Shown here: positions 1-64,000 of the stretch, piece by piece | Layout: every line of letters starts with the position of its first letter | Position numbering within the stretch: position 1 is the stretch's first letter | From: Nitrospirota bacterium | GTDB taxonomy: Bacteria > Nitrospirota > UBA9217 | Length of the DNA: 64,000 nucleotides | Direction of reading: 5' to 3' | Assembly: GCA_963749655.1 (NCBI GenBank) | Contig: CAVVOB010000026.1 | Span: 1 to 64,000, forward strand | Translations under genes and position numbers: made by a program | The notes under the pieces: generated by a model | Told to the model about the DNA's origin: nothing | Seen by the model: the letters and a program-made list of their open reading frames with translations, nothing else | The model's database searches: none

Positions 1-899
1 GGTGCTTGACTTAAACCAGAACGTGGAGAGCATGCTCAAGATGCTCCGGCGACTCATTGGCGGCATTAATATAGCCTGGCTGCCTGAGGCGGGCCTCGGT
101 CTGGTCAAAATGGATCCCGTCCAGGTCAGCCAAATCCTGGCCAATCTTTGTGTGACGCCAGGGACGCCATTACCGACGTCGGCAAGGTCACTGCAACGGG
201 AAACACGATCTTGACGAAACCTACTGCGCTCAGCATGCCGGGTTTTTAGTGGGAAAGTATGTGCTGCTGGCCGTCAGCGACGATGGATGCGGCATGGACA
301 AGGAGACTCTCGACCAAATTTTCGAACCGTATTTCACGAGCAAGAGGGTGGGCCAGGGAAGCGGCTTGGGGCTATCTACGGTGTATGGCATCGTCAAGCA
401 GAACAACGGATTCATCAACGTCTACAGCGAACCAGGGAAAGGAACAACCTTTAGAATCTACCTGCCCCGGTACGCGGGCCAAGCCGTCGATACCCACCAG
501 GAAAAGGATGCGGAAATCCCTCTCAGCCGCGGCGAGACAGTGCTGGTGGTGGAGGATGAGCCTGCGCTCTTGACGATGGCTAAAATAATGCTGGAAGAAT
601 TAGAGTATCAGGTGCTGGTTGCAGGCACGCCGGCCGAGGCCATTGGGCTGGCCGAGAAACACGCGCGCGAGATACACCTTCTCATCACCGACATCGTCAT
701 GCCGGAAATGAACGGCGGGGACCTGGCGAAACAGTTGCAATCCCGTTATCCCAGCATGAAAATTCTGTTCATGTCCGGCTATACAGCCGACGTGATCGCC
801 CACCGGGGTGTGCTGGACGAGGGCGTGAATTTCATCCAAAAGCCATTCTCTATGAAGGAACTGGCCGTCAAAGTGCGGGATGCGGTAAGCGATACGTGA
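1..899 (+). CDS. Hybrid sensor histidine kinase/response regulator, C-terminal part (5'-partial, frameshifted near 170-240)
   Basis: HATPase motifs (QILANL, DDGCGM, FEPYFTSK, GSGLGL) then a receiver domain (VVEDE, LITDIVMP, FMSGY, QKPF). Confidence 0.9.
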
Positions 900-996
900 G
901 GACGCTGCGAAGTCGATCATGGTAAGCGGCTAAAAACCGCATTGACTGGGGCTGGCAATCCCGCATTATTAGTCTATAAAAAAAGATAGAAATAGC

Positions 997-1203
997 ATGG
1001 ATACTACGGCATCAATAATGTGGGGAATATTGTTTGGCTCAATCGGTATGGGATACTTGATATACGGAAGAAAACAACGGCAAGGCATTGCTCTCCTATC
1101 TGGTGTTGTATTATGTGTTTTTCCTTATTTTGTCTCCAACGTGTTTCTTATGATTCTGATTGCCATTATTTTAATGGCTCTCCCCTATTTCTTAAGATAT
1201 TAG
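997..1203 (+). CDS. Small hydrophobic membrane protein (68 aa)
   Basis: ATG ORF with 2-3 hydrophobic segments, more AT-rich than its neighbours. Confidence 0.7.
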   Translation: MDTTASIMWGILFGSIGMGYLIYGRKQRQGIALLSGVVLCVFPYFVSNVFLMILIAIILMALPYFLRY

Positions 1204-1297
1204 GCGACTTCTGGACTTCGGCCTACCAGGAGATCGACGACTGAGGCGCTCTGGCAGGCGCGGGTGATATCGGCTCCGCGAAGGAATATTAAATGCC

Positions 1298-2038
1298 ATG
1301 ACCGTAACAGAAATTCGTGCCCGTTTGCAGAAACTTGGGAACAAGGAGAAAGCACTGTTCCTAAAGAGATTCTTCAAGACTGGGCCCGGAGAGTACGCCG
1401 AAGGGGACATCCTGCTCGGCATTCGCGTCCCTGATATCAGGAAGCTGGTAAAGGAATATCAGGCATTGACGGTTCAGGATGTTCTGCCGCTCCTCCGCTC
1501 TCCCTTTCACGAGGAAAGATTGTTTGCGCTTCTCCTGCTTGTGAACGCCTATGCAAAAGGAGAAGGCCCCGACCGAAAGCAAATCTACGAGATGTATTTG
1601 AATAACACTCACTCCATTAATAACTGGGACCTCGTGGATTGCTCCGCATCTCAGATCGTGGGGGCATTCCTGATGGACAAAAACAGGAAACCTCTCTACC
1701 GACTGGCTAAATCGGACAGCCTATGGGAGCGCCGAATCTCGGTGATGGCGACGTTTCATTTTATTAAATGCCATCAGATGTCGGATACGCTGAAGATTGC
1801 ACGGTTGCTGCTTTCGGATAAAGAGGACCTGATCCACAAAGCAGTGGGATGGATGCTGCGCGAGGTTGGAAAACGAGACTTGCGATGCGAGGAAGACTTC
1901 CTGAAAGAGCACTGCAGGCAGATGCCGAGGACCATGCTAAGATACGCGATAGAAAAGTTTCCCCAGCCCAGGAGGCAGATGTACCTGGATGGGACGATAG
2001 AACGCTCATCCTCTGGTTTATCTGCGTGCTTGTTGTGA
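1298..2038 (+). CDS. DNA alkylation repair protein (AlkD-like)
   Basis: Family motifs RFFKTGPGEY, NNWDLVD, LWERR, DLIHKAVGWMLRE, MPRTMLRYAIE. Confidence 0.9.
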   Translation: MTVTEIRARLQKLGNKEKALFLKRFFKTGPGEYAEGDILLGIRVPDIRKLVKEYQALTVQDVLPLLRSPFHEERLFALLLLVNAYAKGEGPDRKQIYEMYLNNTHSINNWDLVDCSASQIVGAFLMDKNRKPLYRLAKSDSLWERRISVMATFHFIKCHQMSDTLKIARLLLSDKEDLIHKAVGWMLREVGKRDLRCEEDFLKEHCRQMPRTMLRYAIEKFPQPRRQMYLDGTIERSSSGLSACLL

Positions 2039-2225
2039 GCGTGTTTGCGGCCTACATCGACGGCCGCGCGCTGCCCGCCGGTGCAGATTATCTGAAGGTT
2101 TTCCGGATTGGCGGCTGCACGGCCTTTGCCGCTTATTCGCTTGTTCTTCTCCAGAATTCCATCTGGTACCTGCGCAACTGGGGCGCGACTGCCAGATCCA
2201 TGTTCGATGACCTCGCTGCCGTATT
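2000..2225 (+). pseudogene. Fragment of a hypothetical membrane protein
   Basis: Protein-like hydrophobic stretch LILWFICVLVVSVFAAY..SIWYLRNW with no start of its own. Confidence 0.4.
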
Positions 2226-2249
2226 CAATGCGGCACGGGCGGGAAAATC

Positions 2250-2444
2250 ATGCACATATTCAAATCATTTTGGCTGGAGTGGTGGCAGGCGAGTTTGTTT
2301 AAGATTTCCATGGCGTCATTCGGCATTGCTTTGGGCGCTACCTGGCCGGACGTTTTCACCGGTTGGATTGCCGTGCTCTGGTTGGTGTTTCTGTTTACGG
2401 GGAGTTATGTCACTTACGTCTGGTGGCGACAGGTACGTTCTTAA
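2250..2444 (+). CDS. Small membrane protein (64 aa)
   Basis: Trp-rich ORF with two hydrophobic segments. Confidence 0.6.
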   Translation: MHIFKSFWLEWWQASLFKISMASFGIALGATWPDVFTGWIAVLWLVFLFTGSYVTYVWWRQVRS

Positions 2445-2524
2445 ACGGGCGCAGAGAATCTCTCCGCAGGGGAATCGGCCTGACACGGTGCCCGGTCCGG
2501 GATTGAGCAAAGGAGGTAACATCG

Positions 2525-3175
2525 TTGAAGATCATAGCTGTTAATGGAAGTCCGAGGAAGGGATGGAACACGGCAACGCTGCTGGGGAAGGCTCTCGACG
2601 GCTCAGCGGCGCGAGGGGCGGATACGGAACTTGTTCATCTTTACGATCTCACCTACAAAGGGTGCGTGAGCTGTTTTGCCTGCAAAATAAAAGGCGGCAG
2701 CAGTTATGGGAAGTGCGCGGTCAAGGATGACCTGGCGCCAATCCTGGAAAAGGCCGGGGAAGCCGATGCCCTCATCCTGGGTTCCCCGATCTATTTCGGG
2801 TCCGTTACGGGAGAGATGAGATCGTTTATGGAACGTTTGCTGTTCCCCTATCTGACCTATACCGATCCCTACGGGTCGCTTTTCCCCCGGAAGATCAATG
2901 CGGGGTTTATCTATACCATGAATGTTACCGAGAAGCAGATGCAAGAACGCGGCTTCGATCGACACACCGTTCTCAATGAAATGGTCCTGCAGATGGTATT
3001 CGGGGCTTCAGAGTCTCTCTTTTGTTTCGATACGTATCAGTTTGAGGATTATTCAAAAGTGGTTGCGGATCTGTTCGATCCGGAAAAGAAGGCACAGAGA
3101 CGCAGGGAGGTGTTTCCGGAAGATTGCGAAAAGGCCTTTGCCATGGGTTCTCGATTCGCAAATTATCTGCGATAA
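2525..3175 (+). CDS. Flavodoxin-family / iron-sulfur flavoprotein (NADPH-dependent FMN reductase fold)
   Basis: GSPRKGWNT, CVSCFAC..C, GSPIYFG; AGGAGG RBS before TTG start. Confidence 0.9.
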   Translation: MKIIAVNGSPRKGWNTATLLGKALDGSAARGADTELVHLYDLTYKGCVSCFACKIKGGSSYGKCAVKDDLAPILEKAGEADALILGSPIYFGSVTGEMRSFMERLLFPYLTYTDPYGSLFPRKINAGFIYTMNVTEKQMQERGFDRHTVLNEMVLQMVFGASESLFCFDTYQFEDYSKVVADLFDPEKKAQRRREVFPEDCEKAFAMGSRFANYLR

Positions 3176-3229
3176 TAGCTCCGGCAGTTTTATGTCCTCC
3201 ACGGCATTGAAGAACTAAGGATCTGGATA

Positions 3230-4338
3230 TTGGCCCGCTATTCCCATCAGCACGTGCAGAAGATTCAGGCGGCCGTTCTGCGCACGAAGGGCGGTCCCTT
3301 GAAGATCGAATCCCTCGAACTGGAAGGTCCGCGAGACGACGAAGTCCTGGTGCGCATCGTCGCCACGGGCATCTGCCATACCGATATCGACTTCTGCGAC
3401 GACTGGGACGGGGCAGCCAGACCCGGTGGTGCTGGGTCATGAGGGCGCGGGCGTCGTGGAGCGGGTCGGCAAGAACGTGTAAAGGTGTCAGACGCCGGCG
3501 ATCATGTCGTGCTCTCCTACCAGTCCTGCGGCCGCTGCCGTCCGTGCCGGCAGCGGACACCCTGCGGATTGCGAGCACTTTTACGAGGCGAACTTCGGTT
3601 TCCAACGCCTGGATGGCAGCAATGCGCTGGCATCGAGCGGCGTCAGCGGGCACTTCTTCGGTCAGTCCTCGTTTGCCACCCACGCCCTGGCGACCGAGCG
3701 CAACCTCGTCAAGGTTCCCAAAGACCTGCCTCTGGAGATTCTGGCTCCGCTGGGCTGCGGCATGCAGACCGGAGCCGGCACCGTGATGAACTCGCTTAAG
3801 GTCCCGGCCGGGGCAAGCATCGCCGTCTTCGGCACGGGGGCGGTCGGCCTGGCGGCGGTCATGGCGGCGCGCATCGTCGGCGCCGACCCGATCATCGGCG
3901 TCGACATCATCCCCCAGCGGCTCAAACTCGCCCTGGAATTGGGCGCCACCCATGCCATCGATAATCGCCAGGATGAGCTCGCCTCCCGCATCACGGATAT
4001 CACCGGCAGCGGCGTTGATTATGTGCTGGAGATTACCGGCGATCCGGAGATGCACCAACTCGCTATCGACGTGTTGAATCCCCATGGAACGGTGGCGCTT
4101 CTCACCGGCGCGAGTGGCTCCCGGCTCTCTGCCGGAAGGGCGGAAAACCCTCAGCATCATCCAGGGCGATGCCGTGCCGCAGCGCTTTATCCCGAAGCTG
4201 ATCGCGCTCTACCGGGCGGGCGGTTTCCCTTTTGACCGCCTCGTGAAGTTCTACGACTTCAGCGAGATCAACCGGGCCATCGCCGATGCCAGAGCGGGCA
4301 AAACCATCAAGCCCGTGCTGCGAATCAGCGAGGCGTGA
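3230..4338 (+). CDS. Zn-dependent (aryl-)alcohol dehydrogenase, several frameshifts
   Basis: GICHTD, GHEG across frames, LGCGMQTG, GTGAVG, IKPVL; pieces in ORFs 3230, 3485, 3504 and 4084. Confidence 0.85.
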
Positions 4339-4664
4339 GGTAGCAGGAGTAGGGGAAGTTCAGATGGTGAGAAGTGAAACGAACGAACCGAACACGATTG
4401 CATACTATCCCCTCGGAGATTAATTCATTTATACGGTCAGGGGATGCGTCGATGACTCGGAGGCTGGCCAAAAGGTGTTGAATGCTACCTTCGTGTCCTG
4501 TAAGAAAAGATGAGATTGTTTCTTTCTTAAAGAATTGCGCCAGCAATATGCCCGGAATCATCTGCACAACATGATGAAAATCAGAAACGTGCAGAATTCC
4601 GATTTGAAACGTGGCGTGAAATACGGTACATCCGTTGTTATTGAGGTAAGCAAGAGGAGGGGGA

Positions 4665-4937
4665 ATGGATAAGGTCAATTGCTGGGAGTACAAAAAATGT
4701 GGGCGTGAACCCGGGGGAAAAAATCAAAATGAACTGGGGGTCTGCCGGGCGGTGCTTAACTTCACCCACAATGGGGAGAACGGTGGCCGGAGTGCGGGGC
4801 GCATTTGCTGGCAGGTTGTGGGAACGTTTTGCTGTGGCGAGATCCAGGGAACGTTTGCCGAAAAGACGATGAACTGTTCTCAATGCGACTTCTTTCTGCT
4901 GGTTAAGTCTGAAGAAGGTGCAGCCTTCGTCGCTTAG
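4665..4937 (+). CDS. Stand-alone two-CW domain Cys-rich protein
   Basis: NCWEYKKCGRE..RICWQVVGTFC..CSQCDFF; GGAGG RBS. Confidence 0.8.
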   Translation: MDKVNCWEYKKCGREPGGKNQNELGVCRAVLNFTHNGENGGRSAGRICWQVVGTFCCGEIQGTFAEKTMNCSQCDFFLLVKSEEGAAFVA

Positions 4938-5102
4938 GAGAGGGTCCCCCGGATATCTGCACGGTCATTTCCGAACGTGATCCTTGCGTGCGTCATGCGG
5001 AATTGACCGGGGGAGAGCTTCATGTTCACGTTCAACCCGATACATGTTTTCATCCCCGCCGGTTCCTTGATGTCTTGCTCCGGCACGTAAACATATCAAA
5101 CA

Positions 5103-5167
5103 TGTCATGCCGGACTTGATCCGGCATCCAGTCTTTTCAATAGATTCCGGCTTCCACCGGAATGACA
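5103..5167. repeat. REP/RPE-like palindromic element (GTCAT..ATGAC class)
   Basis: TGTCATGCCGG-ACTTGAT-CCGGCAT..GATTCCGG..CCGGAATGACA; related copy at 52416-52484. Confidence 0.75.
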
Positions 5168-5200
5168 AATTAAATATCTGGTCGCCCAAGGATACCCTCA

Positions 5201-5810
5201 ATGCAGTTTGCCACTCTTCGCCTGATCGTTATCATCCTTGCGGTAGCCGCCCAAGTATATCTCTATGCCCGTGCCCGGCAAGCCACTCAATTATCACGCC
5301 GTTCCGCCGTCTTCAAGTTCCGGGCCATCCGCATCATAGGTGCAACCATTGCCCTGCTCTTTGTCGGCAACGTATACATTATGATCAGACCTATCCCGTG
5401 GGTGGACCCGCCGACGGCGGCGCAGGTCGTGCTCTTCTATCCGCCGGCAGTGTGGGGCTTTGGGTCGATCTTTTCCGCGGTGCTCCTCTTTTTGACGAGT
5501 ATTGGCGCTCGGACGGGGCGGATGCTCGTTCGATTCTATCGTGGATTTCCTGGTCGGACGCTTTTTCTTCCCCCGAATCCGGGGCGTCGTAGCTTTCTGA
5601 AAGCGGGGGTGGGGGGAATCGCCGCCGCCCCCTGATCTTGTCCGGATACTGTGCAGCCTCTGCCCGTAATGACTACGAGGTGCGGGCGCTCACCTTACCG
5701 TTCGGACACCCGTTGCGAGTCGCCCAGCTCTCTGATATCCATGCAGGTATTTACATGAACCGGGAAGAGATTCGGCGTTACTCCGACGAAGTCAGTGCCC
5801 TCCAGCCGAT
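5201..5810 (+). pseudogene. Membrane-anchored metallophosphoesterase, frameshifted and 3'-truncated
   Basis: TM N-terminus, RRSFLK, then QLSDIHAG; similarity ends after ALQP and later catalytic motifs are absent. Confidence 0.7.
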
Positions 5811-6100
5811 GCAAGGCAACTGTGATGAGATCGGAGTCTGCAACGTTTCCTGCAGTGCTGCGCTGCAGGCGGCTGAGGAGTCCTGAAAGCGTACCGTTGG
5901 ATGTGCAGGTCCGGGTTGCGCAGCCTGAGCCCGCTGCATTACTGAGTACAGAGAGAAGTAATGTCTTATCGAAGCGGTGATCGGGATCGTGATGATCATT
6001 GCGGCATTGATGATGTGACTGCAGGAAGAAGAATATCTGAACTGTTGTTGCCCGGTCCTGCCCCCCCCGTTCCCCCCGTTGTCGTACGCTGCGCGAAAAC

Positions 6101-6856
6101 TCACCGGAAGTTCTGCCACAGCAGTTTAACACTGACAGCGAGGACTACTGCGATGAACACCGGCCGGATGAAGCGGCTCCCCTTTTTGATGACCAGGCGG
6201 GAGCCGATGCGGGCGCCTGCGAACTGTCCCAGTCCCATGATGATGCCCTCGGGCAGCGAGACGAATCCTCCCGCGAAAAAGAAGGCAAGGGCTACAAGGT
6301 TGCTCGTAAAGTTCATCACCTTGGTGTAGGCAGTGGCGCGGGTCAGGTTGAAACCGAGGAAGAGGACGAAAACCATGGCCCAGAAGGTGCCGGTTGCGGG
6401 ACCGAAAAAACCGTCATAGAATCCGATCGCCAGGCCGAAGAGGAGGAAGAAGGGGTTTCTGCCCATTCGCTCACGCACATCCGCCATACCAAGACGGGGC
6501 GAGAAAAGCATGGTCAGGGCTATGACGATGAGCAGAACAGGAATCGCCCTGCGGAGAAAGGAAGGGTCGAGCGTCTGCACGGAGAGAGAACCGAGCGCGG
6601 CGCCCACGGCGGTCCATACAATGCCTGCGGCACAGTCCCGGAGGTTCACGGTGCCGGCGCGGGCAAAGTGGAGCATGGCGCTGCCCGAGCCGAAGGTGCC
6701 CTGGAGCTTGTTGGTGCCGAGCGCAGTCTGGGGCGGCATGCCCATGCCGAGAAGAACGGGAATGGTAATGAGTCCGCCGCCTCCGGCCATGGAATCAATG
6801 AGCCCCGCAACAAGACCGGCAGCGAACAGGAGCGGGAACTTCAGAAGAGGAATCAT
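6101..6856 (-). CDS. TSUP (TauE/SafE, YfcA-like) transporter
   Basis: DSMAGGGGLITIP, ALGTNKLQ, GFYDGFFGP, NFTSN. Confidence 0.9.
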   Translation of the reverse strand: MIPLLKFPLLFAAGLVAGLIDSMAGGGGLITIPVLLGMGMPPQTALGTNKLQGTFGSGSAMLHFARAGTVNLRDCAAGIVWTAVGAALGSLSVQTLDPSFLRRAIPVLLIVIALTMLFSPRLGMADVRERMGRNPFFLLFGLAIGFYDGFFGPATGTFWAMVFVLFLGFNLTRATAYTKVMNFTSNLVALAFFFAGGFVSLPEGIIMGLGQFAGARIGSRLVIKKGSRFIRPVFIAVVLAVSVKLLWQNFR

Positions 6857-6971
6857 TATGCCTTCAACCTGAGGATCCGGAGATTTGATCGGCGTTCTTT
6901 CCGTCGATTACGAAGCGCCATCGTCCAGCATTATACCATAACCTTATGGCGGATCAGCTTTTTCCCGGTGC

Positions 6972-7124
6972 AATCCCGCGCCTTGGCATCCCCCGGCTTC
7001 TGCCGGGGGTGGAAAGCGCTCACTCGCGCGTGACACGAACGTGTCACGCATGCGCGAGTTTCGCAGTTCCGGGAGGTCGCGTTGTTCGAGGGAGCCTCCG
7101 GCTCCTGCCGGAGGGGGCTCCACT
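6972..7124 (+). repeat. Structured ~150-bp dispersed repeat, copy 1
   Basis: AATCCCGCGCCTTGGC..GGCTCCACT, near-identical to 43446-43639 and 51460-51613; several GC-rich hairpins. Confidence 0.95.
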
Positions 7125-7445
7125 GACGCAGATGGTGGTCATTGAAAATTCCATTCCTGTGTGTGTTCTGTGACATCTGCGGAGAGAACGGTTTTACAGC
7201 GAGGGTTCCGCCGCAAATCGGCACTCATCTGTTCGTTTCTGGTACCGGATGGTTGGTCCCTTGCTTGAAAGCAATAAATGTGTTACCTTACTAAAGACCG
7301 GCCGGATGAAAAGTCGTACAATGAAGTACTGAACCATCAAGATCCTTGAAGAATGAGCGCGGTTCCGTGTTGAAACACATAACTCGGCTGAGCAGGGCAC
7401 CGAAAGAAAAGACCTGCCCCTTCGGGTCTGCAGAGAGAGTGAACC

Positions 7446-8147
7446 TTGAAAAAGATACTGATCGACCGGGAAATCAGCAAGCTGTTGCTCGAGAAAAAGA
7501 GCTACTTGAACCGTGCTGAAATGCGCCTTTATACTGCCGCGTCCCATGATGAAGCGCTCGAGATCCATCGCCGGGAACATGTCGACCTCATCATTACCGA
7601 TCTCGATACGCCAGGCATCGGCACCGAACAGTTTTGCTCCTTTATCAGGAAAGATCCGGCCCTGCTCCATGTCTCGATCATCCTGGTCTGCGCATGCAGC
7701 CCCGAACAAATGGTGCGCAGCAGACGCTTCGGGGTCGATGCCGTAATCCTCAAGCCGATCAAGCCGACTTTTCTTCTGGCAAAAGCGAGTCAGCTCTTGC
7801 ACCTGTCCTGGCGCCAAACCTACCGGGTGCTCCTCGACGTGACCGTGGACGGAAAGGTGAGCGATGGGACTTTTTCCTGCCGTTCGCTCGATATCAGCGC
7901 CGAGGGGCTTCTCATGGAGACGACACGGGAATTCACCATCGGCGAACGGGTGGTCTGTTCGTTCCTCCTCCCTGACGCTACACGCATCCAGGCGAAGGGG
8001 GAGGTAATCCGGGATCTGCCGACTGAAGAAGCAACCCAGGCCAGACGGTACGGCGTCCAGTTCCGCGACCTTACCCCCGATGAATCCAGGGCCATTGAAG
8101 CGTTTCTCGAGTCGCCTGCGCTTAAGAAGCGGCCTGCCATTTACTGA
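7446..8147 (+). CDS. Receiver domain + PilZ domain protein
   Basis: DLIITDLDTP and LKP (REC); RQTYR and DISAEG (PilZ c-di-GMP motifs). Confidence 0.85.
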   Translation: MKKILIDREISKLLLEKKSYLNRAEMRLYTAASHDEALEIHRREHVDLIITDLDTPGIGTEQFCSFIRKDPALLHVSIILVCACSPEQMVRSRRFGVDAVILKPIKPTFLLAKASQLLHLSWRQTYRVLLDVTVDGKVSDGTFSCRSLDISAEGLLMETTREFTIGERVVCSFLLPDATRIQAKGEVIRDLPTEEATQARRYGVQFRDLTPDESRAIEAFLESPALKKRPAIY

Positions 8148-8414
8148 AAGCCGCGAACGTCACGGACGGCCGCTTCTGACGCCCCCTTTGAGAACCCGCC
8201 CCGCTTGCAGCATCGCGCCCTACACTTACCTTTCCATATTCTTTCCGGGCTCCGAAAAAAGTAATTTCCATCCTGAAGCGATGACAACTCAAGGACGGCC
8301 GTACGCCCGGACTCCGCCTTAACTGAAACTGGATCATGTCTACCGGTATGCTGTCCTGCTTTTTCGAACCGTCAAGAGAGTGTTAAATGTCCGTTGCATT
8401 TGTCATCAGAAAAG

Positions 8415-8443
8415 TTGACAGATCAGGAATTTACTACTATGAT
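8415..8443 (+). promoter_or_regulatory. sigma70-type promoter of USP gene
   Basis: TTGACA-17 nt-TATGAT; overlapped by inverted repeat TGTCA-N10-TGACA at 8401-8420. Confidence 0.65.
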
Positions 8444-8549
8444 AGTCTCGATGCATCATATTGTTTCCGCACCAATCCGTTGCGTTTTTCGCGGACCTTC
8501 GGGCGTGCCGCGAAAATCATATAGGGAAATCAAATAAACAGGAGGGTAT

Positions 8550-9440
8550 ATGCCGGAGATTTGTCCCGTAGTCAACACGGAAAGATTGCTGCTTGCCACA
8601 GACGGTTCTGATTACAGCGAGGGCGCGATTCGGGAGGCCATCAGTCTTGCGAAGCAGTGTTCCAGCAAGCTTTCAGCAATATCGGTGATCGAAACGAATC
8701 CTGAATATGAGACGATCGCCCCGCAGCTGCTCGAACGATCGGAGAAGGCAGCCCGCGAGCACCTCGAGGCAGTGAAGGCCCGGGCGAAGAACGAGGGGGT
8801 CAACTGCGAGACCAGCATCCTGGAAGGCCAGGACTCCTATAATTATATTACCGACGAGGCTAAGAAATTCAAGGCATCGATGATCATCATGGGCAGGCGG
8901 GGAAGGACCGGCCTTAAGCGGCTGGCCATGGGGAGCACCACAGCGCGGGTCATCGGCCACGCGGCCTGCAACGTGCTGGTGGTCCCACGGTCGGCGCAGG
9001 TCGGCTTCAAGAACATCGTAGTTGCGACAGACGGCTCGCGGTATTCCGCAGCAGCCGCGTCGGAGGCTATCGGTGTAGCCAAGCGGAACAACAGCAAGCT
9101 CACGGTCGTCGCCGTGGTGCCTGCGGAGCTCGCAACGCCCACGGACATCGAATTCGCCATGCCGCAGCGGGAGATGCTCGCGGAAAAGGAGATGCACACG
9201 GCCGAGAAGAACGCCAAAGAGGTGAAGGAAGCCGCGCAGAAGGAAGGGGTGGTAGTACAAGCCTTTGTCATGACCGGAAAGCCGGCAGACGCCGTGGTCG
9301 AGATCGCCAGGGAAAAGAAGGCCGACTTCATCGTCCTCGGCAGCCACGGAAGAACGGGCCTCGAAAAGCTCCTCATGGGCAGCGTGGCGGAGCGGGTCAT
9401 CGTCCTTGCGGACTGCGCAGTGCTGGTCGTAAAAAAATAG
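8550..9440 (+). CDS. Tandem-domain universal stress protein
   Basis: Two USP repeats (ATDGS..GRRGRTG..MGS; ATDGS..GSHGRTG..MGSVAE). Confidence 0.95.
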   Translation: MPEICPVVNTERLLLATDGSDYSEGAIREAISLAKQCSSKLSAISVIETNPEYETIAPQLLERSEKAAREHLEAVKARAKNEGVNCETSILEGQDSYNYITDEAKKFKASMIIMGRRGRTGLKRLAMGSTTARVIGHAACNVLVVPRSAQVGFKNIVVATDGSRYSAAAASEAIGVAKRNNSKLTVVAVVPAELATPTDIEFAMPQREMLAEKEMHTAEKNAKEVKEAAQKEGVVVQAFVMTGKPADAVVEIAREKKADFIVLGSHGRTGLEKLLMGSVAERVIVLADCAVLVVKK

Positions 9441-9453
9441 AGCAAGCGTTAAT

Positions 9454-9566
9454 CAAGCTCCAAATGGCAAATAAGCATCAAGAACCGAGCAACAAATTCT
9501 AAACGTGTCTGTTGCACTTTGGGGATTGATGGTATTTGCGATTTGCTATTTGTTACTTGGAGCTTG
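9454..9566. repeat. Inverted heptamer-array element
   Basis: tggtatt-tgcgatt-tgctatt-tgttact-tggagct (9530-9564) with imperfect inverted arm caagctccaaatggcaaata (9454-9473). Confidence 0.7.
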
Positions 9567-9586
9567 TCACGGCTTTCTGTGATTGC

Positions 9587-10882
<1,296 letters not shown>

Positions 10883-10892
10883 CCATTCATAG

Positions 10893-10964
10893 CGCAACTT
10901 TAAATTGCACCAATAGCGGTCTGTTAGCCCCCATGTCCCCGTTGCCACGCCACATTTTGATGCA
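10893..10964. promoter_or_regulatory. Two NtrC-like enhancer sites
   Basis: 17-bp CGCAACTTTAAATTGCA (10893) and CGCCACATTTTGATGCA (10948) upstream of a sigma54 promoter. Confidence 0.5.
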
Positions 10965-11015
10965 CCATATTTTCCCATAGAATAAAATACAAAATAAAAA
11001 CAAGTAATTAAATAA

Positions 11016-11030
11016 TGGCACGCCTATTGT
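11016..11030 (+). promoter_or_regulatory. sigma54 (-24/-12) promoter
   Basis: TGGCAC-GCCTA-TTGT preceded by an AT-rich tract. Confidence 0.7.
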
Positions 11031-11062
11031 AATAACAAGGATTAAAATCCTGGAGGCTGCCA

Positions 11063-11209
11063 ATGGAAAAACTTATGAAAATGATCGAAGACGTCATGGT
11101 AGCAGTTACTTTTGCCGAAGCAGGAGAGTTTGACGAGGCTAACAAGATCGCCGGGAACGATGCGCCGCAGGACGAGAAGAGAACGGTTCCGGCTGCTGCG
11201 GGCAGGTAA
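11063..11209 (+). CDS. 48-aa peptide with VAVTFAEAGE motif (not in ORF track)
   Basis: MEKLMKMIEDVMVAVTFAEAGEFDEANKIAGNDAPQDEKRTVPAAAGR; GGAGG RBS; paralog at 62657-62785. Confidence 0.8.
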   Translation: MEKLMKMIEDVMVAVTFAEAGEFDEANKIAGNDAPQDEKRTVPAAAGR

Positions 11210-11274
11210 ACCGAGGAGAACCATTCTTTAGATAGGCCTGCCATTTTACCATCGACACCATGACAGTGGCGGCA

Positions 11275-11312
11275 CATTCGGGATTTTCACAGGGAAAGCC
11301 CCGAATTTTTTT
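11275..11312 (+). terminator. Intrinsic terminator after the peptide gene
   Basis: ATTCGGG..CCCGAAT stem followed by a T-run. Confidence 0.6.
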
Positions 11313-11353
11313 GTCCTTTAAAACTCATTATAACGACCTGAAGAAATAAACTT

Positions 11354-12097
11354 ATGTTGATAAACCATAAAACAGTTGATCGCGAAAGCCAGCAAAAGCT
11401 CTATGTGCAGATGTTCTCGATCATCAAGGACAAGATCGAGACGCACGAGTGGCCCGTGGGTTCTCAAATCCCGACGGAAGACGAGTTGTGCAGAACCTAC
11501 GACATAAGCAAGGCGACGGTGCGCATGGCCATCGCCGATCTCGTGAGAAACGGCTATCTCAAAAAGCTGCAGGGCAAGGGCACGTTCGTCATGCATGCCA
11601 TGCCGGACCTCGGCATCACCATGAAGACGCGCCTGACCGAGGACATGTTCGGGGAGGGGGTGAGCGCACGCAAGGAGATACTGGTGAAAGGGTTTAAGGC
11701 TCCGCCGGAGGACGTGAGGACCTATTTGCAGAGCGACGGTAACGTATTCTATATTCTCTGCAAACGCGTCGTCAACGGCGAGCCGGCGTACCTTGAGGAA
11801 TCGTTTATACCGCCGGAGACCGTGTCGGATATCGAAGAGATGGAGTTCTGCCAGTCCTCTTTTTACGAGTTAATACAGCAAAAGGCAGCAAGAAAGATCT
11901 TCAAGGTCGTCCAGATGATCGAGATCGTCGAGATGAACGGCGACACGGCCTCGATCCTTAAGATCGGGAACGGCACGCCGATGCTGCTGCTGCACCGGCT
12001 GCTCGTGGCCGCCGACGGCAGTCCCATCGCCTATACCCGGCTGATGGGAGGCGGCAGAAAGTACAAGCTGCGAACGGAATTGGTCCAGATCGCATAG
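11354..12097 (+). CDS. GntR-family (HutC/UTRA) transcriptional regulator
   Basis: IPTEDELC..ISKATVRMA..QGKGTFV wHTH plus UTRA-like C-terminus. Confidence 0.9.
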   Translation: MLINHKTVDRESQQKLYVQMFSIIKDKIETHEWPVGSQIPTEDELCRTYDISKATVRMAIADLVRNGYLKKLQGKGTFVMHAMPDLGITMKTRLTEDMFGEGVSARKEILVKGFKAPPEDVRTYLQSDGNVFYILCKRVVNGEPAYLEESFIPPETVSDIEEMEFCQSSFYELIQQKAARKIFKVVQMIEIVEMNGDTASILKIGNGTPMLLLHRLLVAADGSPIAYTRLMGGGRKYKLRTELVQIA

Positions 12098-12135
12098 CAG
12101 GTCGCATGAAATCATAAATAAAAGGAGGTAGTGCA

Positions 12136-13383
12136 ATGAGTATCTTGAGAAACACCTATGAATATCTCAAGGCGGCGTCCGTCGCGCACGCCAAATGGGA
12201 CTATGAGGTCTCCATGAGCATTATTCATAACAGGAAGCGGATGTGGGTTCTTTTATTGTTGCTGTTGCCGATCGTGGCCGTATCGCTGGCGGACGCGGGC
12301 AACATGCTGGGCGGCAAGACGGCTTACGCCCCGGCGTTCTATTCCAATACGATTTTCGCCGTGTCGATCGCCATCGGCCTCGCAGCCGGGCTTATCACCG
12401 GATGCATCGGGGCGGGCGGCGGCTTCATCATCACCCCGGCGCTCATGGCCGCCGGCGTGAAGGGCATCCTGGCGGTCGGCACCGACGTGTTCCATATTTT
12501 CGCCAAGGCCATCATGGGCACCACGGTCCACAAGAAGCTCGGCAACGTATCGACGAAACTGGCAATCGCCTTCCTCGTCGGGTCCGGTGGAGGGACGTTC
12601 ATCGGCGGCTCCATCAACAGGTTCCTCTATGACAAGGACCCGATCCTGTCCGAGGCCTTCATCAGCCTGGTTTATGCCATTCTCCTCGGCTTCCTCGGCG
12701 TTTACGCGCTGATGGATTTCTTGAAGTCCCGCAAGGGTGCGAGCGGCAGCGACGCGCACGGCGGGCCATCCAGCACCACAGAGTTCGCGCTCAAGCTCCA
12801 GAAGATGAACATCCCGCCCATGATCACCTTTGATGAGGACTATGTTGCAGGCGGCAAGAAGATCTCGGGCGTGTTCGTGGCAATGGGCGGCATGATCGTC
12901 GGCATCCTCGCAGCCATCATGGGCGTGGGCGGCGGCTTCGTCACCTTCCCCATGTTCGTGTACACCTTCGGCGTTTCCACGGCCACGACCGTCGGCACCG
13001 ACATTCTCCAGATCATCTTTACCGCAGGTCTCGCTTCCATCGCCCAGTACGCCATCTACGGCTACGTGTTCTACACCCTGGCCATGGGCATGCTGATCGG
13101 CTCGCTCATCGGCATCCAGGTCGGCGCGCTCACGACGAAAGTGGTGAAAGGCATTCACATTCGCGGATTCTACGCCGTGTCCATCATCGCCGGATTCATC
13201 AACCGCGCTGCGACGCTGCCCAAGAAGATGGTGGAGCTCGAGATGATCAACATGTCCAAGGCCAGCATCAATGCCATTGAAATCGTCGGCAACTTCGTTT
13301 TCTGGATCGTGGTCGCCGTTTTCGGCATCTGGATCTTCAGCAAGTTCTTCGCCAATATAAAAACGCTCAGAGAGGAGGCATAG
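12136..13383 (+). CDS. TSUP (TauE/SafE) transporter, long form
   Basis: GCIGAGGGFIITP/AVGTD and IMGVGGGFVTFP/TVGTD repeats. Confidence 0.9.
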   Translation: MSILRNTYEYLKAASVAHAKWDYEVSMSIIHNRKRMWVLLLLLLPIVAVSLADAGNMLGGKTAYAPAFYSNTIFAVSIAIGLAAGLITGCIGAGGGFIITPALMAAGVKGILAVGTDVFHIFAKAIMGTTVHKKLGNVSTKLAIAFLVGSGGGTFIGGSINRFLYDKDPILSEAFISLVYAILLGFLGVYALMDFLKSRKGASGSDAHGGPSSTTEFALKLQKMNIPPMITFDEDYVAGGKKISGVFVAMGGMIVGILAAIMGVGGGFVTFPMFVYTFGVSTATTVGTDILQIIFTAGLASIAQYAIYGYVFYTLAMGMLIGSLIGIQVGALTTKVVKGIHIRGFYAVSIIAGFINRAATLPKKMVELEMINMSKASINAIEIVGNFVFWIVVAVFGIWIFSKFFANIKTLREEA

Positions 13384-13385
13384 CC

Positions 13386-14101
13386 ATGATCGTAAAGAAT
13401 AAACAACCATTTTCCATCGGAGTTATTCTGGCGCTGACGTTCTTCTGCGTTCTTGCACTGATCTTCTCTCCCATTTTCGGAGACGGCAGGAACGGGCTCA
13501 CGTTCTCCGACGACATGTTCAACAAGCTTTCCAAGGGATCGTCCTACTTCATTCCCAAGGTGGCCAAAAACAATGAAAAATTCAAGGGCACGGAGGTTGC
13601 GCTCGTGATCAAACTCGACAAACCGGAGCAGATGAACCCCCTGGCACTGAAGCTGCTTGCAACCGCGGGAGCATCGGCGCAGACAGCCAGCCCGGAGATC
13701 AAGATCACGGGCAACCTCGGGAACGTTATGAATCAGGTGCTGATCGATGCCGACGACATGTTCAAGAATGACGGCAAGCGGTCGCGGACCGGTACGGCAT
13801 CGATGAGAAGGAAGTCATGGCGTCCTGGTGGAACATGCTCAAGGTCATGGACAAGGAGCTCAAGAAGCAGGGCAAGATCGGCGAAGCGAAGATCGTCTCG
13901 GACGTCATGAAGAAGGCCGTCGAGCCGGCATACAATTATTACAAGGTCGAGGCCCAACAGGTCGCGGAGAAGGCGGGCCTGATGAGCGGTCTCCTCGTGT
14001 TCTACGTTGTTTACACCATGTGGTGGGGCTTCGCCATCTTCTACATGTTCGACGGAATCGGCCTCACCATGAAGAAGGCCAAAGTGAAAAAAGAGGTCTA
14101 G
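13386..14101 (+). CDS. TSUP-associated membrane protein (one frameshift near 13780)
   Basis: ORFs 13386 and 13817 join into one protein with N- and C-terminal TM segments. Confidence 0.75.
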
Positions 14102-14109
14102 GAGGGCAG

Positions 14110-14556
14110 ATGAAAGTCCTGGTGCCGGTGGACGGATCAAAGCATTCGGCAGAGAGCATCAAGGTGGCATCGTACTACGCTCAGGAAGAAGAATGCGTCC
14201 AGCTCTACCTCATGACGGTCATCCCGTCAGTGTCGGACATCGACCTCGAATTGTCCGCCTCGGAGCGGGACCGGATTCTGGAAAGCATGAAAAAAAGGGG
14301 CGAGGAGCTGCTCGCGCGGTCGTCGGACCTGATGAAGTCCTGCGGCGTGGAGCACGTGAACACCGTGCTTGCCACCGCGCCCTCGCCGGCGCAGGAGATC
14401 GTCTTCTTTGCCGAGAAGGAAAAAATCAACCTCATTGTCATCGGCAGCAGGGGGCGGCACGCAAACCACCGGTTCCAGATCGGGAGCGTTGCCGCCAACG
14501 TTGTCGGCCACAGCCCCTGCTGCGTCTATGTCGTAAAAGAACCGTGCTGGGCATAG
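14110..14556 (+). CDS. Universal stress protein
   Basis: MKVLVPVDGS..GSRG..IGSVA..SPCCV; GGAGGG RBS. Confidence 0.9.
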   Translation: MKVLVPVDGSKHSAESIKVASYYAQEEECVQLYLMTVIPSVSDIDLELSASERDRILESMKKRGEELLARSSDLMKSCGVEHVNTVLATAPSPAQEIVFFAEKEKINLIVIGSRGRHANHRFQIGSVAANVVGHSPCCVYVVKEPCWA

Positions 14557-14571
14557 CCGCTCCCGCACACG

Positions 14572-14610
14572 GGGGTCCGGCGGAAACGTCGGGCCCCTAT
14601 TTCTTTTTCA
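14572..14610 (+). terminator. Intrinsic terminator
   Basis: GGGGTCCGGCG-GAAA-CGTCGGGCCCC then a T-rich tail. Confidence 0.65.
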
Positions 14611-14637
14611 CTCCTCTTACGCTATAATAACGCAGCC

Positions 14638-16296
14638 ATGAAGATACGGGATAAATTGTTCCTCAGCTTCGGCCTGTATATCCTCCTGGCCGTGATCCTC
14701 GGTTTTTTTTCCTACAAGGAACTCCGGACCATCGGCACCCGGCTGGTCCTCGTGGAGACGGCCGATGATATCACCAACACGATCCTCGAGGTCCGGCGGT
14801 ACGAAAAGAACTTTCTCCTCTTCAGGGACCGCGCGAGCTTCGACGAACTGCAGAAATATCTGAACACGCTCAAGAAGCACATCGACGATATCCGGTCGGA
14901 GATCATCAGCGAGATCGGCGAGGACAACGCCGTCATGATGAAGACGGCGATCGCGGAGTATGAGGGCCTGATCCGCATCATCGCCGACAACTTCGAGTCA
15001 CAGCAGGAGCTGGAGAGCCAGATCAGGACAAAGGGACGCGCAGCGGAGCGCTCGCGCGCACGGAGCTCCAGGCCTTTCTCGTCCTGAGGCGGTACGAGAA
15101 GAACATGATGCTGTACCGGTCTTCCGCGTCCTTGCAGTCTTTAAGCGCACCTTTGACGGATCAGGCCTTGCCGCCCATCCTGATGTCCGCGGATACCAGT
15201 GCTTGTCGCCAAGCTGTACGCGCTCTTCGACGCGGAAAAGAGCTCGATCGAGAAGATGCGCTTGACGGCGCGTAATATCCAGTCCTTTACCCAGAACCTC
15301 TCGAAGAAGGAGCGGTCGAACGTCGCCACGACGATCAAGATGTCCATCAACCTGCAGGTGATCACCCTGGTGATCGTGGTAATCGTCGGAACGATCATCA
15401 ATTTCGAGCTCTCGTCGAGCATTGCAGCGCCGATCCGGGACCTTGAGCGGATCACCAAGAAGATCACGCGGGGGGATTTCTCGGAGAGCATCACGGTCAC
15501 GGGGCATGACGAAATCTCGTCCCTGGCCGGGTCCTTCAATCAGATGGAGGAGAAGCTGGACCACGCCATGACCTCCCTTGAGGAGATCATCAAGAAGCTT
15601 CAGGAAAAACAGGAGCAGCTCGTGGAGGCCGAGAAGCTGGCGGCCGTTGGAAAACTCGCTGCGGGCATCGCCCACGAGATCAACAATCCGCTCACGTCGG
15701 TGCTGACGTTTTCGAACCTGATGCTGGAGCAGTGTCCCGCCAGCGATCCCCGGCATGAGAAGCTGAAGCTCATGGCGAGGGAGACCGAGCGGGCGCGGAA
15801 CATCGTGCGCCAGCTCCTGAACTTCGGCCGCGAGACCGTGATCAAGCCGGTCCGGATCAACATCAACCAGCCGGTCACCGAGATTGTCGAGTCCCTGTCC
15901 GCCCAGGAGGCGTTCAAGGGAATCGACGTTTCCGTGCGGCTTGCCGAGGGACTGCCCGACGTGTCCGCAGATCCGGCGCAGATCGGCCAGGTCGTCCTCA
16001 ATATGATGCTGAACGCCATCCATGCCATCACGCCCCCGGGCAGGATCGAAGTCCTTACCCGCATGGGCGGAAATGACGTCGAAATCGTGTTCAGCGACAC
16101 GGGCAGGGGCATTCCGGAGAACCATCTGCACAAGATCTTCGACCCCTTCTTCACGACCAAGGACGCCTTCAAGGGGACGGGGCTGGGGCTGGCCGTCAGC
16201 TACGGCATCATCAGGAAGCACGGCGGAACCATCGAGGTGGCGAGCGCCGAAGGCAAGGGGACGACATTTACCGTGAGGTTGCCGATCAATGGATAA
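14638..16296 (+). CDS. Membrane sensor histidine kinase (HAMP-HisKA-HATPase), frameshifted near 15050-15200
   Basis: TM, periplasmic repeat RRYEKN, HAMP, AHEINNPL, DTGRG, GTGLGL. Confidence 0.9.
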
Positions 16297-17680
16297 ATTC
16301 AGAGCAATCGTTGTCGATGATGAACCGAGCGTCTGCGAGGCCGTGAAAGCCATCCTCGAAACCGAGGGCATCGAGGTGACCGCCTTCACGGACAGCGAGA
16401 GCGCCGTTGACCCTATCAGGCAGAACGGCTATGACCTGATCATCTCGGACCTCAAGATGCCGAAGATGTCGGGCTTCGAGCTTTACGACGCCGTAAAGGA
16501 CGGAGCGCCAGACAGCATTTTCATGATCATTACCGCCTTCGGCACCATCCCCTCGGCCGTGGACGCGATCAAGAAGGGGATCTACGACTACATTCCCAAG
16601 CCCTTCACCCCGGACGAGGTGAGGATCCCCGTCCGGCGCGCGCTGGAGAAGCGGAGGCTCGAGCGGGAGAACGTCATGCTGCGCTCCCAGATCGAGACGC
16701 GGTACTCCTTCCGGAACATCATCGGCAACAGCCCGGAGATCATCGAGACCTTCCGCGTCATGCGCCACGCCGCGTCGAGCGAATCGAACGTGCTCGTGAC
16801 CGGTGAGAGCGGAACGGGCAAGGAGCTTGTGGCCCGGGCGATCCACTCCAACAGCGTCCGGGTGCGCCGCCGGTTCGTGACGGTGAACTGCGGCGCGATC
16901 CCCGACGGGCTGATCGAATCCGAGCTTTTCGGCCACGTCAAGGGGTCGTTCACCGGAGCCGTGGCGGACAAGAAGGGGCTGGTGGAGGAGGCGGACAAGG
17001 GGACGCTCTTCCTGGACGAGATCGGCGAGCTGTCGCCGCCGCTCCAGGTCAAGCTCCTGCGGGTGCTGCAGGAGGGGGAGTTCACGCGCATCGGCGATAC
17101 GCTGCCGCGCCATGTGAACGTCCGCGTGGTCGCCGCCACGAACAAGGACCTGAAGAAGGCCATCGCGGACAAGATGTTCCGCGAAGATCTCTTCTACCGG
17201 CTGAACGTGATCCCCATCGAGCTGCCTCCGCTCCGTAAACGGCAGGAGGACATCCCGCTGCTCGTGAACCATTTCATCGAAAAACACAAGGACAAGGCCG
17301 CGGACAAGAAGATCACGGGCATTGCCAAGGACGCCCTCCAGGCGCTGCTCAATTACCATTTCCCGGGCAATGTGCGCGAGCTCGAGAATTCCATCGAGTA
17401 CGCCATCGCTTTTACCGCGGGCCCTGTGGTCCAGAAGGACGACCTTCCCAAGTACATTCTCGAAGACCGGAAGCTGGGGCAGGAGGCGCAGAAGATCCCC
17501 CTCATGCCGCTCAAGGACGCGAAGGGGCAGTTCGAAAAGAGCCTCATCATCGCCGCCCTCGTCGAGTCGGGCGGAAACATCTCCGAGGCGGCGAGGCTCC
17601 TGAACGTCCACCGCCAGAACCTGCAGCAGAAGATCCGCCTCCTCGGCATCGACCTGGCCTCGATCTCGCCGGTGCGGTGA
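16289..17680 (+). CDS. sigma54-dependent response regulator (NtrC/ZraR family)
   Basis: VVDDE/SDLKMP/KPF REC, GESGTGKE, GSFTGA, FREDLFYRLNV, HTH. Confidence 0.95.
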   Translation: MDKFRAIVVDDEPSVCEAVKAILETEGIEVTAFTDSESAVDPIRQNGYDLIISDLKMPKMSGFELYDAVKDGAPDSIFMIITAFGTIPSAVDAIKKGIYDYIPKPFTPDEVRIPVRRALEKRRLERENVMLRSQIETRYSFRNIIGNSPEIIETFRVMRHAASSESNVLVTGESGTGKELVARAIHSNSVRVRRRFVTVNCGAIPDGLIESELFGHVKGSFTGAVADKKGLVEEADKGTLFLDEIGELSPPLQVKLLRVLQEGEFTRIGDTLPRHVNVRVVAATNKDLKKAIADKMFREDLFYRLNVIPIELPPLRKRQEDIPLLVNHFIEKHKDKAADKKITGIAKDALQALLNYHFPGNVRELENSIEYAIAFTAGPVVQKDDLPKYILEDRKLGQEAQKIPLMPLKDAKGQFEKSLIIAALVESGGNISEAARLLNVHRQNLQQKIRLLGIDLASISPVR

Positions 17681-17983
17681 GGGGACGTCTCCTTTCGCAT
17701 GCGCTCTTTCAGGTTTGTCCGCTTCCGGCAGGAGGACAGCGGAACCGGCCTGATCTCCCGTTCCGGCAAAATCAATGCTCTTTGTACTACGGGCATACGT
17801 GCCCAGGGCGTCCGAACTAACCGGCGACATTTTTCTTGCTCGCCAGGCCTTCTTTATTGTATTCTCGCTCGTCAGCAGTACCGTACGCTGTCTGCAGGCG
17901 AGTGATCCGGCAGGGACAAGGATCATTATTCCAGGCAGGGATTCCATGGTGCTGTCAAAAGTTCCATGAAAAAACGAAAGGTA

Positions 17984-18210
17984 TTTTACCGCAGAGGGCG
18001 CAGAGAAATGCAGATCTTGAAATAAAAGCAGAGTAAAAGAAAGCTGGCCAAATTCGGAACATATTCAGGTTAAACGAACTTCAACGGACATCAGGCAAAT
18101 AATATAGATTCAAAGAAGAGGATTTTTAGAGGTCGCAGAGGGGGAGGGAGCTGAGAAAGAATTAAACGTACTGTAATTCAAGAAGTTCTCTGCGTTCTCG
18201 GCGGTGAAAA
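17984..18210. repeat. Inverted 9-mer-arm element
   Basis: ttttac-cgcagaggg-cgcagagaa ... ttctctgcg-ttctcggcg-gtgaaaa. Confidence 0.65.
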
Positions 18211-18248
18211 TTGTTGACCTTAAGGATTCTATGACAGGGAGGAAAGAA

Positions 18249-18920
18249 ATGAAGCGGATCATGAGGGGGGTAGTTGCCGTACTGCTGCTTGCGGCCGTGA
18301 GTGGAGTTGCCCGCGCCGAGGAATCAACCGTTGAGGTCAAGGCAGGGATCAAGGCCTGGATGAACAAATGGAAGCGCGACATCCCGGCTGCGGACAGCAA
18401 AAAATCGAAGGACTCCTTTCTTGTCGGCGCGTTCATAGAAGGCGTCGAGAACAATGTGTTCATGGAGGCAGCCTACATGGTTTCGATGCCGGACTATAAA
18501 TTCTCCGAAGCAGGCGGAGACACCACGATCAGCCGGGCTGACCTCGATCTGACCGTCGGCTACGAGCTCGGCAAGTATTTCGGTCTTTTTGTCGGGTACC
18601 GGAATTCCGAATTCAAGGAAAAGGACACGAGCGCGAAAGAAACCTCTTCCGGACCGCTCGCAGGCCTCCGGGCCAACGTGCCCATCGCCGCATCATTTTA
18701 TGTATCCGGCCAGGCGTCGTACCTGTTCACGCGGCTGAAAACGGACGCAGGCACCGAGTCGGCACCCGGGTGGCTTGGCGAATTGGGGCTCACCTATGAT
18801 TTTTCCAAGCAGCTTGCAGGAAACGTCGGGTATAAGTATGAAACCACAAAAGGCAAGAACACCGCTATAAAGGACACCTTTAGCGGCTTTACGGCAGGCC
18901 TGACATACCTCTTTGAGTGA
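18249..18920 (+). CDS. Outer-membrane beta-barrel protein
   Basis: Signal peptide (..VARA-EE), amphipathic strands, C-terminal YLF. Confidence 0.75.
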   Translation: MKRIMRGVVAVLLLAAVSGVARAEESTVEVKAGIKAWMNKWKRDIPAADSKKSKDSFLVGAFIEGVENNVFMEAAYMVSMPDYKFSEAGGDTTISRADLDLTVGYELGKYFGLFVGYRNSEFKEKDTSAKETSSGPLAGLRANVPIAASFYVSGQASYLFTRLKTDAGTESAPGWLGELGLTYDFSKQLAGNVGYKYETTKGKNTAIKDTFSGFTAGLTYLFE

Positions 18921-18940
18921 TCCCTGAAATTGCTCGGCCA

Positions 18941-18970
18941 CAGGCAGCCTTCTGGCTGCCTTTTTTTATT
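18941..18970 (+). terminator. Intrinsic terminator
   Basis: AGGCAGCC-TTCT-GGCTGCCT-TTTTTT. Confidence 0.8.
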
Positions 18971-19307
18971 GGAACGAAGGTGCCTGCGCGGCCCTACTCC
19001 CTCATTTTTCCGGCGGAAGACGAATCGCCCTCGTCTGCGCCCGCGCCTCTAAAAAGGGCTTTGTTTCTTGACGTTGAAGGCCTAATTTGTTATTGTGTCC
19101 TGAAGTATTTCGTCTTTTTGCCCGGGACAGGGCGTTCGTTCGGGTCTGCCCGGGCAGGCAATTTTGGAGCTGCAGGGACGTTGGTCCGGACCGAAACCAC
19201 CACCCCGCCTTCCCTGCCAGAACGTCCGGGAGCAGGGAACATCCGCCGATAAAGGATGAAATCAAAGGCAGAAATCCGGAAAGAGCGCCATTCGAAATAC
19301 TATTGCT

Positions 19308-19425
19308 GATCTCGTAAAAGGACTTTACAGCCGCAGAAGTCACAAAAGTCTAAAAAATATTATCGCTTTTTCAAGGTTTCTCTTTGCGCTTTTGGACGGT
19401 AAAGCCTGACGTCTTACGACTACAT
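19308..19425. repeat. Degenerate MITE-like element
   Basis: Ends GATCTCGTAAAAG / TCTTACGA; similar ends at ~22220 (GATCCCGTAAAAAG) and ~38342 (GACTTTTTAAGACACTATC). Confidence 0.4.
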
Positions 19426-19459
19426 TAATGGTAACAGGTTGCTGAAAAAGTATTTTGAA

Positions 19460-19537
19460 TGGTTCGACAAGCTCACCACGAACGGCAAGCCGACGTTTTT
19501 GATGAATCTCTCCGTTCGCCCTAAGCCTGTCGAAGGG
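19460..19537. repeat. REP-like element of the TTCGACAAGCTCA / GCCTGTCGAAGG class
   Basis: TGGTTCGACAAGCTCACCACGAACGG..CCGTTCGCCCTAAGCCTGTCGAAGGG inverted arms. Confidence 0.75.
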
Positions 19538-19543
19538 GTAGAC

Positions 19544-19981
19544 ATGACGGTGAAGGAATATTTCCAGAACATAGACGGTACGGGCGTGCTCTCTACGGCT
19601 GACGGCGCGGGTGCTGTGAATGCGGCGGTCTTTTCGAAACCCCATGTCCTCGGCGACGGAACGATTGGCTTCGTCATGCGGGAGCGGCTGACCCACCACA
19701 ACCTGCAGTCAAACCCCCGGGCAGCCTATCTTTTTCTCGAGAACGGGCCGGGTTACCGGGGTGTAAGGTTCCATCTGAAAAAGGTTCAGGAAACAGCCGA
19801 CCCGTCGATCATCGAACCGCTGATGAACCGGCACCTGTCCCCGGAAGAGGACCGGAAAAAGGGCCCCAAATATTTCGTCACCTTCATGATCGAGAAGATC
19901 CTTCCGCTTTCCGGGAGCGGAAAACCGAAGGTCACGGACGACAACGACGGAACAGCGGAGAAGGGAGCACCGGAGCGATGA
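19544..19981 (+). CDS. Pyridoxamine 5'-phosphate oxidase-family (FMN split barrel) protein
   Basis: [29 protein letters not shown]; start placed after the REP. Confidence 0.8.
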
Positions 19982-20616
19982 GCGGAGACAACAACTCGAA
20001 TTTGTACTGGCACGCGCCGTCCGTCACCGTGCACGACCGGAGGCGCCAATCGGCCTGCAGAAGCTGCGTCCTGTGGTTCACCGGGTTGTCGGCATCGGGG
20101 AAATCCACCTTGGCGAACGCCTTGTCAAAGGAGTTCCACGCCCTGGGCGTGAAAAGCTATGTACTCGACGGCGACAATGTCCGCCACGGCCTGAACAAGG
20201 ACCTGGGCTTCAGCCATGATGACCGGAAGGAAAACATCCGCCGCATCGGGGAGGTGGCCAAGCTTTTTGTCGACGCCGGCCTCATCATCATGACGGCTTT
20301 TATTTCGCCTTACCGCGAGGACCGCGACAACGTCCGGAGCCTGCTTCACGACGGCGAGTTCGTCGAGGTCTACCTGAAATGCTCGCTCGAAACGTGCGAA
20401 CAACGGGACCCGAAGGGGATCTACCGGAAGGCAAAGGCCGGCGAGATCAAGGAGTTCACCGGCATCTCAGCGCCATACGAGGAGCCGGTGAGGCCGGAGC
20501 TCACCATCGAAACGGACAAGATGGCCACGGGGGAGTGCGTCAAGGCCGTCATCGATTTCCTCGTGGGCAAAGGATACCTCGGAGCTGAGCTCTTCAGCAG
20601 GGAAGTTCGGCCATGA
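19978..20616 (+). CDS. cysC: Adenylyl-sulfate (APS) kinase
   Basis: [38 protein letters not shown]. Confidence 0.97.
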
Positions 20617-21506
20617 AAACACGCGGGAACGGCAATCAGGGCATCGAGACATCATTGGAAGGCCTGCTTCTCGCCGGGCTTCTGTCAGCAAAGAAGGCCG
20701 GCGATGCGATCATGGAAGTATACCACTCCGCATTTGCGGTGGAGATGAAAGAGGACCGGTCCCCCCTCACCCTTGCGGACAAGCGGTCCCACGAGATCAT
20801 CGCACGGGAGATGGGAAAAGCGCAGGTGAACGGCCTCACGCTCCCGGTCTTGAGCGAGGAGGGGAGAAGCATCCCCTACGAAGAGCGAAAGAACTGGGAA
20901 CCCTTCTGGCTCATCGACCCCCTCGACGGCACAAAAGAATTCGTCAAACGCAACGGAGAGTTCACCGTCAACATTGCCCTGGTCAGCCGGAACAGACCCG
21001 TCCTGGGGATCATCTACGCTCCTGTCCGCGATATCTTTTATTTCGCCGCGCGGGGCATGGGTTCCTTCAGGCGGGGCGAGGGTATGTCCGGGACCGGGCA
21101 GTCATGGGAGTCCGTCGTTGCTGACAGCACGAGGCTGCGGTCCGGCAGCACGGGCAGGCAGCCGTCGGAGATAACCGTGGCCGGCAGCCGCTCTCACGGC
21201 GGCAAGGAAATGGATGAATTCCTTGAGAAGCTTCGGCAGCAATACGAGAAAGTGAACTTTCTTTCAGCAGGCAGCTCCCTTAAATTCTGCATCGTGGCCG
21301 AGGGGGGCGCCGACCTCTATGTGCGCCACGGCCCGACCATGGAGTGGGACACCGCTGCAGGTCAGATCATCGTGGAAGAGGCGGGGGGAGCGGTCGTGAA
21401 CCTGGCGAGCGGGCAGCCCTTGGAATACAATAAAGAGAATCTTCTGAACCCGGCGTTCCTGGTGCAGCGGGCGGGCCTGCAGGCCATGCGGGATCTCCTG
21501 AGGTAG
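20613..21506 (+). CDS. cysQ: 3'(2'),5'-bisphosphate nucleotidase
   Basis: [38 protein letters not shown]. Confidence 0.95.
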
Positions 21507-21541
21507 AGCGGCTTCGTGCGGGACGGATTTGTAAACAAAGA

Positions 21542-22219
21542 ATGAGGCGGGATATGCAGGACGTGATAACTATCGTATCGGGGCTGCCCCGGTCGGGAAC
21601 ATCGATGATGATGAAAATGCTGGAGGCGGGCGGGATGCCCGTGCTGGTCGATAATGTTCGCGAGGCGGATGAGGACAACCCCCGGGGCTATTACGAGTTC
21701 GAGCAGGTGAAGCAGGTTCAGGCGGACGCCTCGTGGCTGGACAATGCCGCGGGCAAGGCCGTGAAGATGGTTTCCCTTCTCCTGTACAGTCTTCCTTCCG
21801 ACCGGAAGTACAAAGTGCTCTTTATGCGCAGGAATATGACGGAGATCCTCGTCTCCCAGCGGGCGATGCTGGAAAGGACCGGACAGGGCAAGGACTTCAA
21901 CGATGCGGAAATGGCCGCACTGTTCTCCAGGCACCTCAGGGAGATCGAAGCGTGGCTCGGCGGGCAAAAGAATTTCGAAGTGCTCACCGTGCCCTATAAC
22001 AGCGTCATAGCCGACCCCCGGCAGTATGCGCGCCACATCAACCTGTTCCTATACGGCAGGCTGGACGAAGAGAAGATGGCACAGACTGTTGATGCTTCAT
22101 TGTACCGGAACCGGAGCGACCAGGAGCAGCCCGGAGACGGAGCAGCCGCGGGATCAGCCAGCGATGCAGAAGATCGGGAGAAGATCGAGGACCAGCTGAA
22201 GTCCCTCGGTTATCTATGA
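21542..22219 (+). CDS. Sulfotransferase-family protein
   Basis: PAPS-binding loop GLPRSGTS, NPRGYYE; C-terminal LKSLGYL. Confidence 0.85.
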   Translation: MRRDMQDVITIVSGLPRSGTSMMMKMLEAGGMPVLVDNVREADEDNPRGYYEFEQVKQVQADASWLDNAAGKAVKMVSLLLYSLPSDRKYKVLFMRRNMTEILVSQRAMLERTGQGKDFNDAEMAALFSRHLREIEAWLGGQKNFEVLTVPYNSVIADPRQYARHINLFLYGRLDEEKMAQTVDASLYRNRSDQEQPGDGAAAGSASDAEDREKIEDQLKSLGYL

Positions 22220-22305
22220 TGATCCCGTAAAAAGAGCCGGTTGCAGTTCCGGACGTCATCCCCCTTCCCATACCCAACCCGGACAAGCCGAAACAAAAAA
22301 GAAAT

Positions 22306-23364
22306 GCCACATTCAACTTTGAAGTGCAACAAATGAGCTAGCAACTTCTACTGGTGTTTTAAATCCCAGACATTTTCTGGGTCGATTGTTAATTAGCTTC
22401 TCGATCTTTTTGATCTGATCTTTGTCAATCTTACTGAAGTCGGTTCCCTTTGGCAAGTAGCGGCGGATGAGGCCATTTACCTGCTCATTCGAACCACGTT
22501 GCCATGCAGCATAGGGATATGCGAAGTAGCACTTGATGCCAAGTGTTTCTGTCAGCACTTCGTGACTGGCGTTCTCCGTGCCATTGTCCATGGTGAGCGT
22601 TCTTTTCGCCTTAGGCGGAAGCTTCTTGAGTACTTTTGTGACCGCCTTATTCGTTTCGGCGGCTGACTTACTTTTTATCTTCGTCAGCCGAAGTAGCCGG
22701 GTTACACGTTCGGTCATGCTGTGAAGCGCTACCTTGCTTTTGCGAGAGATTATTGTATCGCTCTCCCAATGACCGACTTGCTTACGCTGGTCAACGGCCT
22801 TTGGCCTAGCAGCAATCGGAACCCTATTGGGAATCTTGGTTTTTCGTACTTTTCTCCCTTTTCCCTTAATGCGCCGTTTCCGATGGGCGCGACAGAGTTG
22901 GGAGATAAGTTGATTACCATCGGGAGTGTCCCGATGGTAAATAAACTGATAGATCGCTTCATGGCTTATCGACTGACCGTTTTTCTTTAAGCGACCGGCG
23001 ATGATCTCCGGGGACCAGCCTAGTTTCAGCTTTTGCCTGACGTAGCGCTGGATCTTCTTGCTCTTAAGCAACGGCCGGCTATGACGTGCTGTCAGTTTTC
23101 TCTGAACCGATCGTTTTTGCGCCTGACAGGGGGTGTAACAGCTATATCCCTGAGAGGCGTTACGTCTAAGCTCGCGGGAGATCGTTCCCTTGTCGCGGCC
23201 GATCGTCCGGGCAATTTCGGAGGGGCCTTTGCCCTCCCAGTGCATACTTGCTATGATCTCACGCTCAGCTTCGGTAAGATGAACATAGGTTTTTGACATA
23301 GTCACCTAGGATAGCAGATTCCTTGTTGCTATCCCAGGTGTTGCACTTCACAATTGAACTTGCG
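22306..23364 (-). mobile_element. IS30-family insertion sequence (1059 bp)
   Basis: 26-bp imperfect terminal IRs (22306-22331, 23339-23364; core TTCAA..TGAAGTGCAACA), AAT direct repeat on both flanks. Confidence 0.92.
22313..23305 (-). CDS. IS30 DDE transposase
   Basis: HTH (TISRELRRN), WSPE, GHWESDT, TMDNGTE, QRGSNE, NNRPRKCLG. Confidence 0.95.
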   Translation of the reverse strand: MTMSKTYVHLTEAEREIIASMHWEGKGPSEIARTIGRDKGTISRELRRNASQGYSCYTPCQAQKRSVQRKLTARHSRPLLKSKKIQRYVRQKLKLGWSPEIIAGRLKKNGQSISHEAIYQFIYHRDTPDGNQLISQLCRAHRKRRIKGKGRKVRKTKIPNRVPIAARPKAVDQRKQVGHWESDTIISRKSKVALHSMTERVTRLLRLTKIKSKSAAETNKAVTKVLKKLPPKAKRTLTMDNGTENASHEVLTETLGIKCYFAYPYAAWQRGSNEQVNGLIRRYLPKGTDFSKIDKDQIKKIEKLINNRPRKCLGFKTPVEVASSFVALQS

Positions 23365-23371
23365 AATGCAA

Positions 23372-23455
23372 TTTTACCACGGATGAACACAGATAAACAC
23401 GGATGAATAATGCCATATTGGCATGATCCGTAGCCTTCAGTCAATTCGTGGTGAT
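23372..23455. repeat. Inverted 10-mer-arm element
   Basis: cacggatgaa-cacagataaa-cacggatgaa with a degenerate inverted arm ending ttcgtggt. Confidence 0.6.
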
Positions 23456-23543
23456 AAATGCCTTAGATTTTTTACCGTTTTGAGAAGAATTTGATTCTTT
23501 AGTTAACGATGCAGTGCCTCAGACCAAAATCAAAGCAAAGGCG

Positions 23544-23633
23544 TCTCGCGCCAAGTCGCTAAGACGCAAAGGAAAGCAATCCCTTAATTTTTCTTCACGT
23601 CTTTTTTTGCGACTTTGCGGCTTTGCGCGAAAA
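23544..23633. repeat. Inverted 8-mer-arm element
   Basis: cgccaagt-cgctaaga-cgcaaagg ... ttttgcga-ctttgcgg-ctttgcgc. Confidence 0.7.
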
Positions 23634-23724
23634 TGTCGTGGTTTTAGCTTCAAAGAATTTGACTCAAATTTCAAGATGTGTCGAAGTAAAGTACCTTTAA
23701 TGCAGAACTTCCCGCGTAGAAGCG

Positions 23725-24600
23725 ATGGCAAAGATAACCACACCCCTCGAAGTCTACAAGCTGCTGCCGAAGACCAATTGCGGGCAATGCGGCATTGCAA
23801 CGTGCATGGCCTTTGCCGCCGCAATCATCAAGAAGGAAAAGCGGCCGGTTGACTGTCCCTTCCTGGGCCGGGAAGCTGCCGAACGCATGGACAGCTCGGT
23901 TGAAACACCGGTCTCCCTTGAGAGCGTCCAGGAGGCGTCTCTCAAAGACCTTCAGTCAAGGATCTCCCGGATCGACCTTTCCGTGCGCGCAGCGGCGCTG
24001 GGGGGCCGCGTTCACGGCGGACGGCTCATAGTACCCTGCCTCGGCAAGGACTTCGAAATCGATGAAGCGGGCAATGTGGTGTCCCAATGCCATACGCATG
24101 CCTGGTTTGCAGTTCCGCTGCTGGATTACGTGCTCTCCTGCCGGGCCGAGCCGGTCCCGGAGAGGTGGGTGCCCTTCAGGGAGCTGGACTGCGGAAAAAC
24201 CTGGGGCCCGCTTTTCGAGCGACGCTGCGAAAGTCCGTTCAAGGAGATCGCAGACGCTCACAGCGAGCTTTTCGCCGATCTCATAAGCATGTTCAGCGGC
24301 GTGTCATCCCATCGTCCTTTTGCGTCCGACATTGCCGTGGTCCTCTACCCCCTTCCGAAGGTTCCCCTTCTGGTCTGCTACTGGAAGCCGGACGGCGATC
24401 TCGAATCCCGGCTGCATCTGTTCTTCGATGATACGGCCGAACAGCGGCTGCGGATCGAGTCTCTCTTCACTCTCGGAACGGGACTTGTCCGCATGCTGGA
24501 GAAGATCATGTCCCGGCATACTGACAAGGGCATTACTCTTTCGCGATGGCCTGCTGCAGAAAGTTACATTTCCCAAAAAAAAGGTCGAACGGGGGGCTGA
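23725..24600 (+). CDS. Fe-S domain + DUF3786-like protein
   Basis: LPKTNCGQCGIATCMAFA..CP N-terminal Fe-S motif. Confidence 0.8.
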   Translation: MAKITTPLEVYKLLPKTNCGQCGIATCMAFAAAIIKKEKRPVDCPFLGREAAERMDSSVETPVSLESVQEASLKDLQSRISRIDLSVRAAALGGRVHGGRLIVPCLGKDFEIDEAGNVVSQCHTHAWFAVPLLDYVLSCRAEPVPERWVPFRELDCGKTWGPLFERRCESPFKEIADAHSELFADLISMFSGVSSHRPFASDIAVVLYPLPKVPLLVCYWKPDGDLESRLHLFFDDTAEQRLRIESLFTLGTGLVRMLEKIMSRHTDKGITLSRWPAAESYISQKKGRTGG

Positions 24601-24764
24601 TGAACGGGTCCGCGGACAGGTAATCCCGTTGACAACCATTTATCCTGTGTGATATGCTCATCTTCAGGTTTGTTAATTCCTGCATGGCTCCCCTCAGAGT
24701 AAGTTCCACTTCCGGGCGGGCAGTTCCGTACGAAAAAAAATACAGGATGGTATCAACCGTGATC

Positions 24765-25092
24765 ATGGCGTTGAAAAAAAAGCTGATTATCGTGGCAATC
24801 GCCGGCAGCGTCTTTGCCGGAGCCGGCTGCGCAAACTGGTTCAAGGCTCCCCCCGCCGCCACCGCCGCCACCAAAGCCGACAGTGCGGCAGCACGTCGAT
24901 CCCAAAGCACAGCAGCAGCATTATGATCAGGGGCTCCAGTACTATTCCCAGGAGCACTATCGGCAGGCCAAGGAGTCCTTTCAACAGGTTGTCGAGCTCG
25001 GTCCGAACACGCCGCTGGGAGTGAAAGCTCAGGAGAACCTGAGGAAGATAGATCGCATCCTGAAGACCCTCGAGGAAATCGAATCAAAATGA
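24765..25092 (+). CDS. Small TPR-like lipoprotein with Pro-rich linker (frameshift in C-run ~24850)
   Basis: Lipobox AGAGC in ORF 24654 joins the poly-Pro/TPR-like ORF 24814; stop overlaps the cyclase start. Confidence 0.7.
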
Positions 25093-26954
25093 CGGAAGAT
25101 ACCGGAAAGAATACCACAGAAAGCCAGCCGGAGGCCTGTTTGCCGCCGGACGATCCGCGGCCCGCGCCTGAAGAAAAAAGCGCTGCAGCGCCTCCCGCCA
25201 CCGGGAAACAGGAGTCCGGGAAACCGGCCCTGCTGCTCCGCCTTGTCCATGTCCTCAACTCGATAAGCGTCCGCTACAAGATCGCAGGGACCCTCATCGT
25301 GGTCCTGAGCCTTGCCGTCCTTTCTCTCGGCATCGTTACCTTTGCCCGTCAGAACGCCATCCTCCGCAACGAAATGAAAAGCCGCGCGGCGACGCTGGCG
25401 CAGCAGCTTGCCAGTGTAGGCAAGGAAGGCCTGCTGACGAAGCAGGAACTGCCTGTCTTCTCCGCGATTTCGGACATTCGGAAACACGAAGGGGTCGTCT
25501 ATGCCGTGGTCCTCGACGACGAGGGACGGGTGTTCGCCCACAGTGACATGTCCCGGAAGGGGACGGTCCTGAACGAAGCGGCCGACCGGGTTGCGCTCAA
25601 AGCCGACGCCCTGCTTTTCCAGGAGACGTCATTCAACAATGATTCGGTTCTGGACGCAACGATGCCTATTCTCCTCTCGACCAAGAACCTGAAGCTCGGC
25701 GTCGCCAGGATCGGCCTGTCCGAAAAAGCGTTGAACGAAGCCATCGGCAGGCAAAAGACCGTCTATCTCTGGGTGGCACTGGCCTTTGTCGCCGGCGGAC
25801 TCCTCGTGTCCTTCGCGCTCGCACGCATGATCACCAAGCCCCTTGACTCGCTCGCAGAAGGCATCCAGGTCGTGGCACGGGGGGACCTGCGCAGGCTGGT
25901 CCCCGTCGGTGCCGACGACGAGATCGGCAGGCTGACGGGCGTCTTTAACAACATGATCCTGAGCCTTCGCGAGAAGCTCCTGATGGAAAAATATCTGTCC
26001 CAGCCCACGGTCCAGAGCATCAAGGAGCACCGCGACGTTACGCAGCTGAAGCTCGGCGGCGAGCGGAAGTACGTTACCGCCCTCTTCTCCGACGCGCGGG
26101 GCTTCACGGCCATGTCGGAGAAACTGAGCCCTGAGGACGTGGTCAGGATCATGAACGTTTATCTGAACCTGCAGGCGAAGGTCATTCACCAGTTCGGCGG
26201 AACCATCGACAAGTTCGTCGGCGACGAGGTCATGGCGATCTTCGAAGGGCGGGGCAACGAGATCAACGCGGTCCGGGCAGCCGTCGAGATCCAGAACTAC
26301 TGCCGGGCCCTGAATGCCGCAAGGGCGGCTGCCGGGGATAAGACGATTTCCATCGGCATCGGCCTGAACAGCGGCGAAGTGGTCATGGGCAACATGGGCT
26401 CCGAAGACCACATGGATTACACGGTCATCGGAGACAATATCAACGTGGCGGCGCGTATGTGCGGGATTGCGAAGCCGGGGCAGGTCCTGGTGAGCAAGGC
26501 CATTGCCGAGACGATCGGCGTCGACGGAGTCATCAAGGACATGCAGCCCGTTCTCGTAAAGGGGAAAGACCAGCCTATCGGCATAGCGGAGGTCGTGACG
26601 GTCAGGGGTGGGACCAGGCAGTACATGCGGAAGATGACGGACACGTCTGCGGTCTATACGCTCGAGGGCTTCAGCGACGAATCCTATACCGCCAGGGTCA
26701 ACAACATCAGTCCCGCCGGCTGCCTCCTCGAAGTCGACGCGCCGGTCGGTATCGGCTCAAAATTGAACATCAACTTCGACCTTGCAGCACTGGAGAACGT
26801 GCCGCTTCGTGCCACGGTTTATCACGCCAGGAAACAGGACCGGGCGTACTTGATCGGTCTCTGCTTCGAGAACGTGCCGGAAGAAGCACGGCATCGCATG
26901 GTCCAGTGGATCCACCAGGTAAATTCGGAGATCGTCGAAGGCCTGCTGCTCTGA
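25089..26954 (+). CDS. Membrane class III adenylate cyclase (HAMP) with C-terminal PilZ domain
   Basis: FSDARGFT, DKFVGDE, DYTVIGDNINVAARM; PilZ RQYMR and NISPAG. Confidence 0.9.
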   Translation: MTEDTGKNTTESQPEACLPPDDPRPAPEEKSAAAPPATGKQESGKPALLLRLVHVLNSISVRYKIAGTLIVVLSLAVLSLGIVTFARQNAILRNEMKSRAATLAQQLASVGKEGLLTKQELPVFSAISDIRKHEGVVYAVVLDDEGRVFAHSDMSRKGTVLNEAADRVALKADALLFQETSFNNDSVLDATMPILLSTKNLKLGVARIGLSEKALNEAIGRQKTVYLWVALAFVAGGLLVSFALARMITKPLDSLAEGIQVVARGDLRRLVPVGADDEIGRLTGVFNNMILSLREKLLMEKYLSQPTVQSIKEHRDVTQLKLGGERKYVTALFSDARGFTAMSEKLSPEDVVRIMNVYLNLQAKVIHQFGGTIDKFVGDEVMAIFEGRGNEINAVRAAVEIQNYCRALNAARAAAGDKTISIGIGLNSGEVVMGNMGSEDHMDYTVIGDNINVAARMCGIAKPGQVLVSKAIAETIGVDGVIKDMQPVLVKGKDQPIGIAEVVTVRGGTRQYMRKMTDTSAVYTLEGFSDESYTARVNNISPAGCLLEVDAPVGIGSKLNINFDLAALENVPLRATVYHARKQDRAYLIGLCFENVPEEARHRMVQWIHQVNSEIVEGLLL

Positions 26955-26997
26955 GTTCGGGAATTCTACGGACTGTTCCACACGCACATAAACCCAT

Positions 26998-27027
26998 ACC
27001 CCGTCCACCCACGGACGGGGTTTTTCA
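26998..27027 (+). terminator. Intrinsic terminator
   Basis: ACCCCGTCC-ACCCAC-GGACGGGGT-TTTT. Confidence 0.75.
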
Positions 27028-27531
27028 TTTGCGAATTTATTCTGTTCACCCCTGTTGTGAAAAGCCGTACGCGTATTGATAATCTGTTACAAGCGAGGTC
27101 AATGGTCAGTTGGCCCCTCCCCGCTACCCTCACCATGCCGGACGTATTTCCCGAATATCGAGAGACATAAACAGGTGTAACGTCCGGCGATCCGATCCAT
27201 GCCTTGCGGTCGAAATAATACAAAACGTGAATGCCAGGCATACCGTTGTGCGGAATTATATGGTTCTGTGACATGCTTGTTCTTCCATGCTAAAAATTTT
27301 CCAGGAGAAAATGAAAAAGGTTATATCGAGGTTCTCCGTATGGACTTGCGTCTCAGGGAAAACATCCGTACTCCTTTGGTTTTCAGTGACTGAGACCGAA
27401 GCAGCAGCAGAGGTATTTGACGTCGAGGCTCAAGATCGGTTTCAGCCGCCCCTGGAGAAAAGAGTAGAAATAAAATAGGTTTCGAATATGAATGTTGTGT
27501 TCCACGAGGAAAGAAAAGGAGTGTGAGAACC

Positions 27532-27975
27532 ATGGAACAGAGGCCGATAAAAAGATTGATGACGGCAAGAATTTTCTCGATTCTCGCCGGCATGTTATAC
27601 AGCTGCGGCGGCGGTGGAAGCTACGGGGGGAGCAGTGCGGCTCCTGCCGTTCCTTCTCCTTCCCCTGCAACGTCGACGGACGAGGTTGTGGCCTGTCCAG
27701 CGAGCGGCACGAGCGCTATGTCAATTGTGAGTATGGTCTCGCCCGGGTTCAGCCCCAACAGCCTCACGGTGCCTGTCAACACAACGATGAAATGGACCAA
27801 CAATGATGCGATCCTTCACACGGTGACGAGCACGACGGTGCCTGCGAGCGGCACTTTCGACCAGCAGGTAAGTCCCGGCACCTCGGTCTGTCTGAAGTTT
27901 ACTTCAGCCGGAACCTTTAACTATCATTGTTCGATCCACCCGGCAACTATGATAGGAGTGGTGACCATACAGTAA
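27532..27975 (+). CDS. Cupredoxin (plastocyanin/azurin-like) lipoprotein 1
   Basis: Lipobox LYSC; type-1 Cu ligands HTVT..YHCSIHPATM. Confidence 0.85.
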   Translation: MEQRPIKRLMTARIFSILAGMLYSCGGGGSYGGSSAAPAVPSPSPATSTDEVVACPASGTSAMSIVSMVSPGFSPNSLTVPVNTTMKWTNNDAILHTVTSTTVPASGTFDQQVSPGTSVCLKFTSAGTFNYHCSIHPATMIGVVTIQ

Positions 27976-28085
27976 CGTCTTTAAAGGTCCGAGAAAATCA
28001 AAAGAAGGTGCGAGGCAGGAGAGTAAATGCCTCGCACGCCCCTTTTGTGTCTCCTTACAAGAATTTGTGCAGGGAGGGCATTGCA

Positions 28086-28494
28086 ATGAGGATAGCGAAG
28101 AATATCGCCACCTTTGTATCGCTTATGGTTGCTTTGACGGCCTTGTATTCCTGCGGCAGCAGCAGCTCCAATACGAACATGAGCACCGTTTCATCGGCAA
28201 GCGCAAAGATCGTGGCCTGTCCAGCGACGGGGTTTACGAATGTGGCAATATTCAATTTTGCGTTTCAGCCGGTCAGCGCTGCAATTTCAGCGAACGGCAT
28301 TGTCAAGTGGGTCAATGCCGACTCGACAGATCATACGGTCACCAGCAACGCGCCGGGGGCACTTGACGGGAAGTTCGATTCAGGAAATTTAGCGCCGAAC
28401 GCGACCGTATGCGTGCAATTCATGCAGTCGGGCACCTATCAATACTTTTGCAACATCCATGTGTTCATGACAGGGGACGGTGACCGTGCAGTAA
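28086..28494 (+). CDS. Cupredoxin lipoprotein 2 (extra G near 28473)
   Basis: Lipobox LYSC; HTVT..YFCNIHVFM; removing one G restores GTVTVQ* like paralog 1. Confidence 0.8.
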
Positions 28495-28708
28495 AGGCTG
28501 CACCTGCAACCGTGATTGCCTCGGATGATGTATGCTACTTTACCGTTCTTATGAACTGCCGCGGTGCAGGACTGCAAAAAACGAAAAATGCGTTTTTCCC
28601 CGGGGGAGGCACAGATGAGGTTCTTCCCGGGCTTCTGACTGAGAGGGTCTGGCCGTCCAAATTCCTGCCTGGCCATAACGCGACTACCTGCTCCAGTAAA
28701 TAAGTTTG

Positions 28709-29413
28709 CTAAAAAGGCAGTCCCACTATCAGACGGACTTCGCGGTCATTTGTCTTTTGATTCAGTCCGTAAACGGCACCGATGTTCGCCCAGATTCTGT
28801 TTCCCGGCCAGGCGATCGTCGGGCCGACGGCATATTCATTCTCTGTATAGCTCCCATTGCTTTCTGCCCCGACACGGAGCCAGGGAACTATCTCGTAGCT
28901 TATCCCCGCTGCATATTCGTTTTCAACAAAACCGGACCTGTACCTTCGATCGTATATCTGATTATAGACTATGTTGGTCTTTCCAAGGTCCTTGGAGAGG
29001 ATCAGTTTCCCTTCGAAGGCATCGTCTCCGGCGAGATTAACCTCATGTTCGGCATACTGCAAGATATCCAAAGGCAGCGCATTGGTTTCGGCAATTCTGT
29101 ACTTAAGTTCTATTTTGTAGCCTTGATAGCCCAGGGACGAGCTGTCCGCTTCTTGTCCATAGACCTCATAGAGGTTCACATTAAGGTGATCCGTAATGCC
29201 GTATTCAAGTTCAAGCTGCTGAGTCCAGTCACTTGCATTCCTCGTCTGGATGTCTTTTGTTACTGCGGTATTATACAATTCGGCTTCCGCGTCGCCTTTT
29301 CCCAGGGTCCAGTATTCCTCCGTCCAGACGTAGCTTCGCTGGCCCGCTTGAGCTCCTGTGGTCATCAGAACAAACAATATAGTCAGCAACGATCTCTTTA
29401 ATAGAACAGCCAT
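28709..29413 (-). CDS. Putative outer-membrane beta-barrel protein of unknown function
   Basis: Signal peptide (..GAQA), ELEYGITD, C-terminal Phe. Confidence 0.7.
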   Translation of the reverse strand: MAVLLKRSLLTILFVLMTTGAQAGQRSYVWTEEYWTLGKGDAEAELYNTAVTKDIQTRNASDWTQQLELEYGITDHLNVNLYEVYGQEADSSSLGYQGYKIELKYRIAETNALPLDILQYAEHEVNLAGDDAFEGKLILSKDLGKTNIVYNQIYDRRYRSGFVENEYAAGISYEIVPWLRVGAESNGSYTENEYAVGPTIAWPGNRIWANIGAVYGLNQKTNDREVRLIVGLPF

Positions 29414-29434
29414 AGTCGACGTGCCCTTCAATAC

Positions 29435-29453
29435 GATATTGATAATCATTTTC
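29435..29453. promoter_or_regulatory. Fur box
   Basis: GATATTGATAATCATTTTC matches GATAATGATAATCATTATC at 17 of 19 positions, just upstream of the 29413 start. Confidence 0.8.
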
Positions 29454-29753
29454 AACAAGAAGGATAATACGACTCTTTCGGCTCGATAGCAAGATTTTTT
29501 GGAAAATGAAGTGCGGGATATACGAGAAAAGAAAATTTCGAAAATGGCAGGATGTAGCCAGGTGGACGTCGAGGGATTGCAGAAGCGACGAGAGCGGTTA
29601 AAACCGCCCCCGTCGTTGGCTCTGCTCGTGCAGTTTAAGCTGAATTACGGCACATACTCGCTGAACCGTGCGAAAATGTGGCAGCGAACACCATATCGTG
29701 ACGATCGGCCCGATAGGGTGCATGTTTCATGGCCCTTCGAGCGCCCTCCCGTT

Positions 29754-30167
29754 CTACGGTTTCGCCACAGACCACAGGTCCTTAAATCCCTGGCCGGCTG
29801 TATCACCGGCTTTAGCGTCCTTGCTGAAGTAATAAAGCGGCATTCCCTTGTAAGTCGTCTGTTTTACTCCGTCTGCACGTGTGATCGTCCCGAAGTCGCC
29901 GCCGGCCAGACCGTCCTTAGCGTCAACGCTCTCCCGATAATACAACGGCCAGATCCCAACACAAGGCCCTTCGCAAGCGCTCTTTCCCGGGGAATCCTTC
30001 TTGAAGGTATAGAGCGTCATTCCGGCGATGTCGGTAAGATAGCTCCCGAGCCCTTCCTTTTGCGCGACTTTGACTGCGTGATGTTCAGCAAACGCGGTCC
30101 CCACTCCTACTATAGCCGCAAGAATTACTATCAACGTCGATAATTTCACAAACTTCTTCATCTTCAT
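29754..30167 (-). CDS. Secreted Yx(F/W/Y)xxD-repeat protein (COG4315-like)
   Basis: GMTLYTFKKD, CEGPCVGIWP, GMPLYYFSKD, GDTAGQG; signal peptide. Confidence 0.85.
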   Translation of the reverse strand: MKMKKFVKLSTLIVILAAIVGVGTAFAEHHAVKVAQKEGLGSYLTDIAGMTLYTFKKDSPGKSACEGPCVGIWPLYYRESVDAKDGLAGGDFGTITRADGVKQTTYKGMPLYYFSKDAKAGDTAGQGFKDLWSVAKP

Positions 30168-30207
30168 GGTTGTTCCTCCTTGTTTGATTGAAGGCGATGA
30201 TACTATA

Positions 30208-30236
30208 AGCATAGCAGTCCAGGTTGATCAAGTCAA
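30208..30236 (-). promoter_or_regulatory. sigma70-type promoter
   Basis: TTGACT-17 nt-TATGCT on the minus strand upstream of 30167. Confidence 0.5.
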
Positions 30237-30469
30237 TGTCACGTGCGGGAAGCACGACGAATCAATCATTGAAGCGCCAGGAGCGGGGAAGAGCATTCGG
30301 TTGCTTTTATGGAGCGATCAAGGTCGGGCGACAGACAGATTCTGTTGTATAGGTAACCTGCATGCGGCCCTCTTTGTTCAAAATCAGATGCTGAACATGC
30401 TATAATTTTAAAGATAGATGACTCCCAAGTAACAGATCGATACAGCAACCCCCAAAAGGAAATATTCTC

Positions 30470-31249
30470 ATGATGTTGTTCTTGCCTGAGCGGAGGCGCT
30501 TCCAGGAATTTATAGATCTCCCTCTTGAGAACTATAGTCTGTCCGAGTATTCCGGGAACCTTGCGGATATCAGGAAAGTCAACCGGTTTCTTGGCGGCTA
30601 TTACGCAGTGCTTAAGCGTTTTTCATCGCTCCTGCAGCCTGATGCGAGGCGCCTGACAAGACCGATCAGGGTACTGGATGTTGCAACAGGCTCGGCCGAT
30701 ATTCCCGCAGCGATAGTAAAATGGGCGCGCGGGAAGGGACTTCCGATCGAAGTGACGGCGATTGACAGCAATCTCTTCGCGGTCCGGGAAGCGGCGGCCT
30801 TCACTACGGCATACCCGGAAATTACCGTTGCCGTCGCCGACGGGCTTTCGCTTCCCTTCGAGAATGGGAGCTTCGACATCGTATTGTGCGTCAAGACGCT
30901 GCACCACCTCAGCGATGAGGAGACGGTCAGGCTGCTGAAGGAAATATACAGGGTGGCTGCCGTCGGCTATATGGTCATGGATCTGCGGCGGAGCCGTTTG
31001 GCTTGGTCGCTCATAACCGTGCTCACGAGGTTCTTTTCGCGGAACAGGCTTACCCGGCATGACGGCCCGATGTCGGTACTCCGTTCCTACACGGTCACCG
31101 AGCTGGACGCCCTGGCTGAAAGAGCGGGCCTTGCTGGCCGCAGGGTGGTAGAGGCGCCGTTCTGGCACATGGTAGCATTCGGAAGGAAAGAATGGGATGA
31201 AAAAATTCGTCTTGTCCGTAGCGACCAATTTCGACAACGGGCTTCTTGA
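30470..31249 (+). CDS. SAM-dependent methyltransferase (type III PKS-associated family)
   Basis: VNRFLGG, LDVATGSAD, TLHHL, DLRRS, TRHDGPMSV. Confidence 0.9.
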   Translation: MMLFLPERRRFQEFIDLPLENYSLSEYSGNLADIRKVNRFLGGYYAVLKRFSSLLQPDARRLTRPIRVLDVATGSADIPAAIVKWARGKGLPIEVTAIDSNLFAVREAAAFTTAYPEITVAVADGLSLPFENGSFDIVLCVKTLHHLSDEETVRLLKEIYRVAAVGYMVMDLRRSRLAWSLITVLTRFFSRNRLTRHDGPMSVLRSYTVTELDALAERAGLAGRRVVEAPFWHMVAFGRKEWDEKIRLVRSDQFRQRAS

Positions 31250-32420
31250 CGCTATCTCGGCATATCCGGTTACGGAGGTTTTCGGCAAGTTGTCCTCCGA
31301 TGCAGTCGGAGGAGGCAGGGCATCCTTCGCATTGCCATCGACCTCTCGGAAGCAGTTCGAGGACCATATCCGGGCGGCCCGATCAAAGGGCATCGGCTTC
31401 AATTATCTTCTGAATCCCGCCTGCATGGACAACCGCGAGTTTACCAGACAGGGGCAGCGGGAGATCGAGTCGCTCCTGGAGTACATCGAGGGAGCCGGGG
31501 TGAGCGCTGTGACGGTATCGCTCCCCTTTCTTTTGCCGATCATAAAAAAGCGCCATCCGCGGCTTAAGGTCAGGGTGGGCGTCTACGCCCGGGTCGACGG
31601 CGTCTCGAAGGCGCGGTTCTGGGAGGACGGCGGCGCGGACTGTATAACCCTTGAATCGCTGAGCGTGAACCGGGATTTCAGGCTGCTTGCGGCCCTGCGG
31701 AAGGCACTCAAGATAGAACTACAACTTATCGTGAACGCAAACTGTCGGCTTTTCTGTCCGCTCTCAGGCCAGCACATGGTGAATCTTTCCCATGCTTCGC
31801 AGAAAGGACATCCGACGAGGGGATTCATGATCGACTGGTGTGTAATGAAGTGTTCTTTCGATAAGCTGAAAGACCCGGCGCAGTACCTTCGCTCGGAATT
31901 CATCAGGCCGGAGGACCTGGGCCTTTACCGGGACCTCGGCTACGACTCTTTCAAGGTATTGGAAAGGGGAGCACCCACGCCGGTCCTGGCCAGAAGGGTA
32001 AAGGCCTACTCCGAGGGCCGGTTCGACGGGAATCTTCTTGATCTCATACAGCCCTTCGGGTACAAAGAAAAAAGCGGCGCGTCCCTGTTCGGAGGATTGT
32101 TCAACGTATGGAAGTACATGTTCAGGCCGCGTATGGCCCGGTTATCGAAGCTCCTGAAGCTCAAAGACCTCGCCAGCAGACGGGGGATGCTCGCACCCCT
32201 CGAGGGCGATCCTGTCTATATAGACAACAGCAAATTGAACGGCTTCATACCCGGCTTCAGGAACAAGGACTGCCGCTCTACCGACTGCGGCGCCTGCGGT
32301 TGGTGCGACGTCTATGCCAGGAAGGCGATCTCGATCGACGACGTATACCGTACCGAGCTTCTCAAGCTCTATGAAGATGCTTTTAGCGATATGTATTCCG
32401 GCGAGTTGTGGGGCATTTAG
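31197..32420 (+). CDS. U32-family Fe-S protein (putative O2-independent hydroxylase)
   Basis: GGGR, FNYLLNPAC, NANCRLFC..WCVMKC, FIRPEDL, FKVLER; C-terminal CRSTDCGACGWC. Confidence 0.85.
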   Translation: MKKFVLSVATNFDNGLLDAISAYPVTEVFGKLSSDAVGGGRASFALPSTSRKQFEDHIRAARSKGIGFNYLLNPACMDNREFTRQGQREIESLLEYIEGAGVSAVTVSLPFLLPIIKKRHPRLKVRVGVYARVDGVSKARFWEDGGADCITLESLSVNRDFRLLAALRKALKIELQLIVNANCRLFCPLSGQHMVNLSHASQKGHPTRGFMIDWCVMKCSFDKLKDPAQYLRSEFIRPEDLGLYRDLGYDSFKVLERGAPTPVLARRVKAYSEGRFDGNLLDLIQPFGYKEKSGASLFGGLFNVWKYMFRPRMARLSKLLKLKDLASRRGMLAPLEGDPVYIDNSKLNGFIPGFRNKDCRSTDCGACGWCDVYARKAISIDDVYRTELLKLYEDAFSDMYSGELWGI

Positions 32421-32466
32421 AAAATCATAAACATTTTTTCTAACTCTCGTATGGGGGGGGGGACAG

Positions 32467-32739
32467 GTGGATACCTTAGAAAGAGTCAGAAGTCTTTTTC
32501 AGAAGAATTACGATTTCCCCGTGGAGCGGCTGCAACCGGAAGCGAACATCGAGAGCATAGGCCTCGACTCTTTGGATAAGATCGAATTCCTGTTCGATCT
32601 TGAAAAGGAATTCAACGTCAAGATCCCGATCGCGAAGTTACGCTTACCACCATCCAGGATATTATCAGCGTCATTGAGAGGTTGGTTTATGAACAAAACG
32701 GACAGCGTGGCCGCCGTGATGGCCAGGATTGATAAATGA
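32467..32739 (+). CDS. Acyl carrier protein (probable frameshift near 32630)
   Basis: GLDSLD phosphopantetheine site, LEKEFNVKIP. Confidence 0.85.
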   Translation: MDTLERVRSLFQKNYDFPVERLQPEANIESIGLDSLDKIEFLFDLEKEFNVKIPIAKLRLPPSRILSASLRGWFMNKTDSVAAVMARIDK

Positions 32740-33986
32740 GACGGGTGGCTATAACAGGGATGGGCATTATTTCCCCATTGGGCAATTCGTGCGAAGTATT
32801 TTTTAACGGTCTCGCTGCGGGAAAATCAGCCATCAAGCGAATCACCTCGGATTTCGCCGAACGTTTGTCAGTGAAAATAGCCGCAGAGGCGAATTTTGTC
32901 TCAGAGGAACATTTCCCGAAAAAGATTGCCCGTTCACTTGACCGCGTGAGCCAGTTTGCGCTGGTCGCAGCTTCCCAGGCGTGGAAGGACTCCGGGATCG
33001 AACTGTCCGGGGAAGACAAACGACGGGCCGGCGTCTATCTCGGAACGGGCATGGGAGGAGCGAAGACCCTCGAAGACTCTTATGCGCAGCTTTTCGAACA
33101 AAAGGTAAAGCGGCTCCATCCGCTTACCGTCGTCATGGTGATGAATAACGCCGCTGCTTCCGCCATCTCCATTGAATACGGGCTGAAGGGCCCCTGTCTG
33201 ACGTTTTCCACAGCCTGTTCTTCTTCCGCAGTCGCCATCGGCGAGGCCTTCCGGCTGATCAAGCACGGCTACGCCGATGTCATGCTTGCCGGCGGCACGG
33301 AATCGCTCCTTACCTGCGGCATTATGATGAGTTGGGAATCGATCGGGACCCTGGCTCTGGAAGCAGAAGTTCCGTCGACTTCCTGCAGACCCTTTGCCAG
33401 GGACCGAACCGGTTTCGTCCTGGGTGAGGGAGCCGCAATTCTAATCCTGGAATCGTGGGACCGTGCGATAGAGCGGGGCGCCGGGATCTACGGCGAGATT
33501 GTCGGTTACGGCTCAACGGCCGACGGAGAGCATATCACAAAACCCTCCGTGGAAGGCCAGGCCCTTGCCATTCAAGCCGCCTTGGATGAAGCCGGGATGG
33601 GACCGGACGACATCGATTATATCAATGCTCACGGTACGGCCACGTTGGCCAATGATGCTGCTGAGACACAGGCAATAAAGGATGTGTTCGGCCAAAAGGC
33701 CTACAAAATTCCCGTCAGCTCCACGAAGTCCATGCACGGACATCTCCTGGGCGCAGCCGGAGCCGTGGAGCTTGTTGCCGCGGTTCTCGCGATGAGGAAC
33801 CGGACAATACCGCCCACAGCGACATTGACTGTGCCTGATCCGGAGTGCGATCTCGACTACGTACCCCGGAAGGCCAAAACAGGAATGGATTTGAGGGCGG
33901 TCATGTCAAATTCCTTTGCCTTCGGCGGGACAAATTCCGTTTTGATCGTGCGGAAGCATGAGCCAGGGAAAGATCAAGGTGCATGA
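32736..33986 (+). CDS. fabF: Beta-ketoacyl-ACP synthase II
   Basis: Cys-His-His triad TACSSS, NAHGT, HGHLLG; SNSFAFGG. Confidence 0.9.
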   Translation: MRRVAITGMGIISPLGNSCEVFFNGLAAGKSAIKRITSDFAERLSVKIAAEANFVSEEHFPKKIARSLDRVSQFALVAASQAWKDSGIELSGEDKRRAGVYLGTGMGGAKTLEDSYAQLFEQKVKRLHPLTVVMVMNNAAASAISIEYGLKGPCLTFSTACSSSAVAIGEAFRLIKHGYADVMLAGGTESLLTCGIMMSWESIGTLALEAEVPSTSCRPFARDRTGFVLGEGAAILILESWDRAIERGAGIYGEIVGYGSTADGEHITKPSVEGQALAIQAALDEAGMGPDDIDYINAHGTATLANDAAETQAIKDVFGQKAYKIPVSSTKSMHGHLLGAAGAVELVAAVLAMRNRTIPPTATLTVPDPECDLDYVPRKAKTGMDLRAVMSNSFAFGGTNSVLIVRKHEPGKDQGA

Positions 33987-34039
33987 CGAATGGCTGTGTG
34001 CCGGCCTATTTTTCCTGAATGCTAGAGGAAGGAGATTGT

Positions 34040-35114
34040 ATGAATGATGAGCAGACGACAGGGCCGGGGACGCATATTGGTTCCGTTGCAACCGCGACGC
34101 CTCCCTGCTCCCTCGACCAGGCAACGCTCGGACGGCTTGCGCGCAAGCATTACGAAAAAAGGTTGAGTTCCCGAAGCATGTCCGTCATCCACGCGCTTTT
34201 CTCCCATCCGAGCATCAAGCGGCGGAACTTCGCCATCGACGATGTGGAGAATCTTGTCGATGAGGACCTCGATGCGCGCGTCACCCGTTTTACCCACTGG
34301 TCCCGGGAACTTTCCGCCGAGGCGATCGATAAGGCGCTGGCACAGGCCGGCCTGGGCAGGGGCGACGTGGCCGGATTGGTCGTAAATACCTGCACGGGAT
34401 ATATATGTCCCGGCATTTCAACCTACCTCATAGAGAAGCTGGGCCTCTCGCGCAGTGTGCGCGTGTACGACTTGGTCGGGAGCGGGTGCGGTGGAGCGAT
34501 TCCGAACCTCGAGAATCTCAGCGTCGCTCGTGAAACAGCAGAGCGAAGGTGTCATCGTGAGCGTGTCCGTGGAAATCTGCACGGCGACCTTTCAAATGGA
34601 AGACGATCTCAGCCTTCTTCTTTCGAACACGCTCTTCGGAGACGGCGCAGCAGCAGCCGTGCTGTGGGCCAGACCGCAGGGATACGAGCTTGTCGCCTCG
34701 GCAAGGCGGTATGTTCCGGAGCAGCGCGAGTCGATCCGCTACATCCACAAAAAGGGTCAGCTCTTTAATCAGCTTTCAATCAGGCTGCCGGACATGGTCC
34801 GAAAGGCGGCTGCACAGGTCGTCGCCGATGTGCTGGCGCCCCGATCGCTCAAAGCAGGAGACATCAAACACTGGGCGCTCCACAGCGGCGGTGAAAAAAT
34901 TATCAATGCCGTCCGGGACGAGATCGGGCTGTCGGAGGAGCAGGTCCATGCGACGCGCTCGGTGCTCTCCGAATACGGGAATATGTCGTCGCCCACGGTC
35001 TGGTTCGTGCTGCGGGAAATCGAGAAACGGGGAGTAGCACCGGGAGAGTGGTGCATCATGGTCGCCTTTGGCGCGGGGCTTTCTGCCCATGCATACCTGC
35101 TCCGGAAAAGATGA
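34040..35114 (+). CDS. Type III polyketide synthase (frameshift ~34515)
   Basis: NTCTG, GSGCGG (Cys), VEICT, LFGDGAAA, HSGG (His), GNMSS (Asn), AFGAG. Confidence 0.92.
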
Positions 35115-35134
35115 AGGACAACGGGGGGAGATAC

Positions 35135-35599
35135 ATGAAGATGATGAGGGAAATCATTGGAATTTTTCTGCTCTTTATCCTGTTCGCTGCAGCTGCCTCC
35201 CATGCAGCCCAGGGCGACGATATTTTGGGAGTGTGGAACAACGAGGAAAAAGACGGCAAAATAGAAATTTTCAATTCCAGCGGAAAATACTGCGGGAAGA
35301 TCGTCTGGGCCAAGGAACCGAACTATCCGGCTGGATCATCAGAGGGGATTCCAGGCACACCAAGGCTTGATAACCACAACCCGGACGCCGCGAAGAGGTC
35401 CAGGCCCATTCTTGGCCTTCAGATTGTGAACGATTTCATCTTTGCCGGCGAGGACGAGTGGAAAGGCGGGACAGTGTACGACCCGAAGAGCGGCAATACG
35501 TACCGCGGCAAACTGACGCTTGTTTCGCCCAATGAACTCGACCTGAGAGGCTTCATCGGCATCCCGCTTTTCGGCAGAACCACTATCTGGACAAGGTAA
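35135..35599 (+). CDS. DUF2147-family secreted protein
   Basis: Signal peptide, DNHNPD, YDPKSGNTY, RGFIG..GRTTIWTR. Confidence 0.85.
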   Translation: MKMMREIIGIFLLFILFAAAASHAAQGDDILGVWNNEEKDGKIEIFNSSGKYCGKIVWAKEPNYPAGSSEGIPGTPRLDNHNPDAAKRSRPILGLQIVNDFIFAGEDEWKGGTVYDPKSGNTYRGKLTLVSPNELDLRGFIGIPLFGRTTIWTR

Positions 35600-35673
35600 G
35601 GACAACTCAACAAAGATGCATCTGGAGTCATAACTCTTGACTTTCTGACTGTAATAAGATAAAAGAGAAACAT

Positions 35674-35810
35674 CCCGAGGGGGAGTAGCTCCGTTGTACA
35701 GGGTCAACATACTGGCTGCCACAGCCTGGCCCTGCAGTTGGCTTAAACCAATGAGCGAGACCTTCGGCGTTGCGGTGTAGTGCCGCGCGCCGGAAGTCTC
35801 GCTTTTTTAT
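35674..35810 (+). ncRNA. yybP-ykoY (Mn2+) riboswitch with terminator expression platform
   Basis: GGGGAGTAGC..GTCAACATAC..GCGAGACCTT; competing hairpin AGCGAGAC..GTCTCGCT-TTTTT; upstream of a TMEM165 gene. Confidence 0.88.
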
Positions 35811-35833
35811 TGCACAAAAGGAGATAGGAAAAA

Positions 35834-36499
35834 ATGACTGCTTTTCTCACCTCGTTGATGTTCGTCGTTCTGGCGGAAATGGGCGACAAGACGCAGCTGC
35901 TGGCGATGGCCTTTGCCACCCGATTCAAGGCCTCGACGGTCCTGTGGGGCGTGTTCGTCGCTACGGCTGCAAATCATCTGTTTGCGGTGGAAGTGGGAAC
36001 CTGGCTGACGAATTTCATTCCGCTTAATTATATTCAGATCGCCGCCGCTGCTTCATTCATTCTTTTCGGTTTATGGACGATCCGCGGCGATGAACTGAAG
36101 GATGAAGATAAACGATTTAGTTTCAGTCCTTTCTGGACGGTCGCCATTGCATTTTTTATTGCCGAGATGGGCGATAAAACCCAACTGGCCACGGTAGCTC
36201 TTGCGGCGAAATACCAGACAGTGCTGCCTGTTTGGGCCGGCACGACGACCGGGATGATGATAGCGGATGCATTCGGTATCGGCGTGGGGATCATGCTTGG
36301 GAAGAAAATACCGGAGAGGTTCATCAAATGGGGCGCAGCTGCAATCTTTATCCTTTTTGGGATTTACGGGTTGTACGAAAACCTGCCCGCAGGGCTGTTA
36401 ACACCGATGATGGAAATTGCCGCAGCTATCCTTGTAGGTGCGGCGGCATTAGTAGTCGGTCTCAGTTCCAGACCAAGTGCAGATGAAGCCAAGGATTGA
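35834..36499 (+). CDS. TMEM165/GDT1 (UPF0016) Mn/Ca exporter
   Basis: Two EMGDKTQ motifs. Confidence 0.95.
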   Translation: MTAFLTSLMFVVLAEMGDKTQLLAMAFATRFKASTVLWGVFVATAANHLFAVEVGTWLTNFIPLNYIQIAAAASFILFGLWTIRGDELKDEDKRFSFSPFWTVAIAFFIAEMGDKTQLATVALAAKYQTVLPVWAGTTTGMMIADAFGIGVGIMLGKKIPERFIKWGAAAIFILFGIYGLYENLPAGLLTPMMEIAAAILVGAAALVVGLSSRPSADEAKD

Positions 36500-36841
36500 G
36501 TTCAAGTCAAGTCGCGCGCTCCGCGAGGACTTCGGAATCCGGAAGTGCTCGCTCGACAATAGAAACAGATCCACAACCGGTCGGAAACTGCCGAAAAATG
36601 CAGCATCAGAAACGTAAATGAAAGATTCCTTCAGAGGGCCGTGTATCTCAGCGGCCCTCATTTTTTAATTGACCAAAGACCGCCGTGTCCCCTCAGGTTA
36701 CCGGGCAGACGGACGCGTAAAGCGGGTTTTTACAACAAAATATACCGTCTTCTATTCTCGAAAATCACCTGCAAAATGTTGAGGGAAAGCTGTTTACAAT
36801 ATGCTTCGAAGTATGTAAAATCTCTAACAGGCCAGGTATGG

Positions 36842-37972
36842 ATGAGGTTTTTTTGCGTGCAAAAAGACGGTCAAAAAATAATTCTCTTTTCCCTATGTGG
36901 GGGAGTGCTGACGTGGATGATCGACGCCTGTATCGACTCCCTCGTGTTCGAAAAGGGAAGTTTTTGGAACGCCTTGACGAGCGAAGACATTCACGAGCAG
37001 TACATGCGTTCGCTGTTCGCAGTGAATTTTGTTTTTTTCGGCGTACTGATCTCCCGTTTTGTCGCAAGGCGCAGAAAGTCGGACCATGCCAGGCTCGCTG
37101 CTGAGCAGGCGTTGCTTGAAAGCGAAGAGAAGCTTCAATCCGTTATGGAGTCCATAGCGGATTCGATCTATCTGATCGATTCGGAATACCGGTATCTGTA
37201 CATGAACAAAAAACATATCGAGAGGCTCGGGCTAACCGGAGTGGGCTATGTCGGGCGGGCGTACCGCGATCTTCATTCGTTCGAGGAATCGGAAGAGCTC
37301 ATCGAGAACGTGGACAGGGTATTCGAAACAGGGGAAACCATCAGCAAGGAGCATTTTAGCCGAAGAGACAACAGGTATTTCCTCCGTACGTTCAGCCCGG
37401 TAAAGATTGCCGGAGAACGAATCGTCGCGGTAACTGTCGTGTCGAAGGACGTGAACGATCTTAAGCAGATGGAAGAGAAACTGCGCACCCTGTCCCTTGC
37501 CGATGAACTCACAGGGCTTTACAACCGGCGGGGGTTCTTCACCATGGCAGAACCTCTCCTGAGGCTGGCATTTCGTAAGCAAAACTACGTATTTCTGCTC
37601 TATTGCGATCTCGATAAGTTAAAGGAGATCAACGACGAACTCGGCCATCACGAAGGTGACCGGGCAATAAGGGACGCGGCGATCGTCCTGAAAGAAACGT
37701 TTCGTGAAACCGACATCATTGCCCGAATCGGCGGCGACGAGTTTGTCGTCACTTCTCTCGCGGGGAAAAAGGAAGACGCGGACAGCGCTGCGGCTCGCTT
37801 TAAAGAGCATGTTCGTTATTATGACGAGCTGAATGGACGGCCTTATAAATTGTCGATCAGTGTCGGAATGTCATGGTCCAATCCGGAAAACGCCACCTCT
37901 ATGGATGACTTGCTGAAACAGGCCGAAAAGCTGATGTACGAAGAAAAAGTCCTCAAACAAAGGGTTGGTTAG
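36842..37972 (+). CDS. Membrane PAS-GGDEF diguanylate cyclase (start uncertain)
   Basis: Two TM segments, PAS, DELTGLYNRR, RETD I-site, GGDEF. Confidence 0.9.
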   Translation: MRFFCVQKDGQKIILFSLCGGVLTWMIDACIDSLVFEKGSFWNALTSEDIHEQYMRSLFAVNFVFFGVLISRFVARRRKSDHARLAAEQALLESEEKLQSVMESIADSIYLIDSEYRYLYMNKKHIERLGLTGVGYVGRAYRDLHSFEESEELIENVDRVFETGETISKEHFSRRDNRYFLRTFSPVKIAGERIVAVTVVSKDVNDLKQMEEKLRTLSLADELTGLYNRRGFFTMAEPLLRLAFRKQNYVFLLYCDLDKLKEINDELGHHEGDRAIRDAAIVLKETFRETDIIARIGGDEFVVTSLAGKKEDADSAAARFKEHVRYYDELNGRPYKLSISVGMSWSNPENATSMDDLLKQAEKLMYEEKVLKQRVG

Positions 37973-38438
37973 ACCCGCGTAGGATTATGAAGCCGAAGTA
38001 CTCCGTTATTGCTCCTTTTGCTAAAAAATCACTTCTCGATTTTTGGCAGGGTGCAATTTTCACGCAGTGCCCAATAGCACGGTGAAAATCCGTCGGTCAA
38101 CCAACATGACTCATCTCAAGGGAAGTCATTATCTCCACGCATTGACCGATGGTCTTAGCCACAGTACAATGTTCTTTATGGAATCCATGCACCCTTTCGG
38201 TTGTTTCCCTTCCGCCCGGTTGCCATATAACGTATGTTAAAAACTATTCCGGATAAGCCCCGACTGGTCGGGGCAGGCCGGCAGCGCCCCGCATTAATAT
38301 TTTTCACAAGGTGCGGGGAATGACTGCCCTTTGAAATTTCCGACTTTTTAAGACACTATCATATTTACATTCCTGCTCATTGCCTCAATCTGCGGCAAGC
38401 CCGACTGCAGTGCCGCAGCGCCACGGAGCATGTTCCTG

Positions 38439-39506
38439 CTACCAGTAGAGGATCCCGAAATAGAGCGCCATCACAAAAAATCCGAAGGGCACGCCGATCA
38501 CCGCCCAGGACCTGCTTGAGATTCCCAATTTGTTCGCGGCAATGATGTTCGGGATGTTCCCCGGAATGAGCATGCCGCCGGAAATGATGATGCCCATCAT
38601 GATGCCCTTCACCTGAGCAACAGTCATGCCCGGTCCGAGCTCCGCTGCGGCAAGCGTGGCATTATCGAGAATCGCGGACGTGATGTTGACCCAGTAGAGA
38701 ACCATCGCCGGCAGCCGGGAAATATGAAGATCGATCAGGGGTTTGAAACCCGTGCCGAGCAGAATGAGCGCCATGACGAAGATGTAGACTTTGAAAGCGC
38801 GCAGTGCGATCCGGCCAAAGGGCTCTGCATAGTCCTCGGTCAGACTATCCGAGCGCGACACCGCAGTCCCCCTGAAAAAACCGCCCGCAACAGAGATCAG
38901 GAACAACCCGGGAAGGATGTACTTTCCAAACAGGCGCAGGAGCATCAGAAAATCCCCGTCTATAACGCTGCCCCGAAGTTTTGCCACGGCAATCGTGGAC
39001 AAGGGTTCGCCGATCGGCGTCAGGGCCGCGCCCATGCCGATCGAGAAGCAGGCGAAGATGACGAGCCGGGTTTCATATTTTTTATCCAGATTGATCGCGC
39101 TCACGATTTCGCAGAGGATAAGGGCGGCAATGATGGCGGTTATCACGCTCGACAGCAGTCCGAGAATAAATATGAGCAGGAACGCAAAGGCCCTCGGGCC
39201 GAGGCGGAGCTCGATGACTGAGATCCTGCGTTTGAGCGGTTCCCGAACGGCCCTGAAGACAAGTCCGAAGACCAGCGTAGCGATGGTCAGCTTTACGGGC
39301 TCCAGGAGCGCCGCTTCTATGAGGTGAAAACTGATGAGCCGTTCCGGTCCGATCCAGTGGGAGAACAGGAGCGTAGTCCCGCCGATGGCGAGGAGGAACA
39401 GCTCCAGATTGTGCTCGACCTTCTTCACGGTGATCGGCAGAATCAGGATCAGAAGAAAAATTGCGCTGAGAACAACTGTAATCATAAACAGATCAACTCC
39501 GTCCAA
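38439..39506 (-). CDS. DUF1646-like membrane transporter
   Basis: SIGMGAALTPIGEPLSTI, SAILDNATL, GGMLIPGNIPNII. Confidence 0.85.
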   Translation of the reverse strand: MDGVDLFMITVVLSAIFLLILILPITVKKVEHNLELFLLAIGGTTLLFSHWIGPERLISFHLIEAALLEPVKLTIATLVFGLVFRAVREPLKRRISVIELRLGPRAFAFLLIFILGLLSSVITAIIAALILCEIVSAINLDKKYETRLVIFACFSIGMGAALTPIGEPLSTIAVAKLRGSVIDGDFLMLLRLFGKYILPGLFLISVAGGFFRGTAVSRSDSLTEDYAEPFGRIALRAFKVYIFVMALILLGTGFKPLIDLHISRLPAMVLYWVNITSAILDNATLAAAELGPGMTVAQVKGIMMGIIISGGMLIPGNIPNIIAANKLGISSRSWAVIGVPFGFFVMALYFGILYW

Positions 39507-39587
39507 ATTGAGGCCGGAAGGTCAATCCCTGCGCTCCTCACGGTACTATTCAGCATTATTTCGCTCAAGCAATGGTCACACGTCAGG

Positions 39588-39926
39588 CTACAGCGCCGCA
39601 GTCCCGCTCTCGTTCGTTCGTATCCTGATGACCTCAGTGATGTCATGGACGAATATCTTGCCGTCTCCGACGCCGCCGGTCACTGCGGCGTCGCGGATGG
39701 CTTTGACGATCGCGGCGGCGTCTTCGTCTTTTGCGACCACTTCCACCTTCGATCTGGCCAGAACGTTCTCCTTGAACGAGGCGCCGCGAACATGGTGGAC
39801 CCAGCCCTGCTGGCTGCCGCGCCCCTCGACCGTGGAGATGGTCACGCCGGGATGGCCCGCGCCGTTCAGGGCAGCGCAGACGTCGGGGACCTTGGCCGGA
39901 CGGATAATCGCTTCAATTCTTTTCAT
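39588..39926 (-). CDS. P-II family protein lacking the T-loop Tyr
   Basis: MKRIEAIIRP, GRGSQQG, RGASF, GDGKIFV, RIRT. Confidence 0.9.
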   Translation of the reverse strand: MKRIEAIIRPAKVPDVCAALNGAGHPGVTISTVEGRGSQQGWVHHVRGASFKENVLARSKVEVVAKDEDAAAIVKAIRDAAVTGGVGDGKIFVHDITEVIRIRTNESGTAAL

Positions 39927-39961
39927 CGTAAAACTCCTTTCAACGGATGCTGATCCCCTTA

Positions 39962-39997
39962 AATAAAGGGCCGGCATGCAATGGAACATGCCGGCCC
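39962..39997 (-). terminator. Hairpin/terminator between glnK and the second PII
   Basis: GGGCCGGCATG..CATGCCGGCCC then TTTATT on the minus strand. Confidence 0.6.
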
Positions 39998-40019
39998 CGG
40001 GAGGATAAACGGCGACCTC

Positions 40020-42011
<1,992 letters not shown>

Positions 42012-42041
42012 CGTAATTCTCCTTTAATGATTTTCTACCAT

Positions 42042-43166
42042 CTATACATCGCGCCCAGCGCGATCGTGTCCTGGGACTTCTTCGTGTCGTTGTCGAAGGA
42101 CTGACTTGTCCGACGAGTCGTGCCGGTACTCGGGCCGCAGGATCAGGCCGCCGGCGAGCCGGAACTCCGGGGTCACGGTGACTTCGGTCAGCTTCTGCGC
42201 CGTGCCGGTCCGCACGCCGTCCTTGTCGTCGAACGTTTCGCCTCTGACCGCGAGGCTGTAGGTTTCCGTGAAATCGTACTTCACGATGCCTGTTGCACCT
42301 GACCAGGTTGCAGCGCCGTTGGAAAGCGATGAGCGCTCCTCCTGCCCATAGTCATAATTCAGGATGAATGAAAGCGGCTTGACCGGTTTGATGGTTGCGA
42401 CCAGATCGAGAAGGGACCGGTTGTCATGATTGTTGTCGGTCTTCTCCGGCCCGATCATGTAATTGATGTATCCCGAAATTTTTTCGCTCGGCGTCAGGGC
42501 GATGCTCGCGCCGAAGGTCTTGCCCGTGTTGTTGTCCGAGCTGTTGTCCCAGCCGTCCACGATATGGAAGCTCGCGCTCACGGCATCGGTGAATGTGTAG
42601 CTCGCCTTCACCCCGGTATGGGTGAAGGGAATAGCGTAGTTGAACAGGAACGACCGCGAATAGTTCGGGTTGTCGATCGCCTCGATCACCTCCGCGCCGT
42701 GGTAGGTTACCATCTTTCCTGCATCGAACCTGATGCCTTTGCCGATCGGAGCAAGATAGCTCACATATGCTTCGGTGATGTCGAACGGATCGTCTCCGGC
42801 GCTTGAAGTCAGACCCGTTGAATGAATATACTTTGCCGTCTCCCCCGCCGAGATCTTGACCTTGAAGCCGAGGCTGGTTGCCGTCGGGTCCTTTGCAAAG
42901 GTCAGCTCCATAAGATCGAGCATGAAGCTGTCGGCCTTCTTGTCGAATACCCGCAGATCGTTCACATCGCCTGCGCCGGCATTCCCGTTATACGTATAGC
43001 CGCCCTGGAGATAGATGCTCATACCGAGCGCCTTTTTCAGATCATCGGGGCTGAGACCTGCAGGCTTTGCGTCTTCCGCGTATGCGGATGATGCACATAC
43101 CGCTGCCGCGACGCCGATGATCGCCAAACAGAAATTCAAAATCCTGTGATTCCGTACCTTGTTCAT
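42042..43166 (-). CDS. Outer-membrane beta-barrel porin (OmpL-like); probable frameshift near 3' end
   Basis: Signal peptide, GAEVIEAIDNPNYSRS..PFTHTG, RPEYRHD. Confidence 0.85.
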   Translation of the reverse strand: MNKVRNHRILNFCLAIIGVAAAVCASSAYAEDAKPAGLSPDDLKKALGMSIYLQGGYTYNGNAGAGDVNDLRVFDKKADSFMLDLMELTFAKDPTATSLGFKVKISAGETAKYIHSTGLTSSAGDDPFDITEAYVSYLAPIGKGIRFDAGKMVTYHGAEVIEAIDNPNYSRSFLFNYAIPFTHTGVKASYTFTDAVSASFHIVDGWDNSSDNNTGKTFGASIALTPSEKISGYINYMIGPEKTDNNHDNRSLLDLVATIKPVKPLSFILNYDYGQEERSSLSNGAATWSGATGIVKYDFTETYSLAVRGETFDDKDGVRTGTAQKLTEVTVTPEFRLAGGLILRPEYRHDSSDKSVLRQRHEEVPGHDRAGRDV

Positions 43167-43246
43167 ACATTCCCCTCCTTGGATTGAGTCCGATCGGACT
43201 GGTATTTGCTAGTGATTCCATGTCATCTGCTTCTAACAGGGAATAT

Positions 43247-43262
43247 AGCAAGGCATGTGCCA
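43247..43262 (-). promoter_or_regulatory. sigma54 promoter of the porin-amtB-glnK operon
   Basis: TGGCAC-ATGCC-TTGCT, consensus match. Confidence 0.9.
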
Positions 43263-43445
43263 AGTCCGAAAACGGGGGGCCATTGCGATAAAGTGCTGAA
43301 TTAACAATATTACCGCAACTAAGGCAGGGTTGACATTGCATTCATCGCATTGAAAGGCAAGATAGGCTTTTAGGCACTTGCTTAAAAAAGAGCCAGTCCG
43401 CCTGCCGCAATACGTTCACGATTGTTGATATCGTTCCTGTTTAGG

Positions 43446-43639
43446 AATCCCGCGCCTTGGCATCCCCCGGCTCCGGCCGGGGGTGGAAAGCGCTCACTCG
43501 CGCGTGACACGAACGTGTCACGCATGCGCGAATTCGCAGTTCCACCTGGCACTCCGTGCATCCGCACTCGTAAACGCCGGGTGCAGGCGGGAGGTCGCGT
43601 TGTTCGAGGGAGCCTCCGGCTCCTGCCGGGGGCTCCACT
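43446..43639 (+). repeat. Structured dispersed repeat, copy 2 (45-bp internal insertion)
   Basis: Same ends as copy 1; extra segment 43544-43588. Confidence 0.95.
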
Positions 43640-44126
43640 ATAGTTTTTGCTGAAATAAAGGCTGCGGAAAGTCTTGGGGAGATTAAATTCCATCCTGGGG
43701 GCTTGCTTTGAACAAACGACTGGTCGTGTTCATGGTGGAATGGGGTCTGTCTTTAAAATTGCTATCCTTGTTGTGCCATCTGTGAACGATCTGCGCTTCA
43801 CCTTTCAATTCGTAATAGATAGCAGCGCGGTTTTCTCCAAAGTCTGACTTTGTAGGTGTACCACGCAAAATTACTTCTTCCTGAAGTCATTAATGGTTGC
43901 GGCTAATATAAATTGTAGACTTCATATTGAAATCGATATGCGCAGAACATTTCATCTACGCCTTACTACATTAAGCTTCTTAAGAATGTCCCCGGAAAAG
44001 GTCCATCTTGCTTCCTTCTTTGAAATGTATCCCGAAGAACTAATAGCTCGTTGGACCCGAAAGAGCAGGGCAATAATTGACTTTACTACCTCCTGTTCTT
44101 TTTGGTATGATGATCTCGAATGATGC

Positions 44127-44984
44127 GTGTATACCATGTCGAAAATCAAAAAATACGATAAAGCCAAAAAGGATATCCCTCTTGTTGCCGAAGAAGAAGC
44201 CGTTTATCTGGCACGAGTAGACGGTACGTTGCAGGATGTAAAACTGCGTCCTAAACTAATCGATCTTTTTGCCGGAGCAGGTGGCATGACGCTCGGATTC
44301 ACGAAGTTAACAGGGCACGATTTTGAGCCGGTTTGGGCGAATGATTTTAATGATTATGCAGCACAGACTTACAATTCTAACTTCGGCGACCATTGTACGG
44401 TAGGCGATATAGTTGATATTCTCGAAAATCCGAAGACGAAAATCCCCAAAGCCGACGTAGTGATCGGCGGCCCCCCATGTCAAGGATTCAGCCTTCTCAA
44501 TAAAAACCGCGATGACGACCCCCGTAAACAGCTATGGCGTCCCTTTATGGAGATTGTTGAACGGTCCGGTGCTTCAGTATTCGTAATGGAAAATGTTCCG
44601 CAGCTTCTTGATTCATTCGAACATGGCGAAATAGTAGAAATTGCGCCAGCGCAGGGCTTTAAACTACATTGGGCAAAGTTATGCGCCGCCGATTATGGCA
44701 TTCCGCAAGTCAGGTGGCGTGCTTTCATCGTAGGGTGCAAATTCGCCGACCCTCGTGAAGTGTTTCCGCCGAGGAAAACGAACTATAATATCAATAACGG
44801 ACATCGAAAAGCTTTTACAGAAGAATTCGATGAATATATCACTAATCCGTCGCCATGGAGAACCGTCCGCGATGCCATAGCCGATTTGCCGCCACCGATT
44901 GAAACGGAAATCCGAAACGTCTCACCTCCGCTTGACCTTCACTTTGGGCGCACACCTACATCAATAAGTATGAGATGTCATTAA
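44127..44984 (+). pseudogene. DNA (cytosine-5) methyltransferase, 3'-truncated
   Basis: Motifs I DLFAGAGG, IV GGPPCQGFS, VI ENV, VIII QVRWR; ends before motifs IX-X. Confidence 0.85.
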
Positions 44985-45020
44985 GTGTTATACATGAATA
45001 AATCGCAGGAGGTAAACGCT

Positions 45021-45257
45021 ATGTCGAAAAAATCTGCTAAATTAACGCTGGGCTCCGGTGTATCTGTCAAAATACCTTTGATGATCGAAGGCAATCGAGA
45101 AGTGGCACGGCTTCTGATCGACAACGTTCCGTACCATTTTGAGCGACTCAAGAAGACCGATCTGGTAGGGCAATACCGCGTTGACGCTGACCCAAGTTAT
45201 CAGCCGCGAAGTGATTCGAACGGATACTGCTGCATTTTGTCGCCTTACTCCGAATAA
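45021..45257 (+). CDS. Hypothetical protein (78 aa)
   Basis: AGGAGG RBS; TAATG overlap with the HNH gene. Confidence 0.65.
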   Translation: MSKKSAKLTLGSGVSVKIPLMIEGNREVARLLIDNVPYHFERLKKTDLVGQYRVDADPSYQPRSDSNGYCCILSPYSE

Positions 45258-46048
45258 TGACAGAAAGCCAATCGAAATATGGGGTTCTTTGGTCAAGAGA
45301 TGAACTGGTATTATCTCTCTATCTCTATTGCCAAATCCCGTTTGCACAAACAAAAACTAATAACCCGGAAGTAATCCGACTTGCAAGATTGCTCGGGCGG
45401 ACGCCGAGTTCTGTTGCACGTAAGCTTGGCAATTTTGGAGCCTTCGATCCATTGTTGGCAAAGCAAGGCATAAGTGGTTTGACTCACGCCAGCAAGCTAG
45501 ACAGAGAAATTTGGAATGAATTTTATGGACGGTGGGACTCATTAGTTCAAGAGAGTCAACGGTTGCTGACGAAAGCACCGGTTTTTTCTGCAAAGATGGA
45601 AGATCAATATCCCATCATCGCACACATTCCACGACCCACGGGACCGTCTGAAAAACCGACCACGGTCATGACCCGTTTGTATCAGTCCTTTTTCAGAAGA
45701 GCTATTTTATCTAGCTATGAATCATCATGCTGTATATGCGGAAACGATCTTCCGCAGCTTTTAGTTGCAAGCCACATTGTACCTTGGGCGTCTAATGAAG
45801 AGAGCCGAACTGATCCTGAAAACGGATTATGCCTCTGTGTTTTACACGACAAAGCTTTTGACCGTGGCCTAATATCACTGAATAAATCTTACATGATAGT
45901 TTTGTCCTCCGCCCTCTATAAATCCAAGTCAAACGCAGTCCAAGTAACCTTACGAGATTATCAGGATCATAAAATAAGTATGCCGCGTCGATTTCCACCA
46001 AAGAATGCTTTTTTAAAATGGCATTTTGAGAATGTTTTTGTCAGGTAG
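45257..46048 (+). CDS. HNH endonuclease, putative modification-dependent restriction type
   Basis: WSRDEL..GRTPSSVARKLGNF N-domain; QSFFRR, CCIC, ASHIVPW, NGLCLCVLHDKAFD. Confidence 0.85.
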   Translation: MTESQSKYGVLWSRDELVLSLYLYCQIPFAQTKTNNPEVIRLARLLGRTPSSVARKLGNFGAFDPLLAKQGISGLTHASKLDREIWNEFYGRWDSLVQESQRLLTKAPVFSAKMEDQYPIIAHIPRPTGPSEKPTTVMTRLYQSFFRRAILSSYESSCCICGNDLPQLLVASHIVPWASNEESRTDPENGLCLCVLHDKAFDRGLISLNKSYMIVLSSALYKSKSNAVQVTLRDYQDHKISMPRRFPPKNAFLKWHFENVFVR

Positions 46049-46062
46049 CGGACTACGTCATT

Positions 46063-46497
46063 TTGAATAGTACCGAGGAAGGCATGCAGATTCGCTCCCA
46101 TATCGACAGACACGACCTCAAACCAGGCGAATATATGCTCGAAAGTTTAAAGAGAATCCCGATGCTGGGACGTGGAATTTCGCCTCAGCTACGCAATGAA
46201 ATTCTTGAGCGCAACGGCTTCACATGCCAATTATGTGGAGCTGGCCCTACTGACCCCGATCCTTTTAATCCTTCTCGAAAAATACGACTTCATATCGACC
46301 ATATCATTCCTCTGAGTCAAAGCGGCTCAAATGACAAGAACAATCTCCGTGTTCTTTGCTCGGCGTGCAATCAAGGACGATCAAATCTTCAGCCGCTCAC
46401 CGAATCTGCTCGAAATGTTTTGGCTCGTATCCGACGCCTTCCTCGTGCATCTCAGAAAGAAGTTTATGAGGCGCTGAAGAAGGCATTTGCAGAATAA
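46063..46497 (+). pseudogene. HNH restriction endonuclease, probably 5'-truncated
   Basis: EEGMQIRSH..DLKPGEY, CQLCG, HIDHIIP, LCSACNQG; no clear RBS. Confidence 0.6.
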
Positions 46498-46634
46498 AGT
46501 TCGGTCTGATATATCCCTGCCTTTACAATACGCGATGAACTTCCAAACCGGTCGAGACGCACTCCCAGCGGGGTCCGTCGCTCACCGGGGGTGTTTAAAT
46601 GCAAGTTTCAAGGTGAAGTTTACATCGTGCACCA

Positions 46635-46746
46635 TGCAGGCCGTAGAAATTATTGATTATCAGTGTAGGGTAGAAGTGATGAAGAAAAAGCATTACATCC
46701 GCTTCATCCTGGTGAAGTTCTTCTTGAGGAGTTTCTTAATCCGATC
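46635..46746 (+). pseudogene. higBA toxin-antitoxin remnant
   Basis: VEIIDY (HigB C-terminus-like) followed by HPGEVLLEEFLNP (HigA N-terminus-like). Confidence 0.6.
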
Positions 46747-46832
46747 AGTTCGAGCGGAGAAATAATGCGTCATTCAAAAACATGGTTACCCTTAGTTGGA
46801 GGTTTGCTGTTCCTGGTCGCGCTTTGAAATTT

Positions 46833-47567
46833 ATGAAAAAGCTTCTATTTGACTATTTGCTGACAAGACTCGATCTATCCACGAACACCGAATTCTCAAT
46901 TCTCGACTTCGGATCCGGAATGGGAGACTTTCTCGGACTCCTTTCGACAAGAGTGAGTTCCGCATCTAAATTGCTGGGCATCGACGCATCAGCTCAATTC
47001 GTCAAAGAAGCGACTAATAGATACCGTAGTATAAATTTTGTCTGCAATAAGTTTGATGGCAAACTGGAACTACCGGATGCATCATTTGATTTAATAGTGA
47101 CGATTGACGTTATTGAATGTATCCGTGATAAAAATGCTCTTGTGAATGAATTCCACCGTATATTAAAACCTGGTGGAAAACTACTTGCTGTGCACTGGGA
47201 TTGGGACACGATGACATACAGTGTGGAGGAAAAAGAAACCGCGCGGAAGGCCGTCTCTGCATTTTCCGATTGGAAGCAGCCATGGATGGATCACTGCGAT
47301 GGTCAAATGGGGAGAAAGCTTTGGGGACTGATTGAGGGCAGCGGGAAGTTTCGAGGAAAGCCGGATTCGTTTACCCTGATAGAGACGAAGTATGAAAGAG
47401 GAAAGTACGGCTTCGATAGAATGCAGGACATTGCGATGCTTGCCGAGAATGATGGGATCACAAAAGAAGAACAAGAAAAACTTCATAGGGAACTCTTAAA
47501 AAATTACGCAGCTGGACAATATTTTTTCAGTGTAACTTCGTTTATTTACTACGGAGAGAAAACATAG
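46833..47567 (+). CDS. Class I SAM-dependent methyltransferase
   Basis: LDFGSGMG, SFDLI, RILKPGG, DWDT. Confidence 0.85.
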   Translation: MKKLLFDYLLTRLDLSTNTEFSILDFGSGMGDFLGLLSTRVSSASKLLGIDASAQFVKEATNRYRSINFVCNKFDGKLELPDASFDLIVTIDVIECIRDKNALVNEFHRILKPGGKLLAVHWDWDTMTYSVEEKETARKAVSAFSDWKQPWMDHCDGQMGRKLWGLIEGSGKFRGKPDSFTLIETKYERGKYGFDRMQDIAMLAENDGITKEEQEKLHRELLKNYAAGQYFFSVTSFIYYGEKT

Positions 47568-47746
47568 CATGCGATCTTGTGCGCCCACGAATGCTGACCT
47601 CGTTGCGATTTTACGAAAAAGAAGGCATGGATATGGAAAAAGGAGGTCATTGGGCTCACTTCTTGAATCTTGACGAACAGCAAGTTTCACACAATAATTG
47701 TTACAGCTTCACTTCTATGAAATCTGTTTAATAGTAGGTGCAATCC

Positions 47747-48859
47747 TCATCCTGCCTCTCTCTGCCTTTCCAGCCCTCTTTCCGTAAAGTACCTCATTAT
47801 ATCTTCCGCCTTAGCCAGTTCCAGCAGGTCCTCTGACTTAATTTCCCGAAGAAGAGGCACGAGATCCTCTTCAGCGTGATGAAAGCCGTGGCGTGAAAGA
47901 ATCGTTCGCAGGCCTGATCTGCCTATCAGCTTGCTCAGCACGAAAATTCTTTCCGAACCGGTGCCGGCCGGCTCGAAGGGTTCATAGGTTTTCGGGTCCT
48001 TGATCGTCCCGTTCATGTGAATGCCCGACTTGTGGGCGAACCGGCGATTTTTGTAGTGGTCCTGGTTGATGCAGCTTTTTACCAGCCCGGCAGCCTCCTC
48101 GAGAAACGCTTTTGCGCGCTCTTTATCGTCTGCCCCGCGCAGGAAACAGAGAACGTTTTCAAGAGACACCAGCCCCATTCGCTCCCCGATGCCCAGGAGG
48201 CTCGTGTCGATGCAGCGCGCTCCGCTTTCCGCTGCCGCGACTGCATTGTCGAAGGCCCTGCCGAAATCGTCGTGAAAATGAAAATGCAGTATGCTGAAGG
48301 GCATCCTGCTTACGATAGTGCTGCGTATCCGTTTAACTGCCCGGGGCGTCATTATCCCGACCGTATCGGCATAGCTCAGGCGGTCCGCACCTAGGGAACG
48401 GAGATGTTCGTAAAAATCGACGACTTCATGCACGTCGGTCCGGGAAGCGTCTTCGCAGGTGAATTTGACCTTCAGGCCGATCCCCTTTGCGTACTGCACT
48501 GCTTCGCCTGTCCGTTCATAGACCGCCTGTTTCGACAAGTCGTATCGCCTGAGGCTCCATTCGCTTATGCCGCTGAAAAGCCCCACCCAGGGCAAACCCA
48601 GGTCTCTGACCAGGCGTATCTCTTTCCGGTCCAGCCGCGCGTGGCCTACAAGGCGGGACCGCAGGTTCAAACGCGCGATCTCGGACACTGCTTGTTGTAT
48701 CGAAGGCGCGGCAGCGGGATGGCCGACTTCGATAAAGTCGACGCCGATTTTATCGAGCAGGATGGCCAGGCGCTTCTTGATTTCGATGGGGAAAAACACG
48801 CCGAAGCATTGCTCTCCTTCCCGAAGGGTTGTGTCCAGTATTTCGCAAGAGCGGGTCAT
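47747..48859 (-). CDS. Homocitrate synthase (DRE-TIM; NifV role inferred from context)
   Basis: DTTLREGEQ, EDASR, ADTVG, HFHDDFG, GIGER, HKSGIH; last gene of the nif cluster. Confidence 0.8.
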   Translation of the reverse strand: MTRSCEILDTTLREGEQCFGVFFPIEIKKRLAILLDKIGVDFIEVGHPAAAPSIQQAVSEIARLNLRSRLVGHARLDRKEIRLVRDLGLPWVGLFSGISEWSLRRYDLSKQAVYERTGEAVQYAKGIGLKVKFTCEDASRTDVHEVVDFYEHLRSLGADRLSYADTVGIMTPRAVKRIRSTIVSRMPFSILHFHFHDDFGRAFDNAVAAAESGARCIDTSLLGIGERMGLVSLENVLCFLRGADDKERAKAFLEEAAGLVKSCINQDHYKNRRFAHKSGIHMNGTIKDPKTYEPFEPAGTGSERIFVLSKLIGRSGLRTILSRHGFHHAEEDLVPLLREIKSEDLLELAKAEDIMRYFTERGLERQREAG

Positions 48860-49020
48860 GGGGAGATCTTTGCCATGTACAGGCCGTAGAGGAGCGACCC
48901 CCAGGCGACGAGGGTCACATAGACCGCGATCTGCCCCCTGTCCCAGTCTTTCGATCTCCCGACCAGGAACGATAGGAAAAATACAGCCAGCGCGAAAACA
49001 AGCATGCCTGCCATTATCAT
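48856..49020 (-). CDS. 54-aa two-TM membrane protein (not in ORF track)
   Basis: MIMAGMLVFALAVFFLSFLVGRSKDWDRGQIAVYVTLVAWGSLLYGLYMAKISP; AAGGAGG RBS; ATGA overlap with the next gene. Confidence 0.75.
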   Translation of the reverse strand: MIMAGMLVFALAVFFLSFLVGRSKDWDRGQIAVYVTLVAWGSLLYGLYMAKISP

Positions 49021-49036
49021 GATTCTGCCTCCTTGC

Positions 49037-49781
49037 TCACATCCTGCAGACCTCGCAGGACTCGTTCCGCGGGGCCTTGACCTTTTTGAAATCCATGTCC
49101 ATGGTATTGAACACCAGCATCTCCGAAAGCAGGGGCTTCCCGTACCCGGTCAGGAGCTTTATCGTCTCGAGGGCCATGATGCAGCCGAGCATGCCCGAGA
49201 CCGCTCCGAGCACCGGGAATCCCAGTTCCTGCCACGACGGGTCGTCTTCGGGATAGACGCAGTGCACGCAGGAGGCGACGCGGGGGATGACGTTGAAGAT
49301 GTAGCCTTCCATTCCGTTCATGGCCGCCTCCACCATGAGGATGCCCTTTTCAATGCAGGCCCTGTTCAGGATCCTTCGTTCCTGGAAGTTCGGACGCGCG
49401 GACAGCGCGATCTGCACCGAGCTGATCAACGAGCCGGCATTGCCCTCCGTGATCCGCTCGTCGAAAACGTCGACGGCCACGTCGGGGTTCATCTCCTGGA
49501 TCGTTCTTTTCGCCTGAACGACCCTGCTCTTGCCGATCCGGTTCCGCATCAGGATCTGCCTGTTCATGTTCGAGAGCGTCACCGTGCCGGCGTGCGCCAG
49601 AACGAGCCTTCCTATGCCCGCCGCGGCGAGGTACAGCGCCGCGGTCCCGCCGAGGCCCCCGATGCCGGCGACGAGCACGCTGGAATTCCCGAGCCGTTTC
49701 TGATGGCTCCGAACTGAACCCCGGCAGCATCAACTGCCTCCGGTACCGCTCCCGATCAACCTGCGTAAGCTGTTCGTCCAT
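49037..49781 (-). CDS. hesA: HesA/MoeB/ThiF-family protein (frameshift ~49700)
   Basis: RYRRQLML, VAGIGGLG, LSNMNRQIL, CVHC, CEVC; inside the nif cluster. Confidence 0.85.
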
Positions 49782-49811
49782 AACCAGTCACCCCGGTGAT
49801 ACGAAAAAGAA

Positions 49812-49876
49812 TTTTGACAGGATTACTGGATGACTTCTGATAAGAAATATTCTGTCAATCCTGTTATCCTGTCGAA
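49812..49876. repeat. Inverted 8-mer-arm element
   Basis: ttttgacaggattactggat ... aatcctgttatcctgtcgaa. Confidence 0.6.
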
Positions 49877-49889
49877 TGCTTCTTGTGCA

Positions 49890-50777
49890 TCACACCATCT
49901 CGATGTACTCCTCGCCGATCCTCGCCATCAGCGTTTCCAGCTCCATGTCCTTGTCCTCGCCCAGGATGCCGCAGGCGTCGGCGCGGCACTGCTTGCAGTG
50001 CGTCATCTGCTTCACATAAGGCCGGCATCGGTCGCGCATCTGTTTGAGGGCATGATGGTCCGGCCTCGTGAGATGCGCAAACCCGGCCTGCGGAATGAGC
50101 GGCAGCACGTTCATGATCTCGGCGCCCAGTCTTCCGGCGCGCTCCGCTATCAGCGGAATTTCCCGTTCGTTCACTCCCGGGATGAAGACGGTGTTGACCT
50201 TGACGATGAGCCCCGCTTCGACCGCCCCTGCGAGGCCCCTCCACTGGTTCACGAGCAGCCGCACCGCCGCTTCCAGCCCCTCGTAGCGCATCCCATCGCT
50301 GCTTATCCAGGCATAGACTTTTTCAGCCGTTTCCGGAGAGACTGCGTTGATCGTGACGGTAAGACTGCCCACTCCCGCGGCCAGCAGCCGGTCTATATTT
50401 TCCGGCAGCAGGAGGCCGTTCGTGGAGACGCACAGCGTCAGCTCCGGGTACTGCCTGCGGATCCTGTTCAGCACGGTGAAGGTGGAGGCATTGGCCAGGG
50501 GATCTCCCGGCCCCGCAATGCCGACCACCGTCAGCCGCTCGTTCCTATCAACGAGGGCCTGCACACGCTCCCCGGCCTCGTCCGGTGTCAGCACCTTGCT
50601 CGTGATGCCCGGCCGGGACTCGTTGGCGCAATCGAACTTGCGTAAACAGTATCGGCACTGGATGTTGCATGCAGGCGCGACCGGCAGATGGACCCTGCCG
50701 AATTTGTGATGGGCTTCCTCGGAAAAGCACGGGTGGGTGCTGATGAGGGATCGGGAAATCTGTTCCGTTTTTACCAT
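49890..50777 (-). CDS. nifB: Radical-SAM FeMo-cofactor biosynthesis protein, single-domain form
   Basis: HPC, CNIQCRYC, NESRPG, AGPGDPL, TVTIN, CKQCRADA; no NifX domain. Confidence 0.93.
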   Translation of the reverse strand: MVKTEQISRSLISTHPCFSEEAHHKFGRVHLPVAPACNIQCRYCLRKFDCANESRPGITSKVLTPDEAGERVQALVDRNERLTVVGIAGPGDPLANASTFTVLNRIRRQYPELTLCVSTNGLLLPENIDRLLAAGVGSLTVTINAVSPETAEKVYAWISSDGMRYEGLEAAVRLLVNQWRGLAGAVEAGLIVKVNTVFIPGVNEREIPLIAERAGRLGAEIMNVLPLIPQAGFAHLTRPDHHALKQMRDRCRPYVKQMTHCKQCRADACGILGEDKDMELETLMARIGEEYIEMV

Positions 50778-50938
50778 GGCCGTCTCCTTCTCTTGTTCTA
50801 TTCCCTTAAAAGCAATATCGCTGCCAAAAAGGGAAAGCATTACGGATCAAGAGGTTCTGATTCAGGAGCGGGCAGGGGAAAGAACAAAGGCGAGGCACAT
50901 GCACATTATTAAATCACGGGAGAAGCAGTCGTCATGCG

Positions 50939-51391
50939 TCAGAGACGCTTTCTCAGGCAGATCAGACTGGTATTGTCCCACCCGCGGCCGGCATAGAACC
51001 CAAGGGCAGGCACATTCTCTTTGTCCGCCAGGAGCTGCACGCGGGTAATCCGTTGATCCTTGCACCACGTCAGGACATGGTTCAGGAGAGCGGTGCCGAT
51101 GCTCTTTCCCCGGAGATCACGTCGGACAACGAGGTCTTCGACCAGTCCTGAGGGGCCGCCTTCGGCAGTGGAGATGACAATCTGAACCGAGCACATGCCA
51201 ATGACATCGCCTTCAAAAACAGCGACGGCCAGATGGGACCTTCCCGACCGGTCTTCCAGCAGCAGAGTGAGCCCGCTAGCCTGTTTTCCGGTATCGGACG
51301 TAAAATCAGCTTCAATGCCGAACAGGTCCGCAAGCAGACCGCACATCTGCGGGATGTCGCAGGCGCGGGCGGAACGGATGGCTATGTCCAT
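50939..51391 (-). CDS. GNAT-family acetyltransferase
   Basis: STAEGG, VEDLVV, RGKSIG, NVPALGFY. Confidence 0.85.
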   Translation of the reverse strand: MDIAIRSARACDIPQMCGLLADLFGIEADFTSDTGKQASGLTLLLEDRSGRSHLAVAVFEGDVIGMCSVQIVISTAEGGPSGLVEDLVVRRDLRGKSIGTALLNHVLTWCKDQRITRVQLLADKENVPALGFYAGRGWDNTSLICLRKRL

Positions 51392-51459
51392 TGATCGACA
51401 TGCAATCGTCAATCGCACTCCTGGCCCCTTGCTACTGGACCCTGTCTTTTCCATTCCGC

Positions 51460-51613
51460 AATCCCGCGCCTTGGCATCCCCCGGCTCCTGCCGGGGGTGG
51501 AAAGCGCTCACTCGCGCGTGACACGAACGTGTCACGCATGCGCGAGTTCGCAGTTCCGGGAGGTCGCGTCAATTTTAGTCCCGACAGGTCGGGATGCCGG
51601 AGGGGGCTCCACT
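51460..51613 (+). repeat. Structured dispersed repeat, copy 3 (3' hairpin partly replaced)
   Basis: Same ends; TCCCGAC-AG-GTCGGGA mini-hairpin at 51579-51594. Confidence 0.95.
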
Positions 51614-51619
51614 CCGAAA

Positions 51620-51898
51620 TCAGATGCTTAGATGGATATGGCATTTCTTGGTGCAGGTGCGCGCGCAGGCCTCGCAGCCGATGCAGTTCTCCGGACGGGC
51701 GACGGACATGACCTTGTTCCCCATGTCGTCGCCGTATTCGTCCTCGCCCTCGAAGGGCTTTTCGATCAACTCTAATACATCAAAGCCGCAGACCTTGTAG
51801 CAGCGTCCGCAGCCGATGCATTTATCGATCTCGATCGCATCAATGAATTTCGGTACCCAGGGTTTTCCGCCCCGGGTAGTTCCGGTAATAGGTGACAT
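51620..51898 (-). CDS. fdxB: nif-specific ferredoxin III
   Basis: TRGGKPWVPKF, CIGCGRCYKVC, CIGCEACARTC. Confidence 0.9.
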   Translation of the reverse strand: MSPITGTTRGGKPWVPKFIDAIEIDKCIGCGRCYKVCGFDVLELIEKPFEGEDEYGDDMGNKVMSVARPENCIGCEACARTCTKKCHIHLSI

Positions 51899-51978
51899 GG
51901 TTCCTCCTGAGAATCAGGGGCCATGGGCCTTTCTGACGAATCTGCCGGCTCCTGACTACTGGCCCCTGGACCCTGATT

Positions 51979-52395
51979 CTACGCTATCGCCTCTCCATTT
52001 CGCTCGCCCGTTCGAACGCGCAGGGCGCCTTCGATCGGAGACACGAAGATCTTGCCGTCGCCTGCCTTGCCGGTCCGGTTCACCCTAAGCAGGGCTTTGA
52101 CCACGGTCGTAACCACATCGTCGGGGACCACGATCGTGAGCAGCCTCTTCGGAACGAACAACGCTACTTTCGGAAGTGCGTGGTCGAGCGCGTAGGAGGA
52201 CGGCGTGGGCCTGAGCTTGACCGCGGTGCAGAAGCTGTCGGGCATTTCCGCATCCATCTCGGCGCACATGGCGCCCCTCTGCCTGCCCCGGCCCTCCACG
52301 CTCTGGATCGTGAGCGACGGGTAACCGAGGTCCACCAGCGCATTCTTTGTTTCCTGAATTTTATCGCGCCTGATAATTGCCGTAATTTCTTTCAT
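51979..52395 (-). CDS. nifI2: NifI2-type P-II protein
   Basis: MKEITAIIR, GRGRQRG, long T-loop, FVPKRLL, TGKAGDGKIF. Confidence 0.8.
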   Translation of the reverse strand: MKEITAIIRRDKIQETKNALVDLGYPSLTIQSVEGRGRQRGAMCAEMDAEMPDSFCTAVKLRPTPSSYALDHALPKVALFVPKRLLTIVVPDDVVTTVVKALLRVNRTGKAGDGKIFVSPIEGALRVRTGERNGEAIA

Positions 52396-52415
52396 GATTC
52401 GTCGTCCTTCCTGCT

Positions 52416-52484
52416 GTCATTCCAAGCTTGAGCCGGAATCCGGAAACCGTAAAGCACCTGGATGCCCGACGTCTCGGGAATGAC
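52416..52484. repeat. REP/RPE-like palindromic element
   Basis: GTCATTCC..GGAATCC..GGATGCCCGA..GGGAATGAC. Confidence 0.7.
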
Positions 52485-52532
52485 GATTGAAAATATTTTT
52501 CGTATTCGAAATCACCCGGCATTCCGCATTTG

Positions 52533-52850
52533 CTACAGCCCTGCTTCGCCGGTCCTGACCGTGTATGCCTGTTCGACCGGGCTGATAAAGACCTTCCCGT
52601 CGCCGATGAATCCTGTGCGCGCCTTGTCGTTGATCACCTTGAGCACCTTATCCAGGTCCTTGTCATCTATGACCGTCATAATCAGCACTTTCGGAAGCTC
52701 GTCGTAGTGCACGGGCCCCACGGTCAATCCCTTCTGTTTGCCTCGCCCGAATACGGGGACCTTGGTAAGCGAGGGAAAGCCTGCGCCTTCGAGCGCCAGC
52801 ACTACTTCCTGTTCCTTTTCCGGCCGAATAAATGCCCTGATCATCTTCAT
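52533..52850 (-). CDS. nifI1: NifI1-type P-II protein
   Basis: MKMIRAFIRPEK, GRGKQKG, YDELPK, GDGKVF, YTVRTG. Confidence 0.85.
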   Translation of the reverse strand: MKMIRAFIRPEKEQEVVLALEGAGFPSLTKVPVFGRGKQKGLTVGPVHYDELPKVLIMTVIDDKDLDKVLKVINDKARTGFIGDGKVFISPVEQAYTVRTGEAGL

Positions 52851-52885
52851 ATTAATCTCCTCCTCGTTGGCTCGATATTTCGGTT

Positions 52886-53299
52886 TTATACTCCGCATTC
52901 CCCATTGCCGTTCAAGGCTTTTCTGAGCCATGGCGGCGGCGACTTCTTTATCGTTTCATCGAGCTCATTCAGCGCGCGTTCGATCGAAACCGGTTCCTTC
53001 ACCTTCATGGGCATGATGCCCTTCCTGACCAGCCGCGCCGCGGACGGTCCGCCGATCTCGGTGAGATAGATGAGCTTGCAGTCGGCAAGACGCTCCACCT
53101 TGCCCTGGACCGCATCCTCATGTACCTGGCCCCGCTCCCTCGTGTCGATAATTGCCCTGTCCAGGCCGTCACTGAACATGCGCAATTCCACGAAACGATG
53201 GCCGCTCCCCGCGGTAATTTCATAAATAACAAATTTACCCGCCCGGCCGAAGTGCTCGTTGACCGTCTGTTCATCGGTTGTTGCGAACGCTACCAGCAT
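52886..53299 (-). CDS. nifX: FeMo-cofactor carrier protein
   Basis: VAFAT, EHFGRA, IGGPSAARLV, PPPWLRK. Confidence 0.92.
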   Translation of the reverse strand: MLVAFATTDEQTVNEHFGRAGKFVIYEITAGSGHRFVELRMFSDGLDRAIIDTRERGQVHEDAVQGKVERLADCKLIYLTEIGGPSAARLVRKGIMPMKVKEPVSIERALNELDETIKKSPPPWLRKALNGNGECGV

Positions 53300-53326
53300 G
53301 GTGTCTCCTCCTTGTTCCCGCTGTGA

Positions 53327-55966
53327 CTAATGCCTCTTTGACAGCAGATTTCCCACTTCATGAACCATCGTCAGGGTCCCCCGGTACCCAATCGTGACCT
53401 TTGACGTGTACCCGAAGGTTTTGTAAACCGGAAAACCCATCTCGTAGAGTGGAACGTTGAGCCGTCTGGCCGCGCGTTCGGCATGGGAATTCGATATCAG
53501 CAGGTCTAATTCGCCCTGAATCGAGAACAGGTCCCCGATCAGAACTTCCCGCGCCCGGATATGGTCAACGGCATCGGAAAGCGTCGGAACGACGGCCAGG
53601 GCAACAGTCGCACCCATTTCCTCGAGCCAATTCGAGGTCTGGACCGCAAGGTCCGGTTCGAGGGCGAGACAGATTCTTTTGCCTCCGAACAGCGTCTGGG
53701 CATCCCGCATATTGTCCACGAGCACTGCGCGCTGGCGTTCGTACTTTGCGGGCGCAGGCGCGCCGGCAATCTTTTTCAAAGCAGCGATGAGCCGGTCGGA
53801 ACCTGCGAGGCCGGCGACGGTTTCGAGGACTTCGTACCCGACGCCGCACTGCTTTTGAATCAGCTGCGCGGCCTGTGCCATGCTGCTCCCGATCGCGATC
53901 GTAAACACGGACCCGGCGATGCTTTTGAGTTCCGCCTGCGGGGTACCTCCCCGGGCAAGAGGGGAAAAATCTTGTCTGCTCCCGTCGAGGGCCGACAGGT
54001 CGGGCAACATGATCGCCTTTATTCCAAAGGACTCGACAAGTTCCCGGATTTCCGAAAAGTCCGCAGGCGTAAGGTGCGACCCGGCAAGCACATTGACTTG
54101 CATTGCCTTTGAACTCAAAACTCGAAGCGCAAAACTCGAAACTATATTTTCAACCGCCCTCGCATAACCGGCCTCGAGCCCGCCGTCATAATCCGGCGTT
54201 GAGACATTTATGATCGCCGATTGCGGATTGCGTGTTTTCAGGTCCTTCACGGTCCCTGAGACATCGTCTCCTTTTATTTCCGCAAGCCCCGAGGTCAGTA
54301 CCCCGATCATCGCTGGACTGTTCTTTTCGAGAAAGCCCTCGACGGTCTTCGCGAGCTTTTCCTCACTCCCCATCACCACCTCTTCGACAAAGAGCCTTGA
54401 TGAGGCCAAAGCGATGGGCTCCCGGAAATGTTTTGTCAGGAGCACCTTGCCCAGGAAGGAGCATCCCTGGGCGCCGTGAATGATCGGAAGGGCGCCGTCG
54501 ATTCCCTGAAAAGCCATGGCCGCGCCGATCGAGGCCGAATGCTTCAGGGGATCGATGAGCAGGGCCGGTTTCGGATGAGATAGTACCGATTTATTCCTTC
54601 TGTCACTTGATGTAAATTCCGCATTTCGCATGGAGACCTGTCCCGATCGTATCGGAAATTCCTCATTGTAAAACCGGAGGCTGTTGCTGATCAGCTCCGC
54701 GAAATTGATGAGGCCGGCGTAGCCCGCGTATGCGACGTGCCGCTCCTGATTGACGTCCACGAAGGGATACCCCTCCTTGGCGGCAAGGTACTGGTTCCGT
54801 CCGCCGGCGATGAGCATGTCCGCGCCCCGCTCTTTGAGCAGCCGGAGCAGGTTCTCCGGCGTAACATCTTCGACGAGCGGGGCATTGCCCCCGAGCAGCT
54901 CCTTCATCTTTTCTTCGTCTTCTGCAGTGCTCTTTTTCGTCCCGACGGCAACGATCTCGATACCCAGGTCGAGGAGCGCCGAGATGAAGGACCAGCTTTT
55001 CACCCCGCCGGTGTAGAGAACGGCCTTCTTGCCGCGCAGATGCCGGTAGGGCTGCAGGGACTCCTTCAGTTTTTTCTTTTCTTTCCTGATCAGGGCATCG
55101 ACAACGGACATCAGGTCCGGCTCGTCGTAGCCGGCCTTGCCCTGCAGCGCCCGGGCCATGGCCCGCAGCGCTTTTGCAATCTCGGTGCTGCCGAAAAACG
55201 AGACCTCGACGTAGGGGATGCCGAACTTCCTCTTCATCTCCCGCGCCACGTTGATGAGCGCCCGGGAGCAGACCACGACGTTCAGCTTCGCCCGGTGCGC
55301 CCAGGTGATTTCTTCGAAGGTCGCGTCGCCGGTTATTTTCGACAGGATGCGGATGCCCGCCCGTTCCAGAAGCGGCTCCAGAAGCCAGAGATCGCCGGCA
55401 ATGTTGTACTCGCCGATAAGGTTGATGTCATAGTGCGTCATGACCGTCGGCTCACCCGTGCCGATCACCTGTTCGAGCAGGACTTCTCCGGCAATCCGGT
55501 TCCCCAGGTTCTTCGGCCCCACGAAGCCGGGTGCGTTCACGGCTATGACACGAATGCCCAGCTCGTTCTCGGCCTGTTTGCAGACCGCGTCGATGTCCTC
55601 GCCTGTGAGTCCGCTGACGCAGGTGGAGTAGACAAAGATCGCATTCGGCCGCACCGCTTCCTGCGTTCGCCTGACGGCGTTCAGCAGTTTTTCTTCCGAT
55701 CCGTAGACAATGTCGATCTCGCCCATGTCCGTGGTAAAACCCATGGTATGCAGCATGCCCTTTGACGACAGTGTTCCACGGCCTTCCCAGGTGTTGCCGC
55801 AGCACGCGATCGGTCCGTGCACGATGTGCGCCGTATCGGCTATGGGCTGGAGCACGATCATGGCGCCGTCGAAGGCGCAGGACTCACCGCCCCGGGCGCG
55901 ACACACTTTCGTCTTGTCGTCCGTTCTGCAACCGTCCTGGGTTAATCTATCGATCGTGGTGACCAT
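53327..55966 (-). CDS. nifEN: Fused FeMo-cofactor scaffold NifE-NifN
   Basis: NifE CAFDGA, HGPIAC, KNLGNR, YTGGVKSWS, NQER; NifN HGAQGC, HFREPI, GYRG. Confidence 0.95.
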   Translation of the reverse strand: MVTTIDRLTQDGCRTDDKTKVCRARGGESCAFDGAMIVLQPIADTAHIVHGPIACCGNTWEGRGTLSSKGMLHTMGFTTDMGEIDIVYGSEEKLLNAVRRTQEAVRPNAIFVYSTCVSGLTGEDIDAVCKQAENELGIRVIAVNAPGFVGPKNLGNRIAGEVLLEQVIGTGEPTVMTHYDINLIGEYNIAGDLWLLEPLLERAGIRILSKITGDATFEEITWAHRAKLNVVVCSRALINVAREMKRKFGIPYVEVSFFGSTEIAKALRAMARALQGKAGYDEPDLMSVVDALIRKEKKKLKESLQPYRHLRGKKAVLYTGGVKSWSFISALLDLGIEIVAVGTKKSTAEDEEKMKELLGGNAPLVEDVTPENLLRLLKERGADMLIAGGRNQYLAAKEGYPFVDVNQERHVAYAGYAGLINFAELISNSLRFYNEEFPIRSGQVSMRNAEFTSSDRRNKSVLSHPKPALLIDPLKHSASIGAAMAFQGIDGALPIIHGAQGCSFLGKVLLTKHFREPIALASSRLFVEEVVMGSEEKLAKTVEGFLEKNSPAMIGVLTSGLAEIKGDDVSGTVKDLKTRNPQSAIINVSTPDYDGGLEAGYARAVENIVSSFALRVLSSKAMQVNVLAGSHLTPADFSEIRELVESFGIKAIMLPDLSALDGSRQDFSPLARGGTPQAELKSIAGSVFTIAIGSSMAQAAQLIQKQCGVGYEVLETVAGLAGSDRLIAALKKIAGAPAPAKYERQRAVLVDNMRDAQTLFGGKRICLALEPDLAVQTSNWLEEMGATVALAVVPTLSDAVDHIRAREVLIGDLFSIQGELDLLISNSHAERAARRLNVPLYEMGFPVYKTFGYTSKVTIGYRGTLTMVHEVGNLLSKRH

Positions 55967-56005
55967 GGAGCGCTCCGTTGCGATTTTCTATCTTGAACTT
56001 TGAAC

Positions 56006-56755
56006 CTAGACTAACGCCAATTTCATCCCCGCCATGGCGAGCATGATGCCGAGCAATATTCGTAAGACCGGGCTGTTGAACTTCGTTGCCCCCAAGGTCG
56101 AGCCCAGGTATCCGCCAAGAACAACGGCAACGGACCAGAAGGCAATGTGCTCAGGGAACGCTCCGCCTTTGTGAATAAATCCCGCCAGGCCGGAGATCGA
56201 GTTCAGGAGAATGAATGCCGCGGCCACTGCCGCCGTTCTCCGAAGTCCCGCCCAATGCAGAATGATAAGGACCGGGCTCAGGAATATCCCGCCGCCGACG
56301 CCCGTGAGCCCGGACAGAAACCCGAGCCCTCCTCCAACTGCCAGCGATGCGCCGATCCCCGGAAACGTTGCCTTCTCGGGATCATCCGTGGAGACCTTGC
56401 TCCAGAGGAGAAGATGGAGCGCAGCAAACACCAGTGCTATGCCCACGAGTATTTTGTATATCGTCGTGTCCACGTGCATTCCACCGCCCAGGTACGCCAT
56501 AGGGACCGCGGCCAGGGCAAAAGGCCAGAACAGTCTCCATGAAAAATATCCCGCTTTGGCAAACCGAATGGTCGTGACCAGGGCCACGACGATATTCAGC
56601 GCAAGCGCGGTAGGTTTCATCACGGCCGGCGGAAACGAAAGAAGAGCCATCGTCGCCAAATAGCCTGACGCCCCCGCGTGCCCTACCGTGGAATACAGGA
56701 GCGCGATGAAAAAGAAATATACGCCTATAATTACGATGTCATGCATAACGATCAC
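56006..56755 (-). CDS. TSUP (TauE/SafE) transporter inside the nif operon
   Basis: YSTVGHAGASGY, GLTGVGGGIFLSP, FILLNS. Confidence 0.9.
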   Translation of the reverse strand: MIVMHDIVIIGVYFFFIALLYSTVGHAGASGYLATMALLSFPPAVMKPTALALNIVVALVTTIRFAKAGYFSWRLFWPFALAAVPMAYLGGGMHVDTTIYKILVGIALVFAALHLLLWSKVSTDDPEKATFPGIGASLAVGGGLGFLSGLTGVGGGIFLSPVLIILHWAGLRRTAAVAAAFILLNSISGLAGFIHKGGAFPEHIAFWSVAVVLGGYLGSTLGATKFNSPVLRILLGIMLAMAGMKLALV

Positions 56756-56804
56756 CTACAAAGCTCCCAACTCTAAACTTCAAACTTTGAACGTTGAACC
56801 ATTT

Positions 56805-58310
56805 TTATCTAATCACATCAAAGCTCGCCGACCCCTCGGTCTTTCTGTCCAGTTCGTCAAGCACCGTGTTCACCAACATGGTCACCAGGTTCAGCGCGCC
56901 CTTGTACCCGATGATGGGCTGTCGGTGCAGATGGTGCCGGTCGAAGAGTGGGAACCCGATACGCACAAGCGGCGTTCCCGTGTCCTGCTTCAGGAACTTC
57001 GCATACGAGTTCCCGATCAGGACGTCAACGGGGTCGGTGAAGAGGAGCGAACGAAGATGCCACATGTCCTTGCCGATGTAAACCGTGCCGTTTGCGCCGA
57101 AGGGAGAAGACGCGAGCAGTTCCTTTGCCTCTGCCTCGAAATGTTTGTCCCCGTTCGTACAGACAACATGAATCGGCTCGCCGCCCATCTCCATGATGAG
57201 GCTCATCATGCCGAGCAGAATGTCCGGGTCTCCGACCAGGGCGAACCGCTTGCCGTGAACGTACGGATGGGAGTCCACCATGGCATCCACGACCCTGCCG
57301 CGCTCCGCTTCGATCTCGGTGGGGACCGGTTTTCCCGTGAGCCTGGACAGTTCTGCAAAGAAAGCGTCGGTGTTCCTGACGCCGATGGGAGAAAGCGTAA
57401 GCGTTTTCTGGCCCCATTCCTTTTGAATATAGTCCGTCGTCTTCACCGTGGAATACTTCTGGAGCGCCACCGTGGCCTGTGCGTTCACGCCGTCCATCGC
57501 ATCGGGAAGCGGCGTCCCTCCGGGATAGAGTTTGTACTCGCCCGTATTCGGTGAATCAAACGTGTCGCTCACGTCGGCAAACACCGTGGCCTCGATGCCC
57601 ATCAGCGACATGAGCCGCTTGATCTCGTGATAGTTCCCGGTGTAGGTATCGAAGCCCGGGATGATATTGATCTTCTTGTTCGATTCTCCTTTTTTGCCTG
57701 CCCAGAGCGCCTTCAGAATTCCCTTCATCATGTTGTCATAGCCGACGATATGGGAACCGACAAAGCTCGGGGTATTCGCGAATGGGATAAGAAGGTCCTG
57801 GGGCACGACGCCCTTTTCTTTTGCCGTCTTGATGTAGGCGTTCAAATCGTCGCCGATAACCTCGGCCATGCAGGTTGTGGAGACCGCGATCACCTTCGGC
57901 TTGTAGAGAGCATAGGCGTTCTCCAGACCCTCAAGCATGTTGTTCAGACCGCCGAATACGGCTGCATCTTCCGTCATCGAGGTCGAGATCGCCGCAAAGG
58001 GCTCCTTGAAGTGCCGGGAAAGATGGCTCCGGAAGTAGGCCACGCAGCCTTGCGCGCCCTGCACAAAAGGCATGGAGCCCTCGAACCCCGAGGCGCAGAA
58101 CACCGCGCCGAGGGGCTGGCATGCCTTTGCCGGATTGATCTTGATGTTCTCCCGCTTGAAATTGAGCTCCTTGTACTCCTCGGTCTTGGTCCACTCGGAG
58201 ACTTCTTTTATCTTTTCCGCCGGCCAACAGTTCTCGAATTCTTTTTTGCGTTCGAACTGCTCCTGATAATCCTGCTGCTTGAACAGCTCGCTATGGTCTC
58301 TGATTTTCAT
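56805..58310 (-). CDS. nifK: Nitrogenase MoFe protein beta chain
   Basis: NPAKACQPLG, GAQGC, STTCMAE, TPSFVGSH; start MKIRDH after GGAGG. Confidence 0.97.
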   Translation of the reverse strand: MKIRDHSELFKQQDYQEQFERKKEFENCWPAEKIKEVSEWTKTEEYKELNFKRENIKINPAKACQPLGAVFCASGFEGSMPFVQGAQGCVAYFRSHLSRHFKEPFAAISTSMTEDAAVFGGLNNMLEGLENAYALYKPKVIAVSTTCMAEVIGDDLNAYIKTAKEKGVVPQDLLIPFANTPSFVGSHIVGYDNMMKGILKALWAGKKGESNKKINIIPGFDTYTGNYHEIKRLMSLMGIEATVFADVSDTFDSPNTGEYKLYPGGTPLPDAMDGVNAQATVALQKYSTVKTTDYIQKEWGQKTLTLSPIGVRNTDAFFAELSRLTGKPVPTEIEAERGRVVDAMVDSHPYVHGKRFALVGDPDILLGMMSLIMEMGGEPIHVVCTNGDKHFEAEAKELLASSPFGANGTVYIGKDMWHLRSLLFTDPVDVLIGNSYAKFLKQDTGTPLVRIGFPLFDRHHLHRQPIIGYKGALNLVTMLVNTVLDELDRKTEGSASFDVIR

Positions 58311-58385
58311 GTATCCTCCGATAAATTCGCATGGTGCATAGCGCATAGTGCGACAAGCTTCTGTTTTCTGCTCTAGCCCTCTGCT

Positions 58386-59816
58386 CTATGCCCTATGCCG
58401 CCTTATCAACCCCCACGTCGGGCTGTTCACGGTCATGTCCATATCCCGCGCAAAGACCGGGAACCCGTCGAACCCATGATAAGGCCCCGAGTAGTCCCAC
58501 GAATGCATCTGCCGAAACGGCACGCCCAGCTTGTGGTAGGAGTACTTCTCCTTGATGCCCGAACCGACCATATCCGGTTTCAGTCTGCGCGTGAACTCCT
58601 CCAGTTCGTAGAGCGTGGCGTCGTCCATGATCACCGCGCCTTCTTTCATCTCGGGATAGGTGCGCTTATAATCGTCGCTGTGCCCGAACTCATAGCCGGA
58701 AGCGATAACTTCCATGCCAAGGTCCTCGTATGCGCCGATGGTATGCCGCGGCCGGAGGCCGCCGACATAGAGCATCACCTTTTTGCCTTCGAGCCTGGGT
58801 CGGTACTGCTCGACGACCTTGTCCATCAGGGGCTTGTACTTTGCGATCACGGCCTCCGCATTCTTTTTGATCTTCTCGTCGAACTTTTCCGCGATTTTCC
58901 TGATGCTGTCGATGGTCTTGGTCGGCCCGAAGAAATTGAACTCCATCCACGGGATGCCGTAGTTCTCCTCCATGTGGCGGCAGATGTAATTCATCGACCG
59001 GTAGCAATGGATCAGGTTCAGTTTGGCCTTGGTCGCGATCCCGATTTCGTTGATCGTGGAGTCGCCGGTGTACTGGGCGATCACTCTGAGGCCCATCTCC
59101 TCCAATATCTTGCGCGAGGCCCAGGCGTCGCCGCCGATGTTGTAGTCGCCGATGAGGTTCACGTCGTAGGGGGTGGTCTTTTCGAGCGTGCCCTTGCCGA
59201 GCACGTAGTCGCGGATCGTATCGTTCGCGATGTGGTGTCCCAGGGACTGGGACACTCCTCGGAACCCTTCGCACCGCACCGGCACGATGGGGAGATTGAT
59301 CTCCTTGGCCACGCGCTTCGATACGGCTTCAATGTCGTCGCCGATCAGTCCTACCGGACATTCAGAAAGAATGCCGATGCCGCGGCCGAGCGGGAAGAGC
59401 TGATGCAGCTCCTTGAGCGCCCCTTCGAGCCCTTTATCGCCTCCGTAGACGATGTTTTTTTCCTGGAAGTCGGTCGTGATGTGCATCGTGCCGAAGGTGT
59501 CGATTCCGGTCTGGCCGTTGTAGTAGTTCCTGCGTGACCACCACGAGTATTGGCCGCATCCGATCGGGCCGTGGCTGATCGTGATCTGGTCCTTCACCGG
59601 TCCCCAGACCACCCCCTTGGCGCCCGCGTAGGCGCAGCCGCGAACGGTCATAACGCCGGGCCGAGATTTTATGTTCGACTTCACCTGGCAGGAGCTGCAC
59701 TGGCCTGATGGATCGTTTGCCGCAAGGTGCTTGGCCCGGTCCTTTTTCGATTTTTCGGGGTAAGCCTCGAGGACCTCTTCAATCATCTTTTGGGTGTCTT
59801 TAATCGTAGTGCTCAT
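58386..59816 (-). CDS. nifD: Nitrogenase MoFe protein alpha chain
   Basis: RGCAYAG, HGPIGC, SECP, HCYRS, GGLRPRH, QMHSWDY. Confidence 0.98.
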
Positions 59817-59866
59817 TCTGTCTCCTTACCTCGTCGCGAATTATTCGGGACGGCTGCCGCAGCGTA

Positions 59867-59903
59867 ACTCTCGTCCCTCAGGGGAGGGGATTGGTGAGGG
59901 TGG
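59867..59903 (-). repeat. REP-like CCCTC..GAGGG hairpin between nifH and nifD
   Basis: Minus strand CCACCCTCACCAATCCCTCCCCTGAGGGACGAGAG. Confidence 0.5.
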
Positions 59904-59918
59904 TTGCCGTATTCGTCG

Positions 59919-60794
<876 letters not shown>

Positions 60795-60798
60795 CTAA

Positions 60799-60814
60799 AG
60801 CAATAGACATGCCA
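60799..60814 (-). promoter_or_regulatory. sigma54 promoter of the nif operon
   Basis: TGGCAT-GTCTA-TTGCT. Confidence 0.88.
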
Positions 60815-61587
60815 TTTTAAAAAATGCTTTTTCACTGGGCTTTCTGAAGTTGTTTGTAAATGAGAATGCGTAAGAGAAGAGCAGGTGTTGGAAAACTATG
60901 CAACAAGAATGCAACGTCAGCATCCCGGACTGATACGCAATCAGGATATCCGCTAAGAGTTCTTTGATGTGTTCCCGGTCGATTCTTTATCCTGACCAAT
61001 CGCGTTGAATCGGTCTTCCCGTGCAGTTTCGGATGTTACACGCACTATTTACCATTCTCGGTCCTGCACGCTGACGGACTACATATTACAGGTGGTGTTC
61101 TTTACCCTTGCCATAACAGCGGCACTATGGACTCATGGGTGTACAGCGAATTATTTTTTCCTAAGCCTCCCTCGATTTGATGGACACTCCGAGTACTTGT
61201 ATAACCGGAGAGGAGGCCGCTTATGGCGAGGAGCGAACGTCGTCAATTCACTCAAGCGTTCAAAAGAAATGCTGTTAATCTCGTCATGGAGAAAGGTGTT
61301 CCCGTGAGGAAGGTCGTGACCTTGATATCCATCCGAATCTAGTGCATCAATGGAGGCGGATGTATATGGCAGAAGGTGACAGCGCTTTTGAAAAAGCAAA
61401 CTTAGCCGGGTGTCCATTTTTTCGTGGAAGATCATTTTTTACTTTCGGCAATCTTATGCTTCCAGCTCCGGCAAAGTTATGGTTAAAGTCACCCACCCCC
61501 CTCCCCGCAGTATTATTTTGCAGCCCCTTCTGCAGTAAAATCACTGCATCAAATCCGCAACCTATTGAAAAACCGCGCGCAAAATTC

Positions 61588-61603
61588 TGGCACGGCCCGT
61601 GCA
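61588..61603 (+). promoter_or_regulatory. sigma54 promoter of USP gene
   Basis: TGGCAC-GGCCC-GTGCA; upstream palindrome TGCAGT-N6-ACTGCA (61531-61548). Confidence 0.75.
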
Positions 61604-61660
61604 ATATACAAGGCAGAAAGCGGCAAGCACTCATTTAAAAAATCCTAAGGAGGTAGTGAA

Positions 61661-62091
61661 ATGAAGATCATGGTTGCTTATGACGGGACGTTGCAGGCAA
61701 AGGAAGCATTGGCATACGGCATGGACAAGGCGCGGGAAAAGGGCGGCGAAGTGGTGGCCCTGCACGTTTTCAACAGCCCGATGTTTTTCGATTATGACGC
61801 CACGCCCGGTGCACGGGACGAAGCGAAGGCGGAGTCAGCGCGCTTTATAGCCGAAGCAAAAGCCATCATCGCCGAGAAGAGCAAGGGCGTGAAGGCAAGC
61901 CTCTACAGCACTGAAGGCGATCCGGCGGAAGAGGTTGTCGGCTTCGCGAAAGCCGAGAAGGTGGACGTGCTGCTCTGCCCCCCAAATTCACGGAGATCAT
62001 CAACAAGTACCGGAAGGCTACAGCTGAATCGGAGCTGGCCGGCGAAGCTGCCAAACTCCAGGTTGCAGCCCTTTCAACGAAGACGATGTAG
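61661..62091 (+). CDS. Universal stress protein (frameshift in C-run ~61980)
   Basis: MKIMVAYDGT..EGDP..DVLLCPP; shifted frame ends STKTM*. Confidence 0.85.
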
Positions 62092-62200
62092 TCGGAACAC
62101 GCGGACAACGGAGGTGCGGGGCTCACGAAGAGACGTTACCATGCTTTCTTCGTGATCCTCGCTCTGTTTCAGGCATTCATTTCAGTGAACGGAGTACACC

Positions 62201-62404
62201 ATGGATTTTGAACATGCATTTCAGCAATCGAATTTCTTTCTGATGATCCAGATGATGTTCATGGGGTCGCTGCTCGTGCCGACCATGATCGACCGGACCG
62301 ATATCTACGGCAAGGTCATGCGCGTCCTGGCGTCGATTGTCGTGAGCTTCGGGCCTTTTGCGATCCTGGCGTACGTGCTGTACGAGGTGTCGCGGATGAA
62401 CTGA
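62201..62404 (+). CDS. Small membrane protein (67 aa)
   Basis: GGAG RBS, two hydrophobic segments. Confidence 0.6.
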   Translation: MDFEHAFQQSNFFLMIQMMFMGSLLVPTMIDRTDIYGKVMRVLASIVVSFGPFAILAYVLYEVSRMN

Positions 62405-62416
62405 TCCTCCCGGGGA

Positions 62417-62629
62417 TCAGGGCTCGAACTTGGTCATATCGATCTCCCAGAAGCTATTCGATTTGTGATTGGTCCTTTTCTTTTTCAGCACGATGGGAGT
62501 CGTAAGGGTTTTCCAGATCCGCTGGAACTCCTCCTGGAAAAGGGGCATGTTTTCGGTCATGACTGCCGCCGCGAACAGGCTCAGGAAAAAGACGTTCTTG
62601 AGAACAAGTACGGACAGATCGGTATGCAT
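62417..62629 (-). CDS. Small hypothetical protein (70 aa)
   Basis: AGGAGG RBS; directly downstream of the AVTFAE peptide. Confidence 0.55.
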   Translation of the reverse strand: MHTDLSVLVLKNVFFLSLFAAAVMTENMPLFQEEFQRIWKTLTTPIVLKKKRTNHKSNSFWEIDMTKFEP

Positions 62630-62656
62630 CCTGGACCTCCTGCAGGGAATGAAATA

Positions 62657-62785
62657 TTACCGGGCTGCCGGCTGTTCACGGAGCTCGACACAGGCAGGGG
62701 ATATTTCCATTGCCTGGTATTCTCCGGACTCGGCAAAGGTTACTGCTACGAACAGGTTTTCGAGCATGGACAAAAGGTTTTTCAT
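62657..62785 (-). CDS. 42-aa peptide with VAVTFAESGE motif
   Basis: MKNLLSMLENLFVAVTFAESGEYQAMEISPACVELREQPAAR; GAGGAGG RBS; paralog of 11063-11209. Confidence 0.8.
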   Translation of the reverse strand: MKNLLSMLENLFVAVTFAESGEYQAMEISPACVELREQPAAR

Positions 62786-62840
62786 AATGTGCCTCCTCGG
62801 AAAGAGCTGCTGTTTGAATGGGGAATCTGACATAGTAAAT

Positions 62841-62856
62841 AGCAAGGGCCGTGCCG
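62841..62856 (-). promoter_or_regulatory. sigma54 promoter of the peptide gene
   Basis: CGGCAC-GGCCC-TTGCT. Confidence 0.8.
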
Positions 62857-62907
62857 ATATTTAAGCTATTGAATTTGTGCGATTAATTATATATAACCAT
62901 AGAATGG

Positions 62908-63001
62908 TGCACTTATTTGATGCATTATCTGACAGCAAAGAAGATGTAAGCTCAGGTAATTTAATTAAAACAGGCTACTGTTAGTGCACTTATATGTTGC
63001 A
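62908..63001. promoter_or_regulatory. Two NtrC-like enhancer sites
   Basis: TGCACTTATTTGATGCA (62908-62924) and TGCACTTATATGTTGCA (62985-63001), each one mismatch from TGCAC-N7-GTGCA. Confidence 0.65.
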
Positions 63002-63049
63002 TTTAATCCTCATGTTGCACTAGCAATGGCAAAAAAAGAACAATATTTT

Positions 63050-63148
63050 TTACCGCAATGGCGCAAAGGACGCGAGGAAAGCAGAAATCGAATTAGACCC
63101 ATGAAGATAGTCTTGTTTTTCCTTGCGACCTTTGCGCCCTCGCGGTTC
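63050..63148. repeat. Inverted 8/9-mer-arm element
   Basis: accgcaatggcgcaaaggacgcgagg ... ccttgcgacctttgcgccctcgcggtt. Confidence 0.7.
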
Positions 63149-63231
63149 AATCGTTTTCTGTTTTGTCCGCATCGTCTGTGGTGCGGTGAGATGTTTCAGT
63201 TATTTGCGGGTACAACGGCAGGAGGCAAGCC

Positions 63232-64000
63232 ATGAAAATTCTCTCTCTCTATGATGGAACGTTACAATCCAAGGCAGCCATGCTGTATGGCTTAAGAAAG
63301 GCAAAAGAGCAGGCCGGCGAGTTGATCGTGCTCCAGGTATTCCAGACCAGCCTGTTCCTCGATTACGACGCCGGTCCGCGCGCCGAGGAGATCGCCCGCG
63401 CTGAAGCGGCCCGCCACCGCCGCGATGCGGAGGCCCTTATCAGCGAAGCCGGACGCCATGGAATACCTGTCCGCGTCCAGTCCGAAGAGGGGGATACGGA
63501 AGTAGAGGCGCTGCGCATCGCGCAGGCTGAGCGTGTCGACCTGATCCTTGCGTCCCCGCGCTATAAGGCGATCGCAAAAAAGGCTTCCTGTCCGGTCAGG
63601 ATCATACCGGGCGTCATCCTCCTTCCTGTGGACAATTCGGAAATGCTCCTTGCAGACCTGGACGAGATCGTCGGCGAGGCCAGGGCTTCCCAGTCAAAAG
63701 TCCTTTTGCTCGGCGTAGTGCCGATACATCTCTACAGCGCAGGAGAGAAGAAAGAAATTGAGGGTGTGATGAAGAGCACGAGCGCTGCAGTACGGAAACT
63801 CAAACATGCGCTGATTGAGCAGAAGATTGACACGTCCGAACTTGTCCGCTCAGGATACCCCGACGAGGAGATCCTGAAGGCGGCCGATGAGTTCGGCGTA
63901 TCGCTCATCATGCTGCCGGCAGGCGGCAAGACGCCGTCCGAGCTGACCAAGGCCGCCTCGATCCTGCTGGACGAACCCGAGCGGGTGCACCGGCCCCTGC
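63232..64000 (+). CDS. Tandem-domain universal stress protein (3'-partial)
   Basis: MKILSLYDGTLQSK (paralog of 61661), second domain LLPVDNS..SGYPDEEIL; AGGAGG RBS; runs off the window. Confidence 0.88.
   Translation, partial: MKILSLYDGTLQSKAAMLYGLRKAKEQAGELIVLQVFQTSLFLDYDAGPRAEEIARAEAARHRRDAEALISEAGRHGIPVRVQSEEGDTEVEALRIAQAERVDLILASPRYKAIAKKASCPVRIIPGVILLPVDNSEMLLADLDEIVGEARASQSKVLLLGVVPIHLYSAGEKKEIEGVMKSTSAAVRKLKHALIEQKIDTSELVRSGYPDEEILKAADEFGVSLIMLPAGGKTPSELTKAASILLDEPERVHRPL

Follow-up and report, generated by a model that had tools for sequence, protein, structure and literature searches.

What might two micropeptides of 48 and 42 residues do among the universal stress protein (USP), TSUP permease and sigma-54 activator genes of a Nitrospirota bacterium, and with which partner would they act? 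Both reading frames, designated pep1 and pep2, lie in the window, the 64,000-nucleotide stretch of DNA analysed here, and their coordinates, strands and lengths are exactly those of the original prediction (Table 1). Small proteins of unknown function form a large blind spot of genome annotation, and pep1 and pep2 are a clean case: selection on them is strong, the layout of their promoters is defined, and so is the set of candidate partners. The evidence points to a regulatory module of sulfur-cycling anaerobes that has not been studied before. The best reading as a whole, to which we give a probability of roughly 45%, is that of a hairpin adaptor, produced under sigma-54 control, whose targets are USP/TSUP modules.

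Reading frames and selection

The two peptides share the motif MxxLxxMxExxxVAVTFAE(A/S)GE(F/Y), as had been claimed, and differ in sequence after it. Their likeness exceeds chance: reciprocal tblastn within their own genome gave E values of 1e-3 to 3e-3, and a profile built from pep1 homologs matched pep2 at E 6.6e-17. The pep1 homologs form 112 clusters, 84 of which keep a length of 48-49 aa. In their alignment the N-terminal 33 residues are almost invariant (E9, V13, A14, T16, F17, A18, E19, G21, E22 and A26 entirely so) and an I-A-G-N junction is conserved; the tails are hydrophilic and not rich in Cys, Ser or Thr. Among the 48-aa orthologs dN/dS is 0.01-0.06 over codons 1-33, at a dS of about 1-2 where synonymous sites approach saturation, and dN in the variable tail is 0.2-1.0. 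Because this is purifying selection at the amino-acid level, one of the checks that the original prediction had proposed, pep1 and pep2 count as translated, and we are highly confident that both are real micropeptides, each essentially one TPR-like helix-turn-helix hairpin.

The same data bear on the view that the genes make no functional protein. They would then be what is left of the N-termini of longer genes, or a small RNA whose ORF is incidental. This view draws on the frameshifted genes nearby in the window, on the hairpin that also starts longer proteins in relatives, and on a promoter-to-terminator unit at pep1 that looks like a small-RNA gene. However, length, reading frame and ribosome-binding site are conserved, selection acts on the amino acids with synonymous sites saturated, and the sequence 3' of pep1 holds no USP-like coding remnant, only the conserved terminator and the gntR promoter region. 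Both versions were rejected; either can hardly be right.

Neither peptide matched a Pfam family at E values up to 1 or any NCBIfam family, and a PDB sequence search with the profile gave no match. The ESM Atlas returned only unnamed clusters (0.86-0.89), and a word-based homolog search with pep2 found only two proteins, one of them a close homolog. The motif strings do not occur in the literature searched, in keeping with the claim that the system is undescribed.

Table 1. Features of the pep1 and pep2 loci, in positions of the window
Feature	Position	Strand	Remarks
Tandem two-domain USP, first gene of conserved island	8550-9440	+	Pfam Usp 4e-67, two stretches
EBP1, sigma-54 enhancer-binding protein	9536-10882, probable start near 9587	+	Pfam Sigma54_activat 3.4e-68, HTH_8
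pep1 distal upstream activator site, GCAAC-N7-TGCACC	10894-10911	+	Read from sequence
pep1 proximal upstream activator site, TGCACC	10961-10966	+	56 nt 5' of -24 GG
pep1 -24/-12 promoter (sigma-54 type), TGGCAC-N5-TTGT, TGGCACgcctaTTGT (11016-11030)	11016-11031	+	Conserved 5' of orthologs
pep1 RBS, GGAGG	11052-11056	+	Present ahead of nearly all orthologs
pep1, 48-aa micropeptide	11063-11209	+	Residues ~2-33 one TPR-like hairpin; tail variable
pep1 intrinsic terminator, bulged 12-pair stem (~11276-11306) and U7	11276-11313	+	By folding
CATTATAAC box	11326-11334	+	~20 nt before gntR; at most 2 changes in 13/13 orthologous spacers
GntR/UTRA (HutC-type) regulator	11354-12097	+	Pfam
TSUP/TauE permease, 415-aa clade (TauE415)	12136-13383	+	Pfam TauE 3e-36
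Membrane protein without a family assignment (length in relatives 237 aa)	13386-14101	+	Gene split by frameshift here
Single-domain USP	14110-14556	+	Pfam Usp; start set by alignment
USP gene convergent with pep2 operon	61661-62155	+	Pfam Usp 8.7e-14
70-aa small membrane protein	62417-62629	-	Co-transcribed with pep2; conserved C-terminus FWEIDMTKFEP
pep2, 42-aa micropeptide	62657-62785	-	Helix A and FAESG turn conserved; second helix poorly conserved in subfamily
pep2 -24/-12 promoter, CGGCAC-N5-TTGC, CGGCACggcccTTGC	62842-62856	-	Kept in 5/6 relatives' upstream regions
pep2 proximal upstream site, TGCACC	62906-62911	-	56 nt 5' of -24 GG
pep2 distal upstream site, GCAAC-N7-TGCACT	62983-63000	-	TGCAC[CT] 133-134 nt 5' of GG in 4/6 pep2-type promoters
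Two-domain USP, divergent from pep2	63232-64000, runs off window	+	Pfam Usp 2.2e-20, two stretches

Promoters, activator and the pep1 island

The -24/-12 promoters that had been predicted were found at both genes, in a position conserved among orthologs, and a GGAGG-type ribosome-binding site lies 7-8 nt 5' of both ATGs, which agrees with the strong site claimed for each. The bare -24/-12 pattern is no more frequent in the window than chance would give (20 observed vs 17.5 expected), so that only position and conservation carry weight. All 17 strict matches among 38 listed upstream regions precede micropeptide genes, and by eye 7 further first-gene micropeptides in these regions have a near match with TTGA, ATGA or GTGC as the -12 element. 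These elements stand before the micropeptide genes of Nitrospirota, and at further loci, a set that includes 3 not titled Desulfobacterota, they precede 15 of 19 first micropeptide genes; the remaining 4 come behind a different hairpin gene. In the genome itself, each of the four hairpin genes is preceded by such a promoter.

The upstream sites are rigidly phased. Among 19 orthologous promoters of pep1 and pep2 type, 17 have TGCAC[CT] 55-56 nt 5' of the GG, although the distance from GG to ATG varies from 44 to 88 nt. A distal copy is placed 111 nt 5' of the GG in four promoters of pep1 type, 112 nt in one more, and 133-134 nt 5' in four of six pep2-type promoters, and a rough genome scan found the combination of site, promoter and ribosome-binding site only at pep1 and pep2. 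With a conserved GG-N10-GC element at a suitable distance, an upstream activator site and a putative cognate activator (EBP1) carrying the GSFTGA loop, both genes qualify as sigma-54-type units, and the promoter with its phased upstream site is conserved in two phyla. Because they share this site, pep1 and pep2 look like one enhancer-binding-protein regulon, and judging from the promoter sequences a single NtrC-type activator probably drives both. The most likely candidate is EBP1, by virtue of its adjacency to pep1: an EBP1 ortholog lies directly 5' of the micropeptide in 11 of 12 pep1-type loci, and three of the four hairpin genes in the genome have an activator gene directly upstream. EBP1 combines a short receiver-like N-terminus (weak Response_reg match) with an AAA+ domain and a Fis-type HTH.

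On the 3' side, a run of at least six T, mostly behind a hairpin, separates pep1 from gntR in 13/13 orthologs, and because of this conserved arrangement pep1 is predicted to be a monocistronic unit. The terminator attributed to it beforehand was recovered by folding; a simple terminator scan had missed it and detected none. The genes that follow, from gntR through the TSUP permease and the membrane protein to the USP, form a predicted operon with its own promoter, separate from pep1, and the CATTATAAC box is a candidate -10 element or GntR operator. Across the pep1-type loci gntR is found directly 3' of the micropeptide in 12/12, TauE415 in all 11 that can be assessed, the family-less 237-aa membrane protein in 11/11, and an ortholog of the tandem USP upstream of the activator in 10/12. 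Conversely, a pep1-type gene lies upstream of 14 of 15 GntR orthologs (at least 53% identity); the sole GntR locus without the peptide, in relative G029, lacks the EBP1 gene too.

It could be argued from these counts, and from the conserved box between terminator and gntR, that pep1 antagonises the adjacent GntR/UTRA repressor, or serves it as a co-factor, and couples the sigma-54 signal to the gntR-TSUP operon. We regard this as distinctly improbable: GntR is limited to one operon type while hairpin proteins precede TSUP operons that lack it, pep2 has no GntR neighbour, and one GntR ortholog is present without the peptide. Nor do we know of any UTRA-domain regulator that takes a peptide ligand, which counts against the idea. 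More generally, the island is gained and lost as a whole among relatives, and co-occurrence therefore cannot single out the partner of the peptide. In the pep2 operon, the 70-aa membrane protein has homologs in five relatives (tblastn E 2e-20 to 1e-6) and a weak one in a sixth, and no Pfam or NCBIfam family describes it.

The hairpin repeat and its larger relatives

The conserved part of the peptides had been taken for a protein-binding short linear motif, a view that did not survive: it is a folded TPR-type helix-turn-helix hairpin that occurs as a repeat. A profile search gathered a family of 533 representatives, many with 2-7 tandem copies, and pep1 and pep2 hold one unit each rather than an array. 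The helix-turn-helix is seen in models of two relatives. In a 163-aa paralog of the same genome (AF2, pLDDT 78.8) the motif forms helix 43-58, a turn and helix 62-72, inserted in a USP fold; a three-repeat relative models as three helix pairs with a 32-residue period, in an overall arrangement that is not confident (pTM 0.43). On this modelling pep1 and pep2 would each consist of a long amphipathic helix joined through the turn FAE-x-G-E to a short second helix, which is not conserved in the pep2 subfamily. Long profile matches pass the Pfam cut-offs for TPR_1/2/12, with one TPR_10 match overlapping the aligned stretch, and small multi-repeat relatives give only sub-threshold TPR matches. The hairpin family has no Pfam or NCBIfam model so far, and a new family can be defined from the alignments made here.

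The original prediction was correct in placing similar motifs in USP-like proteins, the hairpin being built into USP-fold proteins that stand as the first gene of paralogous sigma-54/TSUP/USP operons. Three types recur: type 1 with GntR (12/12) and TauE415 (11/11); type 2 with a peptide and a class B protein, then TauE362 (5/5); and type 3 with a class C protein, then TauE310, then Alph_Pro_TM, then a tandem USP (5/5). The genome under study encodes a 201-aa two-hairpin protein ahead of its TauE362 ortholog (81-84% identity, tblastn), and in relatives the operon slot of this two-hairpin USP-fold protein is occupied by a free hairpin peptide and a one-hairpin USP-fold protein. Peptide and class B gene are adjacent in at least 19 of 32 genomes with matches. 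In relative G048 the adjacent pair consists of a 55-aa peptide and a 156-aa class B protein.

That these domains have the USP alpha/beta fold is indicated by Foldseek, which matched the 163-aa paralog to USPs as its top PDB hits (probability 1.0, TM 0.5-0.6). Neither the 163-aa nor the 201-aa hairpin protein matches Pfam Usp, and hairpin-fused relatives of about 160-180 aa score 16-20 bits vs a cut-off of 24. USPs bind nucleotides through the motif G-x2-G-x9-G(S/T); on inspection of the alignments, this glycine motif is not visible in the fused domains. Since the fused domains are degenerate, the fusion does not directly implicate the canonical USPs beside pep1 and pep2. Likewise, class C cannot be the obligate partner of pep1, because two relatives (G006 and G036) have pep1 orthologs and no class C match. 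Both peptides do lie among USP genes, as had been noted, with two at each locus (Table 1), and 11 of the 17 USP-domain matches of the genome fall within 5 kb of its four hairpin genes. The enrichment that had been proposed as a check was found: the linkage of hairpin genes to those for USPs, TSUP permeases and NtrC-type activators is not random.

Outside the Nitrospirota the surroundings differ. No TSUP gene occurs within the ~4-kb flanks of 16 non-Nitrospirota loci, but a response-regulator-Lon protease (REC-AAA-Lon_C, or Lon-RR) is encoded near 11 of them, in divergent and convergent arrangements, and in the Nitrospirota its gene adjoins that of the peptide at 4 of 5 type-2 loci. The TSUP link thus appears limited to a lineage, with REC-AAA+ proteins as the more general neighbours. 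On this basis the hairpin peptides could be adaptors, anti-activators or short-lived substrates of adjacent receiver-domain AAA+ proteins, with pep1 and pep2 exerting feedback on EBP1 in the manner of PspA and PspF, and related peptides from other operons either acting with Lon-RR or being degraded by it. The position of activator genes next to pep1 and other hairpin genes would fit, as would the joint loss of EBP1 and peptide in G029. Peptides beside Lon-RR have basic tails with a conserved RPxLRx-like C-terminus that could be a docking or degradation signal, and activators that lack a sensory domain may depend on partner proteins, according to the Desulfovibrio vulgaris regulome study (PMC4641369). 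We nevertheless consider this explanation unlikely. Adjacency of regulator and target is expected anyway, without protein contact; no Lon-RR gene lies beside any hairpin gene of this genome; the RPxLRx ending is absent from the tails of pep1 and pep2; and the presence of the hairpin inside USP-fold proteins is left unexplained.

A near-constant N-terminus with a hypervariable tail also recalls precursors, in which a conserved leader precedes the variable core of a signal or natural product that is processed or exported. The I-A-G-N junction and, in some lineages, tandem paralogous peptide genes with a protease and a permease nearby would suit such a scheme. Still, the supposed leader is a repeat that is also found in tandem and inside cytoplasmic USP-fold proteins, type-2 peptides have a conserved tail as well, and the composition of the pep1 tails speaks against a modified core. 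A scan of 8 + 150 + 97 neighbouring proteins found neither a modifying enzyme nor a peptidase-ABC exporter, nor any further family that serves maturation. The RiPP precursor reading was rejected. It is very improbable.

A possible adaptor and its known counterparts

How could the hairpin adaptor work? An NtrC-type activator, most likely EBP1, would switch on pep1 and pep2 from their sigma-54 promoters, and the peptide would be the diffusible output of the activator, a small protein-binding module that targets the island's USP/TSUP transport modules. The free hairpin may stack against a second hairpin or a helical surface; alternatively, it may dock via its conserved acidic tip (E19, E22, D24/E25), and as an outcome USP-type regulators or the permease would be tuned. 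Action on USP/TSUP modules is proposed because the USP-fold heads of the paralogous operons carry the same hairpin once or twice, and because peptide and one-hairpin protein replace the two-hairpin protein in relatives. For this part, partner and mechanism, our commitment is tentative. A bolder version is possible, though on balance doubtful, namely a bacterial microProtein system in which the free repeat, as the dedicated output of the activator, completes or competes with the identical repeat that USP-fold regulators contain, or binds to partners of the REC-AAA+ kind, Lon-RR for example, and so switches TSUP modules post-translationally. The pair of free repeat and one-repeat protein would here be interchangeable with a two-repeat fusion, an arrangement conserved across Nitrospirota and Desulfobacterota. 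The peptides offer a testable handle on what many sigma-54 activators of sulfur-cycling anaerobes control, on the regulation of the abundant, uncharacterised TSUP permeases and their USP neighbours, and on the question whether bacteria can use one helical repeat as a regulator acting in trans.

Several described systems share elements of this arrangement. TeaD, the USP of the TeaABC TRAP transporter (PDB 3hgm), is likewise a USP-fold protein in a transporter operon and a likely regulator, and it ranks with the best structures retrieved for the 163-aa paralog that bears the hairpin. In the sulfate reducer D. vulgaris, sigma-54 operons encoding TSUP permeases are common, according to the regulome study (PMC4641369). 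To our knowledge no hairpin micropeptide has been described for either system, and a literature search combining TauE, universal stress protein and sigma-54 found nothing related.

The closest structural counterpart is the TPR, also a helix-turn-helix unit of ~32-35 residues; the hairpin family forms tandem arrays as well, and its profile matches bona fide TPR proteins. TPR signature residues sit at positions 8, 11, 20, 24, 27 and 32. Of the hairpin, A14, F17, G21, F23, A26 and I30 fit positions 8, 11, 15, 17, 20 and 24 of the TPR consensus, and positions 27 and 32 misfit. Unlike a typical TPR, the hairpin has a short second helix and the additional invariant residues T16, E19 and E22, and the proteins of 42-58 aa described here contain just one repeat. 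Neither pep1 nor pep2 matched a curated Pfam TPR model above threshold (E up to 1), and the pairwise profile comparison is weak (hhalign probability 26%). The papers listed for single TPR motifs were all on eukaryotic or unrelated cases.

As regards regulatory logic, PspA-PspF and HrpV-HrpS resemble the pep1 arrangement in that a helical protein is encoded by the first gene of a sigma-54 unit beside its activator, with possible feedback on an AAA+ protein. The hairpin peptides are far smaller, however, and have no sequence or family relation to them (no Pfam match), and EBP1 differs in its receiver-like N-terminus. Qrr small RNAs are encoded next to luxO, and here too a short, terminator-bounded sigma-54 transcript lies beside an NtrC-type activator as its main output, but the product of pep1 is a protein under amino-acid-level selection. 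The microProteins or small interfering peptides of plants and animals, such as LITTLE ZIPPER and the Id proteins, provide the remaining comparison. The hairpin peptides differ from them in being bacterial, sigma-54-driven and TPR-like, not zipper or HLH, and their pairing is only proposed; yet by sequence they are likewise small proteins paralogous to a module of larger proteins, tiny versions of an interaction module in the same regulatory context, with which they could pair or compete.

Conservation and fold of the micropeptides

The genes pep1 and pep2 were both found where the original prediction had placed them and at the lengths it gave (table below); their products have in common an amphipathic N-terminal stretch followed by VAVTFAE(A/S)GE(F/Y) and are divergent beyond it. 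This likeness is above chance in both directions of a tblastn search of the own genome (E 1e-3 to 3e-3), and a profile of pep1 homologues matches pep2 with an E-value of 6.6e-17. Pep1 has 112 homologue clusters at E 0.1 or better, 84 of them 48 or 49 aa long. Across 38 aligned sequences no substitution occurs at E9, V13, A14, T16, F17, A18, E19, G21, E22 or A26, and the C-terminal ~15 residues are variable. Among four 48-aa orthologues dN/dS is 0.011–0.064 (dS 0.8–2.0) in codons 1–33, and dN is 0.23–0.97 in codons 34–48. The conserved length, the invariant residues and the low dN/dS rule out both a non-coding RNA and a decaying fragment. Judged by this comparative evidence, pep1 is a translated peptide under selection that consists of a single hairpin. 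A word-based search recovered only one close homologue of pep2; synteny revealed a pep2-type gene in six relatives, where the N-terminal helix and FAE-x-G are kept and the second half is poorly conserved.

Searches of this genome and its relatives place the conserved element in three settings: free peptides of 42–70 aa (class A), ~156–180-aa proteins in which an N-terminal element precedes a USP-like (universal stress protein) domain (class B), and 158–211-aa proteins in which it is inserted after the second strand of the USP-like domain (class C). This genome encodes exactly four hairpin proteins, including a 201-aa class C member with two copies in tandem. When 1.84 billion representatives were searched with a profile, 533 proteins reached an E-value of at most 1e-3, many with 2–7 matched stretches. 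The family includes mini-proteins of 2–3 repeats, fusions of 2–4 repeats to a USP-like domain, and long members that pass the Pfam cut-offs for TPR_1/TPR_2/TPR_12, one of which also has a TPR_10 match overlapping the aligned region. In an AF2 model of the 163-aa paralogue (pLDDT 78.8, pTM 0.70) the motif forms a helix (43–58), a turn and a second helix (62–72), inserted in a fold for which every one of the best PDB matches is a USP, TeaD among them. A 3-repeat relative is modelled as three long-helix/short-helix pairs, their overall arrangement being uncertain (pTM 0.43). Residues A14, F17, G21, F23 and A26 of pep1 correspond to positions 8, 11, 15, 17 and 20 of the TPR consensus.

The short linear motif originally proposed is thus not borne out, and the repeat arrays and modelled helix pairs argue for a TPR-like unit. 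Pep1 and pep2 have no Pfam TPR match, the hhalign comparison with TPR gave a probability of 26%, and the hairpin profile found no match in a PDB sequence search. Since helix pairs are modelled but formal membership failed, we speak of a TPR-like single hairpin and not of a TPR family member. By sequence, the hairpins of the free peptides are paralogous to those in the USP-fold proteins. A family of 120–150-aa proteins combines three hairpins with a conserved C-terminal LGLxGVxxxYG (proteins P0233, P0240, P0254, P0257 and others; alignment A7).

Promoters and transcription units

Coordinates of the features discussed
Feature	Position	Strand	Remarks
TSUP/TauE permease gene	6122-6829	-	short
pep1 promoter element	11016-11030		TGGCACgcctaTTGT
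pep1	11063-11209	+	48 aa
pep1 terminator	~11276-11313		bulged 12-pair stem, then U7
Box before gntR	11326-11334		CATTATAAC-like
237-aa membrane protein orthologue	13386-14101		split by frameshift; residues 1-131 and 144-237 in different frames
HAMP/HisKA/HATPase kinase	14638-16296		two ORFs (149 + 365 aa); 494-568 aa in relatives
TSUP/TauE permease gene	56006-56755	-	short
nifH, nifD, nifK cluster	56805-60761	-	between pep1 and pep2 loci
-24/-12-like element	60800-60813		GGCATGTCTATTGC; directly upstream of nifH
-24/-12-like element	61589-61602	+	GGCACGGCCCGTGC; ~60 nt ahead of USP gene
USP ORF	61661-62155		Usp model match only over positions 4-110
70-aa membrane protein	62417-62629	-	co-transcribed with pep2; no family
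pep2	62657-62785	-	42 aa
pep2 promoter element	62842-62856	-	CGGCACggcccTTGC

As predicted, pep1 and pep2 each follow a -24/-12 element and a strong, GGAGG-type RBS. The bare -24/-12 pattern is not commoner in the window than expected from shuffles (20 found versus 17.5), so that only promoter position and conservation count as evidence. The strict pattern occurs in 17 of 38 upstream regions, all 17 preceding micropeptide genes; reading these regions by eye added 7 further first-gene micropeptides with TGGCAC-N5 followed by TTGA, ATGA or GTGC. When 19 pep1-type and pep2-type regions are aligned on the promoter, TGCAC[CT] lies exactly 55–56 nt upstream of the GG of the -24 element in 17, and the distance from GG to ATG varies between 44 and 88 nt. 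A second copy, often within GCAAC-N7-8-TGCACC, lies 111 or 112 nt upstream of the GG in five pep1-type regions and 133 or 134 nt upstream in four of the pep2 type. Both genes of the window thus have one activator-site architecture in common, each with a predicted sigma-54-type promoter, and EBP1, the enhancer-binding protein encoded just upstream of pep1, would be their activator. Only at pep1 and pep2 did a rough scan of this genome (86.6% complete) find a site and promoter together with an RBS and an ORF. Both longer hairpin genes of this genome also bear -24/-12 elements, as do 15 of 19 further first micropeptide genes (three of the 19 from loci not titled Desulfobacterota); the other four lie immediately behind another hairpin gene. 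The -24/-12-like element ahead of the USP ORF at 61661 showed no TGCACC site.

The terminator predicted for pep1 was recovered by RNA folding and not detected by a simple terminator scanner. All 13 orthologous spacers between the peptide stop codon and gntR contain a T-run of 6 or more, preceded in 11 by a hairpin with a folding energy of -8.9 kcal/mol or lower, and a CATTATAAC-like box ~20 nt before the gntR start, which may be a -10 element or a GntR operator. From these features we infer a separate promoter or operator for gntR and the following genes; the layout of pep1 is monocistronic.

The pep2-type gene is followed by a gene for a ~70-aa membrane protein with a strongly conserved C-terminal FWEIDMTKFEP (tblastn E-values from 2e-20 to 1e-6 in five relatives, weak in a sixth), a candidate partner of pep2. 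The last ~55 residues of the nearby USP ORF look out of frame, and relatives have a 140-aa USP at its place. The spacing between the pep1 and pep2 loci is only ~9 kb in relatives.

Gene neighbourhoods and possible partners

The predicted USP neighbours flank both loci, and of the 17 USP-domain matches in this genome 11 are no more than 5 kb from one of its four hairpin genes. Three of these genes have an activator directly upstream (28 activator matches in the genome), and three TauE genes, of the 14 matches at ~12 loci, come immediately after hairpin genes. Mapping by tblastn over 16 fetched contexts and this genome, with Pfam on the neighbours, resolved three paralogous operon arrangements. 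Type 1 comprises tandem USP, EBP1, peptide, GntR/UTRA, TauE of the 415-aa clade, a 237-aa membrane protein, USP, histidine kinase and a second activator; EBP1 is upstream in 11/12 loci, GntR present in 12/12, and TauE415 and the 237-aa protein in 11/11 assessable loci. Type 2 runs peptide, class B, small membrane protein, TauE of the 362-aa clade (5/5) and tandem USP, with a divergent REC-AAA-Lon gene in 4/5. Type 3 (class C, TauE of the 310-aa clade, Alph_Pro_TM, tandem USP) is kept in 5/5, among them the 163-aa gene of this genome. A TauE362 orthologue (81–84% identity, tblastn) follows the 201-aa two-hairpin protein, whose place is taken elsewhere by peptide and class B. In the window, the split of the 237-aa protein reflects an assembly error or a pseudogene, and the two-ORF kinase may be another frameshift.

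Profile matches were obtained in 32 of 61 related genomes (27 of 36 within the same family), and the peptide adjoins class B in at least 19 of the 32. Of the 61, 15 have a GntR orthologue at a minimum identity of 53%, and in 14 of these the peptide is just upstream; at the exception (locus L108, genome G029) EBP1 and the peptide are both missing and a truncated tandem-USP gene abuts gntR. Synteny of the peptide with activator, GntR, TSUP and USP genes is tight, and the peptide may bind proteins belonging to the USP/TSUP modules, either by stacking of hairpins or by way of its acidic tip.

Alternatively, the peptides could be adaptors, anti-activators or substrates of receiver-domain AAA+ proteins, namely EBP1 and a Lon protease in which a response-regulator receiver replaces the usual N-domain (REC-Lon). 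The latter adjoins hairpin-peptide genes in two phyla (L043, L046, L047, L049; L091, L095-L097, L099-L101, L103-L106); none lies next to the hairpin genes of this genome. At 16 non-Nitrospirota loci (Desulfobacula, Desulfobacterales, Syntrophobacterales and others) the ~4-kb flanks contained no TSUP; 11 of the loci had REC-Lon and 3 had an activator. The family's most broadly shared neighbours are therefore receiver-domain AAA+ proteins, which keeps this alternative alive. Basic tails with a conserved RPxLRx-like C-terminus characterise peptides of the Desulfobacterota subfamily (L088-L106) and of type-2 Nitrospirota loci (alignment A5), and are absent from pep1 and pep2.

An unnamed family and known sigma-54 systems

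Overall, the observation behind the original prediction stands and its interpretation is partly supported: the peptides belong to a family without a name, found across Nitrospirota and Desulfobacterota, of TPR-like single-repeat micropeptides driven by sigma-54-type promoters. The motif strings had no match in the searched literature, and passages from PMC5840216, PMC4641369 and PMC8359166 do not mention a hairpin peptide. In those passages, TSUP proteins are described as abundant and uncharacterised in sulfate reducers (PMC5840216), and D. vulgaris has nine sigma-54 operons with TSUP or PSE transporters (PMC4641369); its activator DVU2956 bound upstream of DVU2957-2964 (PMC4641369), a locus mentioned also in PMC8359166.

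Follow-up and report, generated by a model that had tools for sequence, protein, structure and literature searches.

The 64,000 nucleotides of Nitrospirota DNA analysed here (the window) carry, at positions 30470–35599, six closely spaced genes on one strand that encode a methyltransferase (MT), a divergent member of the U32 family, an acyl carrier protein (ACP), a FabF-like ketosynthase, a type III polyketide synthase (PKS) and a DUF2147 protein. Judged from sequence, the locus is on balance probably, though by no means certainly, an operon that makes a tailored phenolic lipid and whose U32 protein would hydroxylate the ring independently of O2. Gene content, the fold and cysteine conservation of the U32 protein, and both the conservation and the variability of its linkage are established.

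All six co-oriented genes listed in the original prediction were found. The first (30470..31249, + strand, like all features given here) encodes a class I SAM-dependent MT of the PRK06202-like/UbiE-like type with Methyltransf_25 and UbiE Pfam matches; its best NCBIfam match, PRK06202, scores 148 bits, under the cut-off of 243. A sigma-70-like promoter match (TTCAAA-18-TATAAT with a TG extension, 30377..30406) lies 64 nt upstream of its start and is a consensus match only, in a region that held six such sites versus 3.4 expected by chance. The MT gene overlaps by 53 nt with the gene for the 407-residue U32 protein (31197..32420), and this overlap is kept in relatives. In the spacer that follows, a G10 homopolymer read from the sequence just 5′ of the ACP start codon (32453..32462) could be either a ribosome-binding region or an indel-prone tract. 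The ACP (32467..32739) has a PP-binding domain and the DSL phosphopantetheine motif. It is followed by a FabF-like β-ketoacyl-ACP synthase II (32736..33986), which scores 484.3 bits against NF005589 (cut-off 387) and 492.1 bits against TIGR03150, slightly below the cut-off of 493.75; orthologues that are 77–83% identical occupy the equivalent position in relatives. The type III PKS (34019..35114) is split over two frames, with a Chal_sti_synt_C match of 75 bits on its second half. Catalytic residues described earlier as intact can indeed be read: ACSSS, HGT and HGH (Cys-His-His) in FabF, DSL in the ACP, and the Cys-His-Asn motifs GSGCGG, HSGGEK and GNMSS distributed over the two PKS halves; an intact PKS orthologue aligns to chalcone synthase over all three. 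The last gene (35048..35599, likely real start the ATG at 35135) encodes a DUF2147 protein (PF09917, 124.8 bits, cut-off 27) with a signal-like N-terminal segment. By comparison with HP1028 (PDB 4inn) and what is available of the literature, it is a candidate lipocalin-like carrier of a hydrophobic product, and DUF2147 recurs beside the PKS or U32 gene in relatives.

The frameshifts flagged in the original prediction could now be placed. The ACP gene has lost one base near 32628, so that its true C terminus lies in another frame with a stop at 32732; relatives match only residues 1–54 or 1–60 of the listed open reading frame. The PKS gene has one extra base near 34511–34513, with part one running from 34019 to approximately 34510 and part two in the frame of the open reading frame at 34455–35114. 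Despite not being one uninterrupted frame, it shares 89% identity with the unbroken orthologue in L002 across 342 alignment columns. These lesions would be real, and no product made in this genome, if the cluster were a decaying pseudogene island. Such decay would fit two of six genes being out of frame, an IS30-like transposase 7 kb upstream, the lack of a B12-radical SAM gene that most relatives have, and a patchy distribution within the genus, where 3 of the 14 sampled genomes carry the U32 orthologue in addition to the host. We nevertheless consider it quite unlikely. Frameshifts are frequent elsewhere in the host assembly: 12 of 47 query-contig matches are split across frames (7 from this PKS, 4 from a paralogue on contig C15 and 1 from a 2,017-residue protein with about six frame changes), and the ammonium transporter in the window is likewise split. 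Besides the single indels, the sequences are 81–89% identical to intact orthologues, and the overall pattern fits long-read indel errors. Since other genes of the same genome are also split, the ACP and PKS frameshifts are probably errors of long-read assembly.

The U32 protein matches PF01136 only marginally (24.2 bits, cut-off 22.4), whereas a 40%-identical paralogue scores 45.4 bits; its family membership therefore rests mainly on fold and profile comparisons. The AlphaFold2 model (pLDDT 93.9) is a U32 TIM barrel, (β/α)8, and the PDB entry that matches it best is U32 structure 5d88 (Foldseek E = 8.7e-12, TM 0.76 on target), described in the available literature as the sole solved U32 structure and also detected from sequence (phmmer E = 1e-7). 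In hhalign comparisons, the family matched Escherichia coli TrhP with 97% probability, RlhA with 95.8%, UbiU with 72% and UbiV with 0.9%. We regard the predicted fold and the U32 assignment as secure.

The cysteine pattern reported earlier, Cx3C..Cx3C plus a C-terminal Cx4Cx2Cx2C, matches positions C183 to C370. C183-x3-C187 and C215-x3-C219 lie in the barrel, and their counterparts in the family land on the TrhP cysteine motif in the hhalign alignment; C359-x4-C364-x2-C367-x2-C370 sit in a helical C-terminal domain and form a family-specific motif. In an alignment of 35 family sequences, C183, C187, C219, C367, C370 and H193 are invariant, C359 and C364 are present in 34, and C215, the third core cysteine, in 24. 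The core spacing is CX3C-X27-CX3C versus the canonical CX6CX15CX3C, and the invariant H193 could, from its conservation, stand in for the third core cysteine as a ligand. According to the available portions of two papers (PMC10990095, PMC11574389), a four-cysteine [4Fe-4S] motif is common to the U32 family, and every characterised member is tied to the hydroxylation, without O2, of a ring that is aromatic or heteroaromatic, although direct hydroxylase activity of UbiU/UbiV has so far had no in vitro demonstration; most of the twelve subfamilies have no assigned function. The family to which the protein in the window belongs is itself broad, with 448 clusters at 50% identity (E ≤ 1e-30).

Source annotations call the protein a ‘collagenase-like PrtC family protease’ or ‘U32 family peptidase’, and collagenolytic activity has been reported, in the text available to us, for Helicobacter pylori HP0169. 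That it acts as a peptidase is, however, barely credible: we saw by eye no signal-like N terminus in its translation, its cysteine sets are invariant, its context is always lipid or polyketide biosynthesis, and the literature, as far as available, now reads the U32 family as Fe–S oxidases.

The profile scores place the protein nearer to TrhP (YegQ) and RlhA (YdcP), its best matches, than to UbiU and UbiV, and PF01136 has no other match in the host genome. It could thus be a housekeeping enzyme for RNA hydroxylation, of the same kind as TrhP or RlhA (on which, according to the parts of the literature available, ho5U in tRNA and ho5C2501 in rRNA respectively depend), that sits beside the PKS gene by chance. 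We consider this very improbable. Unlike a housekeeping gene, the U32 orthologue is patchy: of 63 further genomes sampled from the host family, 8 have it. Its coding sequence overlaps that of the MT, and across phyla it is accompanied by PKS, radical SAM and FabF genes, as an accessory gene within a biosynthetic operon. Identity to TrhP and RlhA is approximately 21% and covers the barrel only, and Pfam gives PF01136 alone in the 407 residues, with RlhA’s DUF3656 missing. Phylogeny, which had been proposed as a check, put the family in a clade of its own on a long branch, separate from E. coli UbiU, UbiV, RlhA and TrhP rather than grouped with the RNA-hydroxylating clades.

As a putative ring hydroxylase, the protein would resemble UbiU/UbiV (E. 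coli YhbU/YhbV) in several respects: it shares the U32 superfamily, the TIM barrel and a cysteine-ligated Fe–S site (putative here), would act on an electron-rich, lipid-tailed aromatic ring beside a SAM methyltransferase, and is found where a flavin monooxygenase would serve aerobically. By contrast with that system, its sequence is very distant, its cysteine spacing differs, it has the extra C-terminal CX4CX2CX2C domain, no UbiT/SCP2 gene is adjacent, and the substrate would be a polyketide instead of a prenylated benzoate. A UbiU/UbiV-type pair was rejected, given one U32 gene in the genome, the weak UbiV match and a host with futalosine-pathway (menaquinone) genes.

To assess linkage, we compared orthologue loci (U32 at least 62% identical) from genomes and metagenome contigs. 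The MT gene lies directly upstream of the U32 gene in 35 of the 44 loci with at least 800 nt of upstream sequence, and a type III PKS gene lies within 9 kb in 14 of the 19 loci whose flanks both extend for at least 6 kb. In metagenomes as well as in two phyla, the U32 gene is a conserved part of type III PKS loci, and the linkage on which the original prediction depended holds. Six cultured Geomonas and Citrifermentans genomes have the order MT-U32-PKS with gaps of 3–45 nt. In the host family, all eight genomes with a U32 orthologue (host included) also have the PKS. The reverse does not apply: MT-U32 occurs in just 8 of 37 PKS-bearing genomes of that family and is missing even in relatives whose PKS is 82–84% identical.

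Known operons of this general type, namely srsABC of Streptomyces, hidABC of cyanobacteria, those of planctomycetes and the mycobacterial polyketide quinone loci, likewise combine a type III PKS, an MT and a ring-oxidising enzyme. In the published material available to us, the Geobacteraceae gene order is that of hidABC and of the planctomycete MT-oxidoreductase-PKS operons, with U32 filling the slot of the FAD oxidoreductase. Unlike srsABC and hidABC, the U32 loci have a U32 Fe–S-type protein where those have an FAD enzyme and, across U32/PKS loci, an extra and more constant B12-radical SAM partner; the Nitrospirota version adds ACP, FabF and DUF2147. The locus may work like these operons without being a member of them.

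The original prediction had U32 in place of a flavin hydroxylase and raised mutual exclusion of the two beside the PKS-MT pair. As it stated, no flavoprotein lies within the MT-to-DUF2147 run; in the host genome, FAD_binding_3 gave just three matches, each of them partial and N-terminal and all on other contigs, and a full-length class A flavin monooxygenase is absent. A flavin (FAD) monooxygenase homologue was found in none of 55 U32 orthologue loci. Conversely, PKS-MT-FAD monooxygenase (FAD_binding_3) occurs in two genomes from within the phylum, both outside the 26 with a match to this U32 family. The MT of such an operon is 24% identical to that in the window (E = 1e-5), and PRK06202 is the best NCBIfam match for the MTs of both operon types. 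Most close relatives of the PKS are accompanied by neither U32 nor a flavoprotein, and replacement is therefore no general rule; in the host family MT-U32 is optional.

The constant partner of the PKS across nearly all relatives is instead a B12-radical SAM gene, present in 15 of the 19 long-flank U32 loci. The earlier inventory missed this partner, which is absent from the cluster in the window; in the host it occurs only at the second PKS locus, on contig C15. From this distribution, MT-U32 is best described as an optional extra on a core made up of B12-radical SAM and PKS. The radical SAM protein adjoining the PKS best matches the ‘lipid biosynthesis B12/radical SAM’ family TIGR04072 (293–328 bits, under the cut-off of 360) and next BzaD, an aromatic C-methylase.

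Across the wider U32 family, neighbours are mostly FabF, B12-radical SAM, and LuxC/E or desaturase-like lipid clusters, with B12-radical SAM the commonest (25 of 55 loci). Another Nitrospirota family has the order rSAM-MT-U32-SRPBCC-FabF, and no type III PKS orthologue was found in the five genomes of this lineage that were searched; four gave matches 29–30% identical to the PKS, which we read as FabH-like, and the fifth gave none. Because this lineage exists, the U32 substrate could be something other than the product of a type III PKS. The U32-like protein could accordingly work in partnership with the B12-radical SAM enzyme, for instance as an Fe–S subunit that transfers electrons or one that presents the substrate, or it could catalyse another redox step on a lipid; it would then not be a ring hydroxylase and the PKS link would be secondary. 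Paralogous clades in which U32-like and radical SAM genes are directly adjacent without PKS or MT agree with this, and the C-terminal four-cysteine site could be an electron-transfer cluster. We judge it unlikely, yet the most serious of the alternatives: the cluster in the window has U32 without a radical SAM gene, the two sit where enzymes of two distinct tailoring steps would be expected, and the B12-radical SAM enzymes known to us so far work without a U32 partner. The characterised U32 members, as far as the cited papers are available, are all linked to hydroxylation.

FabF, ACP, radical SAM and unusual MT genes also occur together in TIGR04072 ladderane-associated clusters (Rattray et al. 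2009). Unlike here, the terms ‘peptidase’ and ‘collagenase’ do not appear in the text of that paper, which reports no polyketide synthase-like gene for the two genomes studied; our literature search found no paper joining ladderane and U32.

For the phenolic-lipid operon that we favour, we infer that the U32 protein binds an Fe–S cluster and acts as a hydroxylase, and likewise which oxygen donor it uses, in what order the steps run and what is made. Dedicated ACP and FabF would supply or lengthen an acyl starter, from which the PKS would make an aromatic head group (an alkylresorcinol- or pyrone-type lipid). The U32 protein would then add a ring hydroxyl without O2, in the manner proposed for UbiU/UbiV, TrhP and RlhA, with prephenate the likely oxygen donor, and the overlapping, probably translationally coupled MT would methylate the ring or its hydroxyl. 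In most relatives, the B12-radical SAM enzyme beside the PKS would add a further modification, probably a C-methyl group. The secreted, lipocalin-like DUF2147 protein would carry the hydrophobic product, likely an alkyl-(methoxy/methyl)-hydroquinone or -quinone. Such a pathway would parallel, without the use of O2, the Srs route of Streptomyces, the Hid route of cyanobacteria and the polyketide-quinone route of mycobacteria.

In the papers available to us, O2-independent hydroxylation by U32 proteins has so far been linked to three substrates: ubiquinone precursors, tRNA U34 and rRNA C2501. A literature search found no report of U32 in polyketide tailoring or of this U32–PKS pairing, in line with the original prediction. 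If true, a U32 enzyme in a polyketide operon would bring secondary and lipid metabolism within the reach of this chemistry and explain how anaerobes make hydroxylated aromatic lipids or quinones. We suggest tentatively, and with a good deal more doubt than the operon reading itself, that this clade is the first O2-independent hydroxylase of natural-product or lipid tailoring. Together with the PKS, MT and B12-radical SAM C-methylase, it might yield a benzoquinone-type ‘polyketide quinone’ without O2 in sulfate- or iron-reducing bacteria (Nitrospirota, Geobacteraceae), as a membrane electron carrier of higher potential beside menaquinone, and the wider family might be general anaerobic lipid hydroxylases. 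With MT-U32-PKS present in cultured, iron-reducing Geomonas and Citrifermentans, the operon is experimentally tractable now, and its small size could make it useful for assaying U32 chemistry in vivo; according to the literature available, no in vitro assay of that chemistry exists yet.

The host is a soil sulfur-cycling bacterium of the Nitrospirota. Its genome has dsrAB and chorismate mutase, the latter a precondition for prephenate supply. It also has three genes of the heme-copper oxidase family; the host is therefore not a strict anaerobe, and the anaerobic host pictured originally was too simple. In relatives, COX1 and SCO1 lie next to the PKS locus.

The original prediction listed a methyltransferase, a U32 protein, an ACP, FabF, a type III polyketide synthase (PKS) and a DUF2147 protein in a single run, and all six genes are indeed present and co-oriented within window positions 30470–35599. 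The first encodes a class I SAM methyltransferase (MT; 30470–31249), with Methyltransf_25 and UbiE matches and a best NCBIfam match to PRK06202 that, at 148 bits, falls under the cut-off; a promoter-like site, recognized by consensus match only, lies 64 nt 5′ of its start. This gene overlaps by 53 nt with that of the 407-aa U32-family protein (31197–32420; PF01136 at 24.2 bits versus a cut-off of 22.4), and similar overlaps occur in relatives. They are followed by genes for the ACP (32467–32739), a FabF-type ketosynthase (32736–33986; NF005589, 484 bits), the type III PKS (34019–35114) and the DUF2147 protein (35048–35599), whose lipocalin-like character would fit a carrier role for a hydrophobic product. 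The spacer that follows the U32 gene and precedes the ACP start codon contains ten consecutive G residues (32453–32462).

Two of these reading frames are broken. The ACP gene lacks one base near 32628, with the natural C terminus running on in another frame up to 32732, and the PKS gene has one extra base near 34511–34513. Frame breaks are found elsewhere in the assembly: 12 of 47 matches to the query contigs were split between frames (7 to the window PKS, 4 to its paralogue on contig C15 of the host genome and 1 to a 2017-aa protein with about six frame changes). We therefore think that the ACP and PKS breaks are long-read indel errors. The ammonium transporter gene (PF00909; 39940–42011, minus strand), split into two ORFs, is a further break in line with such errors. 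The one public DNA run with part of the region, containing 6% of the sampled words, yielded four short contigs, which covered neither frameshift site; no RNA run was listed.

The U32 protein is the sole PF01136 match in the host genome (4.27 Mb, 86.6% complete). Its AlphaFold2 model, computed with a 35-sequence alignment as input, reached a pLDDT of 93.9 and a pTM of 0.92, and its top match in the PDB was the U32 structure 5d88 (E = 8.7e-12), also matched by phmmer (1e-7). Profile comparison of the family formed by the protein and its relatives with the four E. coli U32 proteins, drawn from the annotated K-12 record, gave 97% for TrhP, 95.8% for RlhA, 72% for UbiU and 0.9% for UbiV, and in the profile alignment the TrhP cysteine motif coincides with C183/C187 and C215/C219 of the family. 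Across the 35 aligned family sequences, C183, C187, C219 and H193 are invariant, C215 is present in 24, and a C-terminal C359-x4-C364-x2-C367-x2-C370 set is conserved in 34–35. As the published canonical U32 motif is CX6CX15CX3C, the window protein classifies by sequence as a spacing variant of that motif with an extra cysteine-rich domain.

This family is large, with 1129 matches among 8000 scored candidates from a 90%-clustered database, the best 120 of which are 63–89% identical to the window protein; a 50%-clustered library gives 1630 representatives with E ≤ 1e-3, of which 448 reach E ≤ 1e-30. A rapid maximum-likelihood analysis placed 61 members of the family apart from UbiU, UbiV, RlhA and TrhP alike, but the separation is weak because of an SH-aLRT of 84 and long branches. 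Kimura et al. (2017) distinguished twelve U32 subfamilies, the majority of which are described in reviews as uncharacterised.

Inside one clade the linkage of the U32 gene with the PKS is conserved, although with clear limits. Among 20 loci on genome contigs, five Nitrospirota metagenome-assembled genomes (MAGs) share the order MT-U32-ACP-(FabF)-B12-binding radical SAM (B12-rSAM)-PKS, with DUF2147 next in four. MT-U32-PKS is the order in six isolates of Geomonas and Citrifermentans, and in two further MAGs the PKS lies within 7 kb of U32. Another six loci have no close PKS nearby, one of them stopping at a contig edge in a genome whose PKS is on another contig. The same layouts recur in 35 loci on metagenome contigs. 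When both sets were pooled (55 loci), an MT lay directly upstream of the U32 orthologue at 35 of the 44 loci with at least 800 nt of upstream sequence. At the 19 loci flanked by 6 kb or more in each direction, a PKS was found within 9 kb in 14 and a B12-rSAM gene within 9 kb in 15.

Of 401 genomes sampled from the host phylum, 26 have a member of the U32 family and 48 have the PKS orthologue. Within the host family, all eight genomes with the U32 orthologue, host included, also have the PKS, and only 8 of 37 PKS-bearing genomes have U32. The PKS tree contains two U32-linked clades, from Nitrospirota and Geobacterales, which correspond to two clades of the U32 tree and each of which neighbours rSAM-only clades. 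The U32 proteins closest to that of the window (85% identity; loci L001, L072, L190 and L193) occur beside a FabF reduced to its first 70–80 or so residues, with rSAM next. Unlike these, the window cluster has kept FabF and lacks the rSAM gene, which brings the layouts of the island to at least three. An IS30-like transposase gene (HTH_38 and rve; 22313–23305, minus strand), 7 kb upstream of the cluster, fits the patchy, island-like way in which the MT-U32 cluster is distributed among genomes of the genus.

We also examined 20 PKS loci from elsewhere: 19 in genomes without the U32 orthologue, and one on the PKS contig of genome G212, whose U32 and PKS genes are on different contigs. At 15 of these a B12-rSAM gene directly adjoins the PKS, as it does at the C15 locus of the host; no PKS ORF was obtained in two and the partner gene was absent in one. 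The best match of the adjacent rSAM protein was 'lipid biosynthesis B12-binding/radical SAM protein', and the second BzaD. At two loci where the PKS is more distant (37–38% identity), the order is PKS-MT-FAD_binding_3 monooxygenase, their MT sharing with that of the window a best match to PRK06202 and 24% identity. The original prediction raised the question of whether U32 and the FAD enzyme exclude each other. An FAD monooxygenase homologue was found near none of the 55 U32 loci, but most close PKS loci have neither U32 nor a flavoprotein, and we therefore rejected a simple one-for-one exchange. Instead, MT-U32 resembles a tailoring module that an rSAM-PKS core may or may not carry.

The C15 locus (about 60737–63457 of that contig, outside the window) is the second B12-rSAM/type III PKS pair of the host genome. 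Its PKS is 61–70% identical to the L002 PKS, which is the unbroken orthologue of the one in the window, and frame changes split both genes of the pair. Its flanks are common to same-genus genomes without a U32 gene, so the C15 pair has the appearance of a vertically inherited copy, and the window cluster that of an accessory island.

Other loci point away from a PKS partner. A second Nitrospirota family carries a U32 orthologue (58–64% identity) in the order rSAM-MT-U32-SRPBCC-FabF, with rSAM not always there; the layout also occurs in two metagenome contigs. Searching five such genomes with the PKS query gave only 29–30% identical matches in four, which we read as FabH-like, and none in one. 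The Acidobacteriota U32 copies (L005, L009, L010 and L019) lack both the MT and a close PKS, and their conserved neighbours have no Pfam match; the unlabelled metagenome contigs L196–L198 possibly belong with them. Family members occur in 35 of 351 sampled Desulfobacterota genomes, where the more distant clades, often with tandem U32 pairs, adjoin B12-rSAM genes in clusters that also hold LuxC, LuxE, homocitrate-synthase-like and aconitase-like genes. Distant Nitrospirota clades occur with amine-oxidase (phytoene-desaturase-like), AFOR and paired FabF genes. Across the 55 loci first clustered, the commonest neighbour was B12-rSAM (25), ahead of PKS (17), FabF (15) and MT (15). The main rival explanation ties the role of U32 to the B12-rSAM enzyme rather than to hydroxylation.

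According to two papers (PMC10990095, PMC11574389), every characterised U32 enzyme is linked to aromatic ring hydroxylation that needs no O2, and prephenate is named as the oxygen donor of UbiU/V. In the published MT-oxidoreductase-PKS operons (hidABC and those of planctomycetes), an FAD enzyme occupies the slot that the U32 gene has here. The accompanying enzymes, in turn, are consistent with a phenolic ring being modified step by step. On these three grounds, the best-supported mechanism is one in which the U32 protein would add a hydroxyl to the ring formed by the PKS, using no O2, before the coupled MT methylates it. We rate the locus as a variation on known kinds, the oxygen-independent U32 hydroxylases and the Srs/Hid-type phenolic lipid operons. 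Our literature search found no report that links the U32 family to type III PKSs, to the tailoring of polyketides or to ladderane-type lipid clusters. It also returned nothing relevant on type III PKS in Geobacter, on type III PKS joined with cobalamin radical SAM or on UbiU/UbiV homologues in biosynthetic gene clusters.

Two sets of paralogue clusters were seen alongside. Five Desulfobacterota loci (L126, L128, L129, L131 and L132) share a conserved cluster of B12-rSAM, homocitrate-synthase-like, aconitase-like, FAD/NAD oxidoreductase, LuxE, LuxC and a sometimes tandem U32 paralogue, with a VTT/DedA-like membrane protein after U32. Eight Nitrospirota loci (L062–L067, L069 and L070) encode a 36–40% identical U32 paralogue followed by an SRPBCC-like protein, with aldehyde:ferredoxin oxidoreductase and ketopantoate-reductase-like genes nearby; L062–L066 have additional paired FabF genes, with an ACP-like ORF in some, in place of which L069 and L070 have two B12-rSAM and two amine-oxidase (phytoene-desaturase-like) genes. 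These eight are reminiscent of the 'unusual lipid' clusters that have been discussed in connection with the synthesis of ladderanes and polyunsaturated hydrocarbons.

The host genome encodes dsrA above the model cut-off, with a weaker match just downstream that we take to be dsrB, as well as futalosine-pathway genes and two chorismate mutase domains; no full-length class A flavin monooxygenase was detected in this 86.6% complete genome. It also has three heme-copper oxidase (COX1-family) genes, because of which we rejected a strictly anaerobic host. This gene set is that of a sulfur-cycling organism that probably meets oxygen at times. Geomonas and Citrifermentans reduce iron under anaerobic conditions.

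In relatives of the host (L173–L175 and L186–L188), heme-copper oxidase subunit I and SCO1 genes adjoin the (FabF)/rSAM-PKS locus, and at L186–L188 a DUF5714/MbdU-like gene and genes for a rubredoxin-domain protein and rubrerythrin lie downstream of the PKS. These neighbours hint that the PKS product may be linked to oxygen or oxidative stress. Just upstream of the window operon, around a 249-aa ORF without a Pfam match (28709–29458, minus strand), lie genes for a tandem pair of cupredoxins (plastocyanin/azurin-like) and for a protein with Lipoprotein_15 repeats (27523–28703, plus strand; 29754–30212, minus strand).
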